From the NCBI GenBank assembly GCA_000708835.1, contig DF237046.1:132079-196078 (forward strand): a stretch of DNA of 64,000 bases, in the 5' to 3' direction. Position 1 is the first letter of the stretch. Each line of letters begins with the position of its first letter. Under the pieces are notes generated by a model. That model was not told the DNA's origin, made no database searches, and worked only from the letters and a program-made list of their open reading frames with translations. Positions 1 to 64,000 of this stretch are shown in pieces. The stretch is from Klebsormidium nitens (lineage: Eukaryota; Plantae; Klebsormidiophyceae). The translations under genes were made by a program, and so were the position numbers.

Positions 1-2176
1 GTAACAGAACATTTCGTAGGTCACCGCAAAAGGTTGGATTACGCCGCAATCTCACCGGCCCTCTGTGTCGTACACCCCCGAGTCTCCGCCGTGCTTGAAG
101 CGGTGGATGTTTTTGATCTTGATGCCCCACAACGGGTCAGGAAGCCAACCCTGCAATACGAACGAAGAAAAGTCCTTTGATCCACCTGCTGATGGCCTCA
201 AAAGGCGGAAAAAGTGCTTCAACGAGATACTGAGCGCAGATAGGCGTGTTTGTCCGACTGCAACTACGAGGTTCTCCCTGATGAGGTCGTCCGACCAGAT
301 TTACAAAAAGCGGCTGCAGAGTATGTCACTTCTGTTGAATTTTCGGCAGGGCAAGCTTACGTCCTGAGTTGGGTAGCTCTGGGCTCCATTGATGAGGATG
401 GGCGCCAGCAGCGAGAAAAACAGGTTGACACCGAGGGCGCGAAAGCCTGCAGCACGGGACCCGGCAATCGCATGTTCGATATCTACGAAGTTTGGAGACT
501 CCAAGTAACTGCGCTTTCCAGAACACTGCCAGGTCAGCTCAGCGGGACTTACACTTCGAGCTTCGGAAGCCAAGGATAAACAATCAAGAAGACGGCTCCG
601 ACCAAGCAATGGCCCCATGCCATGAGCTCCAACCGTGACTTATATCGTGGATTGTGCTACTTGCGACCTTGATAATCGGTTCAACCTTCATTACATGTAC
701 GTCACTTCTGAGTCACCAAGTCACCAAACTTCTTACGGGGTAGGCGAAGCTTTACTCAAAATACAAGAACGATCGAAGCAAGTGTAATAGCCTCCAAGGA
801 GAGCGTCTTTAGATAAATATTTCAGCTGCTGTAGAAGGCCTTCAGAAGATAAAACCGATCCGGCATACTAAGCATTGCAGACCGTATTACCTGCAAACGT
901 CTCCCACGGCATAATGACCCCATCCTTGTTCCTGAAAGCAAACATATTCGCGGCTTCAGTGAGTAAGAAAAAGCAAGATAAGTTGAAATTTGCATCTGAA
1001 GCTCGATCAAGCCAGAGGCACTTCAACGCTTCCAAGTCCAGCTCACAAACAACACCTTGACCGTTGAAGGCTCATGAACAGACACACGTCCAAGCAAACA
1101 GGCAAATTCGAATATATCTGACTACTGAAGCGGTCGCAGCACCTGTCAAAGAACTCGACGTGCTGCTGCATCACGCTAAGCCCCTTGGGGTCGTAGTAGT
1201 CAGTGGAACCATGAGGCTGCTCGCGGCTGGCCGCTATTTGGGCTTGGGGCGCACCTGTACCACAGAAGTCGGTATTGAGTCGGAACTGCACACATTTCTG
1301 TGATGGCAGACGTTCAAAGAGGGCACACAGGATGCAAATGCAGGGAAGCTGGTGTTGAAAGAATGTGTAAGTGTTTACAGTCACAAATGCAAGGAGCAGC
1401 ATGTGATCAGTGACTTGGAACTAGCTATGGACCATGGAGAAGGCGGGCAATAAAGTGAGCCAGCAGCTGAAAAAGCCATTCGACTGCCTCAGAACCACTT
1501 TTTGGGTAGTTGAGATTTTGAAACGGTACACTAAGAGGAAGAAGGAGGCAATGAAGCGCCTTGCATTGTCTTATGGGAGCTGACTAGCAGATCAGCAAGT
1601 CCTCTTGACACGTTACAAAAACATTGGGAAGTCGGTTGTGAGCATCGATTCCAAAAGTAACGCTTCAACAGATGTACCCCCTTGCAATCAATCACCGTTC
1701 CTGTTTGCCTCCGATACTGGCAACCTAATAGCCTCAGATCCCCGCATCCAGCCAGCAGAACCACTTTGAGATGGGTGCCACAAGACTAGGGGGTTGATGC
1801 CATTTTTGACTCATCGATAACCATACTCAATGGATCGAGCTGTCATTTATCCACCAGGTGAAGTGGTGGGCCAAAAAAGCACATCAAGCTGCTCACATAA
1901 GCCCTGCATGTAACACCATTTGCCATGTGGAAACTGCGCAAAATTTTAGCCTGTAATCATGGATTTTTCCAGTCCAGCTCAGCTGCCGGGTTACTAATTA
2001 AGCTCAGACATGAATCAATGGCATTGCCGCCCCCGCTGCCACGGGTCTTTCGAGCTTGGCACCGTACCTGGATTCCCCTCGAGCTGGGCCTCCAAACGCT
2101 TTGGAGCTGGGCGACGCGTCGTCACTGGGGCCCCAGGCGCGACGTCCGTGTGCATAATCTCTGCATCAGGGGCCAT
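1..2176 (-). CDS. Caleosin / peroxygenase (lipid-droplet EF-hand heme protein); 3' end continues beyond the window
   Basis: Exons joined by GT-AG: 2176-2068 [37 protein letters not shown]; ~1254-1143 ...[29 protein letters not shown]; ~932-891 [13 protein letters not shown] (EF-hand); ~448-359 [29 protein letters not shown]; ~152-58 [32 protein letters not shown]. These match the caleosin QQHVxFFD, proline-knot and KHGSDSGxYDxEGR motifs. Confidence 0.93.
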
Positions 2177-3885
2177 ATTGCGTGCCTGTGGCCTAACTTT
2201 ACCGCTTCCGCCCGGGACTCACAAGCTGCGCTGAAAAGGAACTCCGAAGTGCACAGGGATATACGGTAGCTCGTTTGCACACGAGCGTTTGACAACAAGG
2301 ATCTACAAGTACCTACTTGCAGCTACGCATCCCCATCAATTCCAAAGATCGAATGCTGCCCATACGCCACTGTCTGGAGTACATGCATAATGTTTGCGTA
2401 TACTTTCACGTTAGAAGAGAAAAAGGAGCTGCGACATTGTCGAACTGCAATGCACAGATCGATGCATCATTGGAATTGCGTAGTCCTATCATCTATGCAC
2501 ATTTCGCCGGGCGATATCAGTGCATTGCTAGCTTGCAGCTCTCGATCAATCCAAGAGCGCCACGTGGAGGCTGGCGTCGCTCTTTACATGCTGGCCATGT
2601 GGCACAGCAGATTGCGAGGTCGAGTTACTGTCAACTGATTGAGCCGAACCGTAGATTTGCAGATGTGTGCAACTTCGACCGTCCGATGCGAGGCCTGCCA
2701 GTCCCAGTCCCAGTCCTACGTGCAGGCTCAGCTAGCACTGACAGCGCGCTGCTCGACTGAAAGCGAGCCGGTCTAAATCTTACTACAGCTTGACAATGAC
2801 CGCTTTCAAGAACATAATTGTGTGTGCCATGAGAAGCGGGGGAGAAGCGTATCGACAACCGCCGGCTGCATTGGATGGGTAAGGCGCTCTCATACTACCC
2901 TATTGTTTTTGGAGATCTTGGCGCTCTCTTACGTGTTTTCAAATGCCGTAGCCACATCGGCCATGGGCTTCATGACCCACACAAGGAAATCATTCGTCGA
3001 CTTTATGATCGGTTCTATGGACATCTCTTTACGAAATAAATGACTGGGCAACTATTTAACAGTGTTGCTCAAGCGGGCACTCCGGTGCATATGGCAAATT
3101 TCGATCAAAAGACGCTCAACGTACGCTTTTCAAGGCCCTGCACTTCGAAGCCCGCATGTGACTAGGACGGATTCACAACACAAATCGTGTAAGTTCTTAG
3201 ATCCTAGGATCTGCATATACATTTTCGGCGTTCTTCTCCATCTCAGCATTGAACGAAGTCCTCAGTAGAGAGCTGTCTATTACCGCCGCCTGCCGACGGC
3301 AATGGTCAATTGCATCTTACTTTTGCGACAGGATCCGAGAAGGTCGGAATTAAATACACAAATTCAAAGTGGGCAGCCCGCTCTGACTTAAACTCGTTTT
3401 CAGACAGGATGGTCTTAAGAGCTTGACAAATGTGGATCGTAAGCAGGAGCTGCATGATGAACTCGAATAGATGCATGATGATCTGATGAGCTCGACAAAA
3501 GAGACAACCAACCGTGGTAGTTGACAGTTGTAGGGGAAGAAGCTTTGTCGGACTTGAGACAATCATGATCTGAACAAATCGTAAGCATGCCACTGGCGCA
3601 CAATCCTGTCTCCATAACCTGCGGCAAGAATGTTCCTAACGTCTTTACCAATATTTCGACAAGTGACCAGTTATTCTCTGTATGATACAGCTACGTCATT
3701 CTGACCTTCCAGCAAAAATCGACAACTATCTTGTCCAGGCCATACCTAGGATCGAATCGGCTGTACTCCGTAACAGGGGAGTGGCTGTGAATTCTGAGTG
3801 GCGGCTGCCAGCTCACAACATGCACTGGCGTCAGCGCACACGAATCATCCTACAAATTCTGTAGAGGCGGATTTACCGCGTTTGC

Positions 3886-6800
3886 TTATAGCGCCGCCCC
3901 CGTGATGGACGCCTCCGTCTTGTCTAGCTTCCGCACCTTGAGGTTCCCGATGACGACTTGCAGCGCGAGGAAGGCGCTCAGCGTAAAGGCAGCGGTGGCA
4001 GCAGGATTGAGCGCGCGCGCCGTCGAGTAGAGGACAGTGCCCACGTTGAGAAGCGTGCCCGCCAAGATGGCCTGCAAGGGGGAATGGATCAGAGCGTCAG
4101 CACCAAAAGTCAATGACTTCTTCGCACCGTTGACACGAAAGGTCGGACTCTTGCAAAGAAACGGCGACCGACCAGCGGGCAAAAAAGTGTCTATAAAGGT
4201 CAGCACGAGACCTTTGCTTAAGCAGGTCCTCTGCGCAATGCTCCGCCAATCTTCTGACCAATAGATGGCTTATCCCGAGCCGGAATGCAGAAGCTACCAG
4301 CATCGCTCGCCGTCCTTCTGACCAAACCGATTCCACGTGTCCTCTTGCGTCGCCTGCTCTTGCTGCGCCTCACCTTGCCGATGTTGCTCTGCACCTGCGC
4401 GACCCGCTTGAAGGCGCGCTCCGACTCGAGCGTGCGCACGCGCAGCTTGAGGTCCCCCTGCTCGAGCGCGGTGACGACCTTCTCCAGCTTGGCCACGCGG
4501 TCCGGGCCGCGGAACAAGTTCGCAAACGCCGACGCCTGCCGGTCCCACCGCCGTTGCAGGTCCTGGCGCAGCGAACAAAGGACGAGCGGTCAGAGGAGAG
4601 GCACGATGGAGAGAAGAACCAAAGTCATACAAAGAAAAGCTCATCGGAGTTGTAGGAATTAAGCCAGAGAGATGACCAAGAAAACATGAAGAATATCAAG
4701 ACCGCTCGTTCTCAAATGTAAGCAGAAAGCTCCTCCTGGTGCATGCTTGTCCCCCACCTCACTGACGAGCGCTCGTTATGCTGAAAAGGACGGCACCAGC
4801 TTGTGCAGCGCCAACGCAAAGTGGGTTGTGGGTCGCCCCTTACCCGAACGAAGATCTGCGCGCCCGCCTCCTTCAGATTCAGCAGCTCCTGCGCGTACGG
4901 CTTCGCGATCTCCGAGATGTCGAAGCGGGGGTCCAGGCCCTTGCCGATGCCGTCCAGGACTGGCAGGACAAGCAACGAAACCGACGGTCAGGCGGGAACA
5001 AGACCAAAATGAAAGGAGCTCGAGGAGAATGCCACACGTCTTTCCATCGCAGCACGTTGCGACAAGAGCACGGCAGTCCCACTTGGCGGCAGCTTTCACA
5101 CTCGACACCCAACCGTCGTCTACTGAGCATCCGTTGACATGCAGCCGACCGAACGAACTATCAAATCCAACGATCGTCGGCCCGTGCTTTCGCACTAAAA
5201 CCTTTTTGAGTCCGTGCATGGTGGGCTCACTGGAGAAGGCCCTGACGACGAAGGTGAAGGTGGCCGGGAAGCGGAAGGGCTGGTCCGCAGACAGCGCGAG
5301 CAAGTCCTCCCCAATGGCCGCCAATCGCTGCGACCGCTTGGTTGTTTTTTCCTCTTTGCTCAGCTGTTTCTTGAACCATAGCCGCCGCGCCTCCTTCTCA
5401 GCGGCCTCCTTCTCTGCGCGCTGCGATTTTAGCCGCTCCTCGAAACTGCACGAGCATCACAAAGCGGCATCAGTCTCTCGGCCAGATTGTCCGTCGAAGT
5501 CTCCGACGACAAACGTCCAAGAGGTTAGATGAACGGCCAGTGCTCTCAGTGTGCAGAAAGAAGGTAGCAACTGACAGGGTTCTGAGATGAAGCCACTCAT
5601 TCTTTAACAAAGTGACGCAGTCCAAGCGCTCAGCAATCCAGAGCGTCGCCGGGACCGTTCTCGCTCCTCCATTTACCGCTCAACAGGATGATGGCTCCAC
5701 AACGAATCGGCCACAGCCAGACAGGACGTACAGAAACATTGTTAGCCATCCGCCAGCCAGTTAGCAAAACTTCTAACCTTTTTAACCTAGTGCTCAACGG
5801 CCTTGTCCAAATCCAAGAGAATATCGAAGTGGAGACCAAGCCTGTGTCTGAGCCGCCCACCTGTTGAGGAAGAACTGCGCGGTTCTGCGCACGGCGATCA
5901 TGTCTCCCGTGGGTACCAGCACGCCCATCTGCACCATCGCGTCCAGCACCTGCACAGGGAGCGCCACGTGTCAGCCGCTAGCAGGATGTGGATGGAGCGC
6001 CTCCATAGAACGCGACGGCGGATCCAAAAACCGAAGGTTGAAATCCACGGTTGCATGCCAGCAAGAGGAAGCGGAGGTTAGGGCAGCGATTTAAAAAGGC
6101 ACGGAACCCTTTCCCTCTATTTTGATAAGCAGAAACGCCCCTGGTCGCTCTCTACAGGATTTGTAAGGTTTGTTTGACTTACTGAGACTGATCAAGCGTT
6201 TTGAAACAGATTTCGTGCGGAACACTGACATTGACAAAACATGACAAAACATTACCGTACAAGTCTTTCAATCCATTACAGCTACAAAGTTTGACGCCCA
6301 AGAATTTGCATGCAAGGGCCAATCATGCATTGCGGCAGCCCGCAGAGGCACCGCTCACCTTGTCTGCACTCTTTTGGTAGACGCCGTAGAAGGCGTCCAC
6401 GAGGCCCTCCCGGATGTTGCTGCTGATGCTGCCCATCATGCCAAAATCGTAAAAGATGAGGCGCCCGCCCCCCTGCGCGTCCACCGCAATATTCCCAGGG
6501 TGGGGGTCCGCATGGAAGAAGCCGTGCTTCAGGATCTGCTGCAGGTACGCCTCCACGCTGAGCCGCGCGAGCCGCTTGCGGTCGATGCCCACCTCGTCGA
6601 TTGCCGCAATGTTGTTGATCTTGATGCCGGGGCAGTACTCCATTGTCAGAACCTGCAGCAAACAGGTCCATGCTTGAGACTACTCTGGGCTGATACGAGT
6701 GGAACCACTCCCAATAAGGAAACTTTGAATCATTGGGGTTGAATCACGTCCTTCTCCAAAAACCTTTTGTATCGCCATGGCTCAGTCGGCGAGCAGCAAA

Positions 6801-9800
6801 AGCTACACGAGTATACTCAGCGGCTTTTCCGTGCTTACCTGGGGCGTGGTGTACTCCCAGTAGATCTTGGGCACCTTCACCCAGTCGAACTCCGCAAAGT
6901 TCTTGCCAAAGCGTTCTGCGTTGCGGCCCTCATTGCTGTAGTCAATCTCCTGGAAGCCCATAGAAGACCTGTCAGTTCTTGAAATAAAGCCACACCTGAT
7001 GACGGCCAATGAAAGGCCCTCATACCCAGCAGGAGCTGTAGGCCACTGGGCTTTGCCCATAGCGCATGCCATCGACCCCTACGCAAGCCAAAGATGATCA
7101 AATTGACCTTCGTAATGCGCAGTGGCCATTTAAACAATGACAATTACAGCCACCATGCTTTTGCTGCCAGCATGGGGCTGGTGCGCACCTGGTACAGCAG
7201 GTTGGCGCACTCATCGTAGATGGCCACCCAATCACGCTTGGCGCCGTCCGACTTGGGGTCGATCTTCTGCAGGTTTTGCGCAAGCACCTGCAGCCAAGAC
7301 CCAGCTTAATATCAGCCCCAGGGCCCAGGTGTTGCCAGACAAGCTGTTGAAACGGCTTGCTTGTCCTCCTGATACCCTCTTCAAGACACCACTCTCTTCC
7401 AATTGTGCGCCCCTGCGACACTTAAATGCAACAAAGCCATCACCCAGCCACATGTGTCAGGCCTCTGCCTTTCACCAGCCACAAGAATCGACACACAGTG
7501 ACTTGAGCAGAAAGCGGCCATCATGCGGCGAATAGAACATATCCGTAGGGGACAATGCCTGGCGGTAGTCCTTCAACACACTTTCCCAAAGCCACATCTC
7601 CCTGGGCCTCCAGCATTAACCCTTTGACAGGATAATGCTCGCACTGACAACGCAAAGCTCTCCACCAAGCTTCCTGACGTGCAGCGCATCACAATCTGAT
7701 GGGGGTGCCACTAACTTTCACACCCAACAGCACTCCTTCCCCCAAAAACATTCCTTTCCCCAATATGAGCTCACCCGCAGGTTCTTGAGATCGATGTCAA
7801 ACAGCGCCTTGAGCCCTGGCCGCTGCACCTTGACCACAACCTCGCGGCCGCTGATGCGCGCGCGGTGTACCTGCCCCAGCGACGCTGCCGCAATGGGGAC
7901 GGGGTCAAAGCGCTCAAACAGCTGGGTCACTGGCGCGCCCAGCTCTGCCTCCACAATTGCCACCGACGTTTCACTGTCAAACGCAGGGACTTGGTCCTGC
8001 AGGGAGGCGTGTGGGGCCATGCTTAGCGAACGCGGTGGGGCGAGACAAAATATGGGCGGTAGAAACGGCAGGGGCAACTGGATCCTCTATGAATGTGCCC
8101 TGCCTTCTACAATTGTTGCCCAACAATGAGCGGCGCTCATGTCAAGCACACTGTCGGGTCGCAAGCGCAGGCAATAAGGGCAACACACAAATTCTTGTTG
8201 ACACCGAATGGTGGAACAGCATGCTGGCGCTAACCTGCAACTGGGAGAGCTCGTCAATGTACTCCTGCGAGAGCACGTCCACCCTGGTACTGAACTGCTG
8301 CCCAATCTTGATGAACGTCGGGCCCAGCCGCAGCAAGCCCTCCTTGAGCCACAGCGCGAGCGCCTGCCGCCGCGACTTCTGCAAAGGGTTGTGGAAGATG
8401 GAATGAGACAGCTTTCTAAAGTGACAGGCTGCGCCGTTCAAGCGCTTGAACTTCTTGGCACCCTTATGCACTTTGAAGAGCCCAGAGTAAAGAATTGCGA
8501 GAGGTAACACACCCAACAATCACAGACTGGACTCCCTATTTTCACACACAGAAGTCTACAACCTGAAAATTAAAACCTGAATTCTAAAACATAAAACCTA
8601 AAACCGCAGCCTTTTTTTGTAGCCCTGCTGTAGGTGGCACCAGAAATATGCCTCAACTGGTGACTCCGACAAGCTGGCACTGGCATCCCTGCAGCCTCCA
8701 GCCTGACTGCCCCATGTGCCACCTGTCAGAGACCATCAGCCATTGCCAGTGAGCTTACCTGCTTCGCTTCCGTCATTCCCCCTCGGTACGACCGCTTCTG
8801 CTTGATCAACAAGAAGCGCACCACAAACGTGGCCACAAACGACCAGATCTCAAAGGTCCTCTGGATCGTCGAATAGGTCTTGAACTTGTTCCAGCGCCCG
8901 CCGGGAGTCACCGACACCTGAAGGGGCACAACAATAGGGAGTCAGACATGAAACTAAGAGCACTAATATAACATGATGGAGCTGCTTGAAATCAAGGCTT
9001 GGATAATCTTTCCTGCACAGAGCAAACTCACTGAAGAATGTTTTGAAGTATAGCCAACCAGCTGCAAACCGCCAGAGGCGGATCAGATACCGCAAATGCT
9101 GTGCGGTGATCCAGATGTTGCCACTCAGTTGCTCACTGACAAGAAGTCGACCCTCGCCAGTTAAGAACATACCTGCGGCTTTCTGGCTGCCTGGGGCCCC
9201 TCCTGGACCTCCAAAACTGGAGCAGCCGCAGGAGTCACAATGACCGGCTTGTCTACCTGTGCAGCCCCGTTCGCACTGGTCAGCACAGCCTCCACAGCTT
9301 GGACAGAGGTTTTGCCATTGACAGGGTTTGCCGCTACCTTGTTTGGTGATGCCAGGCTGGCCTTCTGTGAAACCTTCTGGATCACTGCTGCAAGCTCACT
9401 CCTCTCCCTCTCCACAGATGGATCCAACGGCTTCCCGTTCGCGCTCGGCCTCTCAAGCGCCTGAGCCTGGAGCTGCTTCTCCAACGAAGCAATGAGCTCG
9501 GGCGTCACGCTCGCCTCGTTAACCGCTCCGTTCTCGCTCTCTCCTCTGCCCCCACCTTCCACTATCAACTGAGCACGGGGCGCAGCATACCGGCTTCTTT
9601 TGAAGCCAGCCCCACTCGCAGCAGCCGGCACCAGAGTGCGCCCCGAGAGGAAACCTTTCTCTGACAGGTTGGGGCGCACCAAAGCTAGCTTTACTCTGGG
9701 GGGCAACAAAGGGCATGCCGCTGACGACGCCCGCACATGCCGCTGCGATACTGCCTGGCTGCAGAGGCCCGTGCAGGACGGGCCCGACAGTCGCGCAGCG

Positions 9801-9814
9801 TTGGCAGCCGCCAT
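3886..9814 (-). CDS. ABC1K8: Chloroplast ABC1/UbiB atypical kinase, ABC1K8 (OSA1) type
   Basis: About 11 exons giving a transit-peptide-like N-terminus (MAAANAARLSG...), then WNKFKTYSTIQRTFEIW, LRLGPTFIKIGQQFSTRVD, PIAAASLGQVHRA..VVVKVQRPGLKALFDIDLKNLR, KSDGAKRDWVAIYDECA, GFFHADPHPGNIAVD..RLIFYDFGMMG, DQPFRFPATFTFVVRAFS, and C-terminal hydrophobic helices ending ITGAAL*. Confidence 0.95.
8566..8606. repeat. Degenerate telomere-like (TAAAACC)n tract in an ABC1K8 intron
   Basis: aattaaaacctgaattctaaaacataaaacctaaaaccg contains four imperfect TAAAAC(C) units; the reverse complement is TTTTAGG-like. Confidence 0.4.
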
Positions 9815-10828
9815 GACCAAGACGCCTATTTCCGCAGCCGGTCAAGTAGAAGCGAGACCCACCCCCCTGTTCAACGGGACGCCCTGCCCTTGCACTGCTG
9901 ATCAAGCGAAAGGAGAGATCCGTCGACTTTCCGTTCGAGAACAGACGCTGAACCAGTGCCACAACCACTGCAAGGTCATGCACGGAGCCTGGACAAGTTC
10001 GTAGCCCCACGCTTGTGTGCTGTCCCTTGCTGATGTCACTGCAAATCTCTTGGTCGAACCTTCGCACCTTGCTGGCCAATACAAACCAAGATATCGATAC
10101 GAACTGTGTGATCCAAAATGTCAAATTGTCCACGTGGTCGCTGACATGGCGTTCACTTTAGGGGGATCGGGATGCACTTTTTGAAGCACCGGGAAAAATA
10201 TCGTGCCAAAATCTACCCATGGGCGCGAACATGACACACAAGATCTCGATCGGCTCTGATCCTCCGAGTCTCAGTCACCCCGCTTTCACCTAGCAAAGCA
10301 CTTCCCAAGCAATGCATCCTCACGCACGACTTCGAAACTCTGTTTCGGGTCAATGGCCGGCCAATAGACAGACTCTTGCTACTTCTTTCCTTTGTCTTGT
10401 TGGAGCATTAAATTCTCCGCTTGAGAGTTTGCTTGATGGTCGACTTATGGCATCAAACTGATAATGTTTGAATCCAAGATTCATACGCAACTGAGTAGAC
10501 AAGTGTCCTTTTTCACAAGACCGTCAGCCCGTTCGAGTAATCACCGACGCTATGGGATAAGGGTATTGCTGCTGCGAGTAGGAGGCATATGCAGGTATCA
10601 CATGATTGGAAAAGCCACCATAGTTTCAACATATTTCAACAAGCTGCCCTTGTCGAGATCTCAAATGGAGTCCTTAAAGCTGGTCCGACAACAGGCTGCA
10701 AGCACTGGAAAAGCAACGGGTCATCTAAAAGTTACACCTGCTCGCTTGGATACCTCGTGTCCATCAAAGCTTGCTACCGTGCTTCGTGTTCAACAGCAGA
10801 TTAGACAGAACGGCTACTGATAGTGGGC

Positions 10829-13420
10829 TCAGTCTTCTAACTTAAGCAACTCGATGTCAAAGAGCAACGTCTTATCAATGAGGCCCTGATTCTTGAGGAC
10901 GAAGTCCAATGCGCGCTGGCCCTGTATTAAGAAAGGGAGCATTGAATCAGCACATTTTAACCTTTAAGTGCATCGAGTGAACGCTAAGTCTGCAATCGCT
11001 CTCATCAGACGAAAGTCGCTGCAGTTGAGAGACGCAAGCCTTTTCTTCCATTTCTCTAAGGACAAGAGAGCAGCCAGATTGTCCGTACTGGTCAGTAGGA
11101 GGCTTTCAAAAGCCACAGCCTCCTCGGTGTTGATCACACCCGCCATGCAAACCCTGGACACAGAACTAGCACGTACCGAGAATGTTTGGGGCTGCGGCCC
11201 AGCCTTGGAGTAGTCGTTGTTCGGGTAGCCAAGCTCGGGGGGCACAATAATCCTGCAAGGCACGCACAACCATCACCCTTATCATGTGAGCATCACCCGA
11301 GCTAGTTAAACGAGCCCATGATCCTCAGGTATTAGCAATAAGCGCGCTCGAGCACTACTACCCCTGCGCCTGGAAGCCGTTCTTTTTGACCAGTGGCTCA
11401 CCTTCGTATTGACCCTACACGCATCCCAGCCACCGCTTCTTCAAAGGCTGGAATGACCTGCACCCAGCAAAGCCAGACCCGTTTTCTGTCGGCCTTGCAC
11501 ATGTTTGTGAAAGGACAGTCCTAACTTCGTGTGTGCTCTTGCAAGACGGCCAAAACGTGGTACAACACAGGGACGGAATACATTCTGCCGAAAACCCTGT
11601 CAGTACGAAACCAGATGATGGGTCCGCCGCAATCGGTCAGCTCACCTTGTTGTCCCCCAAGCGGAACCTGTAGAAATCCTTTTCAGACCCCTGCAGCCAC
11701 AAGCATGTCGGGGGTGAGCGTCCAAACAGCCCAGCCGATATTGCCCTTCGACTTGCCAAATGTGGAGTCCGCCAAGGGCCAGGGCAACGGAAGGCGCGCA
11801 CGTTTGCAACAAGCGTTCCTTGGGATCTATCTAAAAGATGTATCTAATCGTCTACGAATTACACAATCTTCGTAAGTCAGCCTTTGAATCTAGCAACTGA
11901 AGCTATCCAGCACAGGTGCGCTCAAACTCGTTTTGGAACAGGTCGCACGATGCGCCCACCTCGAAAGAGCCTCCCCTCGACTTATTCCGAGCCTCGAAAG
12001 GGCGGCCCAAGTACCCGATAGTGTACCCATCCCAGTCGACCTGAAAGACAGCAAGAAGGGCCTGTCTAGAAGGGCGGCAAGCCACATTTCGAGTGGGTGA
12101 CTTGCCTCGAAAGAGCCACCTTTAGCCTTGTTCCTTGCCTCAAAGATGCGGCCGTAGTAGCCAATGGTGTATCCATCCCAGTCAATCTGCAGACAGTGCA
12201 TCGGGGAAAGGCTTTCCCAGCAACCCAGACGGATGAAAGTACATAATGAAGAGGTGCAGCTATTACTGAGGTGAAAAGGGAAACATGCTGCATCACAGCC
12301 TGGCAACCTGGAGAGTACTTTCGCATTTACATCAGTACTCAATACTCGTGTCCTTAATGGCAGCCAAGCTGCAGCAGGGATGCGTTTGCTCACCACGGCT
12401 ACTTGCCCTTTCTTAGCTTGTGGTCCAAGCCCTGGTTTCAACTCCTGCAGGGGTAGGGAGTCCAAATGTTGCATCAGAGTCCAGCTCAGTCCAGTAAACT
12501 ACATTGAGCCACACAACATGCAGCGGGCATGTTGATAGCTTTCACATAACAACAAACCTGTCTAGAGCTGCATTTGCTTTCCCTTGCTTTCTTCAGATCC
12601 ATACTCAAGCTCCCATGACTGTACTTTGGTACAGGCCGGAAGACTGTGAGCTTGAAGCTGGGGCTTGCACAGAAGTCCACGATGGGCCTCCGTAACGGTT
12701 AGCCGTCATCAATCCTTGACCAAGCGGTGGTTCAAGTAAGTACCATCGAAGGTTGTTGAAGACTGCAGCCCTCAACAGTTGGGGAAGCGGGGCACGTGCT
12801 TACCTTGTACTGCAACCCGGTTTCAGTCAGGATGTAGTCAGGACCGGCCCTCATCGCAGACTTACCGTAGTCTTTGCCTCGAATAGCGGGCACTGCACAC
12901 GCAAAGAGCTATCATCAGATTTTTTTTCTGCAGAAACTTCCGCCATCCTCTCAGCCAAGCCAGTATCCAACCTTAAGAGCATCAAGAAAGATCACAAGTG
13001 CCATGGAGAGCTTGGTACAACGAGGACATATAGTACGGCAGTACAAAGGAGGGCGCCCGTTGTTTACTCACTATCGGTGAATTTCCGGTTTCCTTCAGCA
13101 GCATTTCCTTCAGCAGCATTTGCTCTTCCATAATGAGCTGCAATTGCCGACGCTGCTGCCGCTAGCGCCAGCAACACCTGCCGTCTGCCCTCTGCGTGTG
13201 TAGCAATTGGCAAGGCGCCCTTCGCCGACTCGTCTTGCCTGCTGTCGGCTCTTACTGAGCTCACACCTTTTCTAGAACACTGGCTTCTCAGATGTACATC
13301 TAATGATGGTCCCTTAGATAAACGAGCACATTTCTCAAATCGTTCTGCCGCCGTCCTCAAGCATGATTGCTTTGGAAGCACAAACCTGGGGCCACCCAAC
13401 GTTAGAGCATCCGAAGCCAT
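10829..13420 (-). CDS. FKBP16-3: Thylakoid-lumen FKBP-type peptidyl-prolyl isomerase, FKBP16-3 type, with a duplicated internal exon
   Basis: Transit peptide plus twin-arginine signal (GRRQVLLALAAAASAIAAHYGRANA/AE). Exons: MPAIRGKDYGKSAMRAGPDYILTETGLQYK; ELKPGLGPQAKKGQVAV; [I/V]DWDGYTIGY[Y/L]GR[I/P]FEARNK..GGSFE (two copies); GSEKDFYRFRLGDNK; VIPAFEEAVAGMRVGSIRR; IIVPPELGYPNNDYSKAGPQPQTFS; GQRALDFVLKNQGLIDKTLLFDIELLKLED*. Confidence 0.95.
11960..12040 (-). other. FKBP16-3 alternative exon B (81 nt, VDWDGYTIGYLGRPFEARNKSRGGSFE)
   Basis: Acceptor tgtctttcag|GTC, donor GAG|gtgggc, phase 0/0, no stop codon. Confidence 0.85.
12106..12186 (-). other. FKBP16-3 alternative exon A (81 nt, IDWDGYTIGYYGRIFEARNKAKGGSFE)
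   Basis: Acceptor tgtctgcag|ATT, donor GAG|gcaagt (GC donor), phase 0/0, no stop codon. Confidence 0.85.
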
Positions 13421-13637
13421 TCTGGGTCTGGGCTTGTCAACTCTTGACCAGCGGTCCCCACCTAGTCACGTCCAGAAACTCACGAGAGACCAAGTTCCAT
13501 CTCCAGCTCTCTAGAGTCTAGTAGTAGATGCTGACGAGTGACAAGAGGTTTGCAGACGTGAAAGGACGTAGGTTTGCTAGTCTTACGATATGCGTCATTG
13601 ATGATGTCACACAGGGTTAACCTCCTAACGCACACTA

Positions 13638-13689
13638 AAACCCTAAGGGTAATATTGAGCAGTAGCCCGGTTTTTAACAAACCCTAAGG
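13638..13689. promoter_or_regulatory. Two telo-box-like motifs (aaaccctaagg) in the FKBP16-3/rhomboid divergent promoter
   Basis: Identical 11-mer aaaccctaagg at 13638-13648 and 13679-13689. AAACCCTA is the known plant telo-box; function here is inferred only. Confidence 0.4.
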
Positions 13690-14323
13690 CGTTCCGCCAG
13701 AGCGCACCCTTACCCACCCTAACCCCCCAGCTAACCCCACCAAGATCACAGGTTTGCCCTCATTGTAACCGGAATCTGCCCCGAGCACTTCACCGCACCC
13801 GGTGAAACCTGGCGGTACCAACCATACCGACAAGTACCGTACCCCACCACTGCTATCGCTGATGTCACCGATGACGTAGTTTTGAAGACTAGCAAAGTTA
13901 TGTAGTCTGCTGGGTGAAAGCGTTCTCCAGGTGAATATAAGGGCTCGTGTCGACAGACTTCTTATGAAATCTCAACTGACGGTGATGACCCCGGCACTCC
14001 AAGCTTGGTACAATCTTGATATTAAAGTGAATTAGCGTAGGTAAAGAACGGTACCAGAGGAAGCCCCAATAACCCTCCGTGTTGCGTAATAAGCGTCCAG
14101 AGTGTTGTCCGCTTTGCCCGCGTATTGGAGATATATTCCAAACGCTCTGTTCTGCTGCAGTGAAGTTGCGAAATGTTGATCAACAGTGAAGAGCTGCAGG
14201 AGGAAGACATCATTTGTCATCTAAGCCTAAACCTTTCAAAGCTCCGAGCATCACTTTTATTTGCTGGGACCTAGACGCAGAGCCCAATCCTTCTAGCTGT
14301 TGTTGATCACTGACTTCCTTTCA

Positions 14324-17124
14324 ATGGACGGTGTCTACTTCTCTTCGATGGCGGCGGCCGCCTCAGCAGCTTCCGACTGCATCACTCGCAGTGCTTTCGT
14401 AGCAGCCACACGGCATTTTTTGAAAAACCATGAGCATCAGCTGCACACCCAGCAGCCTGATCGACCTTATCACTCCAGTCCACAGACGCAGAGCAGCTCC
14501 TGTGGTGGTGGAGGGTCTGGCATGTTTGGAGCGGGCGTCGTATTAAGCCGCCGACGGAGAGGGATGCAATGCCGTGCATCGAGCGGAAGGGAGGCCAGTT
14601 CACTGGATCAAAGTAGCAAAGCATTGGTGCCTGGGCCAATGTCATTCGGACTATTGCGGTTAAATTGCGGGGTTGCGGCGCTAGGTGTTGCGACCATCGG
14701 TATGGCAATTCAAACCCCATTTTGCTTCTTCTGCCGGCTGACGTGATCTTTCTGGATGGCTCCATTTTTTGACCATTGATGGATTAGTGATGCCGCGGGG
14801 AGAGTCCTCTTTGCAGAATGTACAGCTCTAGTTGCTCATCAGAGTTCGTTTCAATTGCAGTACTTGCTGCGCTTAATCCTAGCCTGATGAGGCAGCTGCT
14901 CGGTTGCAGGAAGATCGAAGTTAGATGTGACTCGGGGGAAGGGACGGTCTAGCAGCTCTCGCCGGGAGTGGGAGAGGTCTGAAGACCGGGAGCCCCATAT
15001 CCTGGAAAGGCTGCTGGCACCGTTCAGGGATCGGGGACGTTTCTGGACCAACGTGTTCCTAGCAGCGAATATTGTGTAAGTGACAGCCACGGCCCTTGTA
15101 CAGTCTCTAAACTGTTTAGCAGAGCCTTCGAATATTCCCCCGCGGACGCTTGCTTAGCATCGATTCACATACTTTTCGAGAAGCACGTCAGCCGGCTCCT
15201 GTCCAATGTGCCTGGTTGAGTTTGTGCCAGTGGTTTCTCCAGTCAAAGCTAACCGCAAACATGTCACGTTGTTGCCCTTACTACAAGACGTACTATAAAG
15301 CAGGCATCCACCCCACTGTCTTTGCAGTGTCTTCATGGGCCAGCTGGCCTTGGGGAGCGATCGTGTCGTGATGTGGGGCGCAAAAGTGAACGAGTTCATA
15401 GACCAGGGACAATACTGGCGCTTCATCACGGCAAATTTCCTTCATTCTGGAGTCAGCCATCTGCTGGTGAGGGGCAAGTGAAACGGCGTAGTAGACTGCA
15501 TGAATGTCCAAACAGAAATAAGCCAAGGATTTCACAATAACCGCACGTTGTGTAATTTTGTGTCATTTCTCAACTCGAGTGTCTCATGTTCAGCCCTGTT
15601 ACTCATAGCCCGTCTGAAATGAAGTTTGCAAGGCAAGAAATCAATGGTGCCTCTTTGGAAGCCCCAAAGGACTCCCTCTTTCTCCAGATGAACTGTTACT
15701 CGTTGAACAACGTTGGCCCATCCTGGGAGCGCATTGCTGGGGCGCCCCGCTTCCTGACTGTGTATGCAGCGGCCAGCCTGGCCACTGTGCTGGCCAGCTA
15801 CAGTTTCACCCCGCAGCCGTCCGTGGGGGCATCGGGGGCCATCTTTGGACTGGTGAGATCGCTGCTGGGTGACGAGAAAGATGCATGATCAGAACGGTTT
15901 AGCGAAACAACGGTCCAGCAAGTTTTCTCTGCCGTTGGTTCTTTGACGGACCAGTCATGTCTAGCTGAAGAACCCCACAACGTTGCCACTTTCTCTAGGG
16001 AGAGAGTCGTGCACCGCTTGGCAGTTGTCCCGCTAGCAAGTCATTCGGCTTTAACGTTCTAGCGGCTCCTTGTCCTGGCCTGCAGTAGTCGGTCTTGTCT
16101 TACAGTGACCTTGCATAAAGGGACAGGGATTCAAGTGGACTGAATTTGTGCCCAGGTGGGGGCCCTGACCGTGTTCTCCTACCGGTACATGCGCCTCTTT
16201 CGGAGCGGGGAAGGCCGCGAGCTCTTCAACTCGCTCGTGCGCACTGTCGCTGTCAACGCCCTCCTTGGGGTGGCCATCCAGCGCTGGGACAACTGGGGCC
16301 ATGTGAGCATACCAGCAGTGTACGGCCATGAGATTGAAAATGCGGACTAAACACTTTGGTTCATCGTTGGCCTCAGCATTGCTCGTGATGGCACCATAAA
16401 GGTCACATGGTCAGCGTCAGCGTCCTCCGCTGGTCAGAGTCCGGCGGTGTGGGGCATGCTTGGGTCAGTCAGACATCTCTTTGATGTGAGCTGATGAAAT
16501 AGAATGGCATGTCTTTACAGGCAGGAGGTTTCCTCGGCGGAGCAGCTGCAGCCTGGATCCTGGGGCCTTCGTATGAGGTGAGGAAACCAACTTCGAGAGT
16601 GTTGTTCATCAAGCGAGGGCCTTGGACAGCTTGCTATATGGATAGGGCGGTCTTGTACTCCGATCGCCCAGGAATCTCGGGGCTACTAGCTTCCATCTTT
16701 AAAGTAATTGTTTGGGTCAACAGGGCCGATTGCACAGGGGCTGCAACAGGTGTCTAGAGTGCCAGACACTTTTGCAGTGCTTGTCGCAGTCCACTTTGCA
16801 GGATGCGACCATTTTATGCGTCTACTTCGACCCATTTTGACAGCGCTTCAGGGCCTTTAGTGTTTCAATTGGATGCGACCATGTCTTCTCAATCCTGGCC
16901 AGAAGTCATCATTCGGTCTGGTCCAGGTTTCCTTGCCCTAGAATAGCATCTGGCGGTTTTTATCACAGTAGGCAACAGCTCTTCACGTCAAGCATCAGAG
17001 CTGGTCATTGTTCATTGTCGTGCAGGTGAACTACTATGCGGGTTTGATGGTAGACCGGCCACCCTTAAGAAGGCTACTGGATCAATTTGATAAAAGCAAC
17101 GGGAAGAAAGATACGCCGCTGTGA
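14324..17124 (+). CDS. RBL10: Plastid rhomboid-like serine protease (RBL10 type)
   Basis: Ala/Ser-rich transit peptide, then exons RFWTNVFLAANIV; VFMGQLAL..MWGAKVNEFIDQGQYWRFITANFLHSGVSHLL; MNCYSLNNVGP..PSVGASGAIFGL (catalytic GASG); VGALTVF..RWDNWGH / AGGFLGG (catalytic His); VNYYAGLMVDRPPL...DTPL*. Start codon is 14324 or 14348; first intron boundaries are uncertain. Confidence 0.9.
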
Positions 17125-18470
17125 TAACAAATATCTTTAGCAGTAGGTCTTGTATAATATCGCAAATGTTGCCTCAAGCTGAGGCAGGCAAATAGTACCG
17201 ATCAGCAGCTTGCAATACTGCAGTCCCTTTATGTAGAGGTGATCAACAGAATTGAAGCCACTACTGAAAGACGTTTACAGTTCTCTGAGGCTCGCTGGAA
17301 GATACCTGGAATATGAAAGTGTACATTGCAAGTACAAGTAAAGAGGGTCCCATGCGCCTCATGAGATCAGTCACGCCTTCCATTGCATGCGACTCCTTTG
17401 GTCGAAGAATTGCATTGTAAAAACCCACATACATGCATTGTTCGATAATCACAGCTGAAGCCGCGCTGCTTTGTCATGCAAGTCGAAGGGAATTATCGCT
17501 CCATTCGCTATAAGGCTTGTGCATGATCACATGCATCGTCTTTACTCAAAGGTCGCAATTTCGCTTCGCCGCCATGCCAGCAATCTAGTGGCGGATAGAC
17601 ATAGCTAGCTGGATTGCAAATCTCAATTAACCGGTACGTGCATGCGGGCCACTGCAAGCGCATGCATTTGTGAAGGTTGCGCGCAACTTTGCCCGATGGC
17701 TCATGGCATGATTTAGGTATTGCATTACGCGGATGGCCGACTCCCAATACATATACGAACCAATTTGATGGCCGATCTCACTAGGATGCACATGCAGGTC
17801 TTGATTTGACGCAGGCTCGCTTTATATAGTGATAGCCACTGAGTTAACGCATAAAATGATGCACCGTCGTTCGAAATTGCCAACAGATATAGCCCATGAT
17901 TTGCACCATTCGTAAAATTAACATTCAGCCTTTTAGTAGACATTAGAACCGTACCGTCGTAAGCTTATCATGATATCAGTTTATACAATTGGGCCCCATG
18001 CAATGGTTGGCCGGTGGCCGGGCAGCTAGATTAACACATGCTCGCCAGGATCGATCATTCTGAGGTTCATGCAAATTGCTTCTTGATCTGCTATGCAACT
18101 CGATGTATCATTATACCAGCGAAAGACTGCATTTAAGAATAGCACACAGATGTGTGTAGTAGGCAAAGCAGATTACATGTGCTTGCGACCATAATAATCG
18201 CAGTCTCTGCATCATACAAAATTGTAGCATCCTCAGGTTTTATATCTGCTTGTACACAACGGTTCAAATTGAGTTTTCAGTAGGAGGAGGCTGACCACCT
18301 CCGGATCCTTTTTAAGTTTACTGTCATATGTACACCTACTACTTAACCACCATATGTATAGAAGTTCTAATAGGATCCGCAGATCTGTCTCTCGAGATAT
18401 GTCCAGGAATGTCCGTTTATTATCCACAAGGCTAATGTGCTGCCGCTCATTTGCCAGCCGTACTGGAATC

Positions 18471-21400
18471 TTAGTGTTGGGTTTCCGACGAGCTTGATTC
18501 CGACTCCAGCATGGCCCATCCCTCATCTTCAATTTCCCCTTGGTCGAAGTGAGGACCGACCTGCTGCTGGAAGACCCCCAGGTATTGGCTGGTCAAGTTG
18601 CTCGGAGAAGGGCCATACAGGCCCATGTGAAGAGCCTGCGCTGACCCTACATCAAAGGCCTCCTGGCTCTCGACAATGTTCGAAGCAGTGACCCCGCCTT
18701 GGTTCTCCCGGTCTGCGACATAGTTGCTCGCATCTCCTCCCGGAGCCTGGCTCAGTCTCATGCTACTGTTGGTGGACTGGAAGTTGGACTGAGCAGACAG
18801 CGACAGGAGTGACGGGAGCGACGACTGCAGGGAATGCTCACTGTCCCCTGCGGTGCTGTCGGAACTGGGGATAACTGCTCGAGGGTGCCCCTCAGCGTGG
18901 TCGATGTTTCCTGCCGGTGATCCCCCCTCGCTGGCAGAAGCGGCACTAACTTCCGGGTGGTCCGTGTCAGCCTCTGTTTGCGGCACCGAGAGAGTTTCTA
19001 TCTCTGCAGCTCTGCTTAAGATGGTTTCTCCTTGAGAATGCGAGGAGCGGCGTAAGGCAGACCCTGCCTGGCCGACAGTCAGAAACGACGACGGCGCGAG
19101 CGGGCCGCTGAGCCCACTGCCGGAGGCCAGCCGCTCAACAGCCGCCAGGTCCTCACGGAGCATGGCCACCTCAGCCCTGCATAAGACATGCGCCGTTAGA
19201 CAACGCGTTCACCAAAATAATCTCAAGGCAATCTGCCGTGAGAAGGCCTCATAGCAGTACGAACGAACAGCAAGCAGCTAGAGATGCATGTGACGAGGCA
19301 GGTCAACGGGTCTCCTGTTCAACGACAAGCAGAAAAGCAACTCGGCGCACCACCAAAATGCCTGGTTCACGAGGCTCACAGGGCTGACTCAGCCCAACAT
19401 TTCAGCAAAGCATACCAAGCATTATGAGGATAGAACAGTGCGAGCATTTATGGACCAGGTTGCTTACAGCATGGAATCCACCATTGTTCCTTTCTCCATG
19501 ATGAAGAGATGCAACTGCGAGGGGAAAGAAGGCTTTGTCATATAGGACGTCCTTCACACAGTCCTCAAATATCTTTTGACTTTGCAAAGCGTAAATGAGA
19601 CAGCATGGTCAAGAAGACCGTCTTTGATTTGCAGATGACAAGCTCGAACGTTTGAAGCCCCGCAACCATCATCACTTTTGAATGCTTACAAGAAGCTGAT
19701 ATACCCAAGATGGTCCAAATTCATGCATGATCGAAACAAAGCGCTTCTATCTGAAGATGGGAATCGAACCCTCAGTAGCCTGACCGCTACGACCATGCTC
19801 ACCTTGTTGGCCTCAGCCTCTTGTCTATCAAGGTCCGCCTTCTCTACTTCTGCCTTGTCCAACTTGGTTTGCACAACCTCAAGCGCTGCCTGGACCACAG
19901 CCCGTCGCTTGGCCGCTTCTGCGTCGGCCAGTACAATGGCAGCCTCTGTGGCCCCCATCCTCTCACGCAGGCCCACTTGCAGCTGCAGGTCAAGTCACAT
20001 CAAGAACTATAAGCTCATGTGTTGGTGGGGGGCGCTTTGAGGAGCTTACCATAGGCTGCTCTTCTGTATTTGACCATCAGCCAGCTTTCCCCACATGGTT
20101 GCAAAAACCCGGTAGTGGAAACATAAGCATGTGCGACACTTAAGCTGGCATCAGCAAAGGTGTGAGAGGCGCTCTAATGTAGGTGTGAGAGGCACTCTGA
20201 TGTATGCCGGGTCCAGAAGAGGGTTGAAGAATTGACCTCTATGGAGAGGCACCTCGAAAAAACTGTACATTACCCAGACTAGACACCATTAATGCCCTTT
20301 GGCGAAGTGGATTCTTCAGAAGGAATGCCCTTACGTGCTCCAATGTCGTCCTGATGGCCCTCCTCTCCTCCTGCAGGAGGGCCAGATTGCGGCGCAGCTC
20401 CTTTGCCTCCGTTCCCAGCATTGCCAACTCTCCATGGACCTCCCCGGACCGCCGCTCATTCTCTTCACTTAATCGGGCCACTGCTTGCTGGGTTTGCTCC
20501 ATGTGGCGCTGCTCTGCATGTCCTGCCACATTGGCTCTATCCCTGGCTGCATCCAGCTCGACTTCCAGTGCAGCTGCAGTGTTGCGCATCTGGGCATAAG
20601 CCGCGAGTTCTGCAGCCAGTCTCTCCTGCACGTTCCAGCGAGGAGGACAGGTCTAAGACTCAACCTGAAGGATTGAAGACTGAAGGCTGCCATAGTCGAC
20701 CACCTGCCCTACATGAGATGCAAGCAAGGTATGCTGGTAACATTGTCCACAGAAGGTGATCATCAAAAGGAGTTTCCAGCAAGTGCATGACATGACCAGA
20801 TCGTCAGGAGGTTAGAACAAAGTACAAACTCAAGGAGGATGCAACATAGTTAGTGAACAAATGACGACGCGATTGGCAGACCAAGGTCACATCAAAGCCA
20901 GCTGTGAAAGGAAGGGCATATGAAAGGGGAGGGCCAGAAAGAAAGGGGCACCTGTCAGTGGTATTGCTTACCTTCTCTTGCACTGACTGTTGGACGAGCA
21001 TCTCCAGAGTAGGAGACTGTCCTTGGGCAACTGTCTCTTGGCTACCGTGAAGAGTCCTCTCTTCAGGGGGTTCTATCCCCCTGACAGCCTCTTCCAAAGG
21101 GGCTTCCTCATGATTCCTCAGCGGCTCACTTGAACATACAGCTGGCCCCAAAAGCCCCTCAGGCGGACTTTCATGGGAAATATGAGCCTCAACATCCTCT
21201 GCCGAAGTCTCGGCGTCTAAGCAAGTGGACTGGTTCGCAGCCAATGCTGCTGCTTCCAGGTATGGGTTCCAACTGTCGAGAGCATTGGTCCCAGTCTCCT
21301 GAGAGGCATCGTGACCACTCTGAAGTTCGTCAGTCCCTGCTCCAGCGGAGGGACTACGGGTTTCCAACGGCTGACCTGCAAAACATCCAATACTAGAACA

Positions 21401-22103
21401 CTCAGTAAACAAAGCAATGAACAAACGCAAGCGATTTTGAGCACTTGCAATGGGTGGACCAAGAGCTTGACAAGCTTCAAAGAGAAGCTCTGTAACATGG
21501 CAGGCTTTTAAACCATGGCAAAAGTTGGTATCACATAGACTACGGTTCAGAATTGCTGAGAGATCATTTTTGTTCTGCAGACCTGAGCATGCTTCAAAGA
21601 GGCACTTACCTTCACTGCCACGTGACAAGCATGCAGGGTTCTCATGTACATGCGCTTCAGATGCTTCGCAAGCCAGAAAGAACGCAGCATCATCTTCATT
21701 CAGAAACCGTTCAGCTGCAGCACGAACGACGGTCCTGTCCAACTGCAGAGGAAGAAGCAAAAGATGAGGCAATCGCCTCCCCAAGCTTCTCTTATATTAT
21801 TTGTATTAACAAGAAGTTGTGAAAAGCCTTGATGCTTGCAAACATGAGGTAACATACTATCCACAGACGTTTTCACTGTACATTCACCAAGAACACACAG
21901 CTCACGAAACTGTGATAACAAACGGCTGAAAGGAGGCAGAATAATGCTGCAGAATGCAAGACGCTACAGAGAATATTCCTCAGAGTGGAAGGACGTACCT
22001 GAGGAAAGCTTTCTCGAAGCCCAGCGTAAATGACACGCCATTCCGCCATTCCGCCACCTTGAAACCTTGCTAATATGTCCTCTTCAAAACTCCGACTTCG
22101 CAT
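18471..22103 (-). CDS. Uncharacterised multi-exon protein: Cys-containing N-terminal region, long coiled coil, Ser-rich disordered tail
   Basis: Long open exons with splice signals: 22103 MRSRSFEED..FPQ|gt; large exon ~21720-20960; heptad-rich exons QERLAAELAAYAQMRNTAAALEVELDAARDR.. and GLRERMGATEAAIVLADAEAAKRR..EAEANK|gt; ~19590-19400; final exon ~19170-18471 ending EIEDEGWAMLESESSSSETQH*. No family recognised. Confidence 0.7.
20158..20203. repeat. Imperfect 23-nt tandem duplication in an intron
   Basis: aggtgtgagaggcgctctaatgt followed by aggtgtgagaggcactctgatgt (2 mismatches). Confidence 0.85.
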
Positions 22104-23870
22104 GAGAATGGCAATGCGATAGCAACTACCGTAAGGTCGTCTTCACATGCCTTCCTACTTCCCTTTAAAGGCTCTCATGTTAGCCTGGGCATTGCAGGCA
22201 CCTGCCGCCATGGCGCTGCATCGTCCACTCGCGCGAGTCCCTAGTGCGTACACAGGCTACGCTTTGAAAGTGCTGTTGCCAATGCCATGCGTGACGGTGG
22301 TCACGGACCTGGTCACGTTCCGTTCATGCTGGAGCCTAGCTGGCCATGCAGCTCACATTTTATGCTACAGGTAGGTACCGTACCGTGTGTGTCTTATGCA
22401 TACCGCATGGCCAACTTTTGACAAAATAGGCCGTACGATTCAAAAGCGATGCAATTGGACGATCAGCATTGACCAAAATCACTGATTTCATCAACCGGTT
22501 GGTACCAAGGAGTACGTACCGTACTGGGCAACTTGGCGGCTGGCAAGTAGGATAGGCGGCCGCGCATGATCCAAACCAGATCGCTTCCGGCGCGGCCGGC
22601 CGGCGGCCGCCCAGGCTCCAAACCAGCCTACATAAGTAGCTCGTGACTGAGCGGCCGCGCGCGCGCAGGTTGTATATAGTTGTATAGATGCAAACATAAG
22701 TTTGACGATCAGCGCCGACGCGCTTTCAAAGACTATATTCCGTTTCTTGGAACATTTCTGACGTGTCCAAGTGATTCTTTCGCGCTAGTGCCAGTAGTAT
22801 TAGAATTTAGTGCTAGCTTAGTACGGTAAGTTTGTTGACCGGACTACCATCGCGGACCGAGCCCGCCCGCAGAGTGACTCTGGCAGGTGTCTTGCCACTC
22901 GAGCTATTGCCTGAGCTGGAGCAATGAGTGTCATACGTGAAATGAGGTGAATCATACTATACCAAAGAGCGCGTATTAGCTGATTCGAGGTTTGGAGGCT
23001 GGGAGATTGCAAGCGTTTAGACCGACCTCCTGCAACGCACAAAAGAGCTGTATGCAGATTTCAGAAGTTTACTTCCAACATACTACAGCAGGCCGGCAGC
23101 ACGGCCGGCAGCTTGCCGCCAACTTGATGCACTTGAACGTACGTAGGCCCATTGTTTAAATCCACCGTTCTCGTTTAGCATATCTTGGCACTCCGGAGAT
23201 GACGTCCTACTTGGCAGCGTCCCCTTAGACCCTTATTCCCTCATTGACAAGTTTCGAGGGTCTCAGAACACCTCTTTTAGGTAGCCTTGGGAGTACCGTA
23301 ATAACATCTGGCGACTGGTTTGAAACCCGACGACATTGCATTAAGATCCCAAATAAAATCTCGAACGAAAAGAAGCCTAGTGTGCGCGTGACGGCTTGGA
23401 GGGAAGAATCTGCTGACGAAAGAGACATGCATGGACAAACATCGATGTTGTGGGGATAATAAAAACCTGTCCCCTAGGGCCATTACAGCAGTTGCTGGAG
23501 ACTTCTCCAATATAAGCACTTACAGAAAAAGGCCGTCTGGTTGAGCGTTCATGAGAGCCTCCCCTGTTACACGACCTTGGTCTTTTCAAATTATGGGTGG
23601 CTTCAAGTTGCCTTGAATAGGGACACACACGCAACAAGAAGGAAGCACTGGCAGTACTAACCATCACGCTGCGGCCGACTCCTCCTCTCTGGATTCGGTC
23701 CCCGCACTTTTCAACTTAGCTTGGCAAAGATCCCTGACGTCAGGCCCGCAGCTTTCTAGGGGAGTGCCCTGACTTGGCCCTGCAATCCGGGTGCGCTCAT
23801 AGCAGCCCCTGTTGTTGCTTCTTGAAGGGCAGAAGTAGTGGGACGGGTAAAGAGGCGCACACCACCAAGA

Positions 23871-26713
23871 ATGACTTCCCAGGACGTCATGTCCCCATGT
23901 TCTACTAGCGGTCGTTCTGAGGGCCAGCTAAGCTCCCAAGCGGGACGCTGTCCCGTGTTTGAAGGGCTATACAACGCGAGCAAGCCAGGGCAGGAGCTAG
24001 TCAGGCTATGGCACGGAAGTGAACAGGACTTTGGCGCGGCATTTGAGCTTGGGGAGCTCGTGGGCGAAGGAGGTGAGGGCCTCTCGTTGTATTTGCACCC
24101 ACAGACTTGGAGTGTTGTTCAGGAAAGTGAAAGAGAGTCTTCACAAGGCCCTCACTGGATGCAGGCTCTTCCACACCACAATCATGTCACCGACTAATGC
24201 CATGACGTGCTTTTGTCGATTTGTGCCTTTGACCATGTTTTTACGTGGTGAAAGGCAAGGAAAGCAGGCGGTACGAACAATGTTCTCAGCAAGCAACGTA
24301 TGCGCCAATCTGAATCAACTCAGGAGTGGTGCAAGCAAAAAATTACTTCCCAGATGTGATAGTTGAATCGTGCAGGGTTTGCGGTTGTGCGGCGAGGCCG
24401 CTGTCCAGAATCCGGGGAGGACGTTGCGGTCAAAATTGTAGACAGGCAGCGCTATGGGAAACAGCATACGCAGAACCTGGATAGAGAAATCGCTATTCTG
24501 CAGCAGGTGGGTTGCTCCCTTGTTTTCACCAACTGCTGACATAATGCTGCCTTGCAACCGGTAGCGCGAGCTGCCCTCTAGCCCTCTTCGTCTTAACAGG
24601 TGGGAGATAGTAATGGGCTGGTTAAAAATGGTTGACTTTGTTTCCGTACCTGCAGCCTGTCCGGCTTTGAAGATAGATTGTCAAGTGGATCCCGTGAAAC
24701 GTGTCCTTATACGATGGACGCAGATTTCTGTTTCTTTCGTGTGGTGTAGTTGGATCACCCGCACCTGGTGCGGCTGAAGCGCGTGTATTTGTCGCCCCCC
24801 CGCGTGTACATTGTGACGGAGTTGCTGACGGGGGGCGAGCTGCTGGACGCGTTGACGGTGTGCGGCAAGTACCCGGAGCCTGACGCGCGGCGCATGATGG
24901 AACAGCTGCTGCAGGCCGTCGACTACCTGCACAGCCACGGCATTGCGCACAGGTCAGCACCCGGCGCGTGGGGCTGCTGTGCCGCATGCAAACATCGATG
25001 CGCCAAAGTTATGAAATCCCACACAAGAGAAGTCCGGAGAGATGCGTAGTTCTTGAGTCTTGCTGACCAATGAGCCTCAATTTTTTTGATACTCAGAAAT
25101 ATCCTTCTGCTCCCCAAAAGACCGCTTCTGGGCATTATAGGACGTAAGATCTACGAGCAGTCTCCGAAACTGCTTGCTGAGGTTTTTCAACGGCTTTTAA
25201 AGTGATCTGCAAAGGTGAAAGTGATCTGCAAAGGTGAAAGCTTTCCGTTGGTCTCACTTCGCCCGTGCCTTCCGTCACGCCTCAGGGACCTGAAGCTGGA
25301 GAACCTGCTGTTGGCGACGCACGCGCCCGCGGCCCCGCTCAAGATCGCGGACTTTGGGCTGTCCAAGTCGTTCCTGGAGGACCCGCTGCGCACCATTTGC
25401 GGCAGCCCGCAGTACGTGGCGCCCGAGGTGCTGTGCGTGGGCCTGCTGCGCGCGAGCTACGGCTGCGCCGCCGACCTGTGGAGCCTGGGCGTGGTGCTCT
25501 TCATCCTGCTCGCCGGCTTCTCGCCCTTCGACGACGACAGCGAGGCGCTCATGTTCGAGCGCATCCGCGCGGGCCGCTACTCCGTCGAGGGACCGCTCTG
25601 GGAGGGCGTCTCGCAGCCAGGTCAGGGCGGGGCACGGAAAGGGGCCGCTTCAAAGAACAGAACTCTCAGGGCCTAGCTCGCCCTCGTTGCTCGATAGTAA
25701 AGCTTTAGTGAGTCCTCCTCGGCTTGTCGTTAGAGCAAGCGGCCTCCTCGCGATACGTTTCTCTCAAGAGTTTGCCACGCGAAGTGCCGTTCGGAGACAC
25801 CGCGTCCGTGGTGCTCCCAAGTTTGTTACTTGCAGCAGTAGGTACAGAATGTACGCCGCCTTGCGCTTCACCTCTCTGGCTTCCTCTCCTTGCAGCTCGC
25901 GACCTGGTCCGTCAGTTGCTGTGCGTGGACCCGAAACGGCGGCTGACTGCGGCGCAGGCGTTGCAGCACCCCTGGATCTGCGAGCAGCACGTGCCCAGCA
26001 GCAGCCCCGAGGGGGCGTCCCCTGAGGCGGCCACGCGGCCCAAGATGTCGCCCAGGAGGCCCACCATCAAGGGCCTCGACAAGGTGGGGCTGTCATTTGG
26101 AGCCACTCGTGGCGGCGCAAGCTCACGAAGGGCGGGCTCCGGAAAGGAACCGGGACTCTTTTGCACACTCTGGACAACGGTTTGATACATTTGATTGACG
26201 CAGATGACGCAAGCTGGCGTCCTGAAACGTGGAATTCGATCCATATTATCCATTCGCCAATCATTATTTTCCTTCCCCTCAGTTTTTGGCACCCGGAATT
26301 TTCATGTCGACCACAAGTCTGGATGATAACTTCAGTAATCAGAAACAGAATTTTGACAAGCGTGGCTGTCCTTTTTCGTGCAGCTGGTCCTCCAGAGCCG
26401 CAGCCCCAACCAGTCCGCCCCCGACAGCCCCCGCGGCAGTCCCCGCCACGAGCCGCCCGTCAGCCCCGGGCCCGGTAGCCCCGCCAAGGGGAAACCCGGC
26501 TCCTCGAGCCCACGCTGCAAGGGGGATCCCCGGGATGACAAGGCCGGGGGAGTCACCGGCCGGCTGCCGGCTTCTCCCCGGTCTCCCGCTCCCAGCAGTC
26601 CGCTGAGCAGGCGATGGGACTCGTCAGATGGGGCGCATCAAGCCATCAGGGAGGTCAAGAGAGTGGGCACCCCGAAGGCGTTGCTCGCGCAAATTGGCAA
26701 ACTGCTGCGGTAA
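23871..26713 (+). CDS. Ser/Thr protein kinase, CAMK group, no EF-hands, Ser/Pro-rich tail
   Basis: Exons give FELGELVGEG/GFAVVRRGRC..DVAVKIVDR..LDREIAILQQ; [85 protein letters not shown]; ARDLVRQLLCVDPKRRLTAAQALQHPWI; final exon ends AQIGKLLR*. Confidence 0.92.
25200..25240. repeat. Perfect 19-nt tandem duplication in a kinase intron
   Basis: (aagtgatctgcaaaggtga) x2 plus aag. Confidence 0.9.
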
Positions 26714-28024
26714 AGGCCGCTAGATCTCACGATGGACTGATTGGGTGGGAGAATGGCGAATATGCAAGCGTGTTGCGAGATGATCGAGAGGCCGCTTCTT
26801 CCGAGCGCGGCTTTTATAACGGATGAAAGAGGGTAACAGGTACACAAGTTGTGCTGCCGGCCGCATCTTACTCTCAGTTTGAAACGTTTCAGCGTTGAAC
26901 GTCGATCGATGTAAGTAGCGCGCGCAGAGGATGAGTTGAGTTATAGAGTCGGTTCCACCGACTTAACCCGAGGCTTCTTTTAAAGTCTTACTTATGCAAT
27001 ATATCTGGCCAAGGTCGATCAACGTGCACGAAGAGATCGCGGCTGCCTGCATCGAGTTCTTCCTCGACGTGCCAAAAACTCTTAATTTAAGCAGAAATGT
27101 ATCCTGCACCCAGTGATGAGGGCCTTCTATACCAGAAGCCACTTCAATGTAAAAACTAATGCATTGAAGCTACAAGATGCATGACACTGTGTTGGAGTGA
27201 CGTGAATTCGCCAGTGATATGCTTGAACGTCATGAAAGGGGGACGATATAGGCCTAGATCAGTCATATGAAGGGTGCAGCAAACTTAAAGCCTTTCCAGT
27301 TGCGCAGACGTACAAAGTTGCATGCGCTCCGTACATCAACACCGGGCTTTTAGGTAAATGCTGATCATATCACAGCGCATGAGTGATTTAGGCCTGTAAG
27401 CTCGCGCGCCAAATCGACCGAAAAGACTTCATTGAAGTCGGCATCTCTTATCGCACGATCTCTGCTCATGTACGGTAGACCATGCGGCAGAGCTAAGGTC
27501 AGATTGATGGGCCGCACCGATCGCCTTGTTCAGAGAGAGTTTATCGCGAGTTGCCAAAACATATTGAGGATCAGGACCACCAAACGCACATTTTGCGCCT
27601 ACTTTGAATCATTGAAGTGTGCTGCAATGATCATTTACACAATAGCTGGACCGTCGCAGATTGATTGTGTGAGCGTTCGCATATGTACCAGCGCGCCAGG
27701 CTTGGACCACTTGTGCTAATTTCTCAGATCATGCATGTGCAGTTCCGCGCATGTTAAGCTGATGTCCATGTTCATCCGACCACACGAGCTTTTCTTGGCA
27801 CCCACTGACTGCCTCCTTTGGCGATACTAGACCATATTGAATGATGCAACAGATCGATCTCGCTGACTAATGCTTGCTCAGGCAATCTCGCCGCAACAAC
27901 GACCGCCTCCTCTTTCGAGGAGCAAAAATCTAAAAGCACGATCCGGCATTGGCGTGCAAGCAGCTACCTGCGATTAATGCACGTACCTGTCACCAAGTTT
28001 TCTGCAAATGGCAACGAATCAAGG

Positions 28025-31000
28025 TTACCGATTGTGTTTCTGGTTGTGACTATTATTCTGCTGTACGCTTAGACTTCTAAGCAAGTCGATGAACACAGCA
28101 CCCCCGTCGTCCGCATTCCCGGCTGCTTCTTCGTCTCTGTAGTCCTCCGCAGCCTGAAATGCAAATACACCGCAGATAAGTGCGGACGTCAGAGTAGCTG
28201 GCAGTGCTAGCAACGGAAGGAGAAACTGGTACCCGTTCCAGCGCACTTACTGAGGTCTATGCGCAGCTTTGGAGCAGAAAACTTCCCGAATAAGAAATGC
28301 TTCAACAACCTGGTCTCGCATCTCTTCGAACTGAGCCCGAAAGGCAGCGGGCCCTGCCACCTGGCCAAAAGGCCTCATCTTTCCATAAAACATCCTCAAC
28401 AGGGGTTAAGTTCAGGGGTAACCGTCTCTACTCAAGCACACTATGTGCTGGCGGCGATAGCAGCCGTGTGCCTCTCCCCCTCGCTCACCTGCTTGGACAG
28501 TTTATTGGTGGCGATGACGGAGGCGAGGTCGTCGAAGGCGATGGCCCGCGGCCGGCTGCTGCTGCCCGCCTCCTCCGCGACCGCGTCAAACTCCTTGAGG
28601 TAGTCCCGCAGCGGCAGGTACGCCGCCTGCTTCGCAATCTCCGTCAGGTCGCTCCCGCTGCATGCGCACACAGCGCTGGTCAGGGCCGCGCTCACCGCAT
28701 CACCGGCCTATGTTTAGACGACCTCAAAGCGCCGGCAAGCGATCTTTTGCAGCAGTTTCGTGCGAAAGGCAGTCCAAAACACAGTCCGGAAGTAAGCAAA
28801 AAAGACATCGGAGATCGCATGCAACGGCTTTGAAGACGCAGAGCAGCCCCTTTGCGCGGCTGACCTGTACCCCTCGGTCATGTCTGCGAGCGCGTGCGTG
28901 TCGATGCCGTCCTCGACGTTCTCCCCCTCAAGCAGAACCTCCAGGATCGCCGCGCGCTGCGAGCGGTCCGGCATGCCCACCTCGAACGTGCGCGGCAGTC
29001 GCCGCAGGATCGCTGGGTCCAGGTCGTACGGCCTGCAGAGAAGGCGGGGGGAAACATGCCGGCCTTATGATTGGGATTAAGGCTACAATCATCCGGCAGC
29101 CACTATCAGATCGTCCCAGAAAAGTGGAACTTTAAAGCGAACAGGCTAAGAAAAGTAGCATCGGGTCTGATTTATATGTCACTGCTCATTCCCATATTTT
29201 GAGGGGCCCCGACCTTTCCATAACTGACTGCTCGTATTTGACCTCCTTATTGTAAGTTCTGCCGCCGATGAGTGAGCCTGGGGATGAGGCGGGAAGAACA
29301 CGAACTCAATACCAGATGCCGTCGTAGTGGCTGATAAGAACGGAACCATTCCAACAGTCGAGGCTACAGATTTCAATCCTAACATGAAATCAATTCTCAA
29401 CAGACGTCCATGCAGAAACGCGAGCTCACCTGTTTGTGGCAGCAAGCACGATCACTTGGGCGTTTGCATCGGCTGCAGAGATAAGGACCCCCAGCTTAGA
29501 AGGCGGAGTTGCATGCACAGTGTTCCCTGCATCCTATTTCCTGGCGCAGCTGCTGGCAGCCAGCTGGGACGACGGTGCCGGCGACAGGCGCAGAAGCAAG
29601 GCCAGCGCAGGCAGCACAACTTACTAACATACCGTTAGTTACATGGACGGCAAGTGATTGTTGGCCAACGTGCTGCGGGTAACTGTGGAGCAAGGTGCGA
29701 GGCGGCTCACTGTTGAAGCCGTCCCAGAGCGCCATGAACTCGGTCTTCATGAGGTTGGTGGCCTCGTGCTCGGAGGACACGCCGCGCTTGCCCAGGAAGC
29801 TGTCGATCTCGTCCATGAAGATGATGGCCGGCTGCAGCTTGTACGCCAAACTGAACACCGCGGCCACTGCACAGCCACACGCCCCAGTCAAGCCACTGCC
29901 CAGGCCATCGAAGGGTCATTGGAGCCGTCCAGAGACAAACTCAGTCATGTCCTCCGTGTCCAATCCTGCTTGGACAGACATGTTGATGGTGAAACCAACA
30001 AGACTTTAATACCGAGCTGTCAAGCATTGGGCCGTTCAAAGGCACAAAAAACTCCTCAGGAGAGGCTCTTCGAAGGGCTCTTTTTGAGCCCCAAGTCTGC
30101 CGCAGTTCCGGAAGAAACACGAAATCTCATGCCAAAAATCAAAACGATGCTTACCCAGCTTCTGCGCATCCCCAAACCACTTGCTGGCCAGGTTGGAGAA
30201 GCGCACGTTGATGAAGCACGCCTCTGACTCCTTGGCGATGGCCTTGGCCAGCATGGTCTTGCCCGTGCCGGGGGGACCGTACAGGAGCACGCCCTTCAGT
30301 GGCCGCAGCAGCTTGCCGCTCATGAACAGGTCGGGGCGCTGCAGAACAGGGAGTGTCAGCGGACCAGGCTTTCTACAACAAAAAGGAATATACACAAACA
30401 GGGCTCGTTGAGGTATTGTATGGTGAATTGGTGCAAGTCAGCCAGCTTTTGAACATCGTAACAAGATGTCGGCCTTGGACACTCATGAGCTTTGTCCCTG
30501 CCTGTCACCCCGGGGCCGGCCTACCTTGAGCGGCAGCACCACGAGCTCCTTGAGTGCGGACTTGACATCGTCTAGGCCCCCAACACATGAGAAGTCTACG
30601 TTGATGTCGTTGGAATCGACCACGTCGCACGCGATCACATCCTGGCAGGATACAAGTAAAAACCTCGTCAGAAGTGACATCAGGGAAGCGAAGTTTCAGT
30701 GGCAAGCAGAGGGGGCCTTTGGCAGACCGCTCAAAGAATAGGCACCTCACCACAGAATTGGTACGGAAGTGGCGAATGCCCACTTAGTGATCTCAATATC
30801 CCCGTGTCAATCAGGACATCAATCATCAAAGCCACTTGAAGCAAGCAGACCCTGTCAAGGATGCGCTGGGCTTGCCACGTAGAGCCTCCAAGGCCATACA
30901 CACCTCTTTCCAGCATATGCAACTTTGTGGAAAAACCACAGTGCCTCCTTGACAGATCTTTCACCGCACTTCTACGACGACAGGAAACATTAGGTCAGCT

Positions 31001-31283
31001 CAAGGAGTGAACTTCCTCAAGCCTTCGATGGTTGACTTTTCAAAGGATTTCTGAGCTCAGTGCAGCGGCTGCATCTGCGGCCCAGAAACCTTCCCTTCTA
31101 GCCTTGCTCAATTACCTCGTAAGCGTTGAGCTTGATCGGCCTTCCGAGTCTCCTGCCTAGCTCTTTCTTCTTCTTCTTCGCGTCGGAGGCTATGATGCGG
31201 GATGGATCCAGCTGGCGCAGCCCAAACATTACACAGGACACACATAACAAGCCGACAACCGACGCTATCAGAGTATCCTGCAC
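28025..31283 (-). CDS. MSP1: MSP1/ATAD1 membrane-anchored AAA+ dislocase
   Basis: N-terminal TM helix plus [24 protein letters not shown] / [28 protein letters not shown] / [39 protein letters not shown] / [37 protein letters not shown] / [27 protein letters not shown]; last exon 28153-28025 AAEDYRDEE... The 31283 boundary is an acceptor, so a short upstream start exon (possibly ~31830-31900) is unresolved. Confidence 0.95.
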
Positions 31284-32119
31284 ATGACAAGACGCTCTTC
31301 AATATTTTGCGGTGGTGGACCCTGGAGGGGACAATGCTGTGGAAAAACACAAAAGAGGACAACACTGATGCTAGCAAAGCCCTAGATCTGTACAGCATAG
31401 CCTCAGCGGAGAAGATGGGACAGGATACATCATTGCCGGCAGCACCGGGGGCTTGTCAATGATTGGAGGCGCACCGTTGCCTGCTGAGCAAAGGTCTTCC
31501 CCATCGCGGACAGGTGCCCTCAATTGACTCCCCTTTCAAACTCTACTCCTCAGTTTTCTGGTTCCGTAGGGGGGTGCAAAAACTTGAGAAAGAAGCTAGC
31601 TCAACCAAACATACTCCTTCTTGTTCTCAGAACAACATGACGAGTACTGCGCTTTCCACCGAAAGGAAATCTGTCCCTTTCACTGTTCAACTTCAGAGAG
31701 CTCGAACTATGCAGATGGAGCTGGGAAGGTGAAAGCGCCAATCCTCCACCTGCAACTTGAAGTTGTAACATGTCGTCTGCAAATTCAAGAGTGACGAACT
31801 GGCCAGCTGGGTGACGAACTGAAGGCCCAACCTGCAAGTTTTGTAGTCTGTATCGCGACCGTCCAAAGTCGGCTTGCAAGTAGAATCGACTGCCTAAAAT
31901 GTCCGCCTGCTATAGGGGGCTTGACCGTCTGCCAGCTGGCAGCCACATGGCACAGACGGCCAGTTCACAAAGCTTCTGCCCAGCTCCGCTCTGCAATTTC
32001 AAAACCTTGAGCGCAAGCAGATCAGCAGGGCTGAAACTTCAAGAAAGGGGGGCGGGTGTCCAGCATTCCTTTCATGAACTCTGAACAGAGGGAGCCGGCC
32101 CCGCTTGTGCGCGACCAGC

Positions 32120-34379
32120 ATGTCTACCTTCACGTATAAGCCCCGCCAGCAGGACCCGGGCGTGGCCACTGAGAAGTCGACGAGCTACAGCCAGGGGTAT
32201 GCGGACCGTGCAGCCGGGGCGCCCCCTGCTGCAGCCAATGCCAGGCATGGAGCTGGCACGTTTCCACCATCGCAGGGATATGCCCCAAGTGACCGCGCCG
32301 GGGGATATTCGCAGTACCAGCGGCCACGCACAGTTGGGGATGTCATGGTGGACGCAATCGGCGGGCTCTTCAATGGCCTCTGGGGAGCATCTCACACAGT
32401 AGCCAGGTAGGGCAGGCTGGTCCGAGATTGCTGGGCCTATGAGAGATGCATGCAAACGACCGCAAGCATGATTAACGTCTGTGGGCGGTGGAGTACTGCG
32501 GAACATCTCTGGCAGCATTACAACCCATCTTGTATCAATGCACCCAATTGACGCAGGTGTGGTGGTGCTCCGGTCCCCTTTTCATGCCAGCTATTGGTTG
32601 CAGGGTCGACTTGAAGCGGCCATTCCGGTACAGCGGTCCCGTCATACATGGAGCAAGGCCCGAAGATGATGAGTTTACATACCGCGGCAGGAAAGCGCGC
32701 CGTAGCCGGGCTGTAGCGACGCCACCAGGAGCAATGTATGTCAGGTGGGGCAAAGAGGAACGAGCAGCCTTGTGAACACCACCTTACATATGACAAACAA
32801 GGACAAAGGCAACAATTTGAAGGGGCATCATGCCCCGGATTAAAGAAGGGCCACTGGATTCCTTCCATATGAAGATGCCTTGGTGTTGTTGCTATCCATC
32901 ATTAGTCATTTTCTAACCACTTCATCATGCCAAGTGTCAGAAGGTTTAGCCTGAAATGTTTTGCCGTTGGTTCGATTTTGCTGTTTGATGCTAGTACCGA
33001 ATGTCAAACAGATATTCACTTCTTGGAGGCAGACAGCAATTGAGCTTGTGTCGTTTGATTGGTCTAACCAAACATCTCCGTTCGCTCACTGCAGAATGGT
33101 TAGTGGTATAGGGGCTGACCTTGTTTGTATCTTCTTGTTCTCCTTGTTTTAGCGGGCCCTACAGCGACGTATCTCCAAGCGCTCCTCCGGCGGAGCTGGT
33201 GGACGAATCTGGGCGGATGGTGTCCTGGCGGGGCAGCCTGCGGGGGCCAGGTGGAGCGCGCCTCAAGCTCATGCAGGTGAACCAGGGGCCCTCCCCGTGC
33301 AGCCTTGCTCTGCACAATCCTAGAAGACCACACTGCTTGTAGGTCGACTGCCCCACTTCCGGATCGTTCACCTTTTGTATTACTCATGTCAGAGGATGCT
33401 TCGCGAGAGAGCCACCCCCTTAGAGAAATAAAGTGGGAAGCTGTGGAGCTTTTGACTCCCCTCACCTTCAAGATGTCCTCTTCTTTTCATTAGTTCCTTT
33501 GGTTCATTGAGCGAGGGCCCTTCCACATGGGGCCTCTGGGTCCCGGTGGCGAAAACTCATCTCTTTTCGATATGTAGGTCTTATAGCTGTTTTGGGCTGC
33601 TATCGTCCCCCTCCATTGAGTCTGCCGTCAAAACAGCACCAAACAATAAAATCTGCCCTGCTTCAGATCTGGGACGTCGCCTCCCCCGAGGGCGACAGGC
33701 CCTCGTTCAACTTTGGTGCGGGCGTCAACTTCGACATGGACAGCAACCGGCTGACGCCCAAGTGCCGGTTCAAGTCGGACCAGGTGGGCCTGCTGCTGCT
33801 GCCGGAGCCCGCCCTGGAGCTCAAGGGCAAGTGGCGCGTCTTTGACAGCCCACTCGCGGTGGACGTCAAGTACCAGTGCCCCGTCACCAACTTCACGCGC
33901 TTCTGGGAGAGCCCCGCTAAAGTGCGCGTGCGCTTCTTCAATGCCAACCATGCCGGCCTGCACATCACCCCCGTCGGTGAGGGACGTGCTCTGAGTGCCC
34001 TCTAAGCGTAGGCTGTTGAGGGCATTAGGGGGTTGGGGTCTGCAAAATCACTTAGAGACGTTCAATGTTTATTCGAATCCGGCAAAGTCTACTCCCATGT
34101 TCGAGGTCGTCCTGTGGTCGGGTGCATAGGAACTTCACAAAAGCTTTGTAGGCACCTCTTCCAAGGTTCACGAGCTATCCCGACAAGGCATGTCGCTGAG
34201 TCCTTCTTCCCCCTTCTCCAGGTGTCGAATTCGAAGATCGTGACCTCAAGCTCGGGAAGTATGCCAGCCTGCGTGTTGCGGCGGCAGTTGATTTCCCTCG
34301 GCAGCTGCCACTCGAAGAAGGGGATCAAGCGCTCAATGTCCGAGTGAGCAGGCTGGGGCTAAAGGCCAGGATAAATTGA
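32120..34379 (+). CDS. Uncharacterised ~340-aa protein with a beta-strand-rich C-terminal half
   Basis: Five exons join in frame with canonical phases: MSTFTYKPRQQDP..SHTVAR / VDLKRPFRYSGP..PPGA / IGPYSDVSP..LKLMQ / IWDVASPEGDRPSFNFGAGVNFDMDS..LHITPV / GVEFEDRDLKLGKYASLRVAAAVDFPRQLPLEEGDQALNVRVSRLGLKARIN*. Confidence 0.75.
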
Positions 34380-34877
34380 CACCCATGTTATGGTGAAACA
34401 CCGGCCCACCACCATTATGACGTCTCAACTGCTTTTGACCTGGACAATCACCAAGAAGGACACTTGCTGCACCGAAGTGCCAACTTTCGCTCAAGGGTGT
34501 TCTGCTCGCATCCTTGACGATGCGCATGACTTAGCATGCCCCAGAATACGAAGCTTTTTTAAGACGTCATGAATCTTAAGATATCGTGAGAACAAGTACG
34601 TTTGCTGCATGAAATCAACATGGGGGCCGCAGTTACGTAAGGTCTATTTTGCTCATAGTCGGACCTTGAAACGGCATTTGCATTATACCCATGCCAGGCA
34701 ATACAATGGCCGTGTAGACACATGAATCTGAGCGAGATGTCAGATATGGATGAACAAGAAGCTATGTTTATTGTTGTCCGGCCTCATCAAATTTTGCAGC
34801 CGAGCATGCAGAACCGATCAAGCAGCGTTCCACCAAGAAGTTGACCACTCCTCTTGCTTGTGTGCCTTCATCATCAG

Positions 34878-36916
34878 CTAGCTTTTCGTGTCATCTTCGA
34901 GTTCAGTGACTGACGGGAATGCATTCAATCGTCCAGTTTGCATGCAAAAATCAAGGGCGGCAGCAGCAAACGCTAGGAATATCACACTCTCCCCAGCATC
35001 TAACGCCGATTTTAACAACGTTTCCACAGCTGCTGGGCTAGAGCCAGCCAGCTGTGATGTCGTCGCAACCTGTGCAAGACCTGCACCCATAGAGCAACAG
35101 AAGCATTGACACGAAGTCGGGACCTTGCGAAGACTCGAAAGTGGTTGCATCGATTGTGATCTCCCTGTCAAAATGACTTGACAGAAGAGGCTCAGGAAAA
35201 CTGCAGCAATCATGGTACTGGCTGACTCTAGGCTCGTTCAACAGAACGTAGGCATGCGCGCTGAAGACGGCAACAATCAGGAAGCGGGTACAAATGCTCG
35301 ACCCTTCTCAGTGTTTGAATCCTGGAGGCTGGTCGCTGCGACTAATAAGAAACTTGAAGGTCGTAGGACCTTACCGCGTGTGAGTCCAAAGGCCGCCACC
35401 ACTCCTCCCTTGAGGTGCGTGTTCTGGGTGTCCCGCCGAATCATGTAGCGGTAGCACACGCCAAACAGCGCGCAAGTGGCAAGGATGGCTCCCTCGCTCA
35501 CCACCAGGCTCACTAGACTCGACTCGGGGCCGCGCCCCGCCAGCACCACCGGCAGACTGGCCGCCAGCCCTGCAAGGCAGCACCAACAGAACAGCTCAGA
35601 ACAACTCAATTTCCATAGCACAGTGTAAAAGGTGCCTAAATGTCTGGCCTGATCAGCACAGGACGGAGTGCCCCTAAGTATATGACAGGTAATAACGTAG
35701 CTTTTGCTAGTTGAGATCCTATTATTCAGTGGAACATCAGCGATACAGCCCTTCGCCCCGCCCCAGAGAACACCTTGTGAGTCACTTCCCCTCACCTGTA
35801 GCAACTGCGATGGCCGCTGCCTTCCCTGACTCAATGCGCTCCTTGTCTTCATCTACGCCAGGGGTGCTCCACTTGTTGGCCCCCTGTTTGGCCCGTGCCT
35901 GGAGCACCTCCTCGCGTCGTAGTGCCACCTCCGCCTCCGCCTCAGCCACAAGGCGCGCAGCAGCAGTTACCTGCGGCACCAACCAACCATCTTTTATTTA
36001 AGAAGATTCTCTTAGGCATTGCTTCTATCGCACCACCCATTCCAAGCTGTCACAATTGCATTACAGCACCTTCCACCACAAACCCTTTCGCATGATTTGC
36101 AAGAGAGTAATTCAGGGATGAGAATCTTGTCAAGTGGGGCATATGCTGTATGTGCTTACCCCTTCATCAGCCTCTTCCAGCTCCGCTTCCTCGCTGGCAC
36201 GCGCCAGCTCCGCTTTCATGTTGGCCACCTCAGTCAGCTTCTCCTCCAACAACTTGCGTGCTGCCTGCAAGGCAAGAGTCGGGTGTTATCAGCATTTGAT
36301 TTACGGTAATTCCTAGAGGTGATGGACAGAAGGGGAAAAGTGACACAACAAGGTTTCAAGTCCGCTTACAAGGTGTGATGTAAAGCATATTTGTCCCTTG
36401 TGCACGTATGAAGAAACTCTTTCAGCTTCTTTAGACACTCTGCCATCAGCAAATGCACCACTGAACGGCAAAGTCCCAATGCACGCCCTTGCTTGGACTT
36501 CTTGGGATCTGTGCTGGCCAACTAGTGGTGGCACAGTTGTTGCAGAATTGTAGCGGTACCTCCGCTCTGAGCACCCTGTCCTCTGCTGTTTGTAACTTCT
36601 CCATCAGGCGCGGTGCATCGCCCTCCTGCATGACTCGCTCCAGCTCCACTTGAAACTCCGCATTGGCCCCCATGCCATCATCTGAGCCCCAGACGTTCCT
36701 GTCATCCTGGACTGCTGACGCTAAACTTAGCCTCTTCTTACCAGCGGTGTAAATCAAGGAAGAGGAAAGTCCTTGACGGGTGCTTTGGCTGTGCTGAGGC
36801 GGCATTGCGATCCGTCTGGTGAGCGCATTGCCAAAGGCATTGTCGCTTCGCTGAGAGCAGGTTCCAAGAGCGACACCAAACCCTTCACAGCCACAATATC
36901 CTACAATGGCCTCCAT
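34878..36916 (-). CDS. Uncharacterised plastid-type membrane protein (coiled coil plus TM domain with a motif recalled from cyanobacteria and plants)
   Basis: Coiled-coil exons (RLMEKLQTAEDRVLRAE; AARKLLEEKLTEVANMKAEL; EDKERIESGKAAAIAVATG), then TM exons CALFGVCYRYMIRRDTQNTHLKGGVVAAFGLTRGLAQV..ESVIFLAFAAAALDFCMQ..LNAFP. This resembles the recalled FGVTYRY..R.D.N.HLK.G.V.AFGL.RG family (Arabidopsis At4g24090-like, from memory). Confidence 0.75.
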
Positions 36917-37471
36917 TGTCTTGCCTTAGATTTGCGGGTTGAGCACCTCAACCTCAGGACAATTCCCTGCACGTCTAGGCGCGCTGGACCCTTGGTCACG
37001 GTGGCACTGGCATTGGCAATTGCCAACACCGATGTCAGTCCAGCCTCGGAGGACTGCTTCCCACTTCTAACTTTTGAAGAATGTACCGGGTGAACCGTGA
37101 GGCCCGGGGTAGTCCTCCATTGGGCCTTGTTGGGAAGCGGGCTGACTCCCGTTGCTAGGAGAACTACGCCAAGGTGCTTGCGACAAAGAAGGCAGCAGTT
37201 CCCGGTTCAAGTGGTCGGTCGTCGCTGCTCTCTTTCTTACAACTGTACAAACTTGAATCGAAGTTCAAGAAGGCAGCTGAAGCCTGAACGCTACCTACCT
37301 TCCCAATTGCCAAAGGTTGGGGCGCTAGCTAGAAACTTCACGTGAGTCTCACCTCATTTTCTGTGTCCAGAGTGCTTTTTCCGCAGTGAATCCAGATATC
37401 TAGAAAGCTTCCTGTCCAGCTTCCTAGGACAACGAGCGGCGTATATCGTTGCGGCTCTCTGAGGGATCACC

Positions 37472-40047
37472 ATGGAAGATGACGCGATCAGCAACTTCTG
37501 CGCAATCACAGGTGCCACGCCGGATCAGGCAAGGTTCTTTTTAGAGAGCTCAGGCAATGACATGGAACAGGCCATGTCCGCTTTCTATGATCAGGAAGGC
37601 GACGACGATCTGCCTGCTGAAGAGGCAGTGCCGTCGGAAGGAGCAGCGCCACCGGCGCAGGGGCAGCAGGAGCAGGCGGGAGGGGTCAGGCAGGGCCAAG
37701 GGGCGTGGCCAGGTGAACAAGAGGGTGCTGTTGGCTCCGACTTTTTGGTCTCCGGTTTCCAAGCGCACTACTTTGATCAAGAAACCGTTCCAAGTTTGAT
37801 TTATTGATTTCTGCTTGCAAAGCAATTGTGGACGTATGTACCTGGCGTCAAGTTGAACAAACGCAAATCCCTGGAACTTTGTTGGGCGTATTGGCGTACT
37901 GGCTGTTGCTGAACAGTCTTAGCCACCACAATCCTGTATCTTGAGAAGTGACCCAGTGGAGAGCGCGTGCAGGTGCTTCTGGTGGCGGCGGCGCTGGCCC
38001 GAGCATCCGGGGCGGCGAAGTCCGGGGTGGGGCCAAGAAGAGGCCTGCCGGCGCAGGCGCCAGTGGGGGGGGCATCAGGACTCTGGGTGATCTCGGCAGA
38101 GCAGCAGAACAAGACGACAGTGATGAGGAGGGCGGTCCACAGGAGTACTACACAGGGGGAGAGAAGAGGTGTGGACAATTCTCCTATTCCCCACTTTAAA
38201 ACAGATTGTCTCCTTGAGAATAGACACTCCGCTGCAAGGGTTTCCTCGTTGCTTCTGCGGCTTTCATCGCTGAGAAGCTGTGTGTCGCGCGCTGTGTGAT
38301 CGCTTCCAATTTCTGCTCTCAATCTATGTCCGTGTATGCAGTGGCATGATGGTCCAGGACCCCAGCAAAAAGCCCGGCACGTCGGTTGACTCCATCTTTG
38401 ATCGCGCCCGCCAGCACGGCGCCGTCGATGGCACTCCCGCAGATATGCTTCCCTCCGCGCCTGCCGCCAGGGGGGCTTTCACAGGATCAGCCAGGTGGGT
38501 ATTCTCAGGAGTGACTCGTTGTTCGCCCTGCCCCGCTGCAGGCTCCAATAGTGCGAGCCCTCGCTGAGTCTGCTCAAGATTCATCCCAATGATGCGCCTC
38601 TGGTAGGACAGATTCCAGCCGATTTGGGCACTCAGCTCCAAATTGTGCTTGCAAGTCCAATCAGCTCTCGCTGAAGGACACTCGTGCCCCTAGTCCTGAC
38701 GGGCGCTCCTCTTTCTGCGCTGCTGGCAGGACGCTGGGCGCGGACGGCAGCCCCGCTGTGCCGGAGGTTCCGCCGGCGGTGGCCGCGGCGCCGGCGCCGG
38801 AGCGGGCGGTGCACACCATCACGTTCTGGCGCAACGGCTTCACTGTGGACGATGGGCCCCTGCGCAAGCTGGAGGACCCCGCCAACGCACCCTTCCTCAA
38901 CGTGAGCAGGCCGGGTGCAGCGGGGCAGGGCGATGTGATTGGGCACGTCTTTTTTGTCTGCATATCGTGGCTCGGCAAAGCCAGACAATGGTTTGTGTAG
39001 CTCATTCTGGACGCGTGCATCCCTTGCAGAGCATCAACAAGGGCGAGTGTCCGCGCGAGCTGGCCCCCGCAGATGCGCGCGTGATGGTGCACGTCAACCT
39101 GGTGCGCAAGGATGCCGACTACGAGGTGAGCGCACAGCCCAGCCGTACGTTGCCTCAAGCTTGTGCAATATCTTGCGGTTTCAGTCGTCCAAGGTAGCTT
39201 CGTTATGACTTCTGACAACCAGCACACGGAGGCTGTGGTTGGCGGCACAGGCATGATTCTTTTTCAACTTTGTGATGGATGAAGACACGAGTTGGAGAAG
39301 GGCAGGCAAGGCAGTCGTGGCTGTCGCAAACAGTTGACGACCCGCACTTTGTGCCCCCGGATGCAGCCTCCTAAGGAGCCCAAGTACCGCGCATTTGTGG
39401 GGTCTGGCCGCACCCTGGGCTCCACCGACAGCGAGCCCGCCCCGGAGCCGGCCGCCTCAGCCCCCGCGACAGCATCCAGCAACAAGTCGTTCGAGGTGCG
39501 TCTCTTTCGGAGGTTGCTAGCAGTGAAGGGAGCCCACTCGTTGCGCTGTTCCGGCTTGATGCATCTTTTTTTTTTTTCTTTTTCCGGCGATGGTGCATCT
39601 TCTCGCGGTCTTTCTTCGCTGCGACCGAAGAAGGCCATTTGGCACACAGAACGTTGGCCTTGAGATATGAGCAGACGGCTGCTGTTTCGCAGTCATCAAG
39701 TTGGAGTGATCGAGTCGGAGCCCTTAAAGAACCTCGTCAAGATGAGAGGTGTTCAGTCGTGTCACGCGATTCGAGCATGAATGGCCGTGTCTCCCCATAT
39801 GCAGGTGGACGAATCGCAGCCGTTCACCAGCCTGCAGCTGCGCCTTCTGGACGGAACGCGGCTGGTGGCGCGCTTCAACCACAGCCACACGGTCGGCGAC
39901 ATCCGCCGCTTCTTGGAGCGGGCGCGGCCCGGGGCCACGTCCTCCTACCGCCTGGTGACTTCCTTTCCCCCGAAGACGCTCACGGACCTCGACCAGACGA
40001 TCGAGCAGGCGGGGCTCCTAAATGCAGTGGTTATGCAAAAGGCTTGA
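37472..40047 (+). CDS. p47/Shp1-type CDC48 adaptor (UBA-SEP-UBX; plant PUX3/4/5 family, NSFL1C)
   Basis: UBA-like [35 protein letters not shown]; [16 protein letters not shown]; [44 protein letters not shown]; SHP box [10 protein letters not shown]; [61 protein letters not shown]. Confidence 0.95.
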
Positions 40048-41192
40048 TCCGGAGAGAGCAGGGCCGCTTGGTGAAGCGGGAGTACAGGAGTGCACTGACA
40101 ATATCTTAGGTCGATTGGCGCTGTGCCACAAGAATTCCAACTTACCTAGCTGCCTGTATTGTTTTTTATTGGAGTATTTGTCTGCCGCCAACATCAACCA
40201 CAATCTATTCATCTACTACTTGTCCAATGTTCCTTGGATTGGAATCTAGAGGTTGTCGCTCCAGAACCGAGAATGCCCTGAATCCTTGACCCTCTGTGTC
40301 ATGTGCATACTTCAACGAGAAGTGGCCGTGCATTACAACAATCTGACAATATCAAAGGCTCGCTTCAACTCAATCGAGTCGCTCGTAGAAAGCCACACAC
40401 GTACGTACTTATATGGACAATTTCGATAATATGAAGTCGACCGCATACTGTGTCTCAACTGCGTTCAAAGTGGACGTACCATTGAGCCAGATCCCCCGTC
40501 TCATACCATCGGGTTGACGCGGAATCTTATGGCTGCAGTAAATTCACCAAGATTTCATGTGCCATGCCGCCGGGCAACCAATGACCGGATATATACGTAG
40601 CTGCGCGCGATCATGCACATATATGCAAAGTTGTACTCATTAAAGATATAACGCGATCGATCATTCACAAAAGTATGCCATGAGAAGCCTATCATAGTAT
40701 GGCCAATTACTGGCTACAGCGTATTTTGAAAAGAGACCATCATCCGCATGGCATGCCAGACAGTACGATCGGACCGGTGACACAAAAGAAGAATCCCAGT
40801 ATGCTGAATGATAATGGCAGGCTTCGTGCAATAGCCTGACACTTCCGACGCCCAGGTTCATCAAGATTGAAAGAGCTCCTATATTTCAACCACAGGCAAC
40901 CAAATTACGCTGTTCTAAGTAGTGCGCTTTCGCCTGCTGGTCCGCTTTGTATACAGGTTCTCACCGGACGTGATCTCAAACACCAGTCTCGATACGTTCC
41001 TCTCAGGTTATGTAATTTGGAGAAGCAACTTGGAGCATCTTGGAAGCATACGGTCCTATCCCTCTGTCTCCGTTTTCTAACTTCAGTGCAAGAAACGCCT
41101 TTCAGCCTGTACTCTTTCGGGCAGCATGCCAACCGCACCATGACGCAAGCACCAGCAAAGCATGACCAGCTAAGAGGCGCTGCCCAGGCGCG

Positions 41193-44100
41193 TTACGCCG
41201 CGTCGGGCCGCCTGGCGCGGCGGTACATGTTGTCGCGGAACTCGAGGACGTCGTCGCGGATGAGGTTGTTGAGGAAGGCCTGCAGCTGCGCGGCGCTCTT
41301 GTCGAAGGGCGGGTCCACCACGAACATCTTGAGCATGTTGTGGATGCGCTCCAGCGGCAGCGCGTCCAGGTTTGTCAGCATGCCCACCACGTAGTCCTGC
41401 ACCACCAGCACCATCGTCAGCGGCCGCCCTCGGCAGCCAGCAACAGTATAGCAGTCCGATAAACAAAGCACGCTCAAGATTCGTTTCTTTCAAGGATCGC
41501 CTCTTGCGCAATGACCAAACCCGCCTGTTAGCATGCTGCTGGTCACCAAGTGCGGGGAGACTGTCGTGCGGCGGCACGCACCTTGTATACTTGCATCTCG
41601 GACGCCATCTGCTCCTCAGCTGACGTCACTGCGCTCTCCCCCTCCTCCTCTGCCACCACCGTCACCTCACCCTCCTCGCTAGGCCCCCTACCCGGGCCCC
41701 CGGCCGCGCCCTCCCCTCCTTCCACCAGGCGGTACAGCCCCCCCCCGTCCGGCCCCGTGCTCTCCGCGAGCACGCCCTGGTTGACCCAGAACACGGCCTT
41801 CTTGCGCAGCGTGCCCAGCGGCGCCCCGACGGCCTCCGCGAGCTCGCGCGCGGGCCAGCGCGGGCGGTCCTGGAAGTGCCACACGATGGCCGCGTGGATG
41901 GGCGACACCGCGTACTGCACCGCGCGGCCCCCACGCTCCACCTCCAGCCGCACCGTGCCCAGGCCCGTCTTCCACCCCAGCTTGCGCGGCGCCTTCACCT
42001 CCTGGTACCGCGCAGCGTATGCGTCCAGCACCGACTGCACCGGCGCCGGCAGCCGCACCTCGTCCGCCTGCCACAGGCGTGACAAGGTCAGAGCGCAGCG
42101 CTGGCTGCCCGGACAATAAGCATGCAAGAAGTCATCGGGCATAGATCAATAAGCAGCACCTTGAAATACAAACGGTCGAGGTTACAGCCCAGGCGAAGGG
42201 ATAAAATACTTGGGTTGTTCCGACGACCTCTACTCGGACCTGATTACCGTGCCGCAATCGCCAGCAAGGCCTTGGCTACAAGGAGCAGGCAACACAACGT
42301 CACACTGATCTACCCAGGTCGCTTTAAACCACACGAATGCTGTCCCCACTTCCGCGTACCTGGAAGGGCGGCCAGAAGTGCGCCGACACGATGGTGGCGT
42401 CCACGTTGTCCAGGGTGGGCTCCCCTTCGGCGGGCGCTGCGCCGGGCGGCCCCTGGCTGCGCAGCGCGCGCATGCGGGCGCGAATGGCCTGCAGCCGCGC
42501 CTCGTTCTCGCTGCTGCTCCCACTGCCGCGCCCCACGGCGGCATCCCCGGCCGAAGGCCCGGGCGGGCTGGCAGGGCCGGCACTGCACGGGGCATGCGTG
42601 TCGACATGAGGTGCAGGGACGAGAAGGAGACATCCGACGATCACGCCAAGCGGGTGAGCGTCCACGCAAGCGATGGCCGGACTGGGGCGAGCTGGTGCGA
42701 GAAGCACTGACCCGTTTCTGTGCCGCAAGTTCGTTCTCACCGTGGAGGCAGCGGCGGCTGGGGCACGCCCCGTCCCGCCCCCCGACCCTGGGGGGCGGCT
42801 GCCGCCGAGCGGCGCCGGGTGCTTGGGGGGGACTGCCGGGGTGCGGCGCTGCGTTTGGGGGAGGCGACGTAGGGCGGGGGGCCGGGGTGTGGATCAGCGT
42901 GTTGATGCGCTTGCTGTCGGCCAGGTCCTTGAGCATGACGTCACACTGGTGCAGGTTGGCATCCGCGAAGCGAAGCTGCGAGCAACGGACAGGGCGGAGT
43001 ATGATGAGAGCAGTGCGGTGGAATTTAATGGCGAAGGGGAGAGTCTTGAAGGGAACAATCAACTGATTCAGCCAGCGTGAAGCGCCTTCTTCAATCGTTG
43101 CACGGGCCGAGTCTGCGGCAAACTCCTAGTATAGCCAACGCCTTTCGGTCACTACTTGGCTTCCGAAACCCGTGCCCCTCGTGAGCTCATCAGCAGCCTG
43201 ATGGACTCCAGGTTCGTTGGGCGAAGCTGAATTTTATCTTGCCCGCTCTCAGCGGCGTGGCGCACCTTGAGCAGCTCGAGCGTGCGCACGTCGGTGGCGG
43301 TGTTGTAGTCCTGCTTGGCGAGCAGGCGGTCGGCCAGCATGACGCGGTACTCGTTGACCAGCACCTCCTTGCTGCCGTACATGCCCACTACCGCGCTGAT
43401 CAGGTCCGCGCGACGCCGCCGCCGGCCCCCGCCGCCCGGAGCAGCAGCAATCTACCATCACAAAAGAATGCGCTCGGGTTAATGAGAATGGGAAGCGCGG
43501 CTTAGTCAGGGGCCGCTGCGTACCGACTTGCAGTCGTCAAAGATATGAGGCAAGTCTAATTGCTTCCGCATGCTCCTCCCGTTCTCAGACCAACCCGTAT
43601 CAACAGGACCGTTCCCAACGCCCTGGTGCAAGGGCGTGCAAGCCGTTTCGGTCCGCGTGCCTCACCGGGTCCGGCTCCCAGGCGTGGGCGGCGGCCGCCT
43701 CCTCCTCGGTGTCCGCCGCCCCCGCGTCGTCATCCTCGCGCTCATCCGCCTCCGCCATGGCCGCCGTCTTGGCGAGCTCCTCGTACAGCGACTCGCCGCC
43801 CCCCGCGGCCGCGCTGTCGTCCGTGAGCAGCGTGACGATGCCGCGGATGGTGTCCTTGCGGCGCCGCAAATACTCCTGGATGGGCGCACCCACCGCCTCC
43901 AGCACCACGCCCCCGGGGTCCAGCACGCGCAAACTCTGCACCCAGCGCACGGCCACGCTGTCAGGCCCCTGGCAGCGCGTGGGCCCAAGGCTTGCAGCCG
44001 GACTGTGGGAAGCGGCAATGAACCTGCAGCAGCCAGACGCGCTTCCTGCTGATAATACTATCTGCAGACTTGCCAAGTGGCGGAACCGTCTCCCTACAAC

Positions 44101-46667
44101 CCAGGGTGCCGCTCAGCGAATGCTGACGGCCGACCTTGATCGTGGCGATGTAGTGTGTGAGGATGTCGGTGGTGGCGGCCCCCGGCAGCAGCAGCCTCTG
44201 CCGCAGCTGTGCGCGAAAGGCGTCCACCAGGTCGCGCTGCCGCCCCGTTGCGGCCAGGCAGGCACGCAGGTCCTCCACAGCAGGCAGGCTGCGCGCCGCA
44301 CGAGCACGATCAGGAGGACGCGCAGGGAAACAAAGCACCGCATGCGCAGAAGGAAAGGAGCAGGAAACGTGGGCTAGCGGAGAACCGAAGAGCCAGGTTG
44401 CAAAGTCAGGTGAAAACAAGGACATGTATGGACACGGAGTCATGCAACTGAGTTCGGGTTCACCGTCTGCCTGATGCCCACCTCTCTGGGTGGTCCACAA
44501 TGATGTCGAACAGCTCTGTGGTGCGCAGGTCCCCCAGGATCTCGTAGGCCGCCATCTCGAGGCGCTGCTTCCATTGTCCCAGCGCCGCAGCAGTGGGCGC
44601 GGGGCCAGGAGACGAGGCCGGAGCCGGGGTGGCGGGGCAGGCGAGGGGGGAGGGGAAGGGGGAGGCCGCAGGGGAGTGGTACAGGGGAGGGGGGGGTGGG
44701 CGGGACCGGGGGCGGCAGCAGCAGCGAGAGGAAGCGCAGCGGGACGGCCTCAATCCAGCGCAGGAACACTGCCGCAACAGGCGCCTCGTAGCGGCCACGC
44801 GCAGCACGCAGCAGCTTGCTCTAGACGGAGGGGGGAGAGGGGGTGAGGCAGCGGAAGAAGTGGTAGGAGAAGGAAATAGAGACAAGGATGGAGGCACCCC
44901 CAGGTGTCACACTCAAGATCACATCTAGGCACTCTGCTTTGGAGAATTCAGATCATCCAGTTTTTGTGGGAAGAGCCCCGGTGGCAGAGCGTACCTGCAG
45001 GTGCTCGTGCACAGCCTGCGCGACGGCCCCCTCTGCGAGCGCCCCCAGGCCCAGCTCCCGCAGCTGCCGTGCCACCGCTGCTACGCCCGCCACCCACTCC
45101 ACGCCCATCAGCCGCACCATGTCGCCGATGCCCACCCCTTCCACGTGCCCTTCCGCCCCTGCCCCCCACGCGCCCGCGCCCCCTCCCGTATCCCCCAGCA
45201 CCCCCGCCAGGTGCTTGTTCACCAGGCCCGCCCGGTTGGGCGCTGCCTCCCCGGGGCTGCGCTCCACGCCCTCCATGGCATCCCCCCCCTCCACGTGCGG
45301 CGCAACCCCCGGCCCCCCCACCCCGTCGTCCTCGTCCATCACACTGCTGCTGCGCCTGCTGCGCCGCCGCCGCAGCGCGCTTCCCCCCCCCGCAAGCCCC
45401 CCTGCGCTCTCGACTTCGTCGTCCGCCCCCTCCAGGCCTAGCTCATCCTCGCTGGTGCCCCCGCTGTCGAGGCTGGCCGTGCTCTCTCGGCGCCGGCTCC
45501 GCCGCGCTGCGCGTTTCACGCCCCCGCTGAATTCGTCGAGGCGCGCAGCAAAGTAGAGGCGCAGCAGGTCTGCCACCACACAGGAAGGATTTTAGAGTGT
45601 GAGGAGAGGAGAACAGGACCCAGCCGTGGACGAAATCACAGCCCTGCTGCAAGGAACGAGCCAGCCTGTTTAGCGGAAGCGGCCACGGCCAGATAAGCAC
45701 CTAGAAGCTGCCTTCTGCCGTTTGGCCGGGGTGCCCACCTGGCAGGTAGTCGGGGGCCGTGCTGAGGAGCCAGGCACTGGTGCCCGCCTGGAACTGCGCC
45801 ACCACCCGCTCGCTCTCTGACAGCTCCAGCCGCGGCTTGGGCCAGCCCGCCCCACCTGCTCCCCCCGCTGCTCTTGGGGCCTCCGCCATCACCTTGAGCA
45901 GGTCCGCCAGCTGGCGCTTCTGCAGCCCCTGCGCCGAGTGCAGCTCCGCCAGAGCCGGGGCTAGGGTGGACACCGCCCAGGATTGCAAAGGAGACGGGTC
46001 ATCCGCCTGCGGTAGGGCAGCCAAAAGAGGGGGTAAGCGGGGAAGAGTATGATTGCAAACAGTGGCAACAGGCAATGCCACGCAGGGCCTTGATCATCAT
46101 TGCACGAGGTCGAAACGAGGGGGAGGCGGGGCTTCACCTGCTGAGCCCTTTGCTGGCGGTCCTCGTATGTGTCAAACTTGGCCCAAAAGCGAGGGAGGTG
46201 CTCCTCACGAAAGACTCTCTGCAAGGGCGCCACCAGCAAGACGCAATCAGAGCCAGTCCCATGCAAGCACACCTCGGCACATGCACCCAGGCCATCACCA
46301 CCTCCAGCCAGCATCTCTTCCACAAATCACAGCGGGGGAAAGAAAGTACTGAAGACCATCAGTAGAGCTGTGCCCGTAATGAAAGTCCTGCCATCCTAGT
46401 CATGGGTCCTGCTTCCATGTTCCATGAATCACAGTTGTAGTGGTGCCAGGCTGGGAGGCGCATTGCTTGAGCTGTCACCTCCAGGCGATCCCCACAGTGG
46501 GCAGTGAGCAGCGGGCCCAGCCCCTGCTGGCACAGCACCCCCACACTGGCCGCCAGCTCGCCCGAGGGCGCGTCTCTGCTTCCCCCTTGCAGGCCCTGCT
46601 CCAGACAAACCGTCCATGCTGCGCTGATGTTGCTGGCCAGGACGGAGGTCAGAGCTGGCGCCCCCAT
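41193..46667 (-). CDS. APC2: Anaphase-promoting complex subunit 2 (cullin-like), with two apparent single-base frameshifts in C/G homopolymers
   Basis: LPRFWAKFD; WIEAVPLRFL..WKQRLEMAAYEILGDLRTTELFDIIVDHPE; LRQRLLLPGAATTDILTHYIATIK; PIQEYLRRRKDTIRGIVTLLTD; WEPDP; GMYGSKEVLVNEYRVMLADRLL..ELLK; QCDVMLKDLADSKRIN; IVSAHFWP; KAPRKLGWKTGLGTVRL; YVVGMLTNLDALPLERIHNMLKMF. Start codon uncertain (ATG 46667; frame open to 46802). Confidence 0.95.
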
Positions 46668-47526
46668 GCTTGATAGCAAAGACAAGGGGGCCACCGCGTG
46701 CTCCTCAATTCGTTGCGCAGAAGCAAGAGGCAATGCGGCTTCCTCAATGCGTGTGGCTGTCACTACAGGCACTGTCCCAATCCCGCTCCGCCTGGAATCC
46801 ACAAAATTGAGACTGCTCGGTGCTCAATTTCGATGTGCATTGCGATTATGAGGAACCTTTGGGCCTGAAAGGAAAAACAGTTGCTGACACTGGTGTCACA
46901 GGGCATCAGATTCATGCCTTCGGGTGGAGCTAGCTGTGTTCAACGGTTTCTCTTCTCTTGCTGTCCCTGATCATTGATGGTTCATTTGTGAGGTGCGGGT
47001 TCCCCCCTTCGTCGACGTAGGTAAAACTTGGCTTTTAGGGTATCCATACGCGGCGTAGAACCATTTTTCATGTTGGATATAATCGTACACCCGCTTGTTA
47101 GAATTGGGCTCTTTCTGAGGGAAGCGTCAGCTCTGCGTGGCTACCTTCTAAACCCCGTAATAGACTTCCAAATCCGTTCAAAAATGTGTTGGTTTAAAGT
47201 GGGCGTAGGCCGTCACACCGACGGCATCACCGTAGCGTGACGGCGACAGAAATCAATCAACATTCACCCTCCGATAGATTCAACTCGGTGGTTTGTACCG
47301 TCCGATCGAAAAATGACTCGCGAGCCCTAGGCAGGCCTACGGTGCTTCGCTGTTTGCCTCAGTGGACGTACAAGTTTGCCATTGGCCACCATCATGATCA
47401 ATGGCATCATGAATCTGATCTCCCCAGCCAGCTCGCGGGCTGTAAACTGTCAGTGTAACAGACGCAGCTGCCGGCCTCACTATCAGCCAGGGTCATCAAT
47501 TTCTACTCTGGTCGCTTGGTGGCGCC

Positions 47527-48982
47527 ATGTGCGTCGCCTTCTGGCTCTGGCAGCCTGACCCACAGCCCGCTGCCGGCGATGGTCCCCCCCCGGTGCGCTA
47601 CGCCCTGCTGCTGGCGCTCAACCGCGACGAGGTGCTGAGCCGGCCCTCGCAGGCGGCGCACTTCTGGGCGGACGACCCCGGCATCTTCGCGGGGCGCGAC
47701 CTGGTGCAGGGCGGCACCTGGCTGGGCGTCAGCAAGAGCGGGCGCGTCGGCTGGCTCACCAACGTGCGCGAAACGTACGTGGACGCCGCAGCGCACACGC
47801 GCGGGGACCTCGTGACCGCCTTCCTTCAGGTCAGCATTGCGCCCGGGAGCCAGCCCCTGCCTCGTGGCCACAGCTAGACAGTCTTGCCACCGCCCTCTGT
47901 GTTCACTGGCCCCGGCCGCCATGGATGGAAGCGGGAAAACGTTGAAGGCCCCTGCCAGGCTGACGTGCAGCCAACTTGCTTGTGTCAGAGTAGCAACACT
48001 GGCACTGCCGCGCGTGTTTGTTCACGCAGGCGTCTGAGATTGTTGTCCACCCACACGCCCCTGTGTCTCGTCTAGGGCAGAGAGAGCCCCCTGGAGTACT
48101 GCGCTGCGCACGCCCCGCACCTTGGCGCCTACAATGGCTTCAACCTGGTGGTGGCCGACCTGCGCATCGGCCAGATGGCCTACTGCACCAACCGCCCTCC
48201 CGGCCAGTCGGGGCGGATTGAGGCGCTCCCCTCCGGCATGTACGGCCTCAGCAATGCCGCCCTCGACACCCCCTGGCCCAAGGTGAGCTCCCGACAATGG
48301 CACGCTGTGCCCCAGGAGACAGCGACAGATGCTTGCGAATTGTGGCCGCTGGCTATCTGATGTGGCCCGGATCTTGCCAGCGTTGGCCTCCGACCCCCCC
48401 CGGCGGCCCGCTCTTGCAGGTAGTCCGGGGCAAGGCCACGTTTGCTTCCCTAGTGGCTGCGACCGCTGATGCGGCGGTGCCTGCGGAGGAGCTGGTGCAC
48501 GGTCTGCTGCAGGACCGGTGGCGCCCGCCAGGGGACCAGCTGCCGCACACGGGGAGGCCGCCCGAGGTGGAGGCAGAGTTAAGCCCCATCTTCGTGGAGT
48601 GCACGCTGCCAGAACTGGTGAGAGCCGCAAGGCAGTCGCCTCTGACGTCGGTCAGCGAGAGCTGCCCATTCACCTTCGGCAGGACGGGGCGAATGCTTTG
48701 CTTGCTTCACTTGTGATTGGTTCTCAGATAATGTGAGTGCTCTCCGTTGGGCTGTGGTTATTGTTGTTGAGGGCGGTGGTCATGGTGTTTTTGCAGGGGG
48801 CGTATGGCACGCGGAGTCAAACCGTTATTGGGATCCAGCACAACGGACATGTAGACTTCTTTGAGCGATATCTTGACAATGACGGCACATGGAAAGAGCA
48901 ACAGCAGATGTTCGAAGTAGAATGCCAACGGGGAAATGGGTCCGAGCAGGGACTCAAAGCGAAAGGATCCTGGGTCCGATGA
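47527..48982 (+). CDS. TANGO2: TANGO2 / NRDE-domain protein (DUF833)
   Basis: MCVAFW..LLLALNRDEVLSRP..IFAGRDLVQGGTWLGVSKSGRVGWLTNVRE..RGDLVTAFL; YNGFNLVVAD; GMYGLSNAALDTPWPKV; LSPIFV; YGTRSQTVI. Confidence 0.95.
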
Positions 48983-49668
48983 CGACAACCTTCTCTTGCT
49001 GGTGGAACTTATCACGCAACTTTATCACCAAAGAGGAATCCACTGCATAGGTTTTGGAAAGGTTGCAAGTTCTATAAAGAACTTGCTGGCCAATAACATT
49101 CTGTGGCAGGATTGATTTCCGAGTGCATAGGTTGACGTCTCAAATTAGTACCACATGCTTGATTGCACATGCAAGCGGGGCTGAGAGAAGTCCATGTTAT
49201 AACCGTTGACCTCCTTCCCATACTTAAGCTGGTTCAATCACCGACATACTTACATACCTATCATGAAGCTTTCGACTGCCCACGTTTAATTGCATAACAG
49301 GAACTGTGTACGCGTATACAAATTCCACGTGCCATATTCAGGGGCTCTCAACATCAGGGCCCGGCCATTCTGCAGTCAACCACCAGCTAGCGAATGACCT
49401 ACTTCAAGTTGAGTGAGATGGATGGTGCGCCTACAAACGCTTTGCTTTGACTGCCCAGAGGACATCGAAGTGACTTTGCGGCCATGTTAGAGCACTTTAA
49501 GTCAACTCTATTTCGCTACGCTATACACTGGAGGGGTGTCTACAGGGGCCGCGGCAACTAGCTCAGCACGATCAAAAGTAGAGCGCAAGGCAGAGTCTCA
49601 CTACTGCCTTACAAAACTACCTAAACAATATACGGTACAATTTTGACGTCGTGTGGACGCACTCAATC

Positions 49669-51982
49669 TCAACGCTCCCAGAACGCCTCTCCTGGCAAAA
49701 GGTCCACCTCGGGAGCCAGCCAGTCCTCGCCCGAGTTCATGTCCGGACTGCTCAATGCTTCACTGCCATCCGAGAAGGTGGCTATATGCTCTCCGTCAAA
49801 CCGATCTGGGGACTGCCTGTGATGCAGATCGTCCTTTTCCGGTCGGGCAGGGCTCAGATCCATCTCGAAGACTCTGGCACTGTAGACACTGTCGAGGTCT
49901 TCGACCAGCGGAGAATCCTGCAATGCCGGCAGTGGTTCAACAAGCTGCAATCAAATAGCCGCGACCACTCGACTGCTAGCATTCAAGGACATGAGACAAA
50001 TAGACACTGTGCCACGGCAGTTGGGTTGCCGAACCCCGGTGCCTCTGCAGATGCGAGAACAGGCATCAGCGGTTGCCGTCCGGCCTTGATGCGTAGGGTA
50101 GAGTCTCACTCCGAGCGGCTTGGCATCCCCCAGCCGGGTGCTGATGTGCTCAAAGACGGCGTGCTCAACGCCGTGGTCCTGCGAGAGCCACAGCTTGCGG
50201 CCCGGCAGGAACACGTCGCGCACCGCCTTGAAGCGGCTGCAGTTGGGCCGGTCCGACAGCACCAGCACCTCCGCCGCCTCCCCCTCATGCAGCGGCGCCC
50301 GGGCAGCCGCCGCAGGCAGGCTCATCTGGCGCGCACGAGCAAGGACACGAGTCAGGAACGGTTCACAGTACCGCCAGTGAAGGGGCCGGGGCCGGCCACT
50401 GAAGCGGGGCAGATATGAGGGAAGCAAGGACAGTAAGAACGGGTGACGGAGGAAGTGGACCGTGCGGTGGGGGCAGCTTCATACGTTGGCCCTTAATGTA
50501 TATCCATATGTCGACCAGACAGGGATGGGCATGAGAGAGCCCAGACTTTGCATCTAGCCAATACCATCTGATTGATTTTGTAAAAAGAAAAGTGTCTGTT
50601 AGATTGTGATTTTTGCCTTATGCAGCTTCGCCCATTCCTTAGAGAGCGATGGAGCCTGAGGAAATTGGCTTTGAGGGCACCGGGGCCTTCGAACCTCATA
50701 CAAGTTTCCGGCCTCACCTCGATGGTCACCCCTCCCCTATCCCCCACCAGCACCGTGTACCTGTTCTCGGAGGCAGTGGGGGTGTCACGTCCGTCATGCT
50801 TTGCTCCAGTGGCTGTGCTTTTTGGTGCAGCTGGCATTTGCTGAACCCTGAGGATGTGCGTTTTCCAAACTCCTGCAAAGACGGCTCGAACACAAATCAG
50901 CACCCCATTGCAACTGGGCCCAAAGGAAGTGAGTCAGACATACGTCCTCACTGATTTAAGTGGAGCACCAGGGTTCCCAAGACAGCGCTTTACTAGGTGT
51001 GTTCTGCAGGCAGTCGGTGGCATACCTGCGTACTTGAAGCGCAGGCGCAGCCCCGTGTTGGCGCTCGCTGCGCCCAGGATGGGGCTCCACACCCAGAACA
51101 GGCTGGCCAGGGCGGTCAGGACGACGCTCAGGTTGTAGAACGCAAAGGTGCCCGCCAGCGAGAGGCCCAGCCGGCGCGCCCACGCGTCAACGCCGCCCAG
51201 GGTGGACACCACCTGATCCCCAGTGCCTGCAGCACGGAAGCAGGGGGGCTCAAGAAGGAGAGCAGAGAGTGGCATGGAGGCAGGGCAACCACGCTATGCG
51301 ACGTGGCGCTAGGAGGTGGGAGTCTGGTAGACAAGTATGACACTACTAAGACTTTGACAGATGTAACTGGGGGGTTTTGGGAAGCGTAGGAGGAGGGGGG
51401 CAACAAATTGGAATCTGCCACAACACTGAAGTACGTGGGCGCAAGCTCAGATTACACCTCAGGGGGCCCACCTGAGTACGGAAGCACTTTTGACAGCGTC
51501 TTGGTCGAGAGGGGAATGATGGTCGGGAAAACTTTTGAACGTGGGGAAGACTCTCCTGCCCCGCGCATGAATCGCTGGGCACACACGACGGTTAGTTGGC
51601 CCGCTGGTGGCTGTCGTATTCTGTGTCTGGAGGTCTGGTTTCCTGTCATAAACCAGTCCCTGGCTTCTGATTCTAGGTTACAAAGGGCTCTCCCGTTCCA
51701 AAGCATCGCCCCTTTGTTTCTGGGCCGTCGAAACAGATGTGACCACCGATGCTGTGCTCGACCAGCCGGGTCTAGAGAGAGCGTACAGTGCAGTCTGGGA
51801 TGCTGGTGGCCACTTGGGAAGCCCCAGGCTGACAGTTTTTGCGGTGTGTGACTGTGCAATCGGCCGGTGCCGCAGCATTTGGGTGGCAGCGGGCCTTGTT
51901 TATGAAGAGGTCCAAGCGAACCTAATGATGCGTCCAGGGAGGTCTGGAAGGAACAACACCTCGCTGATTTGACCACTGCCAT
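49669..51982 (-). CDS. Uncharacterised plastid-targeted membrane protein of a cyanobacterial-type conserved family
   Basis: Long transit-peptide-like exon 1 ending IIPLSTKTLSKVLPYSGGPPE; TM exon ..LFWVWSPILGAASANTGLRLRFKYAG/VWKTHIL; YTVLVGDRGGVTIEV; PLHEGEAAEVLVLSDRP..FKAVRDVFLPGRKLWLSQ; acidic tail to GEAFWER*. The motif order matches a recalled cyanobacterial family (MLIPL.R..FE.LIP...LWxPV..AS..N..Y.GFW..V.D..LEV..G..AE..VLS..D.Y.P..LWVSDYP). Confidence 0.7.
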
Positions 51983-52292
51983 CCTAAAGTCTTCTTTGCC
52001 TGCTTACTTCAGCACCTAGAATCATAACACAGGAAGCATTGCTGCCATTTGTCGAGCTCACTGAACTAGGAACGCATAGGACCAAGCGGATGCTGTGCTG
52101 CCAGCAATGGTCTGCGACTCTGGACGGACACCATGGTCGCAAGGCAGCTTCAATGCTGGCAATTTGCCTGCATCAATGCTGGCCGTTGGCCTGCACCTTG
52201 ATCAATGTTCTCTTCTCTGATCTGGTGATCCAACTTTTGTAGTACCTAATAATACAAGTCGTGCCAATGCCAGCAACTGGTGTCGTGTACCG

Positions 52293-52312
52293 NNNNNNNN
52301 NNNNNNNNNNNN
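52293..52312. other. Assembly gap (20 N) flanked by a direct repeat
   Basis: gccaatgccagcaact occurs at 52263-52278 and again at 52313-52328, immediately after the Ns. Confidence 0.95.
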
Positions 52313-52745
52313 GCCAATGCCAGCAACTAGTACCTGAGCTCAATGACAATGTCGTCAATGGGCAGGCCTGCTCGAGAGCAAGCTACCCAGGAACAAAAGC
52401 AGAACTTGACACTCTTTCGAGGCGGCTCCGGCCCCCGGGACTCGGAGCGAGTTAAAAGGTACTCGATCAAACCAGAAAGAGACAAACGTCAACGTGGTGT
52501 CAAGCCGTCAGTGAGCAACTCAAGTATACCGGTGCCAGCCTGAGTGGCGTGCAGCATTGAGGGGAGAAGTGCCAGAGCTGAGGAGCTGATTCGAATTGTC
52601 AGGGGAAACTGAGCTTGCATGAGCCACCGCGGCAGCAGAGCTAGCTCCTGATGGGCATCTCTGTTATTGTGGTACACTCGTGAGCATCACGACAATGAAT
52701 CGAAGCAGGAGCTCGGGCTAAGAGAGGAAGGTGGTGCTGGGCAAC

Positions 52746-54459
52746 ATGGTGCTGGTTCTGGCTCTGGGGGACCTGCACATACCCCATCGAGCGCCAGATC
52801 TGCCTCCAAAGTTCAAGCAGATGCTTGTCCCCGGAAAGATTCAGCATATTCTCAGCCCAGGAAACTTGTGCATAAAGGTAACTGACAGAATTATGATTTC
52901 GCTGTGATCCCAACACGGGGCATTCTCTCAAACTGCACAACTCTCTTTTAACTTTCAAGAGGCAGCAAATCCTGTGGTGTAACAATGAGCAACCAATCCT
53001 CGGTGTCCAATCGCTTGCACAAATAAACATTTCCTGCTCAGTGCCTTGCTGTTAGCGTTGTGGGAGCTGCTTGACCCGGGCAGGTGGTACAACAACATCT
53101 CCTGGAGGGCACAGAGACACGACAGCTTTCAGTCCAGAAATTTTTCTGGCAGCAGAGTGTTTCTCGAAGATGCATACCTGTAATACACAATGATTCTCAT
53201 CCACTTGGGCCCACATGAAAGGGCAATTTAGCAGAGGGGCAGCTCTACTTGCAATCACCTTGAAGCCAGGCTTGTCAGTAGGGGCTGATGTTGCAGCTGG
53301 CTGTGTGCAGGAGGTGCAAGACTACTTGAAAGGCCTGTGCAGCGACGTCCACATCGTGAAGGGAGAATATGACGAAGTGCAGAATTACCCAGAGCATAAG
53401 GTGCTGACCATTGGGGGGTTCAAGCTGGGGATCTGCCATGGCCACCAGGTTAGTGTTTGCGTCTTGCACTCATCCTTTCAGGGGGTCTTCCGCCTAAGCC
53501 CCACCGAAGCTAGCGGCTTAAGCTGTGAAGCTTTCTACGACAGATGTTCCCCCTGACCAGCCCCGGATGTCTGGGGTATATCTGCATGTGGACGTGTCCT
53601 CCGTCCGCTCACCTCGTCCTCTTAGGAGCCCGCCATAAACCTGCACTTAAAAGTTTGGTGAAGCCCGAGCTGTGCCTGATGTGTTCTGTTCCCTCAGGTT
53701 GTTCCGTGGGGAGATGTGGAGTCCCTGGCCATGCTGCAGCGACAACTTGACGTTGATATCCTCATCACAGGGCACACTCATCAATTCAAGGTCGGCAGCC
53801 ACAGCTTTCTGAGTCACATGTCTTTCAGCGAATCCATTTTAATGTACTTCATTTCTGCCACTGTCTTGTGCTCTCTTCTGAGTCTCCAAGGTTGAGCAGC
53901 ATTGGGCAGCGTCAGACTTGATGTCTCTCCCGGAGGAAGTTCTGCACCTACAGTTAAAAAATGCAGAGCTGTGGACATTTTGTCGATGCACAGACAAATG
54001 CATCCTGTGTAACTACTGCAGGCCTACAAGCATCAAGGGCGGCTGATGATCAATCCAGGATCTGCAACCGGAGCTTACAGCAGCATCACATATGATGTCA
54101 ATCCAAGCTTTGTTTTGATGGACATTGATGGACAGGTCAGGATTCCTCCCCCCATCACATGAAGCCATGTTCTGCTGTTTGCTCGACTTCTGAGTGGTTG
54201 TTGCGTTTCGTAGTCTTGCCTTATTTCAGCGTACACATGCTGTCTATTCCACTCAGAAGCCTGGCGGAGTCTCCGGTTGCTGTGCTTTCTTGCCAAATAA
54301 GGGCAGCTGACACATCATGTATATCTTTAGGCTAGTTTCCAGGCTAACTTCGCTTTTGTGCAGAGGGTGGTGGTGTACGTCTATGAGCTGGTGAATGGAG
54401 AAGTGAAGGTCGACAAGATTGACTTCCGCAAGCCCCCACCGCAAGCCAACGAGAGCTGA
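52746..54459 (+). CDS. VPS29: Retromer subunit VPS29
   Basis: [44 protein letters not shown] / [30 protein letters not shown] / [31 protein letters not shown] / [33 protein letters not shown] / [23 protein letters not shown]. Confidence 0.98.
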
Positions 54460-55510
54460 CTTGCAAGGATTGCGGACTGACACGAGAATACATACCCATC
54501 AGACTTAAATGGGCGCTTTACGGGTATCCACTGCAGAGATCAGTTGTCCAGCGTTTGGAAAACCTTTTTTCAGCTTTTCGTGGTGACTTTAGATTCAAAA
54601 ACTTGGATCTAAGTCATTGGATTCATAACAGGGCCATGCCGATGCATGGTCTATGTCTCGCTTACTGGCGCCCTTACAGCCACATGCACATGGCCTGATC
54701 GTGGTGCGGGAATGAGTCTCGCGGGCCAACGGGCCGACAAAATTTTCTCAATCTGGTCGATCATTATGCATCACCAAACATGTGCAGCAGTCTGCACAGG
54801 CCGCAGCTTATCATTCAGCTGCAAGGGCAGATATTGTGCCCTGAACGCAACGCTCAAAAAATTTGACAACCAGGTTAGATATATCTCCTATACTGCAGTG
54901 CTACACAACCAGTCGAAAACTGTAGGCGTAAATGCGAGGGAATGCATAAACACCGAGTCTTCATATTTTGATGAATCCACCGTATATAGGTATGTTGCGG
55001 ATCTGGAAGACCAACGCACTGCAGACCCCTCTAGCTTCACATGAGTCTCTGTGCGTCGCGACCTGCACAAGCCATACGCATCCGTCCAATATTTTCATGG
55101 CCACTGAGCTGATCGGTATGCATATCACGCGCGCTGGCATAGCTTTACCCTGATGCACACTGTAGCTCGCGGAACCAACTCGACTGAAGTACATTTCATT
55201 CTGGCCGAGTGGACATGGCCAACGGCGAGCTTAATTCCGGGTTTACTTCAACTGGCTGGCAACGCGCATGAACGAGGGCTCCAACTAGCTGAAGACTAGT
55301 GCACAGTACCTGCTTTGATTCATTACTTGTTTGTTGTGAACAGCATGCTCTGTCGTATGAACGCACGAAAAGTGTTCTTATTATGCAGCGACAAAATCCA
55401 CGATTCAAGAAAGTGACACAGCCTGTACAAAAGTTGACGAACGAGGTTGAAAATTTCTTTCAATGACGCGTATTACTTTACGCAATGCTCGCAGCCAGCA
55501 GTCAGCTATG

Positions 55511-58500
55511 TTACATCTGGCAGACAAAATCGCCACTGCTCTCAAAGTCTATCTCGTTCTCCAGATCCATGTCCTCGTCAAGCAGGCCGTTGTCCCCCAT
55601 CAAGCCCCCCAAGCCCTGCCCTGGAGGCACAGTGCGTGCCTCCTGCAAGATCCGCATGATGTCCTCAATGCTCTGGGGGGGGTGGTTGACATCGTCAAAG
55701 CCGAGTGGCGCGTTGGTCCCTACTGCCAGGTCTGCCGGCAGGTTCTTGAGGAACCACTGGTGATTCCGGATCTCAGCGATTGTAATGCGCTGCAGCCCAC
55801 GAGAACAGACCCCGTGTCAGTAAAGCATGCACACAGGAAGATTCAGGCGGTGAGAATGTTGCTACAGCACTCTGCAATGAACTTGCAAGGACCAATCGCA
55901 GCGTGCTCTGCCGCTGGGTCCTTCTGCTTTTTCTAGCAGGCCTTGACAAGGGATGCTGTTGGGTCTTACCTTCTTCGGGTCGGCAACGAATATCCGGGAC
56001 AGAAGGTGTCTGCACTCCGGAGAGATCCTGACATAGTCTGGGATGGTGTACAGCACCCCCATAATCCGCTGCATGGAGACAAGTGTCAGTTGATCGAATG
56101 ACAGACCGCCCTCAGGCATAGGCCCCCCCTGGACAACCCTGACCATCCACAACGTCATACGTCATACTTTACCAGCAACCAGCATCACACGGTAGACCAT
56201 CTCTCCTACAGGCCAGCCAAACGATGTTTACGTTCCTATTGCACCACCTTGCCAGTACACTAGAGAGCCTGGAGGCTGAAAGAAGGCTTCCAAGGCGACA
56301 ATACCAGAAGAGTCCCCTATCGGATCCCTGGCTCCATAGCCCCATCTGCAGGCGCTGCCGGCCTGCGGTCGTTGTTGGCGCTCACCTGGATGGTCTTCTT
56401 GAAGTTGCGCGGGTCGCTGGGGTCCTCGAAGGGGTACACGCCGACCAGCATCACGTACAGAGTCACGCCGCACGACCACACATCAGCCATCTGCACCCGC
56501 CAGGAACACCCCACCGTTTCAATACAGAAGTACCTTACTTGTGGCTTGGCTTTGCTATCAAACCTTGAACATAATACCAACCACCTCTTCCCATGCTCGT
56601 TCAAAGCTGGTGTCAGGGGATTTTGAGTTGCGACCTCGACACCGACCTTTTTTGCAAGAAGAAATGCAGACAGGTCAGCAAGGTTGATTCTAACCATTTG
56701 CCAGACACTCGACAGGTCAGCAAGGTTGATTCTAACCATTAGCCAGACACTCAACGGCCAGGTCTCAAAGAAGGCTCGGATCCGAAATGGGAAAAACTAC
56801 TGATTCAAGAACAGCTGTGTTGTCCTTAGGCATCATTTGGCGGAAGAATAACTAGCTCCTGCTCACAACTTGGCTGAACCAGTCATTCAATCCATTCAGA
56901 CTGACATCCACCACATCCTCCGGAAGCAATGTGGTGCCAGCCAGCAGAGCCCAGGTTTTGAAAGGCCTTACCTTGCCGTCATATTCCCTTTTGGAGAGGA
57001 CCTCTGGTGCAATGTACGCGGGGGTCCCCACAGTCGACTTGGGTTGGGAATGCAACAGGGACGACTGCACGCATAGAACGCATCAGTGGCTGAGGAGGTG
57101 TTTTAAGAAATGCCCATACAGCGAGGCGTTTGTGTGAGAGCACAGAGCTTGCCTGAGACCAACGGAAGATGAGGCATAAGGTATGATGCACGCTTTCATG
57201 GCGCACGCAAGGGCTACCAAGCCTCACCATTCAGAATTATAGCTGTTGTGTCTGATCGAATCCACAACAACCAGTGTTTCAGAAGTGCTCTACTCAATAA
57301 GCAGCATTCTGTCAACCACCCCCGACACAGCAAGCTAGAAAATTGCAAGTGACGAATCCAAAAAGGAAAGTCACTCTTGGAGCTATTTCGTAGTCTAACA
57401 AGGCATCTGTAGCTGGGGTAGTGAGCACACCTTAGAGTAGCCAAAGTCACAGATTTTCAACCTTGGAGCAGGGCTGCCGTCCAGGAGGGTGTTCTCAAGT
57501 TTCAAGTCCCTGTGGCAAATTTGCTGCAAAGCGAGGCACCAAAGTTAGAACAGCATATTCCAGACGCAATTTTAAGGTGTGCTGGCAGCAATTGATGTCC
57601 ATGAGATGAATCAAGTGTGACCTGCAACAAGTCTTGGACAAAGTGGGAAAGAACTGGAAGCCTCACCATGGCATGGCAGTAGCTGACGCCTGACACTAAT
57701 TGTTGAAAGAAGTAACGCGCCTGCACAAAACAAAGGACAGCATCTGATCATCTTGACACTGCTTTGATGTAACACTGGTGTCCACAGAGCGAGCACCTCC
57801 AACACCAATGCATAGGACTCGGGGTCAGCCAACCACTTATTGAATGCGGAACAACGGCGGCAAGAATGACAGAAGTAGTGAACCAGCGCACCTCATCCTC
57901 ACTGAACCTGCCGGCATTGCAAATCCGTTCGAACAACTCCCCCCCGGCTGCGTACTCCATAACAATGGCCAAATGAGTAGGGGTAAGGAAAACCTGAGGG
58001 ACACAAAAGGACTTTCATGTTAGGTTGGGGCAGAGTGCTCGAGCCAATGACACCTTTCAATCTCCAACGAACCGGCCATCCATTCGCTTAATGCCCTGAG
58101 ATCTATACATGTATCCTCAAACACATGTCAGCCCAGTTGCTCTACAACTGCTGCCCAGCTTCACAATCCGGTTTATCATGTTGCACCCCAGTGACATGTA
58201 CATGGCCATGATCTTGTCTATTGGCCACTTCAGTAGAGGAAGCCAAGGACATGCATGCAGACCATGGCACCTCCAAGTATGCAATACATGATAGCAGTTG
58301 AACCAAGTAAGCAATGCGCTTGCAACGTCCTGCCAGTAGAGACCTTCCAAGTGCAACTTACCTCTTTGAAGCGCACAATATTTGGGTGCCTAAGCGATCG
58401 ATGGTTGATAATCTCCCTCTGAACATTCTCATCGATCTGCACATCCACCAAGGAGAGAAATGGCACAATCAGTCTCCACTCTGGACAGGCAAACCTGCAC

Positions 58501-58733
58501 CCAATCTTTCCTGACCATTCATGCATATTGGCACCAGATTATGCATCTGAAACTCCATTGCTCTCACAATGTAACTCAGACGGAGCCCTTCTGTAACGAC
58601 TTACCTTCTCTCCCCTCTCAATCAGTTTGACGGCCACCATCTCCTTTGTCCGTTTGTCACGATAAAGCTTTGCCACGCCAAAGTTGCCGGACCCAATGTC
58701 TTTGATTGGCTCATATCTATCTGATGAAGCCAT
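55511..58733 (-). CDS. SnRK2: SNF1-related kinase 2 (SnRK2) with an acidic C-terminal box
   Basis: [34 protein letters not shown] / [25 protein letters not shown] / [34 protein letters not shown] / [18 protein letters not shown] / [31 protein letters not shown] / [23 protein letters not shown] / ..[22 protein letters not shown]..; tail [23 protein letters not shown]. Confidence 0.98.
56669..56752. repeat. 42-nt tandem duplication in an SnRK2 intron
   Basis: gacaggtcagcaaggttgattctaaccatt(t/a)gccagacactc x2, one mismatch. Confidence 0.92.
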
Positions 58734-59099
58734 CGTCCAAGCTTTGGCAAAAGAAGCTTCAACCCACAAAAGCTGCTGGCACTCTGATTCCAAACTGTCA
58801 CCAAGTTCAGCGAAGTCTGCTTAGTCGAACAACAACCGTTCAGGGTCCTTCCAGAAGAACGTTCCACCGTAAGCGCTAGCTTCTGCTCTCCACCCAGGGC
58901 GTTTTTTCGCTCCTGCTCCCTTTGCTAAAGTAGGCAGTACACAAGAGCAGCCCCAACTCCAACTCCAAGAAGGCCAAAAGAATGAAGATACAGGAGCCGC
59001 CCTCTACCCTAGCCTCTACAGGTGGCTGGATTCCCTATACCAGCCTGGTCTTGACTTTTGACTCGAGAGACCTCCAGGAGGCTGGGGGAGGGACCTGGG

Positions 59100-59530
59100 T
59101 AGGTACCGGCTAGTCGAACCAGGTACCTGATGTATTATATATACCTAAACAGGTGTGGACCGCCCTGCGTCGGAAACCGGGGTACCGTACCGGTAGGTAC
59201 CAGATCCCAGATTCCAGCTAGAGCTGGAGTGTGACTCAGGCCCTGGGCCTCATGCCCCAGGGGCCCGAGGAGTCACATGGGTTCCGCCGACTTTGATTAG
59301 AACGGTGGGGTGCAGGACTGTTCTCGAGACGTCTACAGACGGTCAAATAGCTTGTCTTGAAGGTGCTTGCCAAGTGTCATCAATCGGCCTCCTCCATCCT
59401 GTAGATTCCACTTGTAGGTACCGAACGTACCGGTACCTACGTACCGGTACCTGAAAAACTCGCATGGGTAGGTACACGAGCAAACCCTAAAAGCTGGCCG
59501 GGCTGGAGTCGCTAGTTTTAGGGTTTGTCA
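59100..59530. promoter_or_regulatory. GTAC-dense, palindrome-rich segment in the SnRK2/formin divergent promoter region
   Basis: 11 GTAC cores between 59103 and 59475, a hairpin at 59230-59277, and inverted telo-boxes at 59481-59527. The regulatory role is inferred. Confidence 0.45.
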
Positions 59531-60393
59531 ACAGCACCTTTATTCATTTCATTGTGAGCGCTCAATGCCAATGCCAATGGCTCTGCGAAGTGCAGCAGCT
59601 TTTCTGACGATATTGAGGATCTTGTAGCCTGTAGGCCTTCAGGCAGGAAGGCAGGAAAGCAGGCTTCGTGGGTGATTGGGAATTGGACTACTTTACCAGA
59701 GGGGGGCTACCGGAAAAAGGCTCAGCTTTGGTCGCCAGCTTGGGATGGTGTAATTGATTTGAAGAGGTGAGACCAGGAACGTTGGAATTGACTTCTCTAT
59801 GAGTTGCGGAGGTCTTTCGTACAATCCCACACAGCTGCGACCTCGTGGTAGGTAATCTCGATTCAGGCGTAAGCTGATTGCGTGGCACATGACCTAACTT
59901 TCTCCTTGGTCCGTCGAGGGGGCTTTGAGTGGTGCTGGACATTGATTAGACCAAAAGTTGTCTACAACCAAACGAATTTTGGAACAAGTGGTAAGTATGT
60001 CTGTGTGTGTAGTGACCGTGTGATTTGCGGGTCAATGATTATTACTGACATGAAGGAGAGAAGAACACTGATTCCTTTCCACCCCATCTATCTGTGTGGT
60101 GATTTTCAAGAGGACGTACTACTTTCTCCCTGTTAAGATACTCCGTCGGTTAGCAAAGTGGCAGCATTGTGCACATTCGCGAAGGTGGTAGAGGTAGTAT
60201 GAGCAAGAGCCGTCTGAGCAGCTTCGCAAGATTCATGTTCACTGCTGCACCTCTTCATGAGCCTGTCCTTGCCAGGTATGCAGCTGTGATTCTTAAGGCC
60301 ATCTTCTTTAGATAGCAGGACTGTTTTCCCTGTACTTGCTCAACACCATGAACAGTCGTTCTGTACTGCAGGCCTACTGCTCCTGCCGTCTGC

Positions 60394-63300
60394 ATGGGGG
60401 CAGGGGGCAGCCACCTGAGCCCCGCTGGTCAGGCTGCTGCTGCCCCTCCTGCTGGCGGCCAGGGGGCAGCGTCCTCTCGCCGCACCCTTCAGGATGGCCC
60501 CAGGAAGCTGGCGCGCCCCCTCATCTCGCGTGGCCCGCGAGGGGCGGGGGGGCTGCTGTCGTCGCTGTGGGGCGGCTTTGCTCCGGAGGCTGCAGCCCCG
60601 CCCGCAGCTAGTGACACTGAGCCAAGGGAGCTGGCAGCGGACTCGCGTGTGTGGGCCTTCACATACGAGGATGCGGGGGGAGGGCCCGATGAAGACAGAA
60701 AGTGAGCTCTTGCACTTCGCGTGAAGGCCGTCCGTGCCGCGGAGCTGGGGCTGTATGACAATTGTGTCAGAAGTGCATTCTCTGCGCTTCGAGGGCCAGG
60801 GCTGCTCCGCTTCGGAGGGGTGGGCTGCTCCGCTTCGGAGGGGTTCATCTCTTAGGCCCCACAGATGAGACGAACGTGCTGAGCCAGAGTATACTTCACA
60901 GCGCCTCCTAACCCCCACCGCCACTGTACAGCACTAGTCTGTTCCGGCCGCCGCTGGTCAGCGCTGCTCTTTCTGGCGCACAATTCATGTCTGCTCGCTT
61001 GATCATTCCTGAGCTCCTCCCCCCTCTTCTCCTTGACCCCCCCTCCCTGCCTGCAGGTACCTGGTGTGCCTCACCAGTGCGGCCGCGCGCCTGGAGGCGG
61101 TGGCCCCCCTTGGCACGCTGCTGCTGGTGAACGTGGGGTCGCTGCTGCTGCAGCCGGGCCTGTACTCGCTGTTCCACAACAACGTGTGCGAGCTGGGCGC
61201 CCACTGGGACGTCCCGCGCGGAGCGGCCGTGGCACCGCTGGACCTCCTCTTTGCCGCCTGCGCCTCCATGCAGAACTGGTGAGCGCCACAAGCGCCCCGC
61301 CAACAATTCCCAGACGAAGCCAGGTAGCGGCCGAGTGTTGCGGGTTCACTGTCAGTCATGCTCTAGTGGGGCTAACTTTTCGTGGACATGTTAGCAGGAC
61401 GGTTTCGCCACTCCCATCGTGGTCCTTGCCACCTCGCTCGTTAGTGCGGCCCGACCTTGACAGCTGTGCTCGCCCCCCGCTGCGCAGGCTGGCCATTGAC
61501 GACGACCACCTGGCGGTGCTGCACACGCGGGGTGCGCAGGACTTGGGTGCGGGCTCCTTCCTGCGCTTTGTGGCGGCGTGCTACCTCACGTTCAGCGAGG
61601 AGTTTGACTTCACGGTGGAGGCCCTGCAGGAGCTGCCGGTCGCACCACTGCGCAGCGGGCCTGCTTGGGCGTCCCACCGCCGGGGCAGCCCCAGCGAGGG
61701 CGCCTTTGGCACCGCCACCGCTGCACAGCGCCGCTACTGCCAGTACTTCGACATGCTGCACAACAAGGTGAGAGCGCGGCGTGCAAGCAACAGGGGCGGA
61801 CGAGTAGGCGGCTTGCCGCTTGTTTGAAATTGAAGCTGCGAATGCTTGTCCTGAAGAGAAGGTAGGTGACTGTCTAGATTGCGCCAGGGAGCAGACTGAC
61901 GGCTTTACCACATGCTGCACGAGCTGCACGAAGTTGCATCGTGGCGCCATCAGCCTGGAGTTACGGGGCCCGCTGCCATTGATCTCACTTTGGACTCGGT
62001 GCAATTGCATCGAGTCCTTGAAGCGACCCGAGATCTGCAAACGGTCTCCTAGAAGGGCGCTTTCTCTCTGCCTACCGGAAATGGCCGCCTGACCTGCGCC
62101 CAATGCACCGTGTGCGTTCAGACCATGCCGGCACGGCGCATGGGCGCGCTGCACCTGCGGCAGGTCATCCTGAGTGCTGCGCCGGGCGTGGATGGCCAGG
62201 GCGGCTGCCGGCCGTATGTCAAGGTCTTCTGGAGGGGGCAGGAGGTCAAGACCAGTGCGCCCGACCGCCAGGTGAGCCGGGCCCGCCTGCAACCAGCCGG
62301 GCGGAGGCCCCGCCCCTGGGGCCAGTCTGCAGTGCACGTTAACTGTGTGGTAGGTGATGCCTGCACACAGAAGCAGGCGTGAGGCCGTTAGTCTTGTGCA
62401 TGGAGGCCTGCGAGCGGCGGCGGTGGGTGGCTCAGGCCGGGTTCCCCTGTGTGCAGGTGCCCGCCAAGCACACGGCGGCATCGGGGTGGCAGGTGCCGTT
62501 CGAGCTGGGGGTGGAGGTGCAGGGGGACGTGGCCATCACGGTGCACCACTACACCGGTGAGCGGCCGGGGGATGGGCAGGGTAGGGCACGCAGGGAGCAG
62601 CAGCCTGGTGGCGCAGAGTCCAGTCTGTGAGATATTCAGACGAACGAGGAGTTGCAGTGTCAAGCGGGCGAGTCCGATAAGTTCCCTCGTCCGGGATTTA
62701 CGTGTGACTGACAGGACGGCAGAGTGGAAATATCCTTCTTGGCCTTGCGCGCTTGTCCGTGCCTGGCGTGCTCCCCTGCTCCGGGCGCCTCGCTGACGCC
62801 CGCTGCGCTGCCTGGCTGCAGGCGACATCTGGGCCGACGACCAGCTGCCCCTCCTCGTCTACGCCTTCCACACCGCCTTCACTGAGGCCGGCCTCGTGCG
62901 CGTCCCTCGTGCACAGGTAAGCCCCGGGCCCCCGCGAGCGGCCGCGTTCTGCTGGCCTCTCTGCCCGCCTGTCTCGGCCCCGCCTCGTCTCCGCTTCCTG
63001 CCTGCCGTGCTGACGCTCCGGTGGGCCCGCGCGTGGTTGCAGCTGGACAGCGCATACGGAGGCGCACTGGAGGTGCCCCCCGACTTCTTCCTGGACATGA
63101 TCCTGGAGCCGTCCGCGGCCGCAGTGCACGCGCGCGCGGGGGTGGGCCGGGTCAGCCAGGACGGCGACCTCGACACGGACGGGCCCGACTGGAAGGACCT
63201 CCTCCTGGCAGGCACGCAGCATGACGCACCCGCGCACACCGCAGCGCAGGTGCGCAGGAACCGGGCTCACGCGAGTGGGCTACCGTGGGTCATTGGGCCA

Positions 63301-64000
63301 CTCACAAGCTGGTTCGGTCTTCTAGTTGTCAGCGTTGTGGGTTGAGCCCGTGCATCGAGGCTGTTTGTCAACTTCTTCATCTCTCAGATAAGTTGTATTC
63401 TTGTCAGACGTGGCTTTCCCTGTACCGCCAGCACTGGCTGTGCTGCTGCCTGAGAGCCTCCCCGCTGCTCCGTGCTGCGCAGGAGAAGGGCCGCCGGCAG
63501 CAGGCCGTGATGCGCAACGTGATGAGTGAGATGAAGGCCGGCTTCGCCAGCGGGGGCACATCGGCCCTCCTGCGCAGGACGCCGGAACGGAGCCCCTCCA
63601 AGGCAGACGCCGACACGCCCACCTCGACGGCGCCGGATGCACCACCCGGCACAGAAGCGGGGCACCCAGCTGACGCCAGCGGGAGCGCTGGCGCGGGGCG
63701 CCTAGAGCCCGCCGACATCCCCAAGTTCGTGCCCCCGCCTCCCGCCGCCGCCCCCCCCTCGCCCCTCTACGTCGCCTCCTCCCCCACCTCCGCCGCCACC
63801 CGCCGACCCCCGCCCCCTCCGCGAACTATCCGGAGCACCGCCGCCTGCGCCCCCTCCCCCACCTCCGCCCCCTCCTCCGGCCCTAGCCTCCGGCTTGCCG
63901 CGCCCGCCGCCCCCTCCCCCACCGCCCAGGGGTCCAGGGCCCCCGCCTCCGCCCCGCCCCCCTGGCGCGCCCCCTCCGCCTGCGCGCCCTGGCGCCCCAC
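60394..64000 (+). CDS. Class II-type formin: PTEN-like pseudophosphatase plus C2 (tensin-type) domain plus start of the polyproline FH1; continues beyond the window
   Basis: PRELAADSRVWAFT (cf. class II formin LLEIxERVYVF); LDLLFAACASMQNWL..VLHTRG (degenerate P-loop)..AAQRRYCQYF; LHLRQVIL..GGCRPYVKVF; VQGDVAI..YAFHTAF..LD..PPDFFLDMIL; from ~63742 PPPPPPRPSTSPPPPPPPP..GAPPPAPPPPPPPPPP. FH2 is not in the window, so the formin call rests on PTEN-C2-FH1 order. Confidence 0.8.
60799..60844. repeat. Perfect 23-nt tandem duplication in a formin intron
   Basis: (gggctgctccgcttcggaggggt) x2. Confidence 0.92.

Follow-up and report, generated by a model that had tools for sequence, protein, structure and literature searches.

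What does a gene do with two near-copies of the same short exon lying side by side? The question is raised by an FKBP-type immunophilin gene of the alga Klebsormidium nitens, which lies on the reverse strand of the window analyzed here (a contiguous stretch of 64,000 nucleotides, whose own coordinates are used throughout). Two adjacent exons of this gene have the same length and encode almost the same 27 residues. The original prediction, made from the sequence alone, was that the two are spliced into the mRNA as alternatives to each other. Below, we consider the structure of the gene, the joints seen in assembled transcripts, the identity and history of the duplicated segment, and the ways in which a choice between the two copies might be made.

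Structure of the gene

The coding span of the FKBP19-like gene runs from 10829 to 13420 (−) and contains eight coding exons per mRNA; transcript contigs reach upstream to about 13547 and downstream beyond 10600. Exon 1 (13072..13420, −), as judged from its translation, supplies the start codon together with a putative transit peptide of bipartite type, and it is connected with exon 2 (12804..12892, −; the region of the RGKDYGK motif, placed by joints and translation) through a joint at 12892/13072 that is present in all four of the RNA runs described below. The constitutive exon 3 (12394..12444, −) has the donor GTGAGC and takes as its partner either exon 4A (12106..12186, −) or exon 4B (11960..12040, −), hereafter exons A and B. 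Both are 81 nt long and in phase 0/0. Exon A has the acceptor CTGCAG and the donor GCAAGT, while exon B has an acceptor with a strong pyrimidine tract, TCTTTCAG, and the donor GTGGGC; between the A donor and the B acceptor lies a spacer of 65 nt (12041..12105, −). Each exon does possess an acceptor and a donor of its own, as first noted; both acceptors are AG, but the donor of exon A is GC and not GT.

On the other side, exon A or exon B is the partner of the constitutive exon 5 (11646..11690, −; placed by a joint and by loose ends of contigs), which is followed by exon 6 (11402..11457, −), whose VIPAFEEA is the counterpart of the FKBP12 pocket helix VIRGWEEG, by exon 7 (11177..11252, −; RNA joints and translation), and by the coding part of exon 8 (10829..10921, −), with its TGA stop at 10831-10829. 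The RNA contigs contain seven constitutive-intron joints with GT..AG ends (CT..AC on the + strand), and the shortest constitutive intron of the gene is 149 nt. Isoform A arises when intron 3 (12187..12393, −; 207 nt, from RNA joints) is excised by itself, and isoform B when exon A and the spacer are removed along with it (353 nt in total). The intron between exon B and exon 5 (11691..11959, −; 269 nt, with a joint at 11689/11959 in the RNA contigs) is taken out in isoform A along with exon B, as part of a GC-AG intron of 415 nt (12105-11691). When the exons are joined and translated, either isoform is a protein of 279 aa, in frame and with a common stop. At 81 nt, the duplicated exon belongs to the length class that keeps the reading frame on double inclusion as well.

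Exon choice in assembled transcripts

The RNA evidence consists of spliced contigs from four public runs (X1, X3, X6, and X7) belonging to four studies, all 100% identical to the window. We took these runs as RNA, which is supported by the spliced joints and by the contrast in depth between exons and introns. Exon 3 is joined to exon A (12394>12186) in X1, X6, and X7, and to exon B (12394>12040) in all four runs. Downstream, the connection of exon B to exon 5 appears as a joint in X3 and as 17-nt loose ends in X1, X6, and X7; that of exon A to exon 5 is carried, in X1, X6, and X7, by a 129-nt contig in which exon A is flanked by 17 nt of exon 5 and 30 nt of exon 3, and the 17-mer from the start of exon 5 is unique within the window. 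All four of these connections had been named for checking in the original prediction, and all are present at the level of contigs.

Neither a joint from A to B (12106>12040) nor one from exon 3 to exon 5, with both copies skipped, occurs among the contigs of the four runs, which are the products of an assembly that drops rare forms, so that double inclusion or double skipping at a low level would escape notice. The 65-nt spacer has no contig coverage and is never excised singly in the four runs. Depth is likewise zero at bins 12216-12316, within intron 3, in every run; low-level retention of the 269-nt intron is seen in every one of them (contig 11663-11988, depth 7-17). Since each assembled transcript carries either A or B, and no A>B or skip-both joint is found, we conclude that splicing of the pair is, at the level of assembled contigs, mutually exclusive, in agreement with what had been predicted.

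The depths of the contigs, although only indicative, are consistent with this picture. The depths of the A and B arms together (200, 226, and 336) are near the constitutive depth (219, 190, and 337, respectively), and in three independent studies approximately 28–35% of the combined arm depth comes from exon A. These depths suggest that B is the major form, with roughly two thirds, and A the minor form, with roughly one third. The absence of an exon A contig from run X3 could be due to regulation, to low abundance, or to filtering.

Identity of the gene

Sequence comparison identifies the gene as an orthologue of plant FKBP19. We assembled the joined isoforms from window coordinates and compared them with the proteins of relatives that had already been retrieved. 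Over 166 aa, the joined gene model matches the homologue P0025 with 72% identity (E 2e-90). The relatives that exon A and P0025 retrieved have PF00254 (FKBP_C), and all of the listed relatives whose names specify a paralogue are called “FKBP19, chloroplastic” (NCBI names), the rest being generic or unnamed. The gene had initially been assigned to FKBP16-3, an identity that we reject: the defining feature of FKBP16-3 is a conserved CxxxC motif (PMC3634459), which is missing from the mature protein here, as the only cysteines of the FKBP19-like protein (residues 20, 31, and 48) all fall within the transit peptide; moreover, none of the listed relatives bears that name. Exon 1 encodes a twin-arginine motif (RRQVLL), a hydrophobic stretch, and an AxA site, and from these features a location in the thylakoid lumen is predicted.

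One further protein among the relatives, P0119 (2290 aa), is a repetitive protein unrelated to FKBP19 and was discarded. Five single exons were too short for Pfam to return a match, and so was exon A by itself as a query against the PDB.

Age and conservation of the duplication

In a codon alignment, exons A and B are identical at 61 of 81 nucleotides and 22 of 27 amino acids; of the codons that differ, nine do so only synonymously and five alter the amino acid, and no stop or indel is present in either copy. These values, recomputed here, are the same as those given in the original prediction. The pair was also recovered independently by a repeat search (85 nt, 76%, spacing 146). The likeness stops at the exon borders: the flanking intron sequences are identical at 20/64 and 18/64 positions, which is the level expected by chance. 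A search of the window with tblastn found no third copy.

Third codon positions account for 13 of the 20 differences. By the NG86 method, pS is 0.74 (dS of approximately 3, from only about 18 synonymous sites) and dN is 0.12, giving a dN/dS of approximately 0.04 that is subject to the same small number of synonymous sites, and synonymous change is saturated. When 20 random substitutions were placed on exon A in simulation, none of 100,000 trials gave five or fewer amino acid changes and no stop, which places the observed pattern well outside chance. The sequence data thus support an old duplication with purifying selection on both copies, the history that had been proposed for the pair at the outset.

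The protein segment that is exchanged

Exon A encodes a segment of the form GYYGRIF...AKGG and exon B one of the form GYLGRPF...SRGG, so that the isoforms differ at five residues, within the segment of the FKBP domain that comprises beta2, the turn, beta3, and the 40s loop. Exon A is identical to the family consensus at 26 of 27 positions. At exon position 11, where B has Leu, 93 of 96 distinct family segments have Tyr; at position 14, Pro is found in 55 of the 96 and Ile in 37. The Pro of exon B, which stands before the pocket Phe, is thus shared with many chlorophyte orthologues, and in the extended loop exon B replaces AK with SR. HMMER alignment to solved FKBPs agrees with the earlier reading of this segment as the FKBP12 pocket region, placing Trp at Tyr26, Phe at Phe36, and Glu at Asp37, followed by a longer 40s loop; relative to FKBP12, the pocket shows the conservative replacements Y26W, D37E, and W59F, as far as can be read from the alignment. 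In a structure model of a homologue (P0025:118-288), the beta strand is well modelled, but four of the five A/B differences come after it, within a turn and a loop of low confidence. The isoforms probably differ in how a flexible loop next to the pocket binds putative clients or partners, and not in fold.

How exclusivity might be enforced

At 65 nt, the spacer is probably too short to be splicing-competent, which would block inclusion of A together with B. The likely branch site for exon B would be one of the A residues 23–27 nt before the B acceptor, approximately 38–42 nt from the A donor, and joint inclusion may be prevented because this site lies too near the A donor for the spliceosome. 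The spacer contains no match to the yUnAy consensus. Nonsense-mediated decay would be unable to police the choice, since 81 is a multiple of 3, and the donors GCAAGT (A) and GTGGGC (B) are not of the U12 type.

The ratio of the two forms may depend on how well each acceptor competes for the exon 3 donor. Exon B would be favored by its stronger pyrimidine tract, and exon A would be held back both by having a GC donor and by a hairpin that covers it. RNA folding predicts such a hairpin at 12076..12106 (−), with 10 bp between the arms GGCAAGUCAC and GUGGCUUGCC and a loop of 11 nt, burying the GC donor of A from −1 to +9. Its folding energy is −15.7 kcal/mol (z −3.44), a value equaled by 1 of 200 shuffles and obtained post hoc among a few tests; at three other donors of the gene, z lies between −1 and +0.3. 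The 811-nt region as a whole folds no better than its shuffles (z −0.08), and no standout complementary pairs of the docking/selector kind were detected in the A/B region. It is conceivable, if rather doubtful, that the choice between A, which is missing from the contigs of one run but near a third in three others, and B is a regulated switch, perhaps with the hairpin at the A donor as its sensor (through temperature or a helicase), that retunes a flexible client-binding loop of the lumenal FKBP19, and that the pair is one case of a genome-wide, animal-like usage of homologous mutually exclusive exons in Klebsormidium, with introns too short to splice.

Alternative explanations

Could B instead be the true constitutive exon, with A an ancestral copy that is included as noise or is decaying? 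Such a reading would fit the presence of B in 4/4 runs and its higher arm depth, the run (X3) without an A contig, and the placement of A’s weak GC donor inside a predicted hairpin. On the other hand, exon A contributes some 28–35% in three independent studies, and a copy so close to the family consensus, intact despite synonymous saturation, is unexpected for a relic; we therefore consider this explanation unlikely.

We give still less credence to explanations in which the pair is no product of alternative splicing, or in which both exons normally occur in one transcript. If the two copies came from two loci, from haplotypes, or from an assembly duplication, it would be hard to account for differences at 20/81 positions within unrelated flanks, for the way both arms continue into one and the same exon 3 and exon 5 sequence, and for splice ends that match the AG/GC and AG/GT sites found here to the nucleotide; none of the contigs fits two places and the window holds no further copy, so that we regard such an origin as very improbable. 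Routine inclusion of A and B together would give a protein of 306 aa with a repeated strand, the single-exon contigs then being artefacts of assembly. The frame would indeed be kept, and repeats can be collapsed by De Bruijn assembly; nevertheless, no identical stretch shared by A and B is as long as the 31-mer used by the assembler, no contig spans 12106>12040 or covers the spacer, and the contigs that lead directly from A to exon 5 and from exon 3 to B could not arise from a transcript containing both. This possibility, too, we hold to be extremely slight. We thus favor the reading in which the FKBP19 orthologue of this streptophyte alga contains a tandem-duplicated pair of homologous mutually exclusive exons, and consider it likely to be correct.

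Occurrence of the pair and comparison with known systems

We looked for a second exon copy in 83 loci of other organisms, comprising 80 metagenome loci (prasinophyte-like and land-plant-like genes) and three contigs of unusual relatives, and found it in none (0/83, by regular expression and sensitive tblastn); none was found among approximately 270 relatives either. A search for B-type exons elsewhere, using as query an open frame extending from the flanking intron across exon B, returned only six A-type land-plant fragments and no B-type exon, a weak negative given its word index and length window. No segment combining Leu-11 with Pro-14 was found in the relatives. The exon pair is known from one strain.

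Arabidopsis FKBP19 and its land-plant orthologues are 65–74% identical to the algal protein over the domain. They likewise have a lumen-type transit peptide and a segment nearly identical to exon A, and in land-plant genomic fragments the 81-nt exon recurs with identical borders (Q before, V after); each of the relatives examined has a single copy of this exon, compared with two here. In exons 2 and 3 of alpha-tropomyosin, exclusivity is steric, the branch point being too near the upstream donor. The A/B pair resembles that system in its adjacent alternative exons, in the short intron between them, and in a branch site that would lie some 40 nt from the upstream donor, but differs in that the branch site here is guessed from A residues, in a spacer without yUnAy. 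In insects, clusters of mutually exclusive exons are governed by docking-site/selector RNA structures, with competing structures derived from tandem exon duplication (PMC6071210). Origin by tandem duplication and a possible regulatory role of RNA structure are common to those clusters and to the A/B pair, whereas the structure predicted here is only a local hairpin over one donor, with no long-range pairing.

The closest parallel comes from another immunophilin. The original prediction named no such case for a plastid immunophilin in algae, but an algal immunophilin with such a pair is already published: in cyn23 of Volvox carteri, a cyclophilin-type immunophilin, exons 4 and 5 are mutually exclusive, as verified by RT-PCR (PMC4378016). 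Like the FKBP19 pair, cyn23 is a green algal gene of a peptidyl-prolyl isomerase family, in which adjacent exons of equal length are swapped, few residues differ, these lie near the ligand-binding site, and the isoform ratio is few-fold. Cyn23 is nevertheless a cyclophilin of a chlorophyte, in contrast to the FKBP of a streptophyte described here, and its exons measure 106 nt instead of 81 nt. As 106 is not a multiple of three, double inclusion would shift the frame in cyn23; the FKBP19 pair keeps the frame, so that decay of faulty transcripts cannot enforce exclusivity here.

Significance

Homologous mutually exclusive exons are a main source of fine-tuned isoforms in animals. To our knowledge, records of such exons from plants and algae are very few. 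For Arabidopsis, the authors of Kassiopeia found none described (PMC3923563), and Volvox has the one verified cyclophilin case (PMC4378016). The pair reported here is supported by RNA, has two abundant isoforms, appears to stem from an ancient duplication, and belongs to a lineage near the origin of land plants. Gene models built with one exon would miss an isoform at this locus. For FKBP19, a lumenal immunophilin without an established function, the two exons amount to a natural two-allele experiment, in which the isoforms contrast at a Tyr that hardly varies in the family and in the loop next to the pocket.

An old pair of tandem exons in an FKBP19 gene

Two adjacent 81-nt exons on the minus strand, exon A (12186-12106) and exon B (12040-11960), lie 65 nt apart between exons 3 and 5, both open throughout. 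A scripted comparison reproduced the figures of the original prediction: 61/81 nt and 22/27 aa are identical, nine codons differ only synonymously and five change the amino acid, with no stops or indels. Each exon was also said to have its own acceptor and donor, which holds for the two AG acceptors and the GT donor of B (GTGGGC); the donor of A, unremarked at the time, is a GC (GCAAGT). A repeat search of the window recovered the pair independently, the likeness is confined to the exons (flanks 20/64 and 18/64 identical), and tblastn found no third copy in the window.

A Nei–Gojobori comparison of A with B gives pS 0.74 (dS ~3, saturated), dN 0.12 and hence a dN/dS of ~0.04. Third codon positions hold 13 of the 20 differences, and none of 100,000 simulations of 20 random substitutions produced five or fewer amino acid changes and no stop. 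These values agree with the proposed old duplication with both copies under purifying selection; judged by its substitutions, the duplication is an old one, since which A and B alike have stayed coding. The saturated synonymous sites, which number only ~18 and so yield an imprecise age, are the sole guide to age within the lineage, because the sequences reached, at best ~74 % identical, included no close relative of this alga. Land-plant genomic fragments contain this 81-nt exon with identical borders, and the exon itself is therefore ancient.

The gene was originally taken for thylakoid FKBP16-3, an assignment that we correct to FKBP19, a protein for which we know of no established function. 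Spliced contigs and translation place eight coding exons in each mRNA, with the ATG at 13420 and the stop at 10831-10829, and give a 279-aa protein whichever of A and B is used. An mRNA with the two exons together would encode 306 aa and one with neither 252 aa, each in frame, so the reading frame cannot police the choice. The transit peptide encoded by exon 1 (RRQVLL, a hydrophobic stretch and an AxA site) points to a putative Tat-type thylakoid-lumen signal. Single exons were too short as queries for Pfam and PDB searches, but exon A extended by three in-frame intron codons retrieved 192 relatives in a full-library search, and P0025, a full-length relative, retrieved 833 proteins with PF00254; among the matches listed, all that named a paralogue were "FKBP19, chloroplastic" (NCBI). 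The model joined from window coordinates, for translation and protein comparison, shares 72 % identity with P0025 over 166 aa and 65-74 % with land-plant FKBP19. The mature protein has no cysteine, as against the conserved CxxxC motif that PMC3634459 gives as characteristic of FKBP16-3. On these three grounds, the named relatives, the identity to land-plant FKBP19 and the missing cysteines, we reject FKBP16-3.

A cluster of telomere-like (plant) or telo-box-like motifs (TTAGGGTT, CCTTAGGGTTT, CCCTTAGGGTTTTAG) occupies 13620-13745 of the window on the minus strand, in the presumed FKBP19 promoter, directly ahead of the point near 13530-13547 where transcripts begin.

RNA from several studies supports mutually exclusive splicing

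The stretch is contained in 20 runs from seven studies, of which we examined X1, X3, X6 and X7, from four studies, as assembled contigs. The RNA label of these runs is a guess; seven constitutive introns with GT..AG ends are cleanly spliced out, and exon depth is 10-50x intron depth, from which we conclude that the contigs represent transcripts.

The proposed mutually exclusive splicing of A and B is supported across these studies. The joint from exon 3 to A (12394>12186) occurs in X1, X6 and X7, and the one from exon 3 to B (12394>12040) in every run. On the downstream side, a joint links B to exon 5 in X3, and 17-nt loose ends show the same connection in the other three runs. The connection of A to exon 5 appears in 129-nt contigs, in which exon A is flanked by 30 nt from exon 3 and 17 nt from exon 5; this 17-mer (11673-11689) occurs once in the window, so splicing truly uses the GC-AG intron between A and exon 5. 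Neither an A>B nor an exon 3>exon 5 joint was found among the contigs of the four runs, from which rare forms can escape, and the spacer had zero coverage. For the two short arm contigs, depth was 71 + 129 against a constitutive 219, 73 + 154 against 190, and 93 + 242 against 337: the arms sum to about the constitutive depth, as mutually exclusive use predicts. By arm depth the share of A is ~28-35 %, which is indicative only, because contig depths measure abundance poorly.

X3 lacks a contig for exon A (12106-12186), though B and all constitutive exons were assembled; there, the depth of B (49-52) equals that of the upstream exons (44-59). The missing contig could reflect regulation, with a condition-dependent choice, or low abundance, or a gap in assembly or filtering.

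In all four runs, a 326-nt contig (11663-11988) still contains the intron that separates B from exon 5, at a depth of 7-17 (~5-35 % of B depth), unlike intron 3 and the spacer, which have zero coverage. The order in which introns are removed may explain the contrast.

How exclusivity may be enforced

Both the mechanism of the A/B choice and its functional consequence are ones that we infer. The spacer measures 65 nt, compared with 149-359 nt for the gene's other introns, and the only plausible branch adenosines for B precede its acceptor by 23-27 nt and stand ~38-42 nt from the A donor. Plant introns have a minimum of ~70 nt, and the limit of steric hindrance reported for alpha-tropomyosin exons 2/3 exceeds ~38-42 nt; either limit may differ in this alga. 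The short spacer would set the B branch site too near the A donor, and A-to-B splicing would be blocked.

The donors of A and B are both non-consensus, compared with GTGAG or GTAAG at five of six constitutive donors and GTACGT at the sixth. The 31 nt around the A donor are predicted to form a 10-bp hairpin over positions -1 to +9 (-15.7 kcal/mol, z -3.44, 1/200 shuffles as good), and the same folding test found no comparable hairpin at the donors of exons 3, B and 5. Found post hoc among few tests, the hairpin is a lead only as a possible regulator. A docking/selector mechanism is unsupported, because the whole 811-nt region folds no better than its shuffles and holds no outstanding long complementary pairs.

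Isoform differences in the FKBP domain

HMMER alignment of a homologue's domain to solved FKBPs agrees with the original placement of the segment on the FKBP12 pocket stretch: the exon spans ~Val24 to the 40s loop, with Trp, Phe and Glu at the equivalents of Tyr26, Phe36 and Asp37. The Tyr (in A) or Leu (in B) at exon position 11 comes second in a two-residue insertion ahead of Gly33, position 14 (Ile/Pro) immediately precedes Phe36, and positions 21-22 (AK/SR) fall in a loop ~nine residues longer than that of FKBP12. In the homologue's AlphaFold model (mean pLDDT 78), positions 1-8 form a confident strand and positions 14-25 have pLDDT <50, which would put four of the five A/B differences beyond the confident strand, in a turn and a flexible or poorly determined loop.

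Of 96 distinct segments found in relatives, 93 have Tyr at position 11, one has Leu and two have Gln; at position 14, 55 have Pro and 37 have Ile. Exon A matches the streptophyte consensus at 26/27 positions. Exon B pairs Pro, a state common in chlorophytes, with Leu, which only rarely replaces the nearly invariant Tyr; this combination (Leu-11 with Pro-14) was absent from the relatives retrieved, including the 96 segments. The substitutions may affect catalysis or partner binding.

The pair in other organisms

The search for both exon copies elsewhere, by pattern and sensitive tblastn, found a second copy in none of 83 loci (80 prasinophyte-like and land-plant-like metagenome loci and three further contigs), and all 150 listed representatives of the relatives found with exon A match in one stretch; the pair therefore looks lineage-specific.

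Leu at position 11 (GYLGRIF) occurs in an FKBP19 homologue on a Logan transcript contig (L083:779-974, protein P0094), whose frame shifts directly after ...NKAKG, the exon's GGSFE end being absent; the cause may be a donor used alternatively within the homologous exon, or a fault in the assembly. The only other genomic Leu-11 example is an FKBP19 exon with the same borders (GYLGRIF...GGPFE) on a 92-kb ENA metagenome contig (L081:4073-4153, protein P0026), single-copy within 8 kb. On one land-plant-like metagenome contig (Ga0099822_1001113), two separate FKBP19-type exon matches (L062 and L066) lie ~10 kb apart on opposite strands, which suggests two gene copies, not a tandem exon.

Kassiopeia predicted 99 candidate exons in Arabidopsis, with no case described there at that time (PMC3923563). 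In Volvox, the cyclophilin gene cyn23 has two RT-PCR-verified mutually exclusive exons with a 2.8-fold isoform ratio (PMC4378016); those exons are 106 nt long, whereas the FKBP19 exons are 81 nt. A mutually exclusive exon pair is thus already known in an algal immunophilin, and the FKBP19 pair is a further case.
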